Below, in pieces: positions 1 through 64,000 of a DNA stretch of 64,000 bases (positions within the stretch are counted from its first letter, which is position 1; each line of letters starts with the position of its first letter). Under the pieces are notes generated by a model that saw only the letters and a program-made list of their open reading frames with translations, was not told where the DNA came from and did no database searches. The position numbers and the translations under genes were made by a program. This stretch comes from Eutreptiella sp. 'Long Island Sound 2002' (taxonomy: Eukaryota; Protista; Euglenida), in contig OZ038378.1 in assembly GCA_964036045.1 (NCBI GenBank), positions 175,770,001-175,834,000 of the forward strand, in the 5' to 3' direction.

Positions 1-443
1 CCGTGCAAGGAGCAAGGCGTTGCTGTCGAGAAGGTTGCTGATGGTGCTCACAAGCAGTGCTGGGGCGGCCGGCTGCAAAGGATCACTCATGAAAGGCTAT
101 GCCTATTGAACGGTGAGAATGGTGCATTGGGGGGTGTCGACAGAAACGTGTAGCACAAAACGACCCGAATCTTGCACAAATATGACCGAACACGGCAGGC
201 ACAAGCACCTGAACGGGTTTTACTCCGTCGACACCGATTCGCTTCGAGTGCGATCATCGAACCAATAATTGGAATATACTCGAATATATTCTAAAACCCA
301 GAAAAGGAAGTGGGATCACCCAAAATCGTAGTGTAAAACTCCCAAACCTATACACATTTGATCCAATTGGCTAAATCGCGACAAGACTGTCGCATGCGTA
401 ACGGACCCTTTTGCACGGTAGAGGGGGAGCTAGGTGGGTATTT

Positions 444-549
444 GGCTTAAGCCAGTCCGGCGATGGCTTAAGCCAGTCCGGCGCCTGGCTTAAGCCGCAG
501 CGCCGCGGCTTAAGCCAGCCGGCGCCGCGGCTTAAGCCAAAATTAAGCC
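444..549. repeat. Subterminal array of the 10-bp palindrome GGCTTAAGCC
   Basis: Copies at 444, 465, 487, 507 and 529, plus a partial copy at ~541; spacing 21/22/20/22 bp. Confidence 0.95.
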
Positions 550-885
550 GCGGCGCTGCGCCTGTTCAGCCGCTGAAGTACCACAGACGAAAAATGAGAA
601 CGCAACAGAATTTAACAGAAATTTCGATGTAAAATGGTTAACGCATTCATATCAAACCATGAATGATTGTGTTTCGACGAATATACCCTTGATTGGACGA
701 TGTAACCATATCTTGACACCATTGTTTGAAATTTTGGAGATACATTCATCAAGTCACAAGGACCATTGGGCAATGCTACATACCCAGTTTCGCAGCCGAA
801 CCATGCATGTACAAGGAGTTATTTGAGGTCGTTTTTTTTTGCATTTTGTGCTTGTTATGTGTTGTATCTTTGATATTTAGACCAC

Positions 886-3525
886 ATGGAGGGCCCAGGA
901 GGTCAAGGAGTCATTGAGGAAGAAGTGGAGTATGAGTCCTCGGATGATGATGAGCCCATCAAGCAACAACGGGTAGGAACCGAGGCAATGCAACGGCCGC
1001 AGTACCAAACCCCGCAATTTGTTAAGCAAATAGACAAGATGACCCGGGACAAGCTTGGTGAAAAACAAAAGATGGTGAGACCTGATTTTGTAGTGCCCTA
1101 CACCAACCTCAATACCAACATGCGTAATCATCCCTTATTGTATGTGGCTCCAATGATCTATGTGTGGGATCCCCCAAGTCAATATGGTGTTCAAGTGAAG
1201 TGTCAAGGAGGTGATCACAAGATGCACTTGAACCAATGGCGTGATTGTTTGGCATATGATCTAGGCGGGCCCGTGTACCTTCGGAGGAGATTTTTGAAAT
1301 GCCAAAAGGCCACTTGCAAGGTCGAACCCAAGACAATGACCGTTCGGGCGGAAGGACTAGAATTTTATCCTTTTCTACACACCGCCAAGCGCGCGTTCAC
1401 GAAGCGCTTGAGCGACTTCGTGATCGCGGCTTGCGTGAACGGGACGCCACTCTCCAAGATTCAACAAGATATATTGGAAACCCAAAGGCAAGAGTGGTTG
1501 AGGAAAAAGTTGGAGTTCCAAATGAACTTCACAATGACTCAAACAGAAGGGGAACGCCGCGCAATTTTCTTGGGCCAAGAAATCCCGTATCCGGAATTTA
1601 TCAAGTTCGAAGATTACATGTACGTCCCATGCCGTGCATTAATCAAAGAAATTATTTTACAACATTGGGAGCGGTACAAATATTTCTACTTTTGGCACAT
1701 GGCAATGATGGGTGCTGACAAGTGTTCGGCGGACATGACATTCAAAAGGGCTAAATTCATCGTCACCAAGCAAGGAAAATGTTATGCACCCCAATGGAAA
1801 GGAGTTTACCAAATCCTCAACGAAGCCGGCATGGTCATTAGTTGGGCATTCACTCGAACACAAGCCACCCAAGTGTCACAAGTATGTAGGTGAATCCTTA
1901 CGGTGTTTGTTTTCTTCTACATCATCATGTAACAATGTTTGTTGGTTTGCATTAGGTGGAAGAAGTTGCCGCGCGGCCCAATGTGCAAAGCAATTTGGAG
2001 TGGCATTGAGACAATTGTTGCCAAGAGAAGGACAAAATACAAGAATCGTTTGCCAAAGCAGGAAAAACCGTTCAAGTGAAGCTCGACAAAGCCCACGCTG
2101 TCTTCCGGTTTGTATTCTTAAAGCAAAAACGATTCACTATTATCTTTGTATGCACACATTGTCATTGCTTGCATTATTTGCTAGATTGAACAAGCCGATT
2201 CCGAAGTCCAAGCCATTTTCCGCGGACCATCGTGAAGCCGTCTCCGATGTCTTCCGTGGCACCGGTGTCGGGAGCAAGACGACGCGTGCATCGAGCTCGC
2301 GTACGAACGAAAAAGAAGAAATGATTACGATGCTAAATGCTCTTGTGACGCCCTCTCGCCTGAACTTGTATAGTGCGACGGCTAGTGGTGATTTATGCCG
2401 TGAGGTTAAAAACATGCTTGGTCACATTCGTGCAGGATGCATTGTGGATTGCTTTTACGTGGGTTCACAATTGGATGAGATTTTGCATCGTGCTCAGAAC
2501 CAAGCTGTAATCTCGGGCAATCTTGGTGTAGCACTAGGAGAAGCATTGCTTGGATTGTTTTTGCATGGTTATAATTCACGCTTGTTTCAACGGCTATATA
2601 AAGAACGGTCTATCAATGAGATTCGCTTTGACCGCATTTGCCCACATTTGTTGAGGGATCCTCTTTCAAGCCCCATGGATTGTCATGTAATGGATATTGA
2701 TTTGGCCAAACTAAAACCCCCTAAGGGTGTGCATTTTGGTATTGTTCCGAATGCTGACTTGGGCGGTTCGGAGTCCAATGCATTGCTTGAGGTTGCTGCA
2801 GAGAATGTGACGGAATATGACGAATACACACTCGCGCGTGATGCATTGGAAGGCGTTCATCCGGCTAATATGGAGGCCATTGTGGATGAGGATGATGGTG
2901 AGATAGAGGTTAATCTCCCTCAAAAACATCCTCACAACACTCTTTCAGCAGAGGAGAAGGCCGAGGCCAATGCTAAGAAAGCAAAAAACAAGGTGAGTGC
3001 CACAGAATATTTGCATTCCAAGAAGCAATGTGTCACACGCCTCAAGTGGAATGATTCCGAGAAGGCATTGTTTTCTATCCTTGCTCCTCGCTTTCCCAAA
3101 GGTGACTCGGTAGATTTTCCTGCCATGACACTTCTCTGGAACAATGTTCTCAAGGCGGATGGTTGGTTTGAGGGTTTGCAGTATGACTTGAATCCACGTG
3201 ATCGTGTAGCACTCAAGAACCACCATGATTATCGGAACAAGAAACAGGCACAGCAAGTTAAGTTATTACCCCAGCAGAGGTGCAAGATATGACACAACCG
3301 GTTGCCCAACAAGCCACTCAACCCCCACCTCCTCCCAATCCCACACCATCATCCACACAAGCTCCCACACAAGTTGCAAGTGATATGCTTTTGATGATTC
3401 AGCAGGTTGATTCTCACTTGGCTCAGTTGTATGCTCGGACTGCATGTGGTAAACAACTTTCGCCAGCTGAGTTGCATCAGTGTAAGCAGCTTTTGGAGTG
3501 GCGGGCTCACGTGTCGAAGAACTAA
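886..3525 (+). pseudogene. DDE transposase (~829 aa reconstructed) with one in-frame TGA and one frameshift
   Basis: Exons 886-1881, 1956-2107, 2185-3525; GT-AG introns 1882-1955 (74 nt) and 2108-2184 (77 nt) keep frame. Motifs: N-terminal Cys/His cluster (WDPP..KC..DH..C..C), ADMTFK, YQILNEAGMVISW, WH*DNCC, VKLDKAHAVFRL (DxxH), GGSESNAL, C-terminal E..LF..L..D..M..WN. TGA at 2007-2009; a 1-nt shift at ~3278 joins ORF 1784-3292 to ORF 3280-3525. Confidence 0.8.
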
Positions 3526-5428
3526 GGACATTTCAAATTTCATGTCTGAGTTTTATGTTCCATGCCTTCAGGGTTTGCCTGTGTGAGGTTGGGTTTGCCA
3601 CTGCTGAGGTCCGAGTCAAGTCACAAAACCCCTCCCCCATCCCCCCCAAAATATACCCATATGAGCTTTTTGGGTCCCCAAGATATACCCATATGAGGGT
3701 TTTTCCTTCCACCACTTTTAGGATACCCACCTAGCTCCCCCGGTACCTTTTGCACCGCTGTGGGATTCAAATAGAAACAATCGGCTCTAAAATCCGAACC
3801 ACTGAAACTCTAATTGGCATGTAAATTGCGATTTTGAATTCGCCCTCCAAATTTTAAATTTTCAGGAAATTCCATAATAATTTGAACAGCAAGCATAATT
3901 GAGCTATGCTATGCCTATAGCATGAGCATAATTCAGCATCATTCCTCTGGATAAGTTGAGCTACCATGCACCCGTCGACTTTGGCACAGTTATGTATTAC
4001 CCCGTCGTTCTGTTTTTTTTTTCAGACGCTGTTCTTTGAAGGCTGATGATTTGAGGAGTCCCCCATGATCAGGACCCTTTGCAACATAACACGTCATTAG
4101 CTGGTGTCTCCTGATCGCAGATGACAACTGTGCGAAACAACTTTTCCTTCCATCGGCCGAAAACCCTGCCACATACGTCCGCAATATCCAACGTGAACAC
4201 ACCGAAGAGTAAACTCCCTGCTCTCGCGAAGACGTATCCGCACTCTGCCCGCAATCCACCATCATCGCTACCTGCCATACCCACGTATGAATCGGCACGT
4301 GTCAACGCTGGGCGAAGTGGTTGGCCCCCACAAGAGGATGGTGCAGGTATCTTGATGCGCTTAATGTGGCGTGCTTCGTGGCTTATGCCCGCAATCAGCA
4401 TGCCAGCTCCACATTTTGCTGTCACAGCCAACAAGATTGGAGCAAGGTTTTTCGAACCTGCACCTCCGACTGAGAGTTCCCGCTCCCGCAGTCGGTTGCG
4501 AAATCCTCTTCGGGTATGCTTGTGCCCCTGGAGTTATGGGTCGCCCCATGTGCTTTGCATACAACGGCAAACAAGCAACGGTGTGACTCTTCCTGCACTG
4601 AGAGCATTTGGCTGCAATGAATATGTGCCATCGCTTTCGCGGTGATGCACCTCCAAAAAAACGTTCCCAACACATTCATTGAACAAGTGTGACGGTGCTG
4701 ACGAGCAAACTCACACCACGCTCCATATCCCTCGTGACACCCTCGTGACACAACGCGTGTGGGAAAACGAAAAGTAGCTTTTTATTGGACTTGCTTCAGC
4801 GAGGCTCTTGAACCCCAGAATTTGCCAAGCGTCGATTCATGAGGGCTAGGCACAAGTAGCATTCCGCACGTTGACACGGAAAAATGCAATAACCTTAGCA
4901 GTATGGTCAGACTGGTCGTACTCTGATCTTGCCACCCTTTTTTCTACTTGCCTTCGTTTGCAACACCTTGGACCGTTGCGACTGCACATTTTGACATCAA
5001 TACTGGTGTGTGTTACAGAAATTTTTGTTTCCTGATCGGCACAGCGATTTTCCGGGTCCTGGCAAAACTTTGGATACAAACCTGAAACATACGTTTCGAG
5101 CCTTGTGCAATCAAGCTGCTGAGGACGACTACCCTGTGATGGTTAGTTGAGGCCACGGTGCAGGGGGGCGCTGGTTTCCTGCCGTTTGCGTTGGAAACCC
5201 CCAAGAATCCGCGGCACCAACGAAGGGAAACTCTGAGGCGAGAAGTGCGACAGGAGAAGGCGTTGCAAGGCAAGAGCCCCGACATGCACGGGGCACGACC
5301 CCAAAAGCGCAGGGGCAGTCACAGACAGACTTTGCCACTCGAAATGGGTTGAAAAAACACCTCCCAAGGACAGAATTTCTGCCACAAGACGTTGCAGCTC
5401 GGTTGCACTTTCTTCTCTTGCTTCACAG

Positions 5429-8400
5429 GGAAGTGTCCCGCAATCTTCAAGTGCTGAGGGTCAACGGTTTTGGACTTCCAGTTTTTCCGACGATAAGCCA
5501 GCTGGCGCAAAGGAGCCCAACGATCTGAATGCCCTGATAGAGTCAGAAGCTTCTTGTCGTTTTCGTATCAGCAACTCAGAACAAACCGAGAGAATCTGGA
5601 AATTTGATTTGTTGTGGCGCCGTGCTCTTGCCAAGGACGCCGAAGTGGAATCGAAAGTGCAGGAAACCATTAGAAATTCAACAAGAGTTCAAGGTTCGAG
5701 ACGAGAAAATGCGGCAGAAATGGAAAGCCGACGCCTCGGTCTGCTCAGAGCAGAAGATTCTTCCCGCAAACGTATCCTTACTTTAGAGCAGGAGGATCGT
5801 GCGCAGGCCGTCAGTGTTTCCCGCTACGTAATTTTCCGACAAAGAAAGGAAGAGGAGGAGGTGGGGCCTGGCAGTACAAAATCGACGGTTCAACCTAGAG
5901 GTCGGTCCTTGGCGCGTGCCACGGAAGACTTGCTCTTGCAGAAGGTGGTTGAGTCTGAAGATTTGGGTCGTTTGCATATTGTGAAGTTACAAGAGCAAAC
6001 GTGGACGCAATTGACCACTGCCTGGACCAGCACGAAAAGAATGTTGCTCGCTCAACTCAAAAGGGTCAGGGAAAGCACACGGCGTGAGAAAGAACGAGAA
6101 CGGGAGAGGGAAACGTTGAAAGAACGGACCCGCGAGCGTGAGCGAGTGATGGAGGAGAGGAAGGTTTCGGTCGACGTAAGCGGAACAACGGAAGGGCACG
6201 CTGAATCTTCAAGACAAGATCGGCGCGACAGTTGGGACAGCCTAGAACGCCAAAAGCAGGGCTTGGTCGATGCGGAAGACATGCGCCGCATGACGATTTC
6301 GGGACAATGTGACCGGAGCTTGGAGGAAATTACAGTCCTGTGGCGGACGATGTGTGCCAAGGTGATCGAATGGGAGGTGCGGCGGAAAGACAAGGAGAGA
6401 GAGTTGCAGATTGAGCAAGAGAGCAGGCAACGAGAAAGGAAAAGGCAGGCCGATTGGAAGCAACAGGAAAAAGTTGCGAAAGATCGGGAGTTGGCTGCTG
6501 TCGGACGTGCATTTGAAAGTCGGAAGCAGGGTTTGTTGGAGGCTGAGGACATGTCGCGGCTGCGGACGGTCAGTCTCGAGCAGCACGCTTTCGCAAATTT
6601 AGTGGGGCTGTTCCGGACAGGGGCTAGCATAGCCAATTTGCGTGCCAAACCTCAACCTCCTCCAGACTCGTCCACCGGTTCAAACGAAAGAAGGCAGCAA
6701 CAGGAAGCAGCCGAGGCGCAGGAAGCCAAGGAGAAGGCGCGAGTCTTGGAGACGAAAAGGCAGATGCTATTCGAATCGGAGGACATGTCCCGTTTGCGGT
6801 TCACGAACACTGAAACGCAGGAGTGGGCAGATCTCATGCATCAGCACCGGCTGCGCACACCAGTATCCAAAACACGGGGTTCCAGAGGTGGGGCCAGCCG
6901 CTCGCGCAGCGGGTCTGCCAGCCGCTCGCGCAGCGGGTCTGCCACTCGCCCGAACAGCAGCACGACGGGAGGGCAACGCCCGAACAGCAGCTCCGCTTCG
7001 AGCAATGCTGCAAAGAGATCATTTGAACCCAAGAGGCAAGTCTTGCTAGAGTCCGAGGACATGGCACGGCTGCGCATTTCATCAACACAGCAGCAGGACT
7101 ACGCGAGTCTTCTTCAATTGTTCCAATCCGACCTGGCCAAGCTGGAGGCGGGGGCGGAACGGGAAAAGGCTGACAGGCAAAGGTCAGAAAGGGAGATGGC
7201 TTTGGAGAGCCGCCGCCAAGGTGTGTTCTGGTGCTCTGAGAACCTGCAGTTTGCTTGTCGGTGTGGCGTTCAGTTTCAGAGTTTTCAATTTTGTTGGTTC
7301 TTCTCGCTGCTCAAGTGCCAAGAAGCAGCTTTTTAGAGTCTCATGCAAACCGAAATTGTGCCGAAGGTGTACACACCGCAAGATGTTGCATACTACATTG
7401 GCCAGATTCCTCCCCCGGGGTAGCTGGCGTACAACGGGAATCAAAACATTTACTAACACACCATGAGGCTATTCAATAAATTCAACCAAGGTTGCTATAC
7501 CAATATACCAAAACACAAATTGAACCCACCCCCTGGACCCCTGCTGTCATGTCCATCGTATTGCAGGGCTCCTTGAATCGGAGGACATGCGGCGCCTGCA
7601 CATCAGCGTCATGGAGCGCGAGCAGTTCGGGCCGCTTGTAAAAGCCTTCCAACACGGGGTGAGGCAACGGAACGGCACGCGGCAGCGACCCGAGAGCAGC
7701 TCGCGACACAATAGCCGGAGGGAGTCGCGAGGACTCGGCACCCAGCAGCAGCAGCGGCAGTCGCAAGAGGCGGAGCGCAAGAAGCCGCAGCAACCGGGGG
7801 AGAACCAGCCACAGCAGCACGCCCACGTTTGGGAGGACCAGCAGCGGATGTTGTTCGACGCAGAGGACATTGCGCGCATGCGCGTCAGGGCGGTAGAACA
7901 GATAGAGAGGAAGGAGGTTGTGGCGGCGTGGCTGGCGGATAAAGGCCCGGACGCGTCAGCGACCGATGCACTGCAGCGGAAGCAGCTGAAGCTTTTCTAC
8001 AGCGCGCAGCTGCACAGCGAGCAGCAGGATGCTGACGTTAACCACACACGGCCCGGATCTGCGAGCCTGCGCGCCGCGGCTTCTGCCAGCCGGGGGTCCA
8101 TACAGAGCACCGGTGGAGGGGCTTCCACCCCGCCGGCCGAACGGCGCCACTTTACGCCACCGTCCGTGGCGGGTCAGCGCACACCGCCGCCTGCCCCGTC
8201 GCCCGTCCGCTATGCGCAGTCACAGGCCGAGTCTTCACCGAACCGCAAGGGCTCGGGTGTGTTGCGCCCCCACCCTGAGCTCACGCACAACCAGCAGGAA
8301 CACTGTTTTAGCACAGGCTGCACTGGAAACGACAGACTGAAGGAGACAAGCGACAGCTGTGCGCAGTGGGGCATTCCGCTCTCACCCACAAAATTCCACC

Positions 8401-11400
8401 CCCCCCCCCCAGCCCCCTTCACCACCCTCCTCCCACTCCCTGTTTTGAAGTCATGTGCCTTTGAGTGGTTGCAATCCAGTAGCCCTTGGTAGGTGGCTGG
8501 GTCTACCAAAGGTTCCACCTGTACTTTTGCTTTGCACGTGAATGAGGTTTACCCCACCCCCCTCCCCGCCCATTCACCCACACACGTACCCTCACAACCG
8601 ACAACAGCCGCCCAAAAGCCGCCGTTGGGGAGAGTTCCCTCCCCGCCGGTATGGGTGTCCACTTGGACGCACTTGGCCAATGGCGGGGACGAAAAGGGGA
8701 AGTGGCGAGAGGCCAATAGGCACCGCCAGCTGCAGACAGCAATACAACCAGGCGTCATGCCAAACAACCGCTTTCCCCCAGCTGGTGATGTGTCAAAAAT
8801 ATTCGCCCCCTCCCCCCCCTTTCCGCATTTCCTTCAGCTTCAGCTCACGTGGGAGGAGGATGAGGAGGGCAAAACCAGACTCTCCACAGGGGTACATTTC
8901 AGGGAAGGGAGCTACGCATTACCATTAGACGGTACCGGGTGAAAGAGAGTGTGATTTTAGACACCCAGCGACTGGGGGTGCTGACAGGACAGTATGTGCA
9001 GGCCATCAGGCTGTGCTCCACAGTGAGGAGATTCAAGGAGGCTGTACAAACGGTCACAACATGTGCAAAAGATCACGACAGCAGCAATGAGGAGAGGCTA
9101 TGGGATGAGGGAACAGAAAAGGAAAAGGACATGGGGCAAATTCCTGAGACTGTGGCGGGGGGCGCAGGAGATGGTAATGGGTGAAATAGAACTATGGTTT
9201 GGGAGGATGACCAAGGGTGAGAACGGAAGTGCAGAAGGAGGAGGTGAAGGCGCGAAGGTGTTGAGATGGGTGGGACTGCAAGAAGAGTGGATGTCCTTTC
9301 GCAAACACCCAAATACCCACAGACAAAATTTTGGGAGCAATTTCCCCAGACACAGCACCACAACCCTGACCGCACACCCCCAGCAACAACCGCAGCAACA
9401 CCAACCACAGCGCCAATGCCACAGCAACACCGACACCAGCAGAGGGCAGCCCAGGACAGCCTAGGGCAGCCCAGATAAGCCGCTTGGGGCACCGCAGGCC
9501 TAGGGTGATGCGCCAGCAAAAACTCAAGAGGGGGGGGGGGGCGAGGCCGCGGACTTCTCCCTCGCCCCAACTGTGGGGACGCGTACGAAGGGGAACTAGC
9601 CTCGGTCCCAAACCCTTAGTTTGACAGCGGGCGCTACGTGCATGGTCTACCACCGCCGCGCGAGCAAAGGCCATCCAGCGAGCAAACATCATGAAAATAC
9701 GCCCAGGACAGACTAGGACAGACTGGGATATGTGGGCCAGCAGAAGCAAGTGGCCAAAACCACCAACACCAAGTACACCGACACCAACAAGGAGCCCCCT
9801 TGAGCCAAGACCTTCCTCCTCAAGGGCAAGGAGGGGATAGGGCGCAATGACCACCCCCCTCACCCCCCTCCTCCTCCCCTACCCCCTCCCCACAGTAGCA
9901 CGTTCCCGCGCCGCCCTTTACCCCCCAAGACAGGACGAACATGGAGAGCCCAGAGGAAACTCGGCAGGGGGAGAGGGAAACACAAGGGCCAGATAACAGG
10001 GCAGGGCAGACGGCGCTCGCAGAAAATGGTGCAGAGCGCAGAAGGAGGCAAAGGAAAGGACAAAAGGGAAAGAACCATTGTGGTTGTTGGAAGCCCTTGT
10101 CAGGAAAATGATCCTGCAGATGCACACACTGGCGCGCACAAGTCAGTGCTGGAGCCGGCAAACCCAGCATGGACTCAGATGCATCTGCATGCACCTGGTC
10201 AATGGCACGGGGAACAGCCTGTCTCTGGGACAGCCGATCCCGGAGGAGTCAAACAGGACAAGTCATCCAGGGGCTGCGTTGACACAAGCAAAACACCTTC
10301 AGACCCACAGAGGGTCAGAATGTGCAAGGGTGAGAGGCGACCTGAAAATTGCTCTGCGGGGGGGGGGGGGGGGGGGCATGAACGCCCGCCGAAGGAGGGG
10401 GGGGGGGGGGCTGGAGAAATGGACGTCCGTGCCGGGCCCCTTAACAAGGGGCAGTTTTGTAGGTTTGTTTGAAAATCACCTCGAAGAGAGGTTGTTAGAT
10501 CAAGCGCTGGATATCACTTTTTTGAGGGGGGTGGGGGGGATGGAGGTGGGGTGGGGGGTCAAAAGTTTTTGCTCAGAAGCCTCTAAGCAGTGGGGACGCA
10601 CAATGTCAGCACACAGCTGCTGGTCGAATGGTAACGCAGCCGACGGAAAGTTTTTGGTCGGCGGTTCGAATCCTGGTCGGCTGACTGTTGGCGGCGGCGG
10701 CGGCCTAAAATTCACCCTGCCGGGGTTCGAACCGCCGACCCAAGCGGCTTCGGGCGGCTGCACCACCACTCGGTCACTGCTCAGTCTGAGCGAAGGGTCT
10801 CCCCAATGCTTGGGGCCGTATCTGCCACTGACAAAAAACCAATGCGGTAAGGCGCGGTTAGGCCTGGGTGGGGCGCTGCATGGCAGCCGGAAGTGACCGG
10901 GGGTCATTGTACCCTTAAACAAAAGTACCCCCCCCCCCCGCTGGCAGTTGGTAACTATGGTTCCGGCACGGCGACCAAGGAGGGGGGGGGGTTTGGAAAA
11001 TGGGCGTTCATGCCCCCCCCCCCCTGCAGAGCAATTTTCTTCCCGCCAGAGGCCAATAGGCACTGCCAAAGGCAAACCAACCAACACCATGGTCTTGTGC
11101 CAACCCTCCACCCCCCCCCCCTCCGCCATCCCAGGGCAGCACCACAGCAAAGAGGAAAATAAAAGAAACCCTCCCCCCCCACCCGAGTGTTTTCGGGCAC
11201 CGCCTCCTCAGGGGCAACAGAGGGTCAGCATGGATGCAATTTTGTGGGTGAGCACAGAATGTCCTTCCCATTGCTCACAATTGCAGCACCCCTACCAGCA
11301 CTACATGTCACATCCAGTCATTCCCCAGATTGCAAAGCCCGAATGGCGCCTCCACCACATCTGATGTGGGAAATTGTAACACAAACCTAGGGGGTTTGGT

Positions 11401-14400
11401 ATCCGGATCTTTTGTCTGTGGTTTAATCATGTTCCCCTCCATGCACGGCCACGGGGAGTTAGTCAATGTATGTTTGCGTGCACCCCCATGACACGAGACA
11501 CGGCTTGGCCAATGAGGATGCCAGCTTACAGCAAGGCAGATGGGCTGAAGCGTGAATTGTGGTATGTAGTGTAGTGAAGCATAGAACAAAGAAGGATTGA
11601 GCGAGTAAGAGTAAGAGTGGGAGCAAGGACTCTAACGGGACTGAGTAGCTGCAGCGCGAGAACGCTATTGCCTTGCTTTAGCCCACTCCATGTTTTCAAA
11701 ATGTTTTTCAGCCCCACATGCAGCGTGAAGGAGACCTCTGGGCACCAGGGACCCTTTTTGAAAATTCTCAAGGAGGATCCCCCCCCCCCCTTGCCGAGGC
11801 CTTGTGCCAACCCCCCCCCCCCCTTTGGGTCTCATTTTTGTCTCCCCCCAACATGCACTTATTGTACCCTTTATTTGATGTCAATTTATCACTGAGAAGC
11901 GAGCAGGGGAGAGACATCTTCCCTCGCGTAGCAACTCAACCAGAAAAGGGGGGCACCACATCGTCAAGCGCCCGGACAAAGCTGGGATACAGGTGCCGGC
12001 AAGGGGCCCATCACACCTCCACCCAACACGGGGCACCAACCTCAACCCAGCAATAACCCGCTCCTATGTGGAGGTGGTCTGGGGAGTCGCGCCAAGAAGT
12101 GGGCTGCCAACCATGGCAATTGGCCCACCCCACAACACCCGCTACAACACATACCCCCGCGCACCGCACCCACACGCACCTTGCAACACCCACCCCCCCC
12201 CGTGGGGCAGCAACCCTTCGTTGCTCATCAACCTGCGGCATCCACTGCGCCACCCAACACCCACGACGACATGAGGCCCCACGATCACCGCGCCGAGGAA
12301 TAACCGCCCACCCCTACCCAACAACCGACAACACCCGCCACAAGCCATACCCGTACGCACCATGCATGGGAAAGGGGGCGCAACAGGCGCAGCAAAGGCA
12401 CAAGGGAGAGGGTAGGGGGTTCGTGTTGTGCTCGCCAAAGGAAGGAATGAGCGCGGAATTTGGAGGCAAAAGGTTGTTATGTGCCCCCGTTGGGGAAAAG
12501 ACCCTGCAAGTGGACATCCCAGGGCCCACCAGCCGCCGTTGGGGAGAGGTACCTCACCGCCGGCTTGGGATGGCCGCTTGGACGCACATCGTCAAAGGCG
12601 AGGGCCGTTGCCTTCCTCTGTGTGGACTAGACGCAAAGAAGTGAAACAGGGCAAGTCCGGGGGCTCCGTTGGCGCAACCGACCAAGGGAACGGAAAGGAA
12701 AGGAGTGGTGAGAGGCCGATGGGCACCACCGCCTATGGAGGGAAAGGGTCCAAGGGAAGGGCAGCGAATGGCGATCGGCCAATAGGCGCCGCCGGCTGCA
12801 GACGAGTACAATACACCATGCCCCCCCCCCCGCCGCCCTTGGGTCACCAACAGCAGGCCGAAAACAAGATGTGCAGTAGGCCCTGGCTGTGGCAACGCAT
12901 TTGGGAGGTGCTTTTTCTCACACCAATGTGCACTGTCTCTCCCTCCCACTCCCTTTTGAAGTTACGTGCCTTTGAGTGGTTGCAACCCAGTAGCTCTTGG
13001 GAGGGGGCTGTGTTCACAAAGGTAAGGCCTCCACGTACACCTTAATGAGCCCCCCCCAACCCCCAGTCAAACAATACACTCCTTCGAATTTGAAATTTGA
13101 TCAGAAATGAAATTTTCGGGCTACCTTTGGTAAACAAATTCTTCTTGGGCATCAGAGCCTCCCCTGCTCCAAGGGGCGCAAAAGTGGTTAAGAAGTGCTT
13201 ACCATTGCGGTTGCAGAATGATGAGGTAGTGGCCAAACCCTCGGCTCTGTGTGTTCAGAAGTCCTGCAGACATTGCTCAGTGTAGCTCTGGTTGAGTTGC
13301 AAGAGACTGAGGAGGTGGGCCGGCAGGAGACCGCGGCGCGTGAGCAGAAGGAGCGCAAAGACCTGATCGATTTCGCCCCGCCACCCCCACGAAGACAGTC
13401 TGCGCCCCTTGGCAACGCTCGACCTCCTGTCGCTGCCCCGAGTCCTCCTTTGATGCCGCCTGCTGGTGCGCCGTCCTCCCGGATGCAGGCAAAGCCCGCA
13501 TCAATGCCTATGCGTGTGATCAACGCGTTGGTAGACTCGGAGGAGATCACGCGCCTGGGCCTCACGTCTGCTGAGGTGGAGGACTTCAAGAGGCTATGCC
13601 ATTATTTCCGGGGGCTACGCGAGGAGTTGTTCCAGAATGCCCGGGAAACCGTGTGCGATGTTGAGGGTGCAGAGCGGACCATCCTGGTCAGCAAAGAGGA
13701 GCACGAGAGGGTTTCGACGCTGTCCAGGTGTGCCCCCCCCCCCCCGCCTTCCATTCGTGCTGTGTGCATGCGAACAACAGGCCGAAAAGCTGATATGCCG
13801 TAGGTTCTTGATCTGACAGTGCATTTTTGCAGTGTGTATTTCAAACACCGGTCTGCATCGTCTTTCCTTCCCTCTCCCTTTTTAGTGATCACCCCCCCCC
13901 AAAAAAAATGTATACCCGGGGTACAGGTTTCGGCAACACGCTCAGTAAGGCCAGGGGGGTGTAAATTTTGGGCGGGGAGGTGCTGCATGCTCCTGTTCAC
14001 TTGTCATTCAGTTTTGCTTTGTGCTGGCTGCATGGAACATTCAGATTCTGAATTCGATTTTGAACTACATGAGGTAGACCCATGAGTTGATGGCTTTTCT
14101 GATGACCTTTCTAAGACATCTTCTGAGGGACGACGAAGAGAGATGCAATGACAGTGATGGTTCGTTCTCCGTTTGCTTGTATATCTCTCGGCATCGGCAG
14201 GTTTTGCGCCAACTCGGTGGGTTTTCGGTGGTCGTCGTCATTGTTGCCTTATTTGTGCCCACTGTGTGTCCCGTGGGGGGGGGGGTATGTGGGGTATATT
14301 CGGAAAGCCCTTGAAAAGGGCTATTTGGAACACCCTGGGTCTGCATGCTGTACTGACGATATGTTTGAGATTTTCGTCCGTTTTGGACGGTACCTGTTGC

Positions 14401-17400
14401 TCGCTGCCTCGAGCATTGCTCCGTCCTGTGCATTGCCCAATTTGAAGCTCTATTTGCTGAAAAATGTGACCCCCCCCCCCAACCCATACATTTCTGAAAC
14501 GGCCTTCTCTCACAGATTTCAAAAAATATACACATACCCCCCCCAAAGTGACGAAATTTTGGCGCGTTGGACGAAAAGTTCACAAAACGGAGGAAAAATG
14601 CCAAAACCCACCGTGTTGGCCCACAATGAATGAGGCCGAGAGATATGCTAAAGGGGGTACGACGTCAATCATGTACCCGTTCCTTTCACTGCTGGTGTAT
14701 TGTGAGGGCGTGCATAGGCAACGCTTTTGTCCAAACAACGCGAGGTGTTGTTTCCGCATTTCTTTTTGAATTTCACTGTTGTTTGGACAAGGGAGGGGGG
14801 TAGGTGGCTGGGTCAAACTCGTCGAGTCTACTGAAGGTTCCACCTGCGCCTTCGCTTCGCTCACCTGAATTAGGTTTTAACCCTCCCCTCTCACAGTCAC
14901 ATACCGCTCAACGGGGCAGGTACCAGGTCAGGCTGCCCTGCGAAACAAGATGCCACAGGAAACACGCGGCCAGTGTCAGCAGTGCGACAGACATTTCACT
15001 CTCACTGCACCACCAAACCTCCCTCGCCCCCACCGTTCTGGTGAGGCCCCACGCGCACCAAAAGAAAAACACAAGGTTCGTCGCCGGTAGGGCTTTTTTT
15101 TGAGACGTCGGCATCTGCTGGTCGAGGACTACTGCGGTGCATTGGGTGTTTGGAGTTGGGCTGTGTGCCGATGGGAATCCCGATGTGTCCCCCATGTGCG
15201 GGTGGTGTGTGTGGCCAGACCCCTGTTCACTCACTGTGTTAGTGGGTTGTAGAAGACTGGTTTGCTTTGGCCTTTTCCCCTGCCAGGGTTTTGCTTCTGG
15301 TGAGGACCTTGGGTATGCATCCAGCCGATTTTGGTGTCGCTATCGGTGGATCCAGCCTCAGAAATACCCGTTTGCGTAGTGTCACTGTGCACTTATCCCC
15401 AAAATGGGCTGATTTACGGAAAAATGGGGGAAAATGGGGGAAAATGTGGGAAATTTTGGATGCTCGATGGAAAAATGGGGAATTTTGGGGCTGAAAAGGT
15501 CAAAAAACATGGTTTTTGATTGGCAACAAGGCTTTTGGGGGGGGGGGGTGCATTGGTGAAAGCTCCCGAGGAAAATGGGGGAAAATGGGGAAACCAAACC
15601 AGTCCACCTTAGCCCCACAATTTTTGTTATTTGTCCCCACCTCCCCCCATAACACCCCATTTCCCCCTCATTTCCCCCAATTTCCCCCCATTCCCCCAAT
15701 TTCCCCCCATTCCCCCCCATTTCCCCCCATTTCCCCCTTTTTTCCTGGTACTGGGTACAATACGGGTACGTTGCTGGGAAAATTACCACCCACCTCGTCC
15801 GGGTCTTTCTGAGGCCTGGTGGATTGCCTCAGTTGATGTCCTGAGAGGGGTTGTCCTGCCCGGGTGCCCGGCTTTCTCCTCAATGAGTGTGTCCGATTGC
15901 AGCCCGGATCACTTCGTATCACAGGCGTTGGAACGAGCTGGTGCCATGCATCACTCGGCTTTGGATCGCGGAGGTGGTGAAGGAGGAGGAGGCCGCCCGG
16001 ACAAGCCTGTGCGCTGCTGAGCAGCGAACCCACCAAGACCTCGCGGATGTGTCCCTGCAGATGAGGACGACGTGCATGCAGCAGCAGCAGCGCGCGCTCG
16101 CGGACCGGCAACAGGCAAAGCGCGCGCGCGTGGCCGATGCAGAGATGCGGGAATGGACCCTCCTGGACAGTGAGTTCCACAGCTCCAAACCGGTCCCCAA
16201 GGGCCCGATCGTCGCAGTCGACGCAGAAAAGGAATCGCGAGACAAAATTGGTCGCGAGGAGCTAGAGGCCCGGCGCCTGCTTTTCTCCGCGTGGCTGGAC
16301 GGGTGCACCGTCCCGGCCCCGGCGGCGGCCCCGCAGCGAGCCCCGTCGCCGGTCGGGGGCGCGGCCGTCAGGACCACCGCAGACCCCGTCCGGAAGGGGA
16401 GTGTCAGCAAGCAGCCCCACCAGCCACGTCATCCTACTCCGTCGTCGAAAGGCCGGGCCGCCCCGCCCCGCCCAAACAACAGTGCGCCAAAGTCGGGCAC
16501 ACTGTTGACCCCCGAGGACCTCCTCTTGGCCAAAGACCTCGCGCTGCTGCAGATGCGCGAGCACCTCGTGCGGCACACGTGCCTGCAGACTCAGGAGGCG
16601 GACCGGGAGAAGCTGGCGTGGCGGATCTGGCGGTGCACCCCTGCAGCCCCCCGAAACCCGAAACCCCAGAGCCCTAGACCTTGACCACCACAGGGGAGGT
16701 CGGGGTTTTAACTGGTGGGGGGGGTTTTGGGAAAAGGGCTCAACTGACAGGGCCAGTAATCAGTTATTGTGAACTCTGGTGCCAAAGGCACGGAAACTTT
16801 TTTTGAAAAGGGTCATTTTTTTCTTCACCAGATGAATGGCAAATGATGATTTTTCTGAACCCCCTCGGCGCGCTGATTCCGAAAATCCCATTTTCTGCCG
16901 AATTTTGGGTCCAGGTCACCTCCGGAGCCCAGAGGTCAGTCTCGGAAGGATTATGGGGGGCCCGTCAATTGAGCTTTTTTTTTGAGGGGGGTCTACCCAG
17001 ATGGCTTCTCGACGAGCCCCCCCCCCCCCAGTTGCCTCAATCTGTATTGCTGTACTGTCTGTCTGTCTGTACCACCAATTTTTAATCCCATTCCAATCCT
17101 CACTCTCTAAGTAGGTCTCACCCCCCCCCCTTGCCTGACAGACCGTACAGCCCTCAAAATTGGGGACGATTTCCCCCTTTTCGTACCCTTCTTCTGAAGG
17201 CAAGTCTGGCCACCCGCTTTGGCGGTTGGCCGTCAGCTGCCGCCGCTTCAGGGGAACGTGAAGCACGTTGGCGTGGGACGACGTTTCTATTGGGGTGCGG
17301 GTAAGCGGGGCGGTCCGTAGGGACACCCACCGGGTCTTGCCCCTTGTTTGAAAGGCGTGGCCCCAGCCTTACGTTGGCACGGCCGACAACCAGAGGAGGA

Positions 17401-18119
17401 CCTCCCCCCCCCCCCCCTCCCTTCTGTTTCAGACACAGTGTGTGTTTTGAGGTTCAACCAGGTTTGGCATAGAGAATAAAGATGCGCTTATGCCTGACTG
17501 TGGAGTGCATTACCTCTGGTTTGCATTTGTCTGTTTTTTAATTAGGTCACACCCCCCCCCTCCCAGACCGAAGTGACCATTGTGGGGAGAAACGAAATTT
17601 ACAAGAGGAAAATCTGATTGGGCCATTTTTGGTACAGAGATTCCCAGACCCCCCCCCCCCCACCCACCCTCCTCTCTTCTAACGTTAGCCTGCCCGCCCC
17701 CAGCGAACACTCGAGTTACCAGCAAACTGCTGTCGATCCCCTTCCAACCGTCAAGCTGAGTTTGGTGCACGCCAGCAGTTTTTTCTTCAATTTTTCTTGT
17801 TTTGGCCCTGAGGGGAATTCGTGCCCTACAGCCCCATGACCAACCAGCGCTACGGCCGTGCAACCCACGCAGCCATACAACGTCCACGCGCCGACACCAC
17901 ACGTCCCCTGTTCTGCAACCCCACCAACTTCACAGGGACATCAAGGCTGAGTTCTTGGACCTGAGCGTTGTGACCCCGGAGGAGAAGCTGCAGCACATGC
18001 TGGACACGCTCGAGGGGGAGGAGGAGGTCGAGCGCGCGGCGAATGCGGTGAAGGAGGACAACGCGTTCACGATGCTGTCGTTCCGGTACCTGCTGTGGAC
18101 TGGAGTGGCAGTGTTGTGA
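5429..18119 (+). CDS. Large coiled-coil repeat protein (>=1280 aa), 5' end unresolved
   Basis: Exons 5429-7220, 7567-8256, 13259-13727, 15925-16632, 17936-18119 total 3843 nt (1281 codons) with consistent phases 1,1,2,2. Donors GTGTGT/GTGTGT/GTGTGC/GTGCAC; all acceptors are CAG. The recurrent motif RQxLxExEDMxRxxI continues across the 7220/7567 junction (RRQG|LLESEDMRR). Confidence 0.75.
10344..11039. mobile_element. MITE-like element with ~40-bp inverted termini
   Basis: GAAAATTGCTCTGC(G)nCATGAACGCCC at 10344-10387 and its reverse complement at 11002-11039; no TSD evident. Confidence 0.55.
10614..10684 (+). other. tRNA-like (A box/B box) sequence, degenerate tRNA or SINE head
   Basis: A-box-like TGGTCGAATGG (10621-10631), B box GGTTCGAATCC (10663-10673), 6/7 acceptor-like pairing; the T and anticodon arms are non-canonical. 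Confidence 0.4.
14185..14642 (+). mobile_element. 458-bp MITE, deletion derivative of the Sola1-like element at 44326-45777
   Basis: Termini CTCTCGGC...GCCGAGAG with ~40-bp imperfect TIRs; ATAT TSD at 14181-14184 and 14643-14646; both internal arms align by eye to ~44385-44550 and ~45590-45720. Confidence 0.85.
15410..15740. repeat. Inverted pair of low-complexity arrays (AAAATGGGGG)n / (CCCCCATTT)n
   Basis: G-strand arrays at ~15410-15490 and 15571-15590; complementary C-strand array at ~15645-15740. Confidence 0.8.
16732..16978. mobile_element. Small MITE-like element
   Basis: AAAAGGGCTCAACTGACAGGGCC (16732-16754) and GGGCCCGTCAATTGAGCTTTT (~16958-16978) are imperfect inverted repeats. 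Confidence 0.45.
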
Positions 18120-19996
18120 GGCCGCACGGATGCGCCACGCGCCGGAAATGAGCGTGTGCGTGTTCTTGCCACGACGGACCATCTGCCTCCGGTGGGGCGG
18201 TGAATGAATTCCATAAATGGCAGTCAACGGGCGGCAGTTGTTGGCGGGGGTTTTTCGGGAGGTTGGGATTCTTGGCGTTGCCCCTCTCAGGAATGCGCCC
18301 GGCGCGCGGTCAGCCCTAGAGGATCCTCACGGAAAGACAACACGACTGAGTCACCCGATCAGCATTTCTTCACCAGCGATTAACTTCAATTTCAAGCCGG
18401 CATCCCGCAGCTTTATGTCCCCTCCGGCAACCGGCAACCGGCAAATCTACTCCATTTTTGTGGATTAACCCTCCCCCCCGGCAGCAAAGGCATTCAGATA
18501 TTTGTGTACCCCCCCCCCCCCCGGCCACCACGACTGATGAACTCGCTGGAGAACGGTGGCTGGACATTCAGCTCAGCCCACCGATCATTTGATGCCCCCG
18601 CGACCAAATGAAATCACTGTTCGGCCTCCCCCTTTTGTCTCGTCAAGACTTGATGGATACGCGACTGAAGGTCGCAGGCCGTTTGTGGTCGTATTGGGCC
18701 GTCTGTTCGGGCGTTCTTTTGCAGCTGCGGTTTGATTCCATTGTGCCCTTTCTCTTGAGAGAGGCGTAGGTCGGCAGACATGCGGTACAAATCGACACTC
18801 AAGTTCGACAACGCAAAGCAGTGCAAAGCTCGCGTACAGGCCCTGGGCTGAGTTGCATTCAATCCTTTTGGAGCTGGTGTCCAGCGCCCGAGCTCAGGCT
18901 GCGACACCCGTCAGCCAGGGGCCGGTTTCGCCCCGGGTTTTGGACTCGCGTGAATCTCTGTTAGAGTCCGGATCGCCGCACTGTTCCATGTTCATCGCCG
19001 CTCTGCCCCGGGGTCCTGCTTCCCGATTCGGGTGAAGGTGGGGTATGGCTGAGGCGCTGAAGGCCAAACCCATTTTTTGGAAGCCTCAGTCTCCAAAAGA
19101 CATGACAGACGTGGGGGTTTTCCTTTGGCAACCCGGTGCTGCACCACGGGCAGTGGCACGTTGTGGCCCTTGAGTATCGAGGACGAGCCTGCAGCACTGC
19201 CATCATCGAAGCATCGCCCTGCGCTTCTGGCTCGTGTCAGCCATGCAAACACGTGCCGTCGCCAGATGTTGCGCTACATAGTGGCGCTGCATAGTGCGCA
19301 AAGCTTCTTGCCGCGGCAGATGTGATGCAGCCACTTTTGCCCCCTTTCAGATCTGTGCACTGCATCTCACGAGGTCACGGCACAGAGTACAGCCAAGTTC
19401 TTGCCGCATTTGTGTGACAGCAGCAGTCCCCAGCCTTGGTGAGCTAAGGCATGGCTGGTGGGGCACCTCTGTTATGGGCGCAGCTGCTGTGCCGGTGAAT
19501 TCCTTGCAATTCATTTCCAATATGCAAATTGGGCCCTCCCGACACCATTCCAAAATTGTGGTGATGTGAAGTTCAACGGCCGGTTGGTTGCCAAAATACC
19601 GAGCCCGCCGACCGTTCTCCGACAACCGGAACAGAACAAGGTTCACGGCTTGTGAGGGGATGGGACGTAGTGCACTTGTTCACAGATGAACTTGGGGGCC
19701 TTGGGTCACGGAAAGGGGGCAGTGGCGCAATATGTGGAATCTTGCTGGGCCAAACAAGATTTTTTTTCTGCAGTTTTTTTTAGGACGGCTGTTTGCGTGG
19801 GGCTTCTTTGGCCCCTTGGGTTTGAGATGTGGATTCACATTTGCTATCCATGTCTTTTTGCGATAGCCCAGGGCTGAAGGCCTGTGCAGGGTTCCTTTTC
19901 TGTCGTGTAATTTTCTGTAGGATCTGGGATCCGTAGACGGATGGTGATGTGTGGTAGGGGACTCAAGCCTGCTTCATCGATTTCGTTGTATCATGG

Positions 19997-20322
19997 CCAG
20001 ACCACGTGTTAGTGTGCGGCGGGAGGTTGGGCCGGCGTGTGCCGACGTCTGGCGGGGTGGTGGTTCCACGTGTGCCGACGTCTGGCGGACTGGCTGGTCC
20101 GCGTGCGCCGACATCTGGCAAATGTGCAATGCAGTTTTTTTCTTCCCCTTGTGTATTTTTGAACACCTCACCGGCGAACGTCGGATCACTGCACCTGGGC
20201 CGCATACCCAACTGTTCGGAGGTGCCCAACATTGACGTGTGCCGGCGTGTGCCGACGTCTGGCGGGAGGTTGCGCTCGCGTGCGCCGACGTGTGGTTTGC
20301 CGCACACTAACACGACGTCTGA
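19997..20322. mobile_element. 326-bp MITE with 24-bp TIRs and apparent 6-bp TSD
   Basis: TIR CCAGACCACGTGTTAGTGTGCGGC / GCCGCACACTAACACGACGTCTGA (21/24 match); TCATGG on both sides (19991-19996, 20323-20328); internal GCCGACGTCTGGCGG repeats. Confidence 0.75.
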
Positions 20323-23300
20323 TCATGGCAGTGTGCAGGCTCAGCGAGCTGGCTCAAAAATTTATTTTTCTCTGAAATTTTCAGCTGTCAGATGCATTGG
20401 GGCATTTTACAATTTTGGCCGTTTCGGAGGTTTTAGTGCCAGATTTCAGGTGAAAGGGTTTTGCCACCATCTTAGTCGGGGCGTGGGGAACACACACTTT
20501 CTGGATGTAATGCTTCTGTGCGGCAAGTCAATAATGGCTCAACACGACGTGTTGCGCTTTTAAGACGCCCCTGGCCGCAGCACATGTTCACGAGACAGGG
20601 GTAGGACAGTAAGAAATCGGACCCCGCCCCTGGTGAGCTACAAAAATCATCCCTGATGTTTTCCGCCTGCTCTGTGCACCGGGTGAAATCAAGGCGATCG
20701 CTCGAAAATCTCCACATTCTGGAACCGCATCCCCTTTTGTCAATTGCCCTTCGACAGTTACCTATGTCTACTGCAATGCAATCCCAGCAAGTGTTGCGCA
20801 TGCATTTTCGTCCACCAGACGCAACATATCGTTCCCCAGCCAGTCCTGCTGCAAGAGGCACCTTGTGACAAGGGTCTGGAACATTGGGTGTTTGGCAGCA
20901 TGGGGGAGCAGGCAGCGCTGCTGTGAGGAGGTTGTCGCCCCCACTTGTTTTCTAGAAAGGTGGTCTGTGGCCTCTGGCTGAACAAACCCTTCAAGCTGGT
21001 AAGGGGCAAGGAGGAGGAGCCAAAACCCTCCTCAACCTCTCACCTCCCCTTGAGATTAGGACCCCTCGTTTGAGCTCCGTCTGGAACGACGGTGGCAGGT
21101 CCATCAAAACCATCACTGTCGCATTCGGTTTCTTTCCTCCCACCACTGCTCTGGTACTATGTGTCCCTCCTCAGTCCACTATATTGGCCTAACCCTGTCC
21201 CGTATTTTCCAATTTCGAACCCTCATTTCCCCAAGTTAGTTGGCTGCATGCCCACAGAATCTTTCTTCCTCGAACAGTGCATGCAATCAGGTATTATTGC
21301 TTGCAACTGGTCACACAACAGTTTGCACTGTGGGTGGCCTTTGGTGCCGTCATCGGCATACATGGGCGGGGGGGGGTATGGGGGCATCAAGTCTGTGCGT
21401 CTATGCTAATGGAATTGGTCGCATGGATGCGTCTCGCAGCTGATGGAAACACTCCCCCGAACAGCAGAATCAAAATTCATGGCTGGAATCTGCTGTTCAA
21501 ATACGTTCCTGCCAGTTTGACGATTTTGGTCACCTGAAATACTCCATTTCAAGCCCTGCATTGATGAACCGCGAATCATTTCATAGCCTCCATGTCGCAC
21601 ACCCCGTATTTTCTGTGGCCTTCGTGCAAAACACATCGCACAAGTTCGTCTGTTGGCAAGCAACACGCATAAAATTTGTTGTCGCATGTGATGGCGCTCA
21701 AGTTTCATGAAAATGCCATGGCTCATCCGGATCCAGAATCGCTGTTTTCCTTCCGTTTCACTCTGGTTGCGAAGTGCGATCATGCAGTTGCGGTTCTGCT
21801 CTGTATTGGTGTTTTTCTTTGGTGCTGCAGGTATCATGTGTTATGCGTGCCATGCTTCGCTATGGAGTGGGTGCGCAGTGTGTACAACGACAATGACAGT
21901 CGCCCCATGAGCCTGTGGCACTGGCTGAGTCGGCGCTTTTGCATGAATGCTTGAGCAGATGTCAGCACGGGAAGCAATGAAGCAAGGCAGTAGTAAAGCC
22001 CCAACATGGGATCCCCCCTGCAAGCAAACACAGCACGGTTGCAATTTATACGCTGCTTTATGCTGCTGCCAGCATTTTGGATCAGTTTGGCAGTGTCCTT
22101 GTCTCTTTTTTCAAGGGCGGACACTAATTGTTGCAGAGGGAATTTCTCTGTTTGAGGGAAGTGGATACCACCAGAGCATGTTCTGCAAGTTTTCTAACAC
22201 TTTTTCTTCCCTGCCATTATCTTTCTTTCTTGTAATCTTTGTAAATCACACTGCAAGTTTTATGATGCTGCCCAAGGGAACACAGCACAAATATAAACAA
22301 AGTCCATTATGTGCAAAGCTGTAGCTGGTCATAGGGAGGTTTTCTTGTGCATATGCATGTGCTGCCGGTGCCTGTGACTACGTGATTTAAATGTGTCAAT
22401 GCATGCAGCCGGTACTGTGTGGTGGTGTTCACAGCTTGGTCTCAACATCATGGGTGAAACGGCAGAGCTGCATCCTGACCCTATGGGCCATTTATCCAGT
22501 GTGTTCGCATGCTTGTCCTCCCATGATACAGGGAGACCGAGAGATATGCCACCCGATGAGACCAAATTTTGGTGTATGGTTTACGAGAACTACTGCTGTA
22601 TTCAAAAATAGGACAGGTTGCTCCACCAGCATCCTGTACCCTTTCTGTGCAACGACAGCCTTGAGCGACTACTTCGTGGTGCAACGGGGCGGTGGGGTAA
22701 TCATGAAGTGCCAGGACAGCTGGTTTCTTTTCGGGTGGGCATGAATTGTTGACAGAACCCTGGGGCATCCCGGAGGTCACGAGGCTTGGAATCCTGCTGT
22801 ACAAATTTGTGGTGATAGGATACAGTGTGTTACAGTTGTGTGTTTCATGCATTTCACTGATGCTCAATTGTTCTGCAACCCTGTAAGGTCTGGCGCCAGT
22901 TTTTTCTGATTATGTCTGTCACAGATAGTGCGCTTGTGCAACCACGTCATGTATCCATGGCCCATGATGCTATTCATGCTTTAATGCGAGTGTTTTCTGT
23001 TTTTGTTTGTTTGAATTCAGCGTTTTTTCCTCACTTTGGAAGAAACACAGTGGGGTGGGGCACATTGTCATTAATGGGATGTGCATGGAAGTTTGTGGCG
23101 CGGAATTGGCAGTCGCACCATAGGTGTCCCTGTCAATGATTGATTCAAATGGTGGGGAGAGATTCCCACACAACGCAAACCCTTCTGTTGACAATATAGC
23201 ATCTGCTTTTCTGCATGATATACAATGCACGCATTGATCAGCAGATTGGTGGTGCAGATCTTGTACATACCATGACCCATGTTCTGTATATACCAGCATT

Positions 23301-23940
23301 GGTGTTTTAGTGCCAACTTGCATGATACTGAATATTTGCCCTAGATAGAGGGTGCCAGGGTTGCACTGGTGCATTTTGTTGTAGGAATCTCATGCACTGC
23401 AGTGGGTTTTGCTTTACCACAAATTAATGCAGTATGGACGTATGGGCTCGTTTGTGCCCCCCCCCCCCCCCTCCTGTCAAAGCACTCATTGGGACAAACA
23501 CAGATAGAAGCAAGCAATTGCACATGCAAAGAACACCCATTATGAGCCATTTGATTTTGTATGCAACAGAAGCTTTTTTTTTTTTGCTGTCATGTTGTTT
23601 TATGGATTGTTGAGCGGCGATGTTTCACCTTTTTTTTTTTGGCTGTCATGTTATTTTATGGATTGTTGAGCAGCGATATTTCATTTTCCGACGTTCAGCG
23701 ATCAACGCCACATTTTTGAGCACCTGAAGAGGAAAATCACACAAAACAACCAAAATTAGCTTTTGGTTTATCAAAATCCGACATTGTAGGCCTAGGTCAT
23801 GAGTTCTTGAATTTGTGGTTTTTTAATGCCGCGTAGATAATTGTGCTCAACCCGCTCACCTGTTAGTGGACGCTATACAAGCGATCAAAGCAAATATTTT
23901 ACTTGTTCTTGATTAAGATTATGTTCCCCTTTATTTGCCA

Positions 23941-24850
23941 CTTTTAGCCCTTATTTGAGATGTAATGTGCAACAAGTAGCAACACAATTGTTTCAATGTA
24001 CAAGGCTTTTGTTTTCATGGTCTTAGGCTTAGCACCATGAAAAGAAAAGGCGGAGAAAGCACGATGGATTCATATGACCCTTTTTTGTCACAACCATTTC
24101 ACGTGATATAATGTATGGTGTCTTGTTTCCACCTGTCCAAACCTGCTCATTGCACTTCATTAAAAATGTGTAAATACGCACTAGACATCATGCAATCTTA
24201 CTTTGTTGCCAAGTCAATTATCTTTACCAATATAGATCTTACCTCACTCAACACCTGTGTATTCTTTTTTTGTAGCTGAACTCATCACTTCGGCCTACCG
24301 TGTAGGATCTGCATTAACCCAAAGCTAATCTTGATTAATCTTTTATATGTGGAGTAGTCATCACTGAGCGACCGTAAAGGAAACATTTTTGCTTAAAAAT
24401 CCATAAAACAAGCCGAGAGGAGTGCTGTGTAGGTAATTGTTCTCAATCCGCCCCCTGTCTCTTGTTAAAATGGATACTACACATGTTAGGGGAGCAATTG
24501 TTTGCATTTTTCGTATTGAAGAAGAATTATTTTTCCGCTTGCTTGCCGCTTCTAGGCCCCACTTGCAATGTAGATCATGCGCACAAAGTAGCACCCTAGT
24601 TGTTTCAATGTACCAAGGCTTTTCTTTTCATGATGCTTGGTATCATGAAAAGCCTCACATTCACATGATATGATGTATGGTGTCTTGATTCTACTGTTTT
24701 AGACATGTTCATTGCACTTCGTCATAGATATATGGCCACAGGCGAGACATTAGGCAATTCTACTCTGTCGCTCAGTCAATTATCTTCATCAATATCAATC
24801 TCATCCATCTCTACCTGCCCCTTCCTCTTGTGTAGCCCCCATCTGCATGT
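23941..24850. repeat. Two diverged direct copies of a ~330-bp segment
   Basis: ~23941-24295 and ~24545-24850 share ordered blocks (TTGTTTCAATGTAC, ATGTATGGTGTCTTG, TCATTGCACTTC, AGTCAATTATCTT). Confidence 0.75.
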
Positions 24851-25972
24851 TGGGTAATAACCTATTGTTACAGAAACTAGACTGACAATGTGTTCAATGA
24901 ATACGGAAAAAAGCAAGCTCTCGTCTACAAAGCTAATGAAGCAGCTTTTGTGGGCTAGAAGACAAGACCCCCTTTTCTCAGCACTGTGGCTTTGCAGATG
25001 ATAAAGACAACCACGAGCGGATAGGACATCTATTAACATTGCATTCAACGCAACATACAGTCTACATTAAGACCATTCATGGCACACACACTCTACCAGT
25101 TGGCGGTCCAATAAAAAAAATGAAACCGGTATCGTAGATCAAGATCAACCACAAAACACCATTTAAAGTGCCAGTGGCGTGTGGTATGTTGATTTGCGTA
25201 ACTCTGGGTGCATCGAGCTGCTTGGAGATCCGCATAGGTGGCAAAGCAAAGAGTAGTATAGCGCCCGCTTTTTGTGTTGTTCTTGTAACTTTATTGGGTC
25301 TATATGCAGAGACCTACGCTTGAAAACCATCGTGATGATGTTTTTTCAAAACATTTTTCATGTGTGGAACCCTGCAAGCGGAACCTTCGTTCGATTGCAA
25401 ATCACATTTTGTGATAGTGCAAAACTTTGTTTCTCCCTTCATTTGTCTTTTCACAACACAACTACCCCATTTCTGGTTCTGGGTCCCCACAACTACCCAA
25501 AAACACAATGGCCAAATGTAATACAAAAAAGAATGAAAACTGTTTGTAGGTGTAAAATTTCATAAGTGGTAGAGCATCTACGGGCTAGAAAACATAATTC
25601 TTTTCAACCAACCCATTACTAGCTTGAAATGAGCTCGGTATCCATAGGCAAGCTCCATGGTGCCTCGGATGCAATGAGATAGAATATCCCCCCCCCCCAC
25701 GGAAACAAAGTAAGTAACACCTAGTTTGGATCAATGTACATTAGACCCAACCTGCCAAACTCGCCACACAAAAAACATGGAACTTCTTATTTTCTACAAA
25801 ATAGGTAGGAGGTTTGAAAAACTTCACTTTCCCAATTTTCAAGACGAAGTGCTTGAAACACAATAAGTTTACCATCTTTCAAGAAACGGCAGCCTCTTAC
25901 AACCTCTTTTTTTCCAAAACCTCTACCATGCCCTACCGCGGGGGCGCCATACAGGCTGAATGAATATGCCGG

Positions 25973-26197
25973 TTGGTACTTCTGGGTGCACCTACGGGGG
26001 TGGAGGTTTGCAAGTCAATCAAAAAGCTTATTGCCCTTGGCCATTTGTGGCCCTTCAGGGCCACAAATAAATACATTGCAGAGTGCCTGGTGCGCGAGGA
26101 CAAATCCAAACAACAATACAATGCTTTTCTCATGCATGTTGTCAAATGGGTGGGGTACCGACAATTGAACCACACACCATATGCCATGAGTGGGTAA
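25973..26197 (+). pseudogene. Chromodomain-like relic, probably TE-derived
   Basis: KYIAECLVRE...HVVKWVGY resembles the chromodomain Y.VE.I...YlVKWkGY pattern; the TWEP motif is degraded and no flanking ORF is intact. Confidence 0.35.
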
Positions 26198-29100
26198 TGT
26201 TGTTTTTAGTTGAGGGTGGTCCTTAAAAACAGCAGTTTGTTACATCCTTTCAGAGGCTCATTATGCAGCCATATTGATTTCCCCCACTTTGAGCCGGGTT
26301 TGGGTGGGTGGGGGTTCTGAAAAATGGGTACGCGGGTGCAGTTCCGCCCCCCACCCCTACCTTAAGGAAACCTTGACCTTGGCAAGAGGTCTGTCATTTT
26401 ATCTCCCTACATGATGATTTTAAAAACCGTGAAATAGTTTCATACATGGGGAGGTGGTTCGTGAATATACCCCAAAACGTTCGCCGCTTTGTTTAAACAA
26501 TCTCGCTTCAAAGTGATTTTGAGGAAACTGATAGTAATCCAATAATCCTATGAGAAACGCTCACCATTTCAGCATCAAAATGCATCATGGAAGAGGGTAG
26601 GAGTCAATATTCACAGAACCCCACACTACATCATGTGTGTATCACCAGACTAGGTCACCAGACAAGCAGACCTGGCTGTGCACCAGTGAACCCCTGCATT
26701 TGGTGCTGTGGTAATGGTGGGCAATTGCTTTGCTGACTTTGTCCAAATAGCAGGAAATATCATTTGCCTTTTTGGAGCGTGGATGTTAAACTTCAGTCTT
26801 TTGAAATGTGCGCAGAAATATGCAAGAAAAATCACCAACCACAAAGACAATCACAAACAACAGCACCAAATACCCACAGGCAGGAATGATGCACCTGTCT
26901 GCAACAGAGAATTGGCACAATCACTGGATCCAAACCAAAATCTCCAACCTAATCACAGCACCTCAGGGTCAGTGTAGATTCCTGATTGGGTGGACAATTT
27001 GATGTCATCCCAGATTCTGTTAGACAGACTTTATCAGTGGAATAGCCACAACCTGGTGTCTTTGGTACAATTGGAGCCACAGCATGCATGCATGCATGCA
27101 AGCACTGCTGTCACTCCCTCAATCCAACACCTCAAGCCTAAAATGATGACTTGTCATGTTGGAAGTCCGAAACCAAAGTCCTGTCTCCGTCTTCAGCAGT
27201 ACATGAAGCCTCTGACCTTTTCGGTAAGGAAATATAAAATTGGATGAAGAACCTTTTGATGACTGTCAAAAAAAAAGCAGGGGCTGTTTGTTGCTTGCAG
27301 GACAGTAAATCTCAATGCGAGGCAACTCCAGTGCTGCAGACTTGCAACCAGTATCAACGGAGAAGCTTTGCAAGTGAGGGCCCCCACAGTACCAACTGCC
27401 ATTGGCCCTCTGTTGCCTTCAACCACCAAAAATGGGCTATCCAATATTGGTTGCTGAATTGATGTAGAGATTAAACACTGGATTCGGATGTGCCTGGTCC
27501 CCCTTCCCAAAGTGGCATTCCATTGCACTCCTTGACTTGGTCACTGCTCCCTGAATCCCAACTATCCTCTCCTGATGGTCATCTTCATATTCTATGTCTT
27601 TCAACACCGGCTCCAGATGTCTGGGGCCTTGCTTACTTAAACTTGTGGGAGACGGGGGAGGCAGGGTGCACTCCCCAGCATGTAAGAGGTTCGTTTGGCG
27701 GGAAGGTGGTATTTTGTTTGCAGCTAGTCTACAACCAGCACAAGAATTCGCGTTGGTGCAAGAAAGAATTGCAAAGCGTGGTCACTGACATCTGCCCCTC
27801 CAAAGCCTGTCCTGCTGAGTAGCTGCTGTAGGTCATTGATGGGTCATTGAGACACCGCTGGTGGAACAGAATGTAGTGATTTCTCTGGGCTCCAGCTCTG
27901 AAGAAAATTCGACCAATTGCACACTGCACACATCAGACCCGCTGCAGGCAGTGACCTACAAAAGCCTGATGCTGCTCCCATAACAGACTCGAGCTAACAT
28001 GACTAAAAATGCCACTGGAACTTCCAAGTGTAACCACTCTGCACTACACACAAGACTAAACTAAACGCGGGCCCCAGCTGATGATGATTCAAGCTCTGGG
28101 TGCTGATCATAAGTGTTGACTCGAACCCCAACTCTGACTTGTCAATACTACTGATCCTCAAACATATTTCCACGTCACAGTGGCTTTGGAATTGAGCGCA
28201 TAGGGAAACCCAACCTGCGGGGCCCAGGGCAATTGAAATCACTTTGTAAATTGCGATTTCGCAATTCTTTGCTTTAGCTTCTGTATGCCTTTGTGTGCAG
28301 AGCCACGTTTCCCCTTTGTAGCTTAATGGCAGCAAATTGTGCATTGCACCTCACCCAATTGCCACACCATGTGTGACTGAAGGTTCAATGTACAACTCTC
28401 GATTCAGCGGGCTAATGTCCCAGTGGGGCCGAAAAGCGCTCCGTCCAGGACGTAAATTGCGCACCTACAGCAGGCAACATTCCTCAGCGCCTTTGGGCAC
28501 TCTGGGCTGCTGACTGACTGTTTTTCTTCCCAGCCTCGTCTTACAATTAGCTGTCACCCGTTTTTCTGCCTCTGCTTGCTTCTTACAGGGGCCTGAGCAG
28601 GCAACGAGCAAACTGTTAACTCTCACCAGCAGCATGGACCCACACACATCGCCTAATCAGGCACACATCGGACCGGTACCATCACCAATTTGCAGACACA
28701 ACACTACATCGTTCGTCTTTCACAGCACAATGCAAGCCGCTCCTCAGCGTCATGCCCCGTGCCATTCTGTACGAACTGTACTGTAGCCACTCTACTATAC
28801 GAACATCTGTGGATCTGTGCTACTGTGTCCTTAAGTTTCCGCATTTGGGTCTCTAACCGAATGCAGATGTTGCATCTGCAAATGAAATGGCCAGATTTTG
28901 AGGAGAGATGTGTTGGGACCAGCTGTCTCCGACACGCATGGCACGGCTCCAACGCGTCCTCGTGGCCATCTTCTGCGGCTGCTGTTCATGCCTTACTGTC
29001 TGTTCAGGGCGGAGTGGATCATGCCACTGCGATCCCCCACTCACAAGGGTCAGCAGCCCAAGAAGGTCAACCTTCGCCGGCGCTCAGCCCGAGTGCCGCC

Positions 29101-29817
29101 CCACTTGAACATGTGTGAGTGCAAAAGACAGAACACAGGAGACAGACACAGAAGATGAAGCATAAAGACCTGGAGAGAAAGACCAGGAAGCAGGACTCAT
29201 CGTTGAGATGGGACTTGAAATATGGCGTTGACAATTAAAAGGAAGGGGGGATAGCTAGAACACCGAAACCTCAACACGGTGCCGGCCGACCGCCGATTCC
29301 ATTTTGTCACGCAACAACAAACGCAACGCTTTCCACAGGGGCCAGTGCAGGATCATCAAATCAAATGGCCGACTAGCATGGTAAGTCAGGTTATTTCGTG
29401 TGTTGTACTTTCATGTAGGAGAGCATCCCTGGGGAGCCCGGTGCATTGCACGATGTGGGTAATGTAATTGGCGATGAGTTGTGTGGTGGTCGTTGCGATT
29501 GTGTTTGCCGTCGTTGCTGCCGCTGCTGCTGCTGACTGCAGCCACCGTCACGAGTCACCGTGCACCTAAACTCTCAACCTGTCCCTCGCAGAAAAAACCA
29601 AACAAACACAATACAACTTGACTGCACAGCGTCTACCGCAACTGGGACTTCCTCTGTAGGACTGGTGTATTCTTCTCAACACGAAAATGCCGTGTGCTGC
29701 AGCAAAGCGCAGCCCAACAGCTCCCGGCTTCCGGGAGCATTCCTGTTGAGGAGGTTTCAGGGTGAAATGGCTGGTAAATGAGGTGGGTTCAGCGTGGCAC
29801 AGAGATGCACTGTTCAC

Positions 29818-32800
29818 TCATGTTTGCAGACCCCCCGGAGCTGTGGTCATCGAGCGCAAATTGGTCACGCCTTCCGCGAGCCACAAACGGTTCTGCTCGA
29901 GGCTGTTCTTTAAGGAAAATGCAAAACAGAAATTGCTGGACTCCATTACGTCCGGAACTCAGGGAAGAAAGTGCCGTGCGCCCAGTGACTGCTGTCAGTC
30001 ACTCGCCAACCGCCGTTCACCAATCGTTAACCGCCATCGGCTGACCGCCGGCTGCCATTGTAACCGCCACTGCAGCAACCTCTGTAGGCGAGAAAGACAG
30101 AGAGGGGTCCAGCCCAAATCCAGCCTGGAACAGGGCAATCCCACGGAAATGAGCTGAAGCCAACCAAACAATTGGTCTGTTCACCCCCCGAAAAACCTTC
30201 GGCTGTCCCCAGCAGAGAGGACATCCTTTATGGCCAGACCCGGGGCTGCTACTCAAAGCAGCACGACCCACACAGCGTTTGCTGCCCCTCCCACTGCCGC
30301 ACTGACTACCGTCCACAACGCCGCAGCGTCCCCTGGAATGCTGCGGCGAGCCCCTGACCCCCTCTTCCAGTGCACCTCAGCGCTGTTGGTCACCTGCCGA
30401 CCCTCATCAACTCAATATTCCACCGCCATCGGGTACCCCCAACGACCGAGGCAGTGTTCGAAGAAAACAACCACTGCTCTCGGTACACAAAGAGCACTGT
30501 GTCTGTTGCTACCCGCACTTGGTCCCCGGCAGGCCCCCGCCCCAGCCTGTCCCCATTCTGCCACCCCAAGTGTCAGCTCAGGTTTGTTGCAGGACTAAGA
30601 CCATCACTTTTCTTGCCCTGGGGTCCAGATTTTGGTCGCGTTCTCCCGCTCACTCGGACCGCAAGCGCCCGTGGCCCCGCACCAACGGCCGTCCGTTCAC
30701 TGGTTTACCGGTGGACCCTGAACCGCGGTCCGATGAGCACGGACCGCAGTCGGTCAAACGCCAACCCAAAAGCCCTCCACTGCCCCTGGGGCGAAGAGCA
30801 GCCGCCTACACAGTCACTGCGCCCGAGGGGATTTTGAGGTCCTTTGCGAGCACGTTCGGGAGGTTGACGGTGGCAGAGTAGAGGAACAGGTACCGCGTGG
30901 CCACCAACTCCTACGGAAGCGACAGTGGGCAATAGGGGAGGGGCAAGGAGACGCGGAAGGAGGACAGGCCATTGCGTATGGAGGTCCGGAGTGGGATTTG
31001 CCAAAAAAGGGGGGGGCTCATGCTGTGCTCCATGTCCCCGTCCGCCCGGAGGCTCTACCGCGGACCCCATGCTGTGGAGGCATACCACGGACAGGGAGGG
31101 GGGGTCTTGCTGGGGGCACCTACCCACCCCCCTCTTATTCGCATCCCTACCCCCCTCTTCGCCCCCTTATTCAGTTCTCCCTCTTATTGAAGGTTCACGG
31201 CTGGTCCCCCTTCGAACCCCTCCTCCAAGCCATTGCCTGGGGGCTTGGTGGCGGGGGATCAGAAGCCAAAAGTCAGAAGCCAAAAAAAAGTTCATGCACA
31301 TGGAACCGGCCTCCAATTTCTGGCCCCTCATTTTTTCGTGGAAAATTAGTCTGATGCGGTTGGGTGGGTGGGTCGGGCGGTCGGCTGGGGTTGGCCATTT
31401 GACAACCGTTTCTGCTGCTACATGGACTCGAGAACAGGAGGAATACCAAGAAAAGAATGTGCAGCCGCTTTCCAACATCCTCGCTGACTTTTCAGCTTCA
31501 CCGCCCCTTGCCGCCATTGTCACCATCACTGTCACTGTTGAACCAGAGCTCGTGCAGGGGAGGCATTGAAGGATTGTTGCCCCCTTTGCAATCACGGCTG
31601 TGTCTGGAATCAAAGACCACAGGACTGAAAATGGACAAGAGGCTCACCATACCCACGGAACCAATCCCATGCGAGCGCTGTTGTATAGGCAAAATGTCAT
31701 ACCCAGCGGTCTGTTTAACCGGCTGCCTGGCGAACCATCTATTTTCTGCAGCACTTTGGACAGGGATTGAGCCTGCAACGGACCGCTCCACCAGACTGCA
31801 TGGGCATCTTAAACCGGAACGTCGTGCCATGGATACGTCCACTGTCATGCGGTCCCCTCCCCCCATGCCCACTCTTCGCAGGGTACGCTGCGGGAGGGGG
31901 GGGGATTGCCGTTGCGGCCCAGAATCACCTCCCACATGCTCACAGCACAAAGACCAAAGGGCTCGTCAGCGGGCATGTCTGACCACAGGCACCTTTCCGG
32001 CGCACGGTGACGGTGACGCACAGTCAGGGGGTGCCGTAATGAGAAAAAAAAAAAACTCGGAGTGTCCAATACGTCCTACGATGGCGGCCGGTGGATAACC
32101 GATGGCGGGTGGTGGGTAACCGATGGCGGTTTGTGTGTAACCGATGGTGGTTGGTGGGTAACCGATGGCGGGTTGGTCGCTTAACCGACGGCGGTTGGTG
32201 TGTAACCGATGGCGGTTGGTGAGTAGCCACCAAACATCAGAGAGTGGATGCCATAGTATAAAAAAAAAAAGGGTGAGCGTCCTTATGGCACCCCCTGCGC
32301 ACAGTTCAGCAACGGTACGGCACATGCTTGGCATCATGCTGAACTGTGGTACCCCATTGCTCGGGCAACCCGAAGCCCCCTCCCCTTGCCCCCTCTGTAA
32401 CATTAGGTGCTGTTCCTGGCAGTGGGTGCAGGCCATGGGCCCCCGGCCGCACTAAATCCATCTTGCTCTTGTGCTCGGAGCTCGTGCCTGTCCTCAGCAC
32501 TTGCGTACGACTACGTAGGTACTGCCCGCATGGTGTCCAGTTCCCTGCGGGTTCACATGCAGCCCAATCCAGGGCCATGGGGTGCGGAGGGGCCCTCCAC
32601 GACCAATCAGCGTTTGTGCCACACAGGGCCACGGTTGCCCACAGCCACAGACGGGTACCCTTCGCCTCCTCCAAATTGCGTGTGGTTGCCACTGAGTGAT
32701 CATGACAATCCTTGTGCGTCTTAGTGGCTGCACGTGCATGCGCCCTTGCCTTTGCACTTGCACATGGGCAATGGCGCAGTCCGGTTTGCTTACGCAGCAG

Positions 32801-35800
32801 CAGGGAGCGGGAGAAGGGACGGAGAGGGTTGCAGGATAGCGAGAAGAAGGGGTGACCAGGAGGCGAGATTTGAGGCAAGGGAAAGAGATGTGCAGAGGAA
32901 GGGGCACCTCCATCTCCACACGGTAGTGCGGCGAAGACGTGGAGTGCTTGCACTTGGGGCGGTGCAGCTTCCCCTGGCACTTCTTCAGGTCAGGGTCGCC
33001 GTGATTCACCACTTCGCACAGCGCAATGCATTTGACGCTGGCTCCGAACTGTGAGGACTGCCATCCCAAGCCCACGTTGCCATGTGCTGCATACCCCAGC
33101 GCTGTGGCACCGTCCACTGCCATGTAGATGCCAGGGCCATATACTGCACCGTGTGACTGCATTGGAGAAAGATATTGGGCCAAAAGGCAGCGACGACAAG
33201 ACATACATCAGGTGGACAGATGTGATTTGACAAAGGGTGTCAAAGAGTCACACATGCCAGTGTGAATAACGCATGCCCAGCCAACAACGCGTCACACATG
33301 ACATGAACGAAATGAACTAATGAGTCACAAATACAGGGGATTGGCACGAAGTCTCACGCGCGACATGAGCAACATCGTATGAAGGGTTGCGCACTGTGAG
33401 CGGCAATGCAACAGGATTTGAGTGTCCCAAGTTTTGCAGACTCTTTCCAAAAATTGAAATTGAACAAGAAACTACCGGGAGCCTGGTACAGCAAACACGG
33501 GGCGCGCATAGCCGTTGGCATCGAGGCGAGCCACTAGGTCATGGGTACATGAGCACATGGTCCCACTGCTCCTTCAGCGCAGGGTAACAGTAACCTGCCA
33601 GCGGCTACAGAACCCCTGTCGGGGTCCCCAAACTGGGGTAGCAATCAAAATGGCAACATAATCCCTGCCTTCTCGCGGTCCTCAGTGTGGGAGGAACCAA
33701 AATGCGACATCACCCCTGCTTTCTTAGGGGGGAGGAATCAAAATGGCTCATCCCCTACCTTCTTGGGGTCGCCAATATAAAGCAGGAATCAGAAATGCTC
33801 CATAACCCCTGTCGTATGGGTTTCCAGGGGTTCCCACCAGCCTCCTTACTCATAAAATTCGGGTAACATGTTTTTTTCCTGGAACACAACTGATCCAAAA
33901 AAAAGTGCCTTTTCACTCAGTACAAAAACTGAGAAAAAAATATCTTTTGGGCTGCGAAAAAACGGAGCAGAAAGTTTTTACTCAGTGAAAAACAATGAGC
34001 ATTTTTTTGGCTTGACTAAATACAACCACTTATTAAAAAGGAATGTTCTTAAACAGTGAAAAAATTCGGCAACAAAAAAATTGTTTTCTTCACTCTGGGA
34101 AATGATGGAAAATGTTTGCTTTTATTCAGCAGAAAATTCAGCAAAAAATGTTGGTCGGTTTTACTACACACCCGAGGAACATTACCTGTTTCTCGGTGCC
34201 ACTGTAGTTCTTCAGTCCTTTCCTGATGATGGAGTGCCAGTTGCCCAAGCCACTGCCGTGGAACGCATGGAAACTGCCATGGTGGTCGCTCTTCAGCTGC
34301 TTGAAAGCGCGCTCCTTTTCCGGGGGATTGGACTTGAGCAGGAACTGGTGCTCCGTGTGCACCCCTTCCACTCGCATACTGGGGTCCGTGATGTAGTGCA
34401 GCTCACACCTGTTGGTCCCTAAAAAAGAAGGATGCCGAGGGCCGAAGAAACCTCGTTCAGACGTGTGTACACCCTAAAGGGGATATCACTTGGGCATGCG
34501 TGGCGTTCAGATATTTGCCATCCATGCCCACTGGAAATAAACAAAATCCCAATCTTCAAAAGCAGTACAATGCTCATCAGTGCAGTGGAGTGCAGTGTCA
34601 CTGTGCATGCAGTGCCCACAATTAGCATCTACGTCGGGCGAGATCTGCCTTACAGGCGGTGTCACATCCGGTGCACTTGTTTGGTGCTGAAACCCGTCAT
34701 CATGAATGATGACGAAATCACAGTTAAGATCCAACTCCGTCCCAACAATGTGTTCTGCTCCCAGGAGCTACCCCTGTCAGTTTGCCAGAACCTCCGACCC
34801 CCGCGTCCCCATGCTTTGGCCCCAACCGCCTCTGATCGCCGTGGGTTACCTGGCCTTCAAGCAGACTGATTTCGACAGCAATCATGTTCTTGTCCATGTG
34901 CATGGAGCTGGACAGCCCCATTTGGAAGCACGTTGCTGTTTATCAAGGGGATGGTACACCAGCGTTTCAGCCGGGGCTGGTGCCGTGGGTTCCCAAGCAC
35001 CAAGGAGCGATTTTACTGAACACCCAACAATTTTGGTTCCACTGTAATGCCATGACGGCCAATCGTTGCCTTCTGTGCGACAGTGCGTCTGCAAGTTGAG
35101 CTACGGGGCCCAGGGTGGTCCTTAACGCAAAACAGACGTTGATTTCCGCTTGACCCAACAAATGCGCACATCGACACGGGGGACAAGCACGACCTTGCAA
35201 AATGCAAAACTTCAAATCATCCACCTAAGCTTTGTCACTGGTAGAGATAACACATGTGCACCTTCACCCGCAGTGGCTGCTTAATGAACAAAAATTGGCC
35301 ACTGGCCGCCAGCGGTTGGCGGTTAGTCGCCCACCCAGAGCGCTGTCCTGAGGAGCGGCTGAGAGTCTAGGCCAGAGGACAGCCCCATGGGAGAAGGGAC
35401 CGTTGGCGAACAAACGAAGTGGAGCAAGGAGGGAGCTGTGTGGCACGAAAATCCAGGCAGCAGGTTTGGCGAGTGACCCCATCAGAGCAGTCGATTGGTC
35501 ACGAGATTCACTCAAGATGGCCCCCTCCGCTTGGATTTTGGATGGGTATCCAGGAAGTACCATTGGCCATGGTGTTTAAGAGCCTGGGCCTCCCGCTGTA
35601 TCTGTCTGTATCCGGTGGGCCTCCAGAAGGGATGTTGTCAGCGCGTTACTGGTGCGTTTGCCCCCGGAGTTACTTCCCCTTTCCGAGCAACTGGAGCGCG
35701 AGCAACTGGGGCACGCGCGACATACCGATGATCCAACGCAGCAGTTTGTACAGCAGCGGGTGAATATTCTCCAGCTCCTCGCGGAGGATGCCTTTCTTCG

Positions 35801-38800
35801 TGAAATCGGTCATTTTGTGAATGGAGGGGCACTTCTGAAGGATCTCACCAACTTCACGAGGCTTGCTGCGATCAAAACTGTGAGGAGATGAATCGCGGCG
35901 ACATTGGACCCAACAACAAATCAACAACCACTAAACCACAACGGTCGTCACGTTGCAAACACCAAAATGAAGACATGGGGCGCCATCGTTTGTTTATGGA
36001 TGGCGGACCAAAGTGGCCCAAAAAGGAGCCAAATAAAAGCAAATGCCACCCATTTACTGACGTTGAATACCTGCATCTCTGAGGGTGGCCCAGGATCCCG
36101 CACTGGGCCTGCAAAACTCATGTGACCAACCGTCGCTTGACAATCAAAGACAAGCTACCAGATGTCAGGGGTTTTTCTCCTTTTAAAGCGTTCTGTGTTG
36201 TCCTGCCTGTAGATGTCAGTATTGTCGTCACTGTTGTGTTGTCATCGTTGATATTCTTGCTGCTGCTGCTGTTGTTGCTGTTGCTGTTGTGCTGTGTCGT
36301 TGTCATTGCGCTGTGCTGCAAAACCTTTGATCATCAGTTCCCAGAACTTTCGAGGCAACTTCCTGCAAACACCACGGACCGGGGACACAAGCCTGCAAAT
36401 GCTCAAAAGCAGGACCTCATTTTCACCACTTTTCCCTGAGCATTCGTCACCGAGGTCTCCACACTGGGAAATGGCTCGAAATGCTTCGCGCTGAAAGAGG
36501 CTGCCGTAGTCATCATGATGACCAGATCACAGGCTTGAGGTGACCGCAGAATTTCATTTTCAACGTTGATGCCCAGACCTGCAGAGGGTAAGGAAGTGAT
36601 ATCGTGGGTTGACAACTGTTGTTGATCAAAAGCTCGCGGCATACACAGTGCCACACAACTTGCAGGCGGTGCAGTAGATCGAACGAAACACGGACACTGG
36701 GTATGCCGGCATTAAATACGAATAGGAATGGCGTAAGGCACCCGATGGGCGTCCCCTTTCTCCACGTCCAAATCTGTTTGATGCCCTCACCTGAATGGAG
36801 TGGCAACAGCTTCCCGCATCCCCTGTCAGCCAATATCCCAAGGAAGGATTGCTGCCTCTCGTCCATAGGCTGCTCAGGAATTGATGTCTCTGCCGCTGCT
36901 GCAGATTTGCAGCTTTCTTTACAATGGGTCCATTAATTTTCTGACCCCAGTAAGCCCCCCACTGACCCTTTTGTCTGACCTTCCTTCCCCTTGCATGCGC
37001 ACCCACACTTGAGGTCTGTGGAGTGGAGAGGTCTGGTGCATCATGCTTGTCCCTTGAGCAACTGTGCCTCTGTCCTGTTTCTATTCATCCACCCCAATAC
37101 ATTCAAAAAAAAAAAAGAACCAAGTATTGCTGTCACATGGAGCCAGTGGGGAACGTTGTCACACAGCATCCTGTTTTCGTGGGGTACCTCCTTCGGACCA
37201 TGTCTGCAGCCGTGGGAAAAGTGCGCCTTGAGGTTGTGCCTCAGGGACCACTGCATCCAGCTTCTCCTGGGTGTTTGGCAAATTTGGCAAATCTCAGAAC
37301 TCTCATTGTCTATGGGTGGGAAGCTGTGCAGATTGCCGAGATGCTGTATTGGAGGCGTCTGTGCTGCTTGCTGCTCTCCGGTTGGCATGTGAACAGCTGA
37401 AATAGTGGTTGATATGCCAATGGCTGAAAATTACAGTGGCCATGGGAGCCAACAGTAAAGCAGTTGAGATAAAGCAGTTGAGATAAAGCAGTTGAGACAG
37501 TGGCTACCACAGCGTAGAAGAGGGGGTCAATGCATTCATTGCCAACTGCTGCTGCATGCTCCAGATCCTCAGGCAAACATACATACCCATATTTGTGAAC
37601 TGGAAATTGCATAAATCATCGGAGCACACCACCGGTTTCAGCAATTGAATCGGATGTGGTTTATCACAGACAATGCAGTAGCGTGTGGACACTTCCATGC
37701 GCTGCTTTACATATCGCAGTGTCAACAGCAACAGATTGGATGTGTTTTCGTCAAGTGTCACCGATTTGCGCTTTTTCTTGACCTCCGCCTTTAACTTGTT
37801 CTTTTTGTCTTCATCAAATAGCAACTCCGTTGCACAATCCAAGTGATTGCCTGATTGCTTCAGGGCCAGAATGGCAACCTGTGCACAACAGACAATGAAA
37901 ACCCCAGCAGGCACAGAATTCCCCCAACCTGCATACAAACCGCCCGCCCACAACCCTGCCATCCCACCTACAGCCTTCCACATCTAAAGCCTTCCCCACC
38001 AGTAAACTCCCACACCAGGGGAATTCTTAAACGAAATAAAGAGGCCCTTGGCAAAAAGGCGCACCCCAAGGGTGCAAAAAAAAAAAGAGGGGAGGTGGTC
38101 ATTGGGGGTAAAGAAAAGAAAAGACGCCTTAAAAGCCACCCTGTCCCTGCAACACCCCCCCCACATTCTTTAGCCTCCCACCACCTTTCATGCCAACCTG
38201 CCAATGACCCCCACCCTGAACCACCCTGTCAGTGTTCTATCGCGGTGCCTGTGCCCAGCGTGCAGTCTGAACGGTAAAATTCAGACTCTTTGGTACAGGC
38301 TCAACCATCCTAAAACAAGGCGCGAACCCCCATATTGGTTCATACCCTCTGTTTCCCCTTGATCACCTCACTGTGTTGTTTATGAAACTGAGAACAACCC
38401 CCAAGCAGAGGAAATTAGCTGCAATGCACACTGGCAACACAAAAAGCAACCAACTACAGAAATGTGCTCATTGATCTGTTGACACCATCAGTTTGTATAA
38501 AAGACTACCAATCTAGGGAGTAAGACCTTGGCTTTCACATCTCCTGCTGTATTGGGGCGACATATTGGAATCTTGGCAACATGTCCCTTGCTGTGACAGG
38601 ACCACAAAGTGGAATCCAGCGACCTATTGCCTGCCATATGGGGCCAAGTGCCCTCAGTGGCACCATGGCCCTGTGCCATGGCCACACCACAAAAAAGGAT
38701 GGATTGTGGTTTTAGATCCCTGCCGTTGTTGGGCCTCACTAACCAATGATGGGGTCCTGGGTGCTACCTCAAGGTTTCCTTGATCGGCCCCCCTAAGGGT

Positions 38801-41800
38801 CCCCACCGCTAAGGACTTCGCCGTTTTCAAGCCGGCATGGGTTGGCTGAAAATGTGCAATTTTTGGTTGACCTCCGACAACCCCTGGGTAGCCTTGAGCT
38901 GTTGTTGGGTGATCATTCGGTTAAAACGGGTGTAGGGATGAATCCATGGGGAGCCATGACGGTGATGGATCTGATGGATGATTGCAAAATCAGCCACTTG
39001 GAGGTTGATTGCTCGGGGCAGATTCTCTGCAAAGTGGACTTGCCGAAGTAGAATTCTGGGGTGACCCCCAACAACCCCTAGGGGCCCTGTAGCTGTTATT
39101 GGGTGATCATTTGGTGACATATGGGGTTCCATACAAACCCATGGGGAGCCATGTAGCACCATCTAGGCGTCTATTGGTTTTTGTTGGCCTTTACAACGCC
39201 GCTTTGGGTTGTTTAGGTGTGTAGTTGTTGATGATGGTGGATGATCCCAAAATTGGATTTGCTCCATCTGAAGCATATCCAATTTGTCCAACTATGCTTG
39301 CATTACTCTTAAATAGACCTCATACGACGTTGAAAGTGAGGTTTGCCTTTGGAACCGAAAATTGTGACCCTGATTGGGGGTGGGATGATGGATGATGATA
39401 ATGGAGGATCCCCAAATGGGAGATGCCGATTTTGGAGCAATTCCAAAAACTGCTTAGAGATATATGTTTGCAATAGCCTACAATGGACCTATTATGATGT
39501 TGGGTTTGGTATGAAAATAATTTTTGCGTTGAGACGATGATGGATGAAACCAAAATCGGAAATGTTGACTCCCTAGTTTGAACAAACATTTCATTTTGGA
39601 TTGTTCGCACCAGTACAAATTGGAGGTGCTTGATGTTGGTTTGGTATGAAATTGAGTGTTGCCTTGAGAATCTAGAATCGTAACCCTGATTGGGGGTGGG
39701 ATGATGGAGGATGATGACAGAGGATCCCCAATTCTAGGTGCTGAATCGAAAGCAATCCCAAAAATCGCTTTTACCAATACACGTGCAATGGTCTAGAATG
39801 GACCTATTGTGACGTTGGCTTGGTGTGAAAATAAATTTTGTGTTGAGAATCTACAATCGTGACCCTGATGGGGGATTGAATGATGCCGGAGCTAACGGTG
39901 GATGAACCCAATATGGAAAATGCTAACTCCCCGGTACAAAAAACCACTTATACTGAACCTTGAGAATCTAAAATAGTGACCCTGATTGGGGGTGGGATGA
40001 TGGATGATGATGGTAGAGGATCCCCAAGTTAGAGATGCTGAATTTGGAGCAATTCCAAAAACCGACCTATTATGTGGACCTATTATGACGTTGGTTTGGT
40101 GTGAAAGTAAGCCTTGCCTTGAGATTCCAAAATTGTGACCCTGATTGGGAATTGGATGATGCCTGAAGCTGATGAAGGATGAACCCAAAATTGGAAATGC
40201 CGACCCTCCAATTTGAAAAATTACTTACAGTAGACTATTTGCAACATTACAAAATTGAGCTGTTTCAACTAGGGTTTTGCTTACCCACGGGGGGGGGGGG
40301 GTTAATTCGGGGACCCACCCACCCAGAATTTTGGCATACCCACAGACTGACAAATGTCCCCCCCCCCCACGGGGGGGGGGGTCTGACACCCACCCACCCA
40401 CCCACCCACCCACCCACCCACGTACCCAGCTGAGACATGCAATACAGCAACCTAGCCCCTTTATGGGCGTGGGGCAGACACAGCAACTGTGGGGTTCTAG
40501 CGTTGCCCCCTTCGCATCCAACACAAACCAGCAAGCAACCTAGCCCCTTTATGGGCGTGGGGCAGACACAGCAACTGTGGGGTTTTAGCGTTGCCCCCTT
40601 CGCATTTGACACAAATGACAGTGCATCCTAGCCCCTTTATGGGCGTGGGGCATGCACACGTGATATGCAATGCCATGTAAACACACCATAAATAAACATG
40701 TTACATGGAACCTGCAACAGAAGAAAGAAAGAAGTGGCACTGGCTCGATAGACCCAAGGGCCCCCACAGAGTCCCACCCCACCCCGGGGGGGGGGGGGTT
40801 GGACACCCACCCACCCTGAAATTCTGCCAGACCCACCCACCCCCCCACCCCCCGTGGGGTAGGACGGACACTAAGCAAAAGCCTGGTTTCAACGCTTGTT
40901 TGGTGTGAAAGTGGGTATTGCTGTGAGAATCTAAAATGGTGACCTTGATTGGGGGTGGCATGCTGGATGATGATGACAAATTGGAGATGCTGAATCTCAA
41001 CCAATTCCAAAAAGCAGTAATACGTCAATGTTTGCAACAGTCTAGAATGGACCTGTTCTGACATTTGTTTGCTGTGAAAATGAGTTTTGCCTTTAGAATT
41101 GAACATCATCCCTGAATCGCAAATGCTGAATGTGAGCTGTTTCCAAAAAAACCAATCTGAATCGTTTTAGAAACCGGATATACCTATCCTCACATTGGTT
41201 TGTCGCAACAATGAGTTTTGGCCTTAGATGATGGATTATGTTGATGGATGTGGAGGATTTTTGGGACATGGGGTTCCAACCACACCCGAGAGTTTGTAGC
41301 ACTCAAGGGAAATCTGGACCTACCTGACACCCTCAGGAAGCGTTCAGGCAGGGATGGTATCACTGTTCGTGGGGGTACAGTGGTAGGTCATGGTTTGGGA
41401 AATTATGTAGCGCAAGGTGACAGCACATCTCTGATTCCTCTCCGGTAAATTTGAAGGGGCTGGTTGACAACCAATTGCACTACTCAGTGCCCCTGCTTCA
41501 TCTGGATATTACCACTGGAAACTAAATGGTCTGTTTGAAAATCTGTGTGTTACCCACATGCAGAGTGCAGGAACCTGCACATCAAAGGTGCCTGTTGTCC
41601 TCTTGCCCCCAGTAAGAGCGTGCGACCCGGTTCAAAGAAGCATTCAGCGGAGAACTTGATTGATTTTTTGTGAAGAAAAATCCAGAAGCAGAGGTTAGCG
41701 GTTGGCCATCAATCAACAGGGGTCAACTGTCGACTGCCAGCGGTTGTCAATTGATGAAAGAATGTTGACCGCAGTTGGCAGTTCCGTTGGGGCAGTCAGT

Positions 41801-44800
41801 GCTGAAGTTGCATTTTGAATATGAAGGCGGCCCTTCAAGCCCACTTTATGGGAATGGTGTACACGGGGTATGGTGTCCACCCCGGAACCAGGTATGCATA
41901 TGTGCATACATCCATACGTGTACAGCGCACTCCCTATTCAACCATTGCAGAGTCCCGTACTTGAAGGAAATCCCTGGTAAATGGTTGAGTGGTGGGCAGA
42001 CCATGAGACACCGAATCCCCAGGTGCAATTCCAAGGTGCAGGACTCCCGTGGGAGAGCATGCGTCTTTGCAGAAGCGCAGAAGTGCACACCTCACGAGGC
42101 ACAGCATGAATCTCCATCAGGGACCGGATGCCAGGTGCAGAGGCCACGCTATTCCTCTCCTGCAACTTCTGCATCATTTTCTCCTGTGCAGCTGCTAATT
42201 CCGTCCAGTGCCCTGACAAGTACTCTGATAAGCGCTGCTCCAGCGTCCACCACAACCCAAAGTGCTGGCACTCAGAGATCACGAGTTTCGAAAAATCCTA
42301 CATACCAGAGGGTGCCAGCAGGGGACACGCAGAAGGCGACGGGAGGAGGAACCAGGGTGGGGGCGGGAGACAGATGGAGGAAGGAGGTCAAAGACGATGA
42401 AGATGAGTATAAGCATGAGAATCTATAAAATGGAGAAGAGGGGGCCGAAAGATGGACGTAGTTTTGCAAAGAGGCGGGCGGAGGCAGAGGAAAGGGAGGA
42501 ATGGCAGGAGGCGGACGCGGAGAGGGAACAGGGAGGAGAATAGGGAGCAGGAAAGCAGGAGGAGGAGGTGGGAGGCGACGACGATGACGACAAGACTGGG
42601 AAGCGGAAATACATAGACGTACACGGACTGGGAGGAGTGGCTGTATTGTGAGCACAGTGCACACAGTGCGCACTCCCCGCGTCTATTGGCTGACAGCCAA
42701 CTTTGTCCTGATCTGTCACATGGCGCTGGCATTTTTTGCCATTTTGAATGACACCGCAAAATTCTGGACTCCAGCAACATTGCCCACTGTTGGCAACTGC
42801 ACCGTGGGCACACCGTACAAGCCCCCCCCTTTTGCGCACCATACCCAGGCATTGCACGAGGCAGAGAGATGTGCTGGTAGACGCAGGTCGAACAGGCACA
42901 CCTTTTTGGATGTTTGGCGGATGAAGACGTGCTTCTGCTTCACGTTGGGGCAACAGGCACCATAAACCGGGGGGTCAGTGAAAACGAGTTTGATGGCAAT
43001 AGAACGCGCAGGATCCAGGCCACAGGCATAGAGCAGGTCAGTCCTCATGCCTGCCAAAGGAAACCCGATCCAGCAGGAGCACTCAATGCTATTGATATCA
43101 TAGCCGGCATAGAACCCATGCTCTTTGGCTTCATCAATGTCCTGAAGATGCATTGCAACAGGATATCAGACCCACCTGACAGAACCGAACAACCGCCCGT
43201 TGGAGCCAATGTAACCCGAACCCTAACCCGAACCCCAACCACAACCGATGAACAAAAAGCAAGGTGAGGTCTACATATCTCTGATTGTCAATGCCAAAAA
43301 AAATAGCCAAACCTGTAACCGGCAGGAGTGACTGCCTTGGGAGGAACCAACCAATCTACTGACAGAGCCCACAGCCCAAACAACGGAAAACTACGGACCA
43401 CCAGGGGTGGCAATGCTCACCACTACCATTGTTTGCTGGCAACCTTCTGCCTCTGGGCATGCCATTGGCTGAAGGGTGCTAAAGGGAAGCCAGCCTTCTC
43501 CTCAAAGGGTTGTTGGAGGGACGCTGGTTGATGTTTCCGCTCGATACCACTGAGATTGTGATTTCAGACATATGACAGAGGAAGGATTGCGCTATCAGAG
43601 GGACAACCTGTTCCTGCCCCTAGGGTCCGACACTGTCGAGCACCAGTGGCCAAGCCGTGTCCACTCCATCGGTCTGGTGGGCATGTGGCGGGCAGTCTGC
43701 GATCTATTGTTGTTGCGGTTGCTGTTGCTGTTGTGGTTACCGTTGCCGGTGCCATTCACAACATTACTTGGCCTTGGCACTTGGACTACTACTCGACCAT
43801 GACCTCTATTTACTCCCCAATAGCAGGCCCCCTTCTACAGGCACGATGCTGTCAGTCCCGTATACAGAGAGTCCCATTTGCAATGCGGTCCTTTATGTTC
43901 TCGGATGCAACGGAACATCTGGCCTCATCGATGGCATTTGCAGAGTTGCAATTCGGTTCCCGTCTTCCCTTTTTGGTCTGGGGCTAACCAGGGGGCCCAG
44001 ACTGCTGTATGGACCCCCAAGGAGACAGCTCCGAAAATCACCCGAACCAAAAACTTCTCAAACGAAAAGGTTCCGCTGAATTTCAGATACACGATACTTT
44101 TCTTGCCTCCCTCGTCGTACAGATTCCAAAAATATCACAGAAAAAATTTCGCCGCACCACCATCGCGCTCGACAAGGATTAATGAGGGCTGGAGAGCAGT
44201 GTAAAACGCGCGGCTTATCATTGTTTCCATGGAGTGCTTTCAAATGCTGCAGTTGAGGTGGGACCAATGGAGCTCATGAACACCGGGGCACAGTCAGTCT
44301 ATTCACTGGAGCACAGTCACTATATCTCTCGGGGACATCCGGTTTCATGCCAACACGGAGCGTTTTCAGGGGTTGGTGCCTTTGTGGCCTCATTTGTGCC
44401 CGCTGAGTGTCCGGTTGGGGGGGGTATGTGGGTCATATTCGGAAAGCCCTTGAAAAGGGCTATTCGGAACACCCCAGGTTTGCATGCTGTGCTAACGACA
44501 TGTTTGAGATTTTTGTCCGCTTTGGACGGTGCCTGTGTTGCCCGCTGCCTATTTTTGTTAACAGGCAGCCACCATGTCGTCATACAAATTCACACAACGT
44601 GCTGTTGCTTCCCCTGATGCGCCACTGCAACCTTTGGTGCGAAAAAGAGCGCGCTCTGCGGGTGAAAATTGGGTGCGGGTGACCCGGCAGCCTAACCCGC
44701 GCGCCAAAAAGCCTCGTACAGGTGGGTCACAGCAGCCTGCATGCGACCACGCAGAGCACGACATTTTATCCACTACTGAGGCCGCGGCTTTTGCAGCCCA

Positions 44801-46578
44801 GTTTTGGGATAAAAAGACTCACCCCACCAAGGCTTCGCAACAAGAATTTCTGGCTACCTGCATCGACGTCAATTTGGAGCAAAATGTGAAACATGCAGGT
44901 CGCCAGAAGTACACCAGGAAGAGGGGGCACCAGACAACGTATTTTGTACCGTACCGTGGGTCGCGGCGACAAATTTGTAAGTCCCAGTTCCTCCACTATT
45001 TCAAAATCAGTCGCATCGTTGTGGAGTCTGTGGCCAAAGCCAAAGCAGCCGCGGCCGTTGCCACCCCCCTGAGTCCCATGAGGAGTCCACAGAAACAGGC
45101 CGTGGGCAACACCCGGCGAGCCGCCCCGGTCAAATTGAGGTTTGAGAAATTTCTGCAGGGCCTGCCGCAAGCTGAGAACCGTTTCAGCGACGCCGCACGT
45201 GCAAACACGGACACGGTGCATTTGGCCCCAGTCGGTGGACGCCGCGCTTCCCCATATAATGTTTGGATCCACTGGCTGCAAAACGAGGAGCCGGACCAGT
45301 TTGCAAAGCGAGGCAAAGCAGATTTCCAGCCTCAGATTTCACTCAATGCCTCTGAATTCAGGGTGGGTACCGGTAAAGAGCCGCAGGTTGCAGGATTGGC
45401 AAAAGCTGAAAAAATATGTTCCTAACAATAAGCATGGTGATGTCTGCCCAAATGGGGTCCCAGCCCTGCCTGAAAATGACGATTCGGAATAAGCAAGTGT
45501 GAAACATTCAGTGCATGTTTGCGTGCCGACTTTGCAGCAACCTGGGGTCGAAAATCGTGCGAACACCGAAAAGTTTGGCCTCGATGCTCAAAAATATCGT
45601 CAGCTACCCCCCCCTAACCCATGCATTTCTGAAATGGCCTTTTCTCACAGAATTCAAAAAGTACACACATACCCCCCCCTACGGAATGAAATTTTGGTGC
45701 TCTGGACGAAAAATGGAGAAAACCCTGAAAATACACGAATTTGCTCCGCGTTGGCATATTCTGAATGTCCCCGAGAGATATTGATACCTCTATATTGACT
45801 CTCCTACTTTTGTGGCGTCTCATATGAAGGAGGGTTTGAGCCTGTTCAGGCCTAATCCACTGTTTTGGTGAGCAGTGGGCAGCGAAGTTCGGGCACTCCA
45901 GTGCAGAATCTACCCCCTCACTCATTGCACCCGCGTCTCCTTTAATTTCTGAAGGTGAACGCATGGGTTGTGCCTCAAAGGCACCGGTGTCCGCCAGTGG
46001 TGTCAATTGGGGGCTTGTTGCAATTTTTGCACAAGGGTTGGCCCGAGGCCATGCGGCCCAAGCGAGACCTGACACTGACCCCACCCATGCGGCAAACGAC
46101 CAATTGCATTCCTTGCTTCTGTTTTTTCTTGCTGAAAAACTGAGAGACACATGGTACCGAGAAACTGCTGGGCGTACACTGGAAGCAGGCGGCAGTAGCA
46201 TGCACAACACAGCGGTCCCTCCATGTCGAAGACACGTTCCCGGCACTGGGGAGATAGCACTGTTGGGCCACGACATGTACCATCAGTTTAGCGGGAGAAG
46301 CGGCGCGCCGACCCCAGCGAAAAATGGCTGATGTCGCATGTGTTTCTTTTTGACGTGCGTGGGCCGACTGCATGGGACTGCGCTCCCTTCCGTGGGCAAT
46401 GTGGCTCAGAAAGCTTCCGTACCTCTTCCAGCAAAAGTTGGGCAATGTCGTTTTGGTTCTGATCGTGAGAAGTGCCGGACAGAGCATAATCGTCGTCATC
46501 CAGAATGTCGTCGTCGTCGTCGTCTGGATACGGATAGTCGTCATCATCATCGTAATCCAAGTCCTCGTCATCGGACAT
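29818..46578 (-). CDS. PARP6/8-like: PARP6/PARP8-like mono-ADP-ribosyltransferase with UBA-like insertion (~624 aa)
   Basis: Exons (-): 46578-46423, 43141-42902, 42297-42091, 37878-37587, 36578-36416, 35877-35726, 34418-34186, 33156-32908, 30910-30818, 29907-29818 = 1875 nt, all GT-AG and phase-consistent. Motifs YCIVCDKPH..LKPVVCSDDLC, FEPFPS, LLRWII.TNR, HQFLL.S.PP.KE, AFHGSG..NWHSIIR.GL, HGAVYG.GIY, IALCEV, VATRYLFLY. The last exon is the least certain. Confidence 0.9.
32096..32220. repeat. 21-22-bp tandem minisatellite AACCGATGGCGGTTGGTGTGT
   Basis: About 6 units; related AACCGCC/GGCGGTT motifs occur at ~30005-30070, 35305-35330 and 41700-41780. Confidence 0.85.
33615..33830. repeat. Diverged minisatellite (~40-60-bp units)
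   Basis: Recurrent AATCAAAATGG...CCCCTGCCTTCT..GGG units, about 4 copies. Confidence 0.6.
39350..41240. repeat. Diverged satellite-like array (~150-300-bp units)
   Basis: AATTGTGACCCTGATTGGGGGTGGGATGATGGATGATG-type heads at ~39360, 39677, 39856, 39972, 40130 and 40935. Confidence 0.8.
40270..40885. mobile_element. 616-bp hAT-like MITE
   Basis: TIR TAGGGTTTTGCTTA / TAAGCAAAAGCCTG (12/14 match); exact 8-bp TSD GTTTCAAC (40262-40269, 40886-40893); TAG/CAG termini; internal ~90-bp tandem unit, 2 full copies plus a partial third. Confidence 0.85.
44326..45777 (+). mobile_element. Sola1-like DNA transposon, internally deleted (1452 bp), antisense in PARP intron 1
   Basis: TIR CTCTCGGGGACAT / ATGTCCCCGAGAG extending to ~40 bp imperfect; ATAT TSD (44322-44325, 45778-45781, AWWT type); contains transposase N-terminal ORF. 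Confidence 0.8.
44574..45425 (+). CDS. Truncated Sola-type transposase, N-terminal region only (283 aa)
   Basis: FW....QQEFL, TYFV..QICKSQFL.YF.IS and P..ENRF resemble the Sola N-terminal domain; AG acceptor plus GCCACCATG start. A separate C-terminal remnant (RRLQDWQKLKKYVP, ~45370-45492) lies in another frame; no catalytic core is seen. Confidence 0.6.
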   Translation: MSSYKFTQRAVASPDAPLQPLVRKRARSAGENWVRVTRQPNPRAKKPRTGGSQQPACDHAEHDILSTTEAAAFAAQFWDKKTHPTKASQQEFLATCIDVNLEQNVKHAGRQKYTRKRGHQTTYFVPYRGSRRQICKSQFLHYFKISRIVVESVAKAKAAAAVATPLSPMRSPQKQAVGNTRRAAPVKLRFEKFLQGLPQAENRFSDAARANTDTVHLAPVGGRRASPYNVWIHWLQNEEPDQFAKRGKADFQPQISLNASEFRVGTGKEPQVAGLAKAEKICS

Positions 46579-47283
46579 GATGCACCGTCTTCTGGGGCAC
46601 GGGGGGACAAAACCCTGAGGACCGAAACGGCACGCAGACTCTGTGGGCAGATACTTGTGTACTTGAAAACTTGTACACAGAACGTGGCAATCAAATTTGC
46701 AAACCCATTTGCAATTCCCACAAACCTTTCGTCACAGCAACTGCATGGGACAGCACCCAGACCGGGGCTGTCCTTGTGTTACAGCAAAAAGAAACCTGGT
46801 GGGATAGGCTAACTTGGAGCCAGTGTGCAAATGCATGTGTGTATGCAGCAAGGACACAAATGGTGCTTCCGCTCCATACAATGCTTCGGGTAGGCGTCTG
46901 TACAGTAACGCTTTGGGTATCCGAAGGGGTTTGATGTGTGACACCCTTCCCTTGGCAATGCAGGCCTTAGGCATCACCACAAGTGGCACTGGCCACCATG
47001 TCCTGCGTGAAACGACGGCCAACAAAACAATCACTTGAGGCTTGTGGACTGACGGGCTCCACGCATCTTCCTCCGTGGGGCTGTTGCAACTCTTGCCTGA
47101 AAAAGCGGTAGCGCCTTCCTGGATCCATTGCTCCATGCTTCATATACAACCTGTTGCGGACACAGTGGAAGATTCCACACCCTTACCCACCCCCACAATC
47201 CTAAACGACTGTCATACTGTCATAGTGCAAAGCTGCCTTCCTGATCTACTATCTCCCATCTACAATCTACTATCTCAAGAGTC

Positions 47284-47403
47284 TTTGTGCCACGAGCCGA
47301 ATATGTAGAATTTGGCGAAGAACTTTGTGCCACGAGCCGAATATGTAGAATTTGGCGAAGAATTTTGTGCCACGAGCCGAATATGTAGAATTTGGCGAAG
47401 AAT
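47284..47403. repeat. 40-bp unit x3 near-perfect tandem repeat
   Basis: TTTGTGCCACGAGCCGAATATGTAGAATTTGGCGAAGAA(C/T) three times with no spacers. Confidence 0.95.
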
Positions 47404-47973
47404 TTTCACGCAACTGCACACGGTAGATTGATGAATGAAAGAGGACATTGATCCAATTGGACCAGTCCCTATCGTGCAAATTGCATCGTGCGCCACGATC
47501 ATCGACTTGTATCCTGGCAAACCACAATCCGCAATTTGCAGCACATGAGCACACGAATGAGTATCAATAGCCCATCTGTCCCACGTGGTATTCCTTCCCG
47601 AACAAAGACCGTCAACCATAGGAGGAGGGCCGCGCTTCACCAGACCACCCCGCGTCCCTAGCAACCTCTGCTTTCACACGTGGATTCGGCTGCTGGAAGA
47701 AACATCATTTCATCCGGGATGGTGGCCCCAGACCCAACATGATGGGGTTGCTTTTCTGTTGGACTCCGCTGGCGTGCGGTTACCACTATTGCAGTAGATG
47801 TCCGGAACCTGGGCTGCACGTTTGGAGAGTTAATTCTTCTCGTGCTCTCGGGCTTGCGCCCATCGTTTTTGTGCAGCGCCAAGCGAAGAAACACACAAGC
47901 ACATTTCAGATCATGGATTCGTTCAATTTTCATTGGTCTCCACTGCATTGTTCTCTGGGGGCAGGGATTGTCT

Positions 47974-48018
47974 GTCCGTCCGTCCGTCCGTCCGTCCGTC
48001 CGTCCGTCCGTCCGTCCG
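47974..48018. repeat. (GTCC)n microsatellite
   Basis: About 11 consecutive GTCC units. Confidence 0.95.
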
Positions 48019-49723
48019 TTAGTCTGCCTAGCGAGGGTTGCAGCAGTCGGAGAAGGAGAAGGGTGCCCCTTATCCTGCTACCACAGTCCACATGGTCTCG
48101 CAACCCTGCGAACGCCGCTATTTGACAACATGCCACTGTCACTTGGCCAGGGCTTGTGCAATACAGACCTTTCGAAAATACTACGCAAGAGTCAGTGCTT
48201 CCACTGCCCAATTAGCGCTGGTCCTGTATTGGTCACGGGAGACTACTTGAGGCCGAGCGCTAATGACCGACCTAAAACAATTAGAGCGGTTGTAGATTCA
48301 GCTAAATTCAGTGCTGACAAAGTCCTTTGCCCCTGACCTGATCACCCAAAATCAGCAAAGCAGGACATGCAAATTCCGGCAGATGATCAAACTCCTCATT
48401 AGAAGGCCTCGGCAGCGGATGCATGAAGCCCCACGATAGAGCAGAAGCCTTTTTGGCCTCTGGGGGCCATGCGCATCTGCTTACATGAACATGATGACCG
48501 TTCGGAAACTGAGTGGACCAGTGAATAGTGGCGTTCCCGTCTCCCTCGTGCCAACAAGCCCACTTGCTTTTAAACAGCAGATCAGTGCCACATCAACACT
48601 GGCCCAATCAGTCTGATGCTTTCAGATTGTTTGGATGATCGGCTCAGTAAGGGCAATAAAATTATGACACCGTGAGTAAATGCAGGGTCAGCGATTCTGG
48701 GGCGTACGACGGCAGTGGCGATAGCAGTCAGGTAGGAGTGCGGACAGGGTGAGGGGGTACGGACAGGGTTCCCACCAGTGCTGGGATGCATGGAGAATGG
48801 GACTAGGGCTAGGGGTCAGGAAACCGGATGGGGTGGGTATGGCTGAGAAAACAGAAAGGGATAGAATCACCAATAGCACTGGTGGATGGTGTGAGGACAA
48901 GACTACGAGTCGGGCTCAAGCTACGAACCAGATTACAAATGTGACCATATGAGGGGCAATTACAGAGAGGATAGAAATGCGGATAGGATAGAGGCTAGCT
49001 CTTCGGCGAGCAACAGGCCCATCATTAGGACTGGGTGGGGGGGGGGTTGTACCAGGATGGGACTTGGCTAAGGGCTAAGGATTGGACTTGGGCTAGGGCT
49101 CCAGCTCGGGACAGGGGCCGAAAGCATGGGTCGCAATTGTTGCTGCTGCGCCCTGTCGTCTTGCACCACGTAACGCAGACTCCTCTGCTTCGCTGAAAAC
49201 GTTCCTTCAGCCCGAGGCCGTGTTCCCAGGGCTGAGATGTACCACAGAGGAGCACACACAGGAGCCTGGGCGAAACTTTGGCCAAAAACATCTGTGAAGA
49301 CAGTCGGTGAAGGGGACCAGCAGGCAGCATTCACAGGTGCAGAGTAGGCCCAAAGATCGGACTAACCGGACCTGTACCCTTTAGGGGGGGGGGGGGGTCC
49401 TCGCCATCGCTCTCCTATCCATGGGCCTGGGCACCTGTCGTCTACTATCTTGGTTGGGTCAAACCTTGACGACCTGGGCGTTACCCCAAGATTGGTATCG
49501 CAAATGATCAGCTTACCAAGATGACCTATTGTGAGGTAGAAGCCGTGTCATCAAAAAATGTGTCGAAACCCTACCCCTTTCACACCCGTCATGCCAGGAC
49601 GCGGTGGCCACCGTTGATGGCCCAGCTCTCCAGGCTTGTTTTCCAACCCATCCGCCCTTAACTCGGGGCTGCCAGCAGCCCCTAAGCAGTCAGATGTATC
49701 ACTGCCCAGCAGCCCCTCAGCTC

Positions 49724-52700
49724 TCAAAACTGATACATGCGCACTTGTGACAGGAGCTCCATCAGCTGCTGCACCAATGAATGGCTCTGACCGTGGGTCA
49801 CCATCAGGATCTCCGAAGCCTTATTGAGGGACTTGTATGCAATTTCCGTGTGCTGCAGATACCACGCAAGCTTACCATGTGTAAAATACTGCAGGCCAAC
49901 CATCGGATGGGCCTCACACACTGACAAAAGCGAGGGAAGCATGAAAATATGTCACGGTTAAGAGCAGGGAGGGTTGAGGTTGCAGAGTTCCGGCAAACAC
50001 ACACCACACTGACGTGACAAACCATAGAACCTGACGTTCCATAATCGAGCCATACATACTGCCCTGCCATAGTCAAACGACAAGCACCACCCTCCTGCGG
50101 ATAAGGCATGTGTCAACCTTCCGGTGGACAGACCATATGCATCACCCTGCAGTCAACAAACCACATATTCTACCACCATGTACAATCACACTACTGTAGT
50201 AGGCAGACCATACATACGACCCTCCAGGAGACCAGTCAGCTGTTCTAACGCTCCCAGGGGAGCAGGCGCTGCAGCGGCCAACCACTGACTACCTTGTACA
50301 TCTGTTCGTATTCCTGCTGGGATGTGAGAGGGATGATGCCTTCGGGGGGGGGGGGGGGGGGGCAATACACATACTAGTCACATGGACTATTCCGATCCAT
50401 CAACACTGTCTACACTCCAGTCGACACATCGCACATACTGTTGTCCTATACCATGTTTGACTTTGCGCAGACAAGCCATACACACTGACCTTCCGGAGAT
50501 AGACCATGCGTGCCCTCCCATAGATGAATCATCTCTACTCCCCTGTCAACAAACCATTTCTTCATGGCATTGTGCAAATTCACACATCTCAGAAGAAGCA
50601 CTCCAAACCTGGCCACGAAGCAACCAAACAAAACAGAGAGACCCTGGAACAGAACGGAGGGGGGTAGCCTGTTCGAATATAGACACTCTTTTGGGGGCCC
50701 GAAGGGGGGGGCGTTGGTGCAGGGGGGCTGGAAGGGTGCCCAGGGGACATGACAGGGGGGGAGGGGAATCAGGCAGCTCCGAACAGTTGGGTGAGCAGCC
50801 CAGGTGGCCTGACTCATGCACCGCCCCTAACCCTGGACTGGCCACCATATTGGTAGTGACATGCTTGCTCTGAGGTAGTTATAGAGTGAGGCACACAACA
50901 TGGGGTTTTTGATACAGAAATGAGTGGGGGAATGCATCATGCACATCAAAAACCCACCAAGGCACCAAAGGATCCTCATTGGCGTCCCGGGGGGCGGGAA
51001 GATCATCAGACAGACCAATGTGGTCCCCCAGAGGCGCCAAGTGCAGGGCATTGGACTCATCCTACGCAAAATATGTATTTTGAGCATTTTGAGTGTGCAC
51101 ACTTAGGGTGGAAAAACATGTTTACCCAATGCCGTATGCCTGGAACAATTTCTTCGGTGCCAGCATTTTTCCCCAAAACCTTAAATGGCAGAAATGAGGG
51201 TGCAAGAACTTTGGGGGGGGGCGGGTGTCTATATTTGAACGGATCGCCCCCCTCGGATAGAACCATTGCGGACATCAGTGTGACAAGGACTTCGAGAGAG
51301 AGGGGCGAGTATGTCGGGTGGTACTTCTGGGTGTACGCACCTGCTCACCTTTGGAGGAGGGAATCCTGGGTGTGGATGTGCGGGCTTGTTGGGCAGGTGA
51401 AACACTGCGATCTGACATGTTGCTCCCTTGGCCTTTGCTAGATGGCAGAGAGTGTCCTCAGGGGCACTAAAAGCCTGACATTGGTGGAATTGTGCCACAT
51501 GCACCAAGTTACAAGGCGGAACGGGCAGAATAATTACCTGTTTGCCTGAACATCCGCCAGTTCTAGGTACAGGGTGCACAATCCTCCGGTGTGAGCCCCT
51601 GCGGAGTCTCCAGGGGGGCATCCCACTGGTGTACCCTACCTTGGGCATCCACGGCCTGGAACCATGAACACCAACGTACAGCATGCAGAGGTGAGACTCC
51701 GCCAAAAAGTGCACCCACACGTGCACAGCACAGACCAGCAGCACACCTGAATATACGTACTCATAGAACAGAAGTGAGCGACTGCAGTATTTGAATGCCG
51801 CATCATAGTCCTGTAACTCAATGCAACTTTGAACCAGCCCATCAAGTGTCCAATGTGTAAAAATATGACGAGGACCCAATTTACCTGCAGAGCGCAAGAC
51901 AAACATTTGTCCAGACACATGCCCACACTGAAACATGCTCTCAGCCCAGGGTGCACATCATGCACAGAGAGAGAATTTTGCACACCTTTTTGCAACTGCA
52001 TCGCCTTTGTATACTGCTGGAGAGCCGTAGTGTAATCGCCCGAATCTCTGCACTTGTTGCCTGCTGCCAGACACGCACTGCGGAAACAGGGAGGTATGTG
52101 CGATACAGTCGCCGGCTGGACAAGGCTGTGGCCATGAAATTGCGCAGCATGGTGCACTTGGATAAGCAAAGGGGACACGAAAATTGAGAATCAGAGGCCT
52201 GTTATCATGCCAGATAGCTGGTCTCCCACTTGTTTAGAGTCACTTTTTGTAATACATCAACCATTTCGAGTGTACCACAGACATGGAACATGAACCACTG
52301 CCCCGCATGACAAGAAACACGATGTCGCAGCCCTGACAGTCACACACACACAGGGTGTGAGTGTGCAAAAACTGTCAATCAACAGTCACTGAAATCCAGT
52401 CATCATAAATGAGATCTCGATTCGCCAATGTAGGGACCCCTGGACGAAATTTCTGCCGGATCTTGCAAGAAGAGCAGAAAAAGGTAGAAAGAAAGAGGAG
52501 AAGGAAAAGAAATGAACAAATACGATTGCGGAGGGTGGAGAACTAATTAGGGCAAGCTAGGCGAAGGTGTAGGGATGATTACGGGGAAATGAAAATTTTG
52601 AAGAACACAAAGATTTGCAAAATGAAAACAGGTGATCGTGAGAAAGCCCTGAACCTAATCCTCATGAACGCCTTGCAAAAGGCTGGGCAATTCCTCATTT

Positions 52701-55700
52701 CTTCTGATGCATGAAACCTGGGTGTTGCACATGTGCACCAATAGGTGACCCGTAATATGTGCAGAACGTTGTTCCAATTTTAGCCCTGATGCTTAACAAC
52801 GAATGTGGTTTTATGTTGTGGCAAAAGCGTCGTATTGCCCAGGGATCACCAACAAACTGGACAAATATTGGTATCTGCCAACCAATGTCCATCTAGCCTG
52901 GTGAGCGCAATTCTTGTTGTGGATCAGGCTCCGTGCATTTTCTGGGGAAAATCATTGCTCTCTGATGTGTCCACCCCCAAAACGTTTCAAGTTAAGGGAA
53001 TGCAGTTTAACAGACAACTTGAAACTCACAAAAAATTGCATCGTGCTTTTTGCACATAACTCTTTGAGCCACAGCTTCGCAATTTTGGATCCCAGCAGCA
53101 CATTTGTGGCATCTATTGTCTGCCCCCAGGCCATGGCATCATCACAGCTGCCTCTTGTGCATGTACAGGCGCAGACAGCTCCCACAGAGGTTTTTGACAG
53201 ACATTTTGCGTACGCGTGCTGTGCATACTACTCCTCACCTTTTGTAGGCCACGGCCTCGTTTCGGCTGAAGTACGCGTGGAAGTGTTGCACACAGCTGCA
53301 TATGGCTGCACACAGCATCAAGGTACCTCAGAAGTGTCAACTGCTGCTGCTCGGCCTTGCACAAGGGGTTCACAGCCTCAGACAAGCATCCCAAATCTAC
53401 ATCACGCACACCCCCATCGGTGCAAACGTTGCATGCACAGTCAAAAAAGTAGCGATGCTTCAGCTCCTGCTTGCGTGTGTCGGTAGTTGCGGCCAACTCA
53501 ATGTAGCTGATGGTCACCTGTGTTCCAGACGAGTGTCAGAGGCATAGAAGAGCCCTTCGCAGCTTTGCCGTTGCTCCTGTCCCTTGTCAGGGTCAGAAAG
53601 TACCTCCGCCCCGATTTGACACGCGTGCCACGTAAGACACTCCCTTGAGGCCATGGAAAGGTGAAACTACTGTACTGTACCGGAATACTATTTCTGCGTT
53701 GGGTGTTTTGAATTTCATCTAAGGAAAATCAGGGAAAATTTTTTTTGCGATTTTTTCTCTGCGGAAATCAGTTTGATTGAGCTGTTCTTGGTTGACAGAG
53801 TCAATTTTTTTTTGCATTTTTTTGCTCTTGGGCATCAAATGGTCGGTCGGCTGAACTGGATGTCCCCACCATAGACAATTCCAGCCAATGTTCAGAGCAA
53901 GTTCTCAGCAGGCTCGCAACCCATCTGGGTTTTTGCTAGGCAACTGTCCTGGTGCTTCCGCCCTTGTTCGCTTGCTGTCCTCCCTTATGTACAGTTGTCC
54001 ATTACCATGCCGTTTACTCAAGCGGCTGTGGTGCTGGCTCTACCGGGTGAGTGGCGTACATTCTGGTCAGGGGTCAGTCCCTTGGTGCATAACGCTGGCC
54101 CCACTCGGCCAGTACCCCTGGGGATATCGTGTTGGGTCCTTAGGTTGAAAAACCCAGTGGGTTCAGGCTCGGTTAAGGTCAATTACACACAACCATACAG
54201 TGCTGGGGTTTCGGGGGTTTGTTCATGTCCTAGTGGGCAGTTCCTCACAAGGGGTTCACTGCATGGGGGATCTCTGAGGGGTGGTAAGACGTGGTCCTTC
54301 CGTATCGCAGGAAATGGTGGACGCCGTGTCCACATCACTGTGTGACCCAAAGGACGCGTCCCTCATCTGAAATGTCGGAGGGCTGGGGGGCACATCGGCC
54401 ATTGGGACAAATTGCAGGGTTTGTAACAGGCATACCGAGGCTTCTGGTGACATCGGAGAAGCTGTGGCGTCCGGAACATGCGGTGCGCTGGCCCAACTAC
54501 TGTGGGTGTTTGGAAATGATCCAGCCCCCGTTGGGGGTTTCCGCTGGCTGATCTGGCCAACCGTCTACAAATACTGTATATAGGTTCAAATTCTCGGACA
54601 GGGGGGGGAGCATGGTTTGCTTCTCTTGTGCAGCCGTACCAGCGTACATGCCTCCACGTCCACGAGCGGTGTTCAACCGCTCGGTTCTGTGGGTACTCGT
54701 GGGGTATGCCTCACCGGTGTGCTCAGTGCATCTCCGGTTGCCGCACTGGGGTGGTTGGGGCTCCTGAACTCTCTTCGTCTGCTGGTTCCCCTTCATTGAC
54801 ACCCAACAGTGACTGCTCATCAAATTCCTCCTCCCCATCCTCTTCTACCTCCACCCTGCCAACCATGTTCACAGAAATATGGCCAAACAGGAGTGGGGAT
54901 TTGCGGCGCCCCACATCCGCTAGTTCATCGGCTTTGTGGTTACCCCTGATTCCTACATGCGACGGCACCTGAAGCCAGTGCATATCCTTTCCACAGACTT
55001 TAAGCAAGGATAGGATTTCTTCCCACAAGTCCACGTGGCTCACTGGCCCATTCGACCCCACACACTGATGCCGTTTCTATTTCTGCGCTTTCCCCAACGC
55101 CCCATCCACCACCAGCAGTGAATCTGGGCAGATGAGCGTTTGTTTTCCTGGCGTTTTTTTGCTCTTCGGGGGGGGGGGGGGGGGGCTGTTTCACACATTT
55201 CAGTGCTGCTGGACAGGACCTGGGGTACCTTGGAATCTGGGATTGCAGTCCATTCCTACACAGGCACACCAATGTGCATCAGTTGGACTCTTGTCGTGCA
55301 GTCCACAGCACAGGCAAGCACCAACAAGCAACAGTATTGGATGATTCAGGCCTACCAGATTTGTCCACCAAACCGGTTGTAAATTCGTCCACTGTAGTGC
55401 ACACGGCCCTACCACTTCTTCACAAAACGGGTTTGCACATTCTTGGACGATAGAGCACATGACACAGAAAGCGCTGCAGGAGATTACAACAAGGGGCAAT
55501 ACAGTACTGTAAAGGGCTACGAAAGAGAAACAAAACGGACACAGATTGCCGACATGTGTGGAGCAGATGCATGCATCTAGCCAGGTGTTTACACGGGATG
55601 GACTCCAGTGTACACACTTCGTAACAGGTGTTATTTGCAGACACATGTTGCAGACCCGATGCTTCGTTCAATTGCGGAGCCCTGATGGCGCAGGCACACA

Positions 55701-58700
55701 GGTGCCTTAGACAAGACTGCTGGGAGATCCTGTGTCGTTTGACGGGAACAGAAAGGAAAAGAGGCTCCTGACGGCCCTTCATGGGCTTCGCTGTAGCACT
55801 TCTGTTTGATTGCTTCCCATCCCCCCACCCCATCCCCCACCAACCACCATCTATGCGACAGTTGCAGCGACACAACAGGATGGCCCACCGGGCAACCAAT
55901 GACCACACCTCTTCGCCAGCGTTGATGCGCTTCGTTGCCCGAAGAAACAATTTTGGTCCATCAAACACCACCACGGCATTGGGAGCGCAGCTGTGATTCA
56001 GTGCGGTGCTAACAAGGTAGACCCCGGCCCCAACAGGCTGCAGATCCGAGTTCAAGAGATTGAAATTGTTCGCCTCGAACTTACAAAAGGCCGAGACCAC
56101 AGCCCGCATGTTGTCACAGATGGGCAGTTCTTCACCTGGAGAAACGAATGTTGTGCACCCCTGAACCCCACTGACATTCCCAAGTGCCGCCTTTGAGCCG
56201 TTGAGCAATGGTCCTATCCTTCCTGATGCAGCCCAAGGAACCCGACTCTGCATGAAGTAAGAGTTGGTAAACAATACAGATACAAATGTACCCAAAAAAT
56301 TCCGACTTTGTTGCATGAATTGTTGCATGCCACCTCTAGCCTTCATTTCTCACATAGAAAACGGACAGAAAACTGATAAAAAGCGTTGCCCAGCTTGGTG
56401 CGCCCTCTCATCTTGACAGCTTTGCCAACGCAACATGCACCATACCATAGTCTAGAACAGCATATTTTGACTCTGCCTGTCCCACATGGCACCTAGGCAG
56501 CCCACCCAAGCAATTTGGCATCTCTATGTACCTCAGGAGAGCACGCAAGGATGGAAACTGAGTTACACCAGCGTTTTACATCGTGTTACTGGGTGTTCTA
56601 ATAAAACCAGCATCTTAAAAATGAGGGGCTTCCCCAAAACGATGGGGTGGCATCTGTAGGCTTCATTGGGCTCTCAACCTAGCATTTCCCAGTATTTTGG
56701 GCTCGAAGGCATGGGACAGGCACTTGGATACCTTCAAGCCAACCCACCCTATCCTAACTACTCTTCTCTACCCCCCCCTCACGCAAATACACCCCACTTG
56801 TTCTACTTTCATTGCATTCAAGACATGGGGTTGAACCAAACATGCAGGAACAAGATGAGATTTTACTGCCCAGCACACAGCATCAGCGTATTTGTCGGAG
56901 ACAGAGAGACAGATAGACAAACAAATAGATAGCGTGAATAGAGAAAAGCCATGTACGGCCAATAGGCATTCGAGAAGAACTGCGAGCGGTGAAGCAGAAC
57001 TGTTGCGTTTTGCACTTAGCCTGCGCCCGCACTCAGCTGCACCTGACACATATCAAGATGTATTTTTGCATAGCAAGCTTGGAAAAGTGATTGCTCAGTG
57101 CCATGAAATCCAAGATCACTGGTGAAGTCAGCTGAAATGCAAGTTTTGCATTAAAGAGCTATGGACACCACAAACCGACGCGGCTTGGGCAAACCAAGTA
57201 TCCCCCAAACATGTCCTTCTTAGGCCACTTGAAGAAGCTGCACTTGCTTCATGACATAGAGGGAAACAAACGCACCGCGCGCACCGCGCATAGCACCGCG
57301 CGCGCACCGCGCGCTCGTTTTTGGGTTGCTGTTTTATGCACTTCTGGCTGATTTTCAGTGTGGCAGAAACACGGTGGCTTCAGGGGTTCACATACAACAA
57401 CGGAGGCCTCCACTCCATCCTCCTCACCATTGCAATGGTGGTTGTAGCTGCCCACACCCCCTGCCGGGGGGGGGCGTTGAGCTCAAAGAGACCTCCTCGG
57501 CACGGCCCACCACCGAGGAGGGTGCCCCGCATGGGTGCCCAAACCTGCGGAGCATTCGTTTCGACACGTTTCGCGTTTCGAACCTCACGGGGTGCTCATT
57601 CCTGTGAGGTGCCCCATAGGGTGCCCAATCCTATGAAGCATTCGTTTCACAATGTTGGGGCATTGCACAAGAATAGCAAAAAAAGAGATGTGAGCTGTAA
57701 TGCAAAGAACCAAAGGAGTGAAGGTAGCCAATCTGAAAAGTAGGATTCAGCACCTTGGTTTCTGCGGTGCTGGGCTCACAACTCCACACCCATCATCGTC
57801 AGGGGCGACGGTCTCCGGGTGTGCCTGCCCTTGCCGAAGGAGGTGGATGATCACAAATTTTTGATCCCGCTGCCCTCCCACAAGCTGTACTTATGCTTGT
57901 GGGAGAGTGGTGTTTACAGCCCGCAGTGACTAAATGAAAAAATGGTGGGTTAATAAAACAACACGCGCCAAACCGTGCGCACCGCGCGCACACCGCGCAT
58001 AGCACCGCGCGCACCGCGCGTTCGTTTCCCTCATAGAGTTGTGCAATTTGCAATCATTCTCCCGTGGAGAACAGTCATGCTTTTGGGTCAAAATGGGTCT
58101 ATCTATACATGAAAATTGCTATCAAAGAGGGAAATTTGCTAGAGCCACGTATCAGACGTTTTTGCTGGACGGAGTAGTTTTGCTGTCATGTGCCGTAGTT
58201 AGATACAATACAAACCCATCGTCGTTTTTCAGCTAAAGCCATGTGCTTCACATGCACAGGGCAGCGACACAGACCCACCGCTGCTTGTGCTGTGCCGAAC
58301 GCTTTTTTTGTATGGTGCTCTGCACCATAAAATATGGTGCCCTGCACAATATAAAAAAATCCTACAAACAGCAAATAACTAGAGATGACATTCAACCCAG
58401 CCGTTCCCATGCAAATATGGTATTTTGTCTCCAATAGCTTGATTTCACCACGGGGCTCCACATTTGTCAAACCGGCAGGCGTGGATTTTGTTGGAAAAAT
58501 GTACATAATAGCGCTGAACCATGGATTTGCCCGCAAAATATACATCATGGTACCTCTACAATGCGAAGCATTGCATGTGGGTGCAAAGCACCGTGCACAG
58601 GCCACAACACAATTGAAGATAGCAGTTGAATTGCAGTCGTGGATGACGTCATCCGAAGATGGCTGTCATGATGTCTATGTGTACTCTGTACGCCCTCCAT

Positions 58701-61271
58701 GTCATTAACCGTCACACGGCGCCCCTGGAAATATGCCCGCCCTTAACACTCTGTGATCCCCACTTGTTCATCCCCCCACCCCCCCAGCCCCAGCAAAAAG
58801 AAAATAGTCCCTGCGTGTTCTAATATCAGGACTACCAACCATGTCAACCACCAATCTCTTGCAGTCAATGTTGCCATCAAAATGACTGCCCTGAAGAGTA
58901 AATTCGCGTGGTCACACTCGCTTTTTGCTGGGTATGTTAGTGGGTTATGTTCAATTTTGGACGGGCTAGCTTGGAGCTCCGCCACCATCAATTTTCTTCA
59001 TCACGTGCTGAAAAAAATAACTACTAAATCTAACACTGCCACTTCTGATGATTTAAGCCCAGAGGCTAACGGATGGCTCATTGGACACATTAATTTTACA
59101 AAAGCACCTTCAAATTGGGTCCCTAGTGCAGTCCAGAAGCCCCACCTTCCATCTCCACGGCATGTCCAAATGACACCTTTGAAAATGGGACCCACAAAAA
59201 TAAAAATTTGCCTTTTTGACCAAACTGCCGAACCCCACCGCATGTAAATAGTATCCAGCCCGCCTTCACGGATCCAACTACTGCATGAAAAATGCGTTGG
59301 GATAGAGGTGGGTTGCGGTTCAGGGTGGTGATCAACTTGCGAGTACATACAAGAAAAAATGTGTAGCGTGAGAAGAAAAGAAAATTCAAAAATGACTCTT
59401 GGTTGATGTTGTGCTATGGACCACATCAACCAGGGCTGATCTTGCTGCTTCGTACTTAATTTATCATTTTGACTTCCATTTCCCCCAAATTTGGTCCCCA
59501 TTTCTTTCCGTCAAATCACGGCAACGAAGGGTGACAAGTAGATTTCCCGTCAAGAACGATGGTGAAACACACTTCCTTTGCTTGCACTTTCCCTAGCATG
59601 GGGGGCAACTGCCGTGCAAAAGGGGCAAATTGCCCATACTATCTGGCGCCTGGATGGTTTGCTTAGCACAATTTTCTGCCTCTCTTGGTTCCTTGCTGCT
59701 GGGCCTTTCAGATGCGGTGATGAGGGTTATTGAGGGTCCGTGAAGGGGGGGCAAGAGTTAATGGACATGTTGAATGTGACACGCACGTCGACGCGCTGGG
59801 GGATGCTCGAAGCTGCCCAGCCCTGGCTCTGTAACCAGGCGGGTGTTTATCTGCCAGTGCACAAACAGCACAGAAATTCGATTTGTGCACCGCGGAGGGA
59901 ATAGATGTGCAGGTTACAAGCGACTGTTTTTCAGGGGCGTGCAATACCTGCCAATCGGCAATCGCGCACAAGCTTCGACATCTGCGCATACCGGCTCCTG
60001 TGGTCTTCATCCATGGCCTCCTGGTGCGAAACCAAGTTCTCAAAGGCTGCACAAACTGCAGGATGACGAAGGTCAGGAGGAAGTGGATCCCCGGTGCCGC
60101 CGCTGTTGAGGTACACCCACTCCAGCCTGCACATCTTTGGACCCCAGAACGACAAACACTGTGAGGCATGAAGCACATTTGCCGCCTTGCCAAAAGGGAG
60201 TGCAAGACGCAACGTAAACCCTTGGAAACTGACAGTCGTAGCGGTTGAACCAGGAAACAGAATCCGTCTGCGGCGTTGAGCAGCACAAAGACGCAATGCA
60301 CACAAATCGGCTTCGCAGTGGGCCCTTGAATTGGTGGCCGGCGGTAAATCTGCCGGAAACTGGCTGACCAGAACGCCCCCATCTGCCTACGGCAAACTGC
60401 AAACAAAATGCACCAACTTGGGAAACCACCTGCGACGCTGCATAAGATTCAGCCTACAAAAACGGGTTACAACGGTAACGGTAGCCGTCAAAACAGGTTA
60501 TGTGGTACCACGCCAGCTCAACAGAGCAACTGATGAAACATTACATAATCTTCGTCACGAATGGGGTTGCAAAAAACTTTTCACCCCCAAGCATAACAGT
60601 GGGAAGAGAAATTTCCAGTGCCTTTGGTGCCAAGTTTTGTCAACCCACTTGCCTCACAGGGTTCTGGGTGTGAGGCAAGGCCATGCAGCAATGCAAAATG
60701 GGACCGCGGCAGGGCAGAAACGGTTGGGCGCGTGCGGGAGGTGAGCCAATTGCCCAGCACCAAACTCCCACGTCTTGGCACACAGGCAGACAGACAGACA
60801 GACATCTGTGTTGTGGGCTTAAACTAGGCGGAACAGCTGACATGCCCTGACGAGACCTTCACCCAGAGGGTTGCACCCTTGCCCAGCACATGGATGCGGG
60901 ATGTGCAAACCACAAACGGATGCACTTGCCTGCCTGCCTGTCTCTCTTTCTGCCGGTCTGCCCGTCTGCCAACCTGATGTTCTGTCCCAGACAGTGTCTG
61001 CCTGCGTGTTACCTGAAGGCGCAGGGTGTGTGAACAGCGAAGGCAATGAGGCAATGGACAAATTGGTTTTGCACTACCCGGGACGAAACAGCTTTTCGAG
61101 TGTTACAATGCGACACTTACACCTGCTGGATCGCCCTTCTGCTCCTCATAATCCAACCGCCGCAACACCCGCAACATCAATCGAAGGGTGGCTGTCGGTA
61201 TATTGGGACGCACTTTGCGGATACTTTGGCACTCCTTCATGTGCCATAGTCGATCAGATTTTTGGCAGTCG
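49724..61271 (-). CDS. SMYD-like: SMYD-family SET and MYND domain lysine methyltransferase (5' partial)
   Basis: Exons (-): 61271-61123, 60055-59948, 56135-55909, 53517-53327, 52077-51986, 51884-51747, 49920-49724, phase-consistent GT-AG. MYND end DCQK..LWH.KEC, LRLMLRVL, LVSH..Y.QM..LV, NHSC.PN, GEEVTISYI, YFFDC.C.VC, C-terminal VTHG.SHSL. N-terminal SET half and first MYND half not located. Confidence 0.9.
54256..55155 (-). mobile_element. 5'-truncated retrotransposon fragment (probably non-LTR) with RNase H1 domain
   Basis: TLICPDSLLVVDG..K*KRHQCVGSNGPVSHVDLWEEI..HWLQVPSHVGIRGNHKADELADVG, with an in-frame TAG at 55077-55079, followed by an acidic and Pro/Ser-rich tail; ends approximate. 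Confidence 0.75.
57260..58031. mobile_element. 772-bp MITE with short TIRs and GCACCGCGC subterminal arrays
   Basis: AGGGAAACAAAC...GTTCGTTTCCCT; CATAG on both flanks (57255-57259, 58032-58036). Confidence 0.75.
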
Positions 61272-62929
61272 CTGTCAGAGGAGGAGAGAACATGGCAGCA
61301 GTTAAGGTAAAGCGGGGTAGATGGGCTTGGGATGAGGGATCACGTGCCCAGGACCCAGACTCTGGGCCCATCCCCACACCTTCTTGCATATACCCCCAAT
61401 GTGGTAAATGTGGTAAATAGCTTCTCGTCGCCACAGCCTGCAGGGAGCAAATCTGTTTTGGCAACTGCACCAGATGTGGATCTGGACCTGGCACAGTTTC
61501 AGGTCATGCTGCAGCTGCAGCTATACGTGCGGATCTACCGTCAGATGCAAATCATCGAACCAACAACTCCTTTGTCTGGCCCCCGCCTATGATCACAGCC
61601 CTCACATGGGCAAGGGAACCTTATTAAAGTGCTGCAACCCCCCACACCCGAGGGCCTGCAGTCATGCGGAAGCACAAAGCCCCCCCCCCACCAAAAAACA
61701 ACTTGGGAAATTGGAAATGCGCTCAGCGTACCATTGTCCTTCCTCGAGAGCTCTTGGACATGCTCAATTGTTGCAACTGGAATGGGCTCACTTATGGGCT
61801 TGGGTACAGTTTCTCATCAAAAACATTGCCAGCCCATCAAATCAATTTCAGAAAACTTCTGATGGGGCTCTGCGCACATGTTCCTGAGGGTGGTCTTACA
61901 GGACAACAGGTGTCAACAACAATGTTGCGCCCAAAAGATGTCCTGATCTGTACAAAGCGGGTGTTGCACTGCCTTATTACATATGATTGCACAATTGTTT
62001 AATTTATCTATCCGCACAGACAAAAGACACAGGCACAGGCAATGGCAAATGCAGCCACATCTCATGTCCAAATTGAGACAGTGACTAGGTGATGCCAGGT
62101 GACTGGGTGATGCTCTCCAGACCAAGTGCAGAAAGCCGTGAGTGTTGTTCATCGTGCTGGGTAGAGAGGCGTTCTACACGCATATGAAATGGTGAGTGTG
62201 TACCTGCTGCAATCAAGGGCCTTCCGAGTGTGGGGATAGTACTCTGGTCAGTGAGTACATTGAGGTTCCTGGTGGTGTTGTGCAGTCCTTTTGTGCCTTT
62301 CTATGGCTCACAGCTGCAGTTACGTTGTTGGTGTTTTTACACACCGTGCGAAAGCTGCGGCCACGGGGTGTAAGAACCTTATTGCTTTGGGACCTAGGTG
62401 TAGTTTGGCGAAAAATAAATAAAGCGATAAATAAAGCAACGATGGTCGCCACCCTCCGGAATCACTCCGGGAACCATATATGGCAAGAAGTCGCCCCCCC
62501 GTACCTCCGAGGTACGGGGCGTGTACGGGGGGGGGGGGGGTACGGGGCCATGAGGCAACGGATACTGGGCTCGCATACGCCCCCGTGTCACAGGCGCATG
62601 GTCTTCACCACATAGTTCAGTGTTTTGCATTGCTGCACTGCAGCGCAGACCAGTTCTGTACCACTCCAGGTGGCTGCTGATTGTGCTTTGGCCTTGGCCA
62701 TCTGTACATTTGGGTCAGCTCGCACCCACTCTCCCACAGTGCCGGTTAGTCTCTAACCCTTGCTCTGCGGGTCTGCTGCGACCTCTTGCTCTCTGGCACG
62801 TAAAGACGTGTCATGTTCGATCTCTGGGGGCGCAAAGGCGTCCCAATGTTTCACCATCAAACTATTCAGTTCAATGCTGCAATAGGAGGTACGGGGGGAG
62901 GGGGGGGGGTAACGGGAGGGAGGTACGGG

Positions 62930-63730
62930 GGGGTTTGGCAGTTCACACACAAGGCGATGCACACAGAGGGCGGTGCATACACAAGGCGGTGCACACAAAA
63001 GGCGGTCTGTAGCCACCGCAAGAGTCTTGTTATGTAAGCAGGGGTGCGGGGTTTGGCCCCCGCGTCGAGCGAAGCGAGCTGAGGCAAGGGAAGGTTTGGC
63101 GGTGCACACACCAGGCGGTGCACACACAAGGCGGTGCACACAACAAGCGGTCTGTAGCCACCGCGGGAGTCTTGGGGGAAGTTCTTGCACTGCGTGGGCA
63201 CTGCGTGGGCACTGCGTGGGCACTGCGTGCATACTGCGCATGCAGAGACTGGGATACTCACCCAAGTAATACGGTTGGTGGTGACCATATTATTTCCTCG
63301 GAATCCATTTCAGAAAAAAAGAACAATCCAAAAATATTTGACTATTTATGGAAGCACTTTTCCTTTATAGGAAACCAAGGGCACAAAATCAATGTTTTAC
63401 CACCAAAAGGTAGCTAGGGTGCGAGTATTTGCCGACATCCAAAACTTCGCATTGCGTGCACACTGCGTGCATGGCATTCCCTTGTTATTTAAGCGGGTGC
63501 GGGGGCTGGCCCCCGCGTCGAGCGAAGCGAGCCGAGGCAAGGGAAGGTTTTGCGGTTCACACACAAGGCGGTGCACACACAAGGCAGTGCACACACAAGG
63601 CAGTGCATACACAAGGCGGTGCACACAAAAGGCGGTCTGTGGCCACCGCAGGAGTCTTGTTATTTAAGGGGGGGTGCGGGGGCTGGCCCCCGCGTCGAGC
63701 GAAGCGAGCTGAGGTACAGTTACGGGGGGG
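62930..63730. repeat. Compound repeat block
   Basis: Two related modules made of GGCGGTGCACACACAA units; CGCGTCGAGCGAAGCGAG x3; GCACTGCGTGG x4 at ~63187-63230. Confidence 0.8.
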
Positions 63731-64000
63731 ATACGGGGGCGAGGCACGGGTGGGGGGCGCAATCATCATTCAAACTGCAACAGTTCTTGTGTTCGAGAGG
63801 ATATGCTAAGGACAATCTAGATGAAGCACAACGTATTCATCCGTCATAAAACTGCATCCATATCTACAATCAAACTGCAACTATCGTGCGTGTTCACCTG
63901 ATGACTTATATATTGGCATGTGCTGCCTTCATGCTACATACTGTGTGTCTTACCTCCCACTGCTACCGTGATCAAGCACTCCTTCGGCTCTCAGTTGCTG

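What the first reader, a model, noticed from the sequence alone, without database searches (positions are those of the whole stretch)
423..3741. TIR-bounded, intron-containing transposon with a Dada-like transposase
Seen: perfect 19-bp TIRs and a transposase split by two short (74/77 nt) GT-AG introns. The catalytic DNCC and DxxH motifs appear only after splicing and reading through one TGA, so the ORF track misses them. Known: Dada transposases have YVD..CC and LD.wH motifs, belong to the C/DxxH group, and described Dada elements mostly lack TIRs and target small-RNA genes. Inference: this may be an uncatalogued TIR-bearing Dada-related family in a protist lineage, recently active given the perfect TIRs.
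Basis: partly seen in the sequence, partly recalled or inferred. Interest (0 to 1): 0.75.

Follow-up and report, generated by a model that had tools for sequence, protein, structure and literature searches.

The report
Young Dada-like DNA transposon in Euglena
This is one broken copy of a young cut-and-paste jumping gene of Euglena whose enzyme carries the hallmarks of the little-known Dada group, yet it has classic inverted ends and inserts anywhere, unlike described Dada elements.

Summary

The TIR core occurs 195 times in this 2.28-Gb Euglena genome, against 0 for the reversed control. Sixteen other copies have clean 8-bp TSDs with unrelated sequences.

Both GT-AG introns (74 and 77 nt) are supported. 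A 476-aa homologue reads straight across both junctions, the three exons are colinear with a family profile, and one copy has lost intron 2.

The in-frame TGA is a private nonsense mutation; ten other copies have Ser. This copy also has an 8-bp frameshifting insertion, so it is dead.

The family looks recently mobile. One copy has open exons, and 294-bp MITEs (short non-coding derivatives) on different chromosomes are 99-100% identical.

The transposase is a DDE enzyme (three acidic catalytic residues): D283, D351, DxxH at 376-379, E481. It shares colinear motif blocks with published Dada transposases.

It differs from described Dada in having TIRs, 8-bp TSDs and no small-RNA targeting. Its detectable relatives are DUF6729 proteins, mostly cnidarian, and a modelled relative folds most like the IS256-family transposase ISCth4.

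No statistical test or tree against canonical Dada was possible.

The parts
409..416 (.). left copy of the 8-bp target-site duplication, TTTTGCAC
   Evidence: Identical to 3748-3755. Sixteen other insertions show 8-bp TSDs in the same register.
417..441 (+). 5' terminal inverted repeat, 25 bp; the perfect 19-bp core is 423-441
   Evidence: pair I2, 92% complementary over 25 nt. The core occurs 195 times in the genome against 0 for the control.
444..538 (.). five subterminal copies of the palindrome GGCTTAAGCC, about 21 bp apart; possible transposase-binding sites (inferred)
   Evidence: 5 matches in the 64-kb window, all in this stretch, against 0.03 expected. The stretch is conserved in other copies.
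886..1881 (+). exon 1 (332 codons): DUF6729-like zinc cluster (C106, H111, C139, C144) and first catalytic Asp, D283 (nt 1732-1734, ADMTFK)
   Evidence: DUF6729, E 4.7e-4; family profile positions 21-278, though the score is inflated because the close relative P0003 is in the profile..
1882..1955 (+). intron 1, 74 nt, GT-AG
   Evidence: P0003 reads ...ATQTSQ|VEEVAARPNV... with no gap at this junction. GT/AG is kept in 6 of the 8 copies compared; one has GG at the acceptor and one is 5'-truncated.
1956..2107 (+). exon 2 (152 nt): second catalytic Asp, D351, in SDNCC (nt 2010-2012), and D376-x-x-H379 in KLDKAH (nt 2085-2096)
   Evidence: (profile positions 304-331, E 9e-12).
2007..2009 (+). TGA nonsense mutation private to this copy
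   Evidence: Ten other copies encode Ser at this codon. The homologue P0003 also has Ser.
2108..2184 (+). intron 2, 77 nt, GT-AG
   Evidence: Copy L042 lacks 77 nt here, offset by one base from the GT-AG limits. P0003 reads KAHAVAR|LNKP across the junction.
2185..3525 (+). exon 3: catalytic Glu, E481, in SQLDEILHR (nt 2477-2479). In other copies the frame is open to SKN* (= window 3523-3525). In this copy it is shifted, with a premature stop at 3290-3292.
   Evidence: (profile positions 335-475, E 1e-17).
3258..3265 (+). 8-bp insertion (TTAAGTTA; placement ambiguous by a few bases) that frameshifts exon 3 in this copy only
   Evidence: Alignment with L032, L034 and L035. The gene-region alignments of eight other copies all show an 8-9 nt gap in exon 3 relative to the window.
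3651..3697 (.). two direct copies of ATATACCCATATGAG (3651-3665, 3683-3697) that repeat the inner TIR motif ATACCCA
3723..3747 (-). 3' terminal inverted repeat, 25 bp; the perfect 19-bp core is 3723-3741
3748..3755 (.). right copy of the 8-bp target-site duplication, TTTTGCAC

Best explanation
Window 417-3747 is a dead copy of an autonomous cut-and-paste DNA transposon family of Euglena.

Intact gene. It has three exons and two conventional introns and encodes an 816-826-aa DDE transposase. The N-terminal part is a DUF6729-type zinc-cluster domain. The core is an RNase H-like fold with a helical insertion that carries DxxH.

Proposed mechanism (inferred, not shown). The enzyme binds the 25-bp TIRs and the subterminal repeats, excises the element, and reinserts it at staggered cuts 8 bp apart in almost any sequence. 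That produces the 8-bp TSDs. Internally deleted copies and 294-bp MITEs that keep only the ends are moved in trans.

Classification. By colinear motifs and spacing the transposase belongs with the Dada group. It sits in a separate DUF6729 lineage that so far contains mostly cnidarian proteins. It differs from described Dada elements in having TIRs, 8-bp TSDs and no small-RNA target.

Shown: anatomy, copy family, TSDs, splice model, lesions, motif colinearity, fold of a relative. Inferred: catalysis, binding sites, trans-mobilisation, superfamily assignment.
For: - Repeat family. The TIR core is found 195 times against 0 for the control. A search with the whole element gave 120 matched segments, covering full-length, deleted and split copies.
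- TSDs. Sixteen insertions have clean 8-bp TSDs with no consensus.
- Gene model..
- Catalytic residues. D283, D351, D376xxH379 and E481 align with D149, D222, D244/H247 and E352 of P0021. Those columns are invariant or nearly so across 94 relatives.
- Fold. The AlphaFold model of relative P0021 has pLDDT 92.7 and the strand/helix order of an RNase H fold with an inserted helical domain. Its best solved match is the IS256-family ISCth4 transposase, Z 17.5 over 289 residues, Foldseek E 4e-7. Hermes scores Z 9.3 and the P element transposase Z 9.2.
- Dada link. Published Dada sequences show W.P/CP..C/Y..C, D(S/H)T(K/F/R)(K/R), NE.G.V, (V/A)D..CC, LD.(W/F)H, H(V/I)...C(L/V).D and G(T/S)...E..H..Y.N in the same order (family consensus). 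The D-D spacing is 68 aa in Euglena and 68 aa in Dada-U6_DR (D567, D635).
- Recent activity. Five MITE copies are 99-100% identical on different chromosomes, and those checked have different TSDs. Copy L034 has open exons, both TIRs and a TSD.
Against: - No E-value, profile-profile score or tree links the family to canonical Dada. Two database searches returned only the DUF6729 lineage.
- Four descriptive hallmarks of Dada are not met: the 6-7-bp TSD, the absence of TIRs, insertion in small-RNA genes, and a clear C-terminal CCHC finger.
- The only repeated weak profile hits are to bacterial families: ISLre2 (6 of 27 relatives), IS256 (5), and ISL3 (5 in Pfam, 4 in NCBIfam). The shared motifs could therefore be ancestral to the whole C/DxxH group.
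- The structure is of a distant relative (24% identical to the homologue P0003), not of the Euglena protein.
- No transcript, excision or polymorphism data were available.
Confidence: 0.72

Rival explanations
1. The element is a real DDE transposon, but its DUF6729 lineage is an unnamed superfamily-level clade of its own. It would be as close to IS256/MuDR, ISL3 and ISLre2 as to Dada, and the Dada-like motifs would be features inherited by the whole C/DxxH group.
For: - The best fold match is IS256-family ISCth4, well above all other matches.
- Weak but repeated hits to ISLre2, ISL3 and IS256 models.
- Searches never reached canonical Dada.
- Nematostella has both a canonical Dada-1_NV and a distinct DUF6729/OTU protein, P0096.
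- TIRs and 8-bp TSDs are unlike described Dada and like ISL3 (the ISL3 features are from my own knowledge of that family).
Against: - The D..CC block, the N-terminal W.P/CP..C/Y..C cluster and the G(T/S)..NE.(F/L)H..Y.N block are shared specifically with the Dada sequences read.
- The D-D spacing is identical to Dada-U6_DR.
- No solved structure of a Dada, ISL3 or ISLre2 enzyme exists to compare against, so the IS256 fold match cannot discriminate among them.
Confidence: 0.2
2. The element belongs to the Zisupton/KDZ group, which also has TIRs and 8-bp TSDs.
For: - Zisupton has TIRs and makes 8-bp TSDs (PMC12730594).
- One relative, P0005, gives a very weak hit to the KDZ-associated CxC4 cysteine cluster (E 0.17).
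Against: - The KDZ transposase model PF18758 appears for none of the Euglena exons.
- It also does not appear for P0003, for the 10 long relatives, or among the families listed for 27 relatives.
- The weak CxC4 hit is far below its cut-off.
Confidence: 0.04
3. It is a divergent member of MuDR/MULE or hAT.
For: - The 8-bp TSD fits hAT and the lower end of the MULE range.
- The fold belongs to the same broad group: Hermes Z 9.3, and IS256 is the bacterial kin of MuDR.
Against: - The MULE domain is hit by 1 of 27 relatives at E 0.11.
- No hAT dimerisation or BED domain is listed.
- The motif here is DxxH, not CxxH.
- Hermes matches far less well than ISCth4.
Confidence: 0.03
4. The TGA in exon 2 is decoded (recoding or a variant genetic code) and this copy is functional.
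For: The reading frame continues directly after the TGA into the catalytic DNCC block.
Against: - Ten other copies and the homologue P0003 have Ser (TCA) at this codon.
- This copy also has a private 8-bp frameshift further on.
Confidence: 0.01

Closest known systems
Dada superfamily of DNA transposons (Kojima and Jurka 2013, PMC3706591; Kojima 2022, PMC8869645)
   Same: - A DDE transposase with DxxH after the second Asp.
- Colinear blocks: an N-terminal zinc cluster, D.T.K, NE.G.V, D..CC, LD..H, H...C..D and G(T/S)...E..H..Y.N.
- A 68-aa spacing between the two Asp residues.
- A gene interrupted by introns.
   Different: - Described Dada elements have no TIRs, only short subterminal repeats; this one has 25-bp TIRs.
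- They make 6-7-bp TSDs; this one makes 8 bp.
- They sit in U6, U1, tRNA or 5S genes; these copies sit in unrelated sequences.
- They are 4.7-11 kb long and their proteins reach 1402 aa; this element is 3.3 kb with an 816-826-aa protein.
- No clear C-terminal CCHC finger is present here.
- Similarity to Dada was seen only at motif level.
DUF6729 (PF20499) proteins of cnidarians and other animals, for example Nematostella A7RRI3 / XP_032218510 and Hydractinia XP_057302830
   Same: These are the only relatives detectable by sequence search (E down to 4e-12 for the Euglena-type homologue P0003). They share the same N-terminal domain and the same DDE/DxxH core, which is colinear with all three Euglena exons.
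   Different: - The animal proteins usually carry an OTU protease and a CXC cysteine domain after the core; the Euglena protein has neither.
- They are annotated only as hypothetical or OTU-domain proteins.
- Their transposon ends are not described in anything I could read.
IS256-family transposase ISCth4 (PDB 6XG8, 6XGX, 6XGW)
   Same: It is the best structural match to a modelled relative (Z 17.5, 289 residues aligned, rmsd 3.8). Both have an RNase H-like core with a helical insertion domain.
   Different: - It is a bacterial insertion sequence.
- Sequence identity is only about 12%.
- Only weak sub-threshold profile hits connect the families.
- The comparison used relative P0021, not the Euglena protein.
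Zisupton (KDZ group)
   Same: TIRs and 8-bp TSDs.
   Different: No match to the KDZ transposase profile was found in any sequence tested.

Membership tests
Dada superfamily | DDE catalytic triad with a DxxH motif after the second Asp | tested here: met
   D283, D351, D376xxH379 and E481. They align with D149, D222, D244/H247 and E352 of P0021, which are invariant or nearly so across 94 relatives. The three exons are colinear with the family profile.
Dada superfamily | Significant transposase similarity to canonical Dada (the criterion used for superfamily assignment) | tested here: inconclusive
   The same seven motif blocks occur in the same order as in Dada-1_CGi, Dada-1_NV, Dada-1_MB and Dada-3/4_PMar, read from Dataset S1. 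No E-value or tree was obtained. Searches returned only the DUF6729 lineage.
Dada superfamily | N-terminal CCCC zinc finger | tested here: met
   It is met with one ligand changed. C106-x4-H111 and C139-x4-C144 lie at the same alignment positions as CP.C and Y..C..C of Dada-1_CGi and the CP..H / Y.C columns of the relatives.
Dada superfamily | C-terminal CCHC zinc finger | tested here: inconclusive
   In the open frame of other copies the C-terminus has only C-x10-H-x-C-x7-H. No CxxC pair like that of Dada is present.
Dada superfamily | 6-7-bp target-site duplication | tested here: not met
   TSDs are 8 bp in the window copy and in 16 other insertions.
Dada superfamily | Insertion inside multicopy small-RNA genes | tested here: not met
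   No tRNA gene in 31 loci. No Rfam family in 20 loci. TSD sequences are unrelated to one another.
Dada superfamily | No terminal inverted repeats (subterminal repeats only) | tested here: not met
   25-bp TIRs are present on all complete copies.
DUF6729 (PF20499) protein family | Match to the Pfam model at its gathering score (27 bits) | tested here: not met
   Exon 1 scores 20.2 bits (E 4.7e-4) and P0003 scores 19.3 bits, both below the cut-off. Relatives P0024 (38.6 bits) and P0025 (31 bits) pass it, and exon 1 aligns to the same region of the family profile. Membership is therefore by transitive homology only.
MuDR/MULE | MULE transposase domain (PF10551) with CxxH | tested here: not met
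   No hit for the Euglena exons. One of 27 relatives hits it at E 0.11. The motif here is DxxH.
hAT | hAT C-terminal dimerisation domain and BED finger; 8-bp TSD | tested here: not met
   The 8-bp TSD is met, but no hAT or BED domain appears in any Pfam scan. Hermes matches at Z 9.3 against 17.5 for ISCth4.
Zisupton / KDZ | KDZ transposase domain (PF18758); TIRs and 8-bp TSD | tested here: not met
   TIRs and the 8-bp TSD are met. PF18758 is listed for none of the sequences scanned.
IS256 / ISL3 / ISLre2 bacterial IS families | Match to the family model at its curated cut-off | tested here: not met
   Only weak hits in a minority of relatives: ISLre2 in 6 of 27 (best E 1.2e-5), IS256 in 5 of 27 (3.3e-3), ISL3 in 4-5 of 27 (1.7e-4). 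The fold resembles ISCth4, which shows how it is built, not that it is a member.

The most novel reading that the evidence does not exclude
The DUF6729 lineage (the Euglena family plus the OTU/CXC-bearing proteins of cnidarians and other animals) is an undescribed, eukaryote-wide branch of DDE transposons. It would connect target-specific, TIR-less Dada with the bacterial IS256/ISLre2/ISL3 group. The Euglena family, with defined TIRs, 8-bp TSDs, identical MITE copies and a copy with open exons, would be its first member with known ends. It may still be mobile, which could make it a tool for insertional genetics in Euglena.
Probability: 0.3. Interest if true: 0.65.

Novelty: new variant of a known kind. 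Interest (0 to 1): 0.5.

Why it matters
- Dada is known almost only as a TIR-less transposon group that homes to small-RNA genes. A relative with ordinary TIRs, 8-bp TSDs and no target preference would show that this targeting is a derived speciality of one branch.
- It assigns a likely role to a Pfam domain of unknown function. DUF6729 would be the zinc-binding front end of these transposases.
- It gives a structural anchor for the group: an IS256-like fold.
- Euglena has few genetic tools. A young endogenous cut-and-paste family with near-identical MITEs and a copy with open exons is a candidate for transposon tagging.
- The intron-less copy shows that transposase mRNA has fed back into genomic copies.

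Tried and rejected
1. Reaching canonical Dada proteins by reference failed.
   - A profile search with 27 relatives and a search with the most Dada-like relative, P0025, returned only the DUF6729 lineage.
   - None of the 183 fetched proteins contains the canonical Dada 5-residue words I tested.
   - The Dada comparison therefore rests on reading Dataset S1.
2. A profile search of solved structures found only OTU and CXC domains, nothing for the DDE core.
3. The ESM Atlas search only repeated the finding of cnidarian and chordate DUF6729/OTU clusters.
4. The empty-site test did not work.
   - The left flank (217-416) is itself a repeat whose other copies reach the insertion point.
   - The right flank is unique.
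   - No empty paralogous site could be shown.
6. Literature. No paper mentions DUF6729. None links ISL3 with Dada in the transposon sense. None links Euglena gracilis with Dada. The Zisupton paper is not held.
7. TGA as a sense codon is rejected.
In one search a script concatenated the aligned exons of other copies only to count stop codons, and printed no sequence.

Full report
**Host genome.** The window lies on a contig of more than 200 Mb in a 2.28-Gb assembly. Earlier notes of this scan call it Euglena. It occurs 3309 times, and its reversed control 0 times.

**Ends of the element.**
- The perfect 19-bp inverted repeat is at 423-441 and 3723-3741. It extends to 25 bp (417-441 / 3723-3747) with two mismatches.
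- Directly outside it lies the direct repeat TTTTGCAC (409-416 and 3748-3755).
- The 19-mer, allowing one mismatch, occurs 95 times forward and 100 times reverse in the genome; the control occurs 0 times.
- In the loci I fetched, 16 other insertions have an 8-bp TSD (at most one mismatch) in exactly the same register. The TSD sequences are unrelated to one another.
- The limits are therefore 417 and 3747, and the element makes 8-bp TSDs without an evident target motif.
- No tRNA gene was found in 31 copy-bearing loci, and no Rfam family in 20. These copies do not sit in small-RNA genes.

**The copy family**.
- Full-length copies are 3.25-3.44 kb and come in two subtypes. The window subtype has 210 bp at 660-869 that the other lacks. 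The other subtype has about 316 extra bp near the 3' end and a 30-bp deletion in exon 3.
- Internally deleted copies of 1.1-2.2 kb keep both ends. This is the pattern expected from interrupted gap repair after excision.
- Some copies are split by insertions of 8-31 kb.
- A 294-bp MITE shares only about 31 bp at each end with the full element.
- Full-length copies differ by 1.6-4.7%.
- Five MITE copies on different chromosomes are 99-100% identical, and those I could check have different TSDs.

**Gene model.**
- Exon 1 is 886-1881, intron 1 is 1882-1955 (74 nt), exon 2 is 1956-2107, intron 2 is 2108-2184 (77 nt), and exon 3 starts at 2185.
- First support: P0003, a 476-aa protein from a 4.1-kb ENA contig that is 45% identical to exon 1, runs without a gap across both junctions (..ATQTSQ|VEEVAARPNV.. 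and ..KAHAVAR|LNKP..).
- Second support: a profile of 27 relatives matches exon 1 at positions 21-278, exon 2 at 304-331 (E 9e-12) and exon 3 at 335-475 (E 1e-17), in that order. The exon 1 score is inflated because P0003 is in the profile. Only the first part of the exon 3 match (about 80 residues) overlaps P0003.
- Third support: copy L042 lacks 77 nt at intron 2. The deletion is offset by one base from the GT-AG limits, and both versions encode Arg at the junction.
- GT and AG are kept at both introns in most of the eight copies compared; the exceptions are one altered acceptor at each intron and one 5'-truncated copy of intron 1.

**Lesions in the window copy.**
- The TGA at 2007-2009 is Ser in ten other copies and in P0003.
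- An 8-bp insertion at about 3258-3265, absent from all other copies compared, shifts exon 3 into a stop at 3290-3292.
- In other copies exon 3 runs on to SKN*, which corresponds to window 3523-3525.
- Copy L034 has open exons, both TIRs and a TSD.
- I searched no joined or read-through protein. In one search a script concatenated aligned exons only to count stops.

**The protein.**
- Pfam gives only a sub-threshold DUF6729 hit for exon 1 (E 4.7e-4).
- An exhaustive HMMER search with P0003 found 88 proteins.
- The long ones come from cnidarians (Hydractinia, Nematostella, and later Desmophyllum, Exaiptasia and Clytia) or from unnamed assemblies.
- Their architecture is DUF6729, then a core with weak ISL3-like hits, then OTU protease, then CXC. 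The Euglena protein has no OTU or CXC domain.
- Across 94 relatives the columns D149, D222, L243-D244, H247 and E352 of P0021 are invariant or nearly so.
- The Euglena equivalents are D283 (ADMTFK), D351 (SDNCC), D376/H379 (LDKAH) and E481 (LDEILHR).
- An AlphaFold model of P0021 built with that alignment has pLDDT 92.7. It shows an RNase H-like strand/helix order with a helical insertion between the strand carrying DxxH and the helix carrying E.
- Its best solved match is the IS256-family ISCth4 transposase: VIA-align Z 17.5 over 289 residues, Foldseek E 4e-7. That is far above retroviral integrase cores (Z about 10), Hermes (9.3) and the P element enzyme (9.2).
- Scans of the 27 relatives give only weak, sub-threshold hits: ISLre2 in 6, IS256 in 5, ISL3 in 4-5 and MULE in 1. 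KDZ is not listed.

**Is it Dada?**
- The Dada paper defines the group by a DDE transposase with DxxH, an N-terminal CCCC finger and a C-terminal CCHC finger. It also cites 6-7-bp TSDs, no TIRs, and insertion in U6, U1 or tRNA genes. Later work adds 5S genes and more tRNA types.
- I read its protein alignment, Dataset S1.
- Dada-1_CGi, Dada-1_NV, Dada-1_MB and the Perkinsus families show these blocks in this order: W.P..CP.C..Y..C; MDSTKK, MDHTFKL or IDHTRRV; NE.G.V; YVD..CCG, VDNCC or ADNCCCG; VRLDIWHF or QLDGFHA; H(V/I)...C(L/V).D; and G(T/S)S..E..(F/R)H followed by Y.N.
- The DUF6729 family consensus and the Euglena protein have the same blocks in the same order.
- The two catalytic Asp residues are 68 aa apart in Euglena, as in Dada-U6_DR.
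- This supports 'Dada-related', but it is a reading by eye. No canonical Dada sequence could be brought into the tools by reference, so there is no E-value or tree.
- The TSD length, the TIRs and the lack of small-RNA targeting differ from described Dada. The C-terminal CCHC finger is not evident.
- Nematostella carries both a canonical Dada-1_NV and a DUF6729/OTU protein, so these are separate lineages.
- I therefore place the element in a distinct DUF6729 lineage, related to Dada at superfamily level, with confidence about 0.7. The main rival, at about 0.2, is that this lineage is a superfamily of its own within the IS256/ISL3/MuDR/Dada assemblage.

**Mechanism.** What is shown is the TIRs, the 8-bp TSDs, the deletion derivatives, the MITEs, an intact catalytic signature in other copies, and the fold of a relative. 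The rest is inferred:
- DDE-catalysed excision, followed by integration at 8-bp staggered cuts.
- Recognition of the TIR and of asymmetric subterminal repeats. There are five GGCTTAAGCC palindromes at 444-538 (0.03 expected in the window) and two ATATACCCATATGAG repeats at 3651-3697.
- Mobilisation of the MITEs in trans.

**Novelty.** It is a new variant of a known kind.

Noticed in passing
L042:38-3404 (G000:C4:136424001-136427367): This copy has lost intron 2: 77 nt are missing, offset by one base from the GT-AG limits, and the junction codon is CGG instead of CGA (both Arg). Intron 1 is kept. This looks like cDNA-mediated intron loss in a DNA transposon copy. The copy is otherwise dead, with a 1-nt insertion in exon 1.
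   Followed up: partly
window 217-416: The left flank of the element belongs to another repeat with 14 further matches in the genome. Several of them (C9:16453510, C13:6655331, C5:133832559) run right up to the insertion point. The right flank (3748-3947) is unique.
   Followed up: partly
G000:C6:3553499-3574130; also C10:23570637-23602136, C4:28260107-28289372, C6:86381593-86412737: TIR pairs lie 20-31 kb apart. The C6:3553499 copy is a full-length element split at about element position 1586 by an insertion of about 17 kb. The nature of the inserts was not examined.
   Followed up: no
L044, L052 and L054 (G000:C12:60198384-60201754): A cluster of rearranged or nested copies of the same family, with extra TIR copies 20 bp apart and parts in opposite orientation. 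This suggests insertion into itself or aberrant transposition.
   Followed up: no
L065 and L070 (G000:C13:51768233-51768841): Two copies of the 294-bp MITE lie about 40 bp apart in the same orientation.
   Followed up: no
P0022, P0024, P0036, P0039, P0096 (relatives, not in the window): The cnidarian relatives fuse the transposase core to an OTU-type cysteine protease and a CXC zinc domain. Public records name them only as hypothetical or 'OTU domain-containing' proteins, so they are probably unrecognised transposases.
   Followed up: partly
window 660-869 and 3335-3370; L034, L036: There are two subfamilies of full-length copies. The window subtype carries 210 bp just upstream of the start codon. 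The other subtype lacks it, has about 316 extra bp before the 3' end, and has a 30-bp in-frame deletion in the proline-rich part of exon 3.
   Followed up: partly
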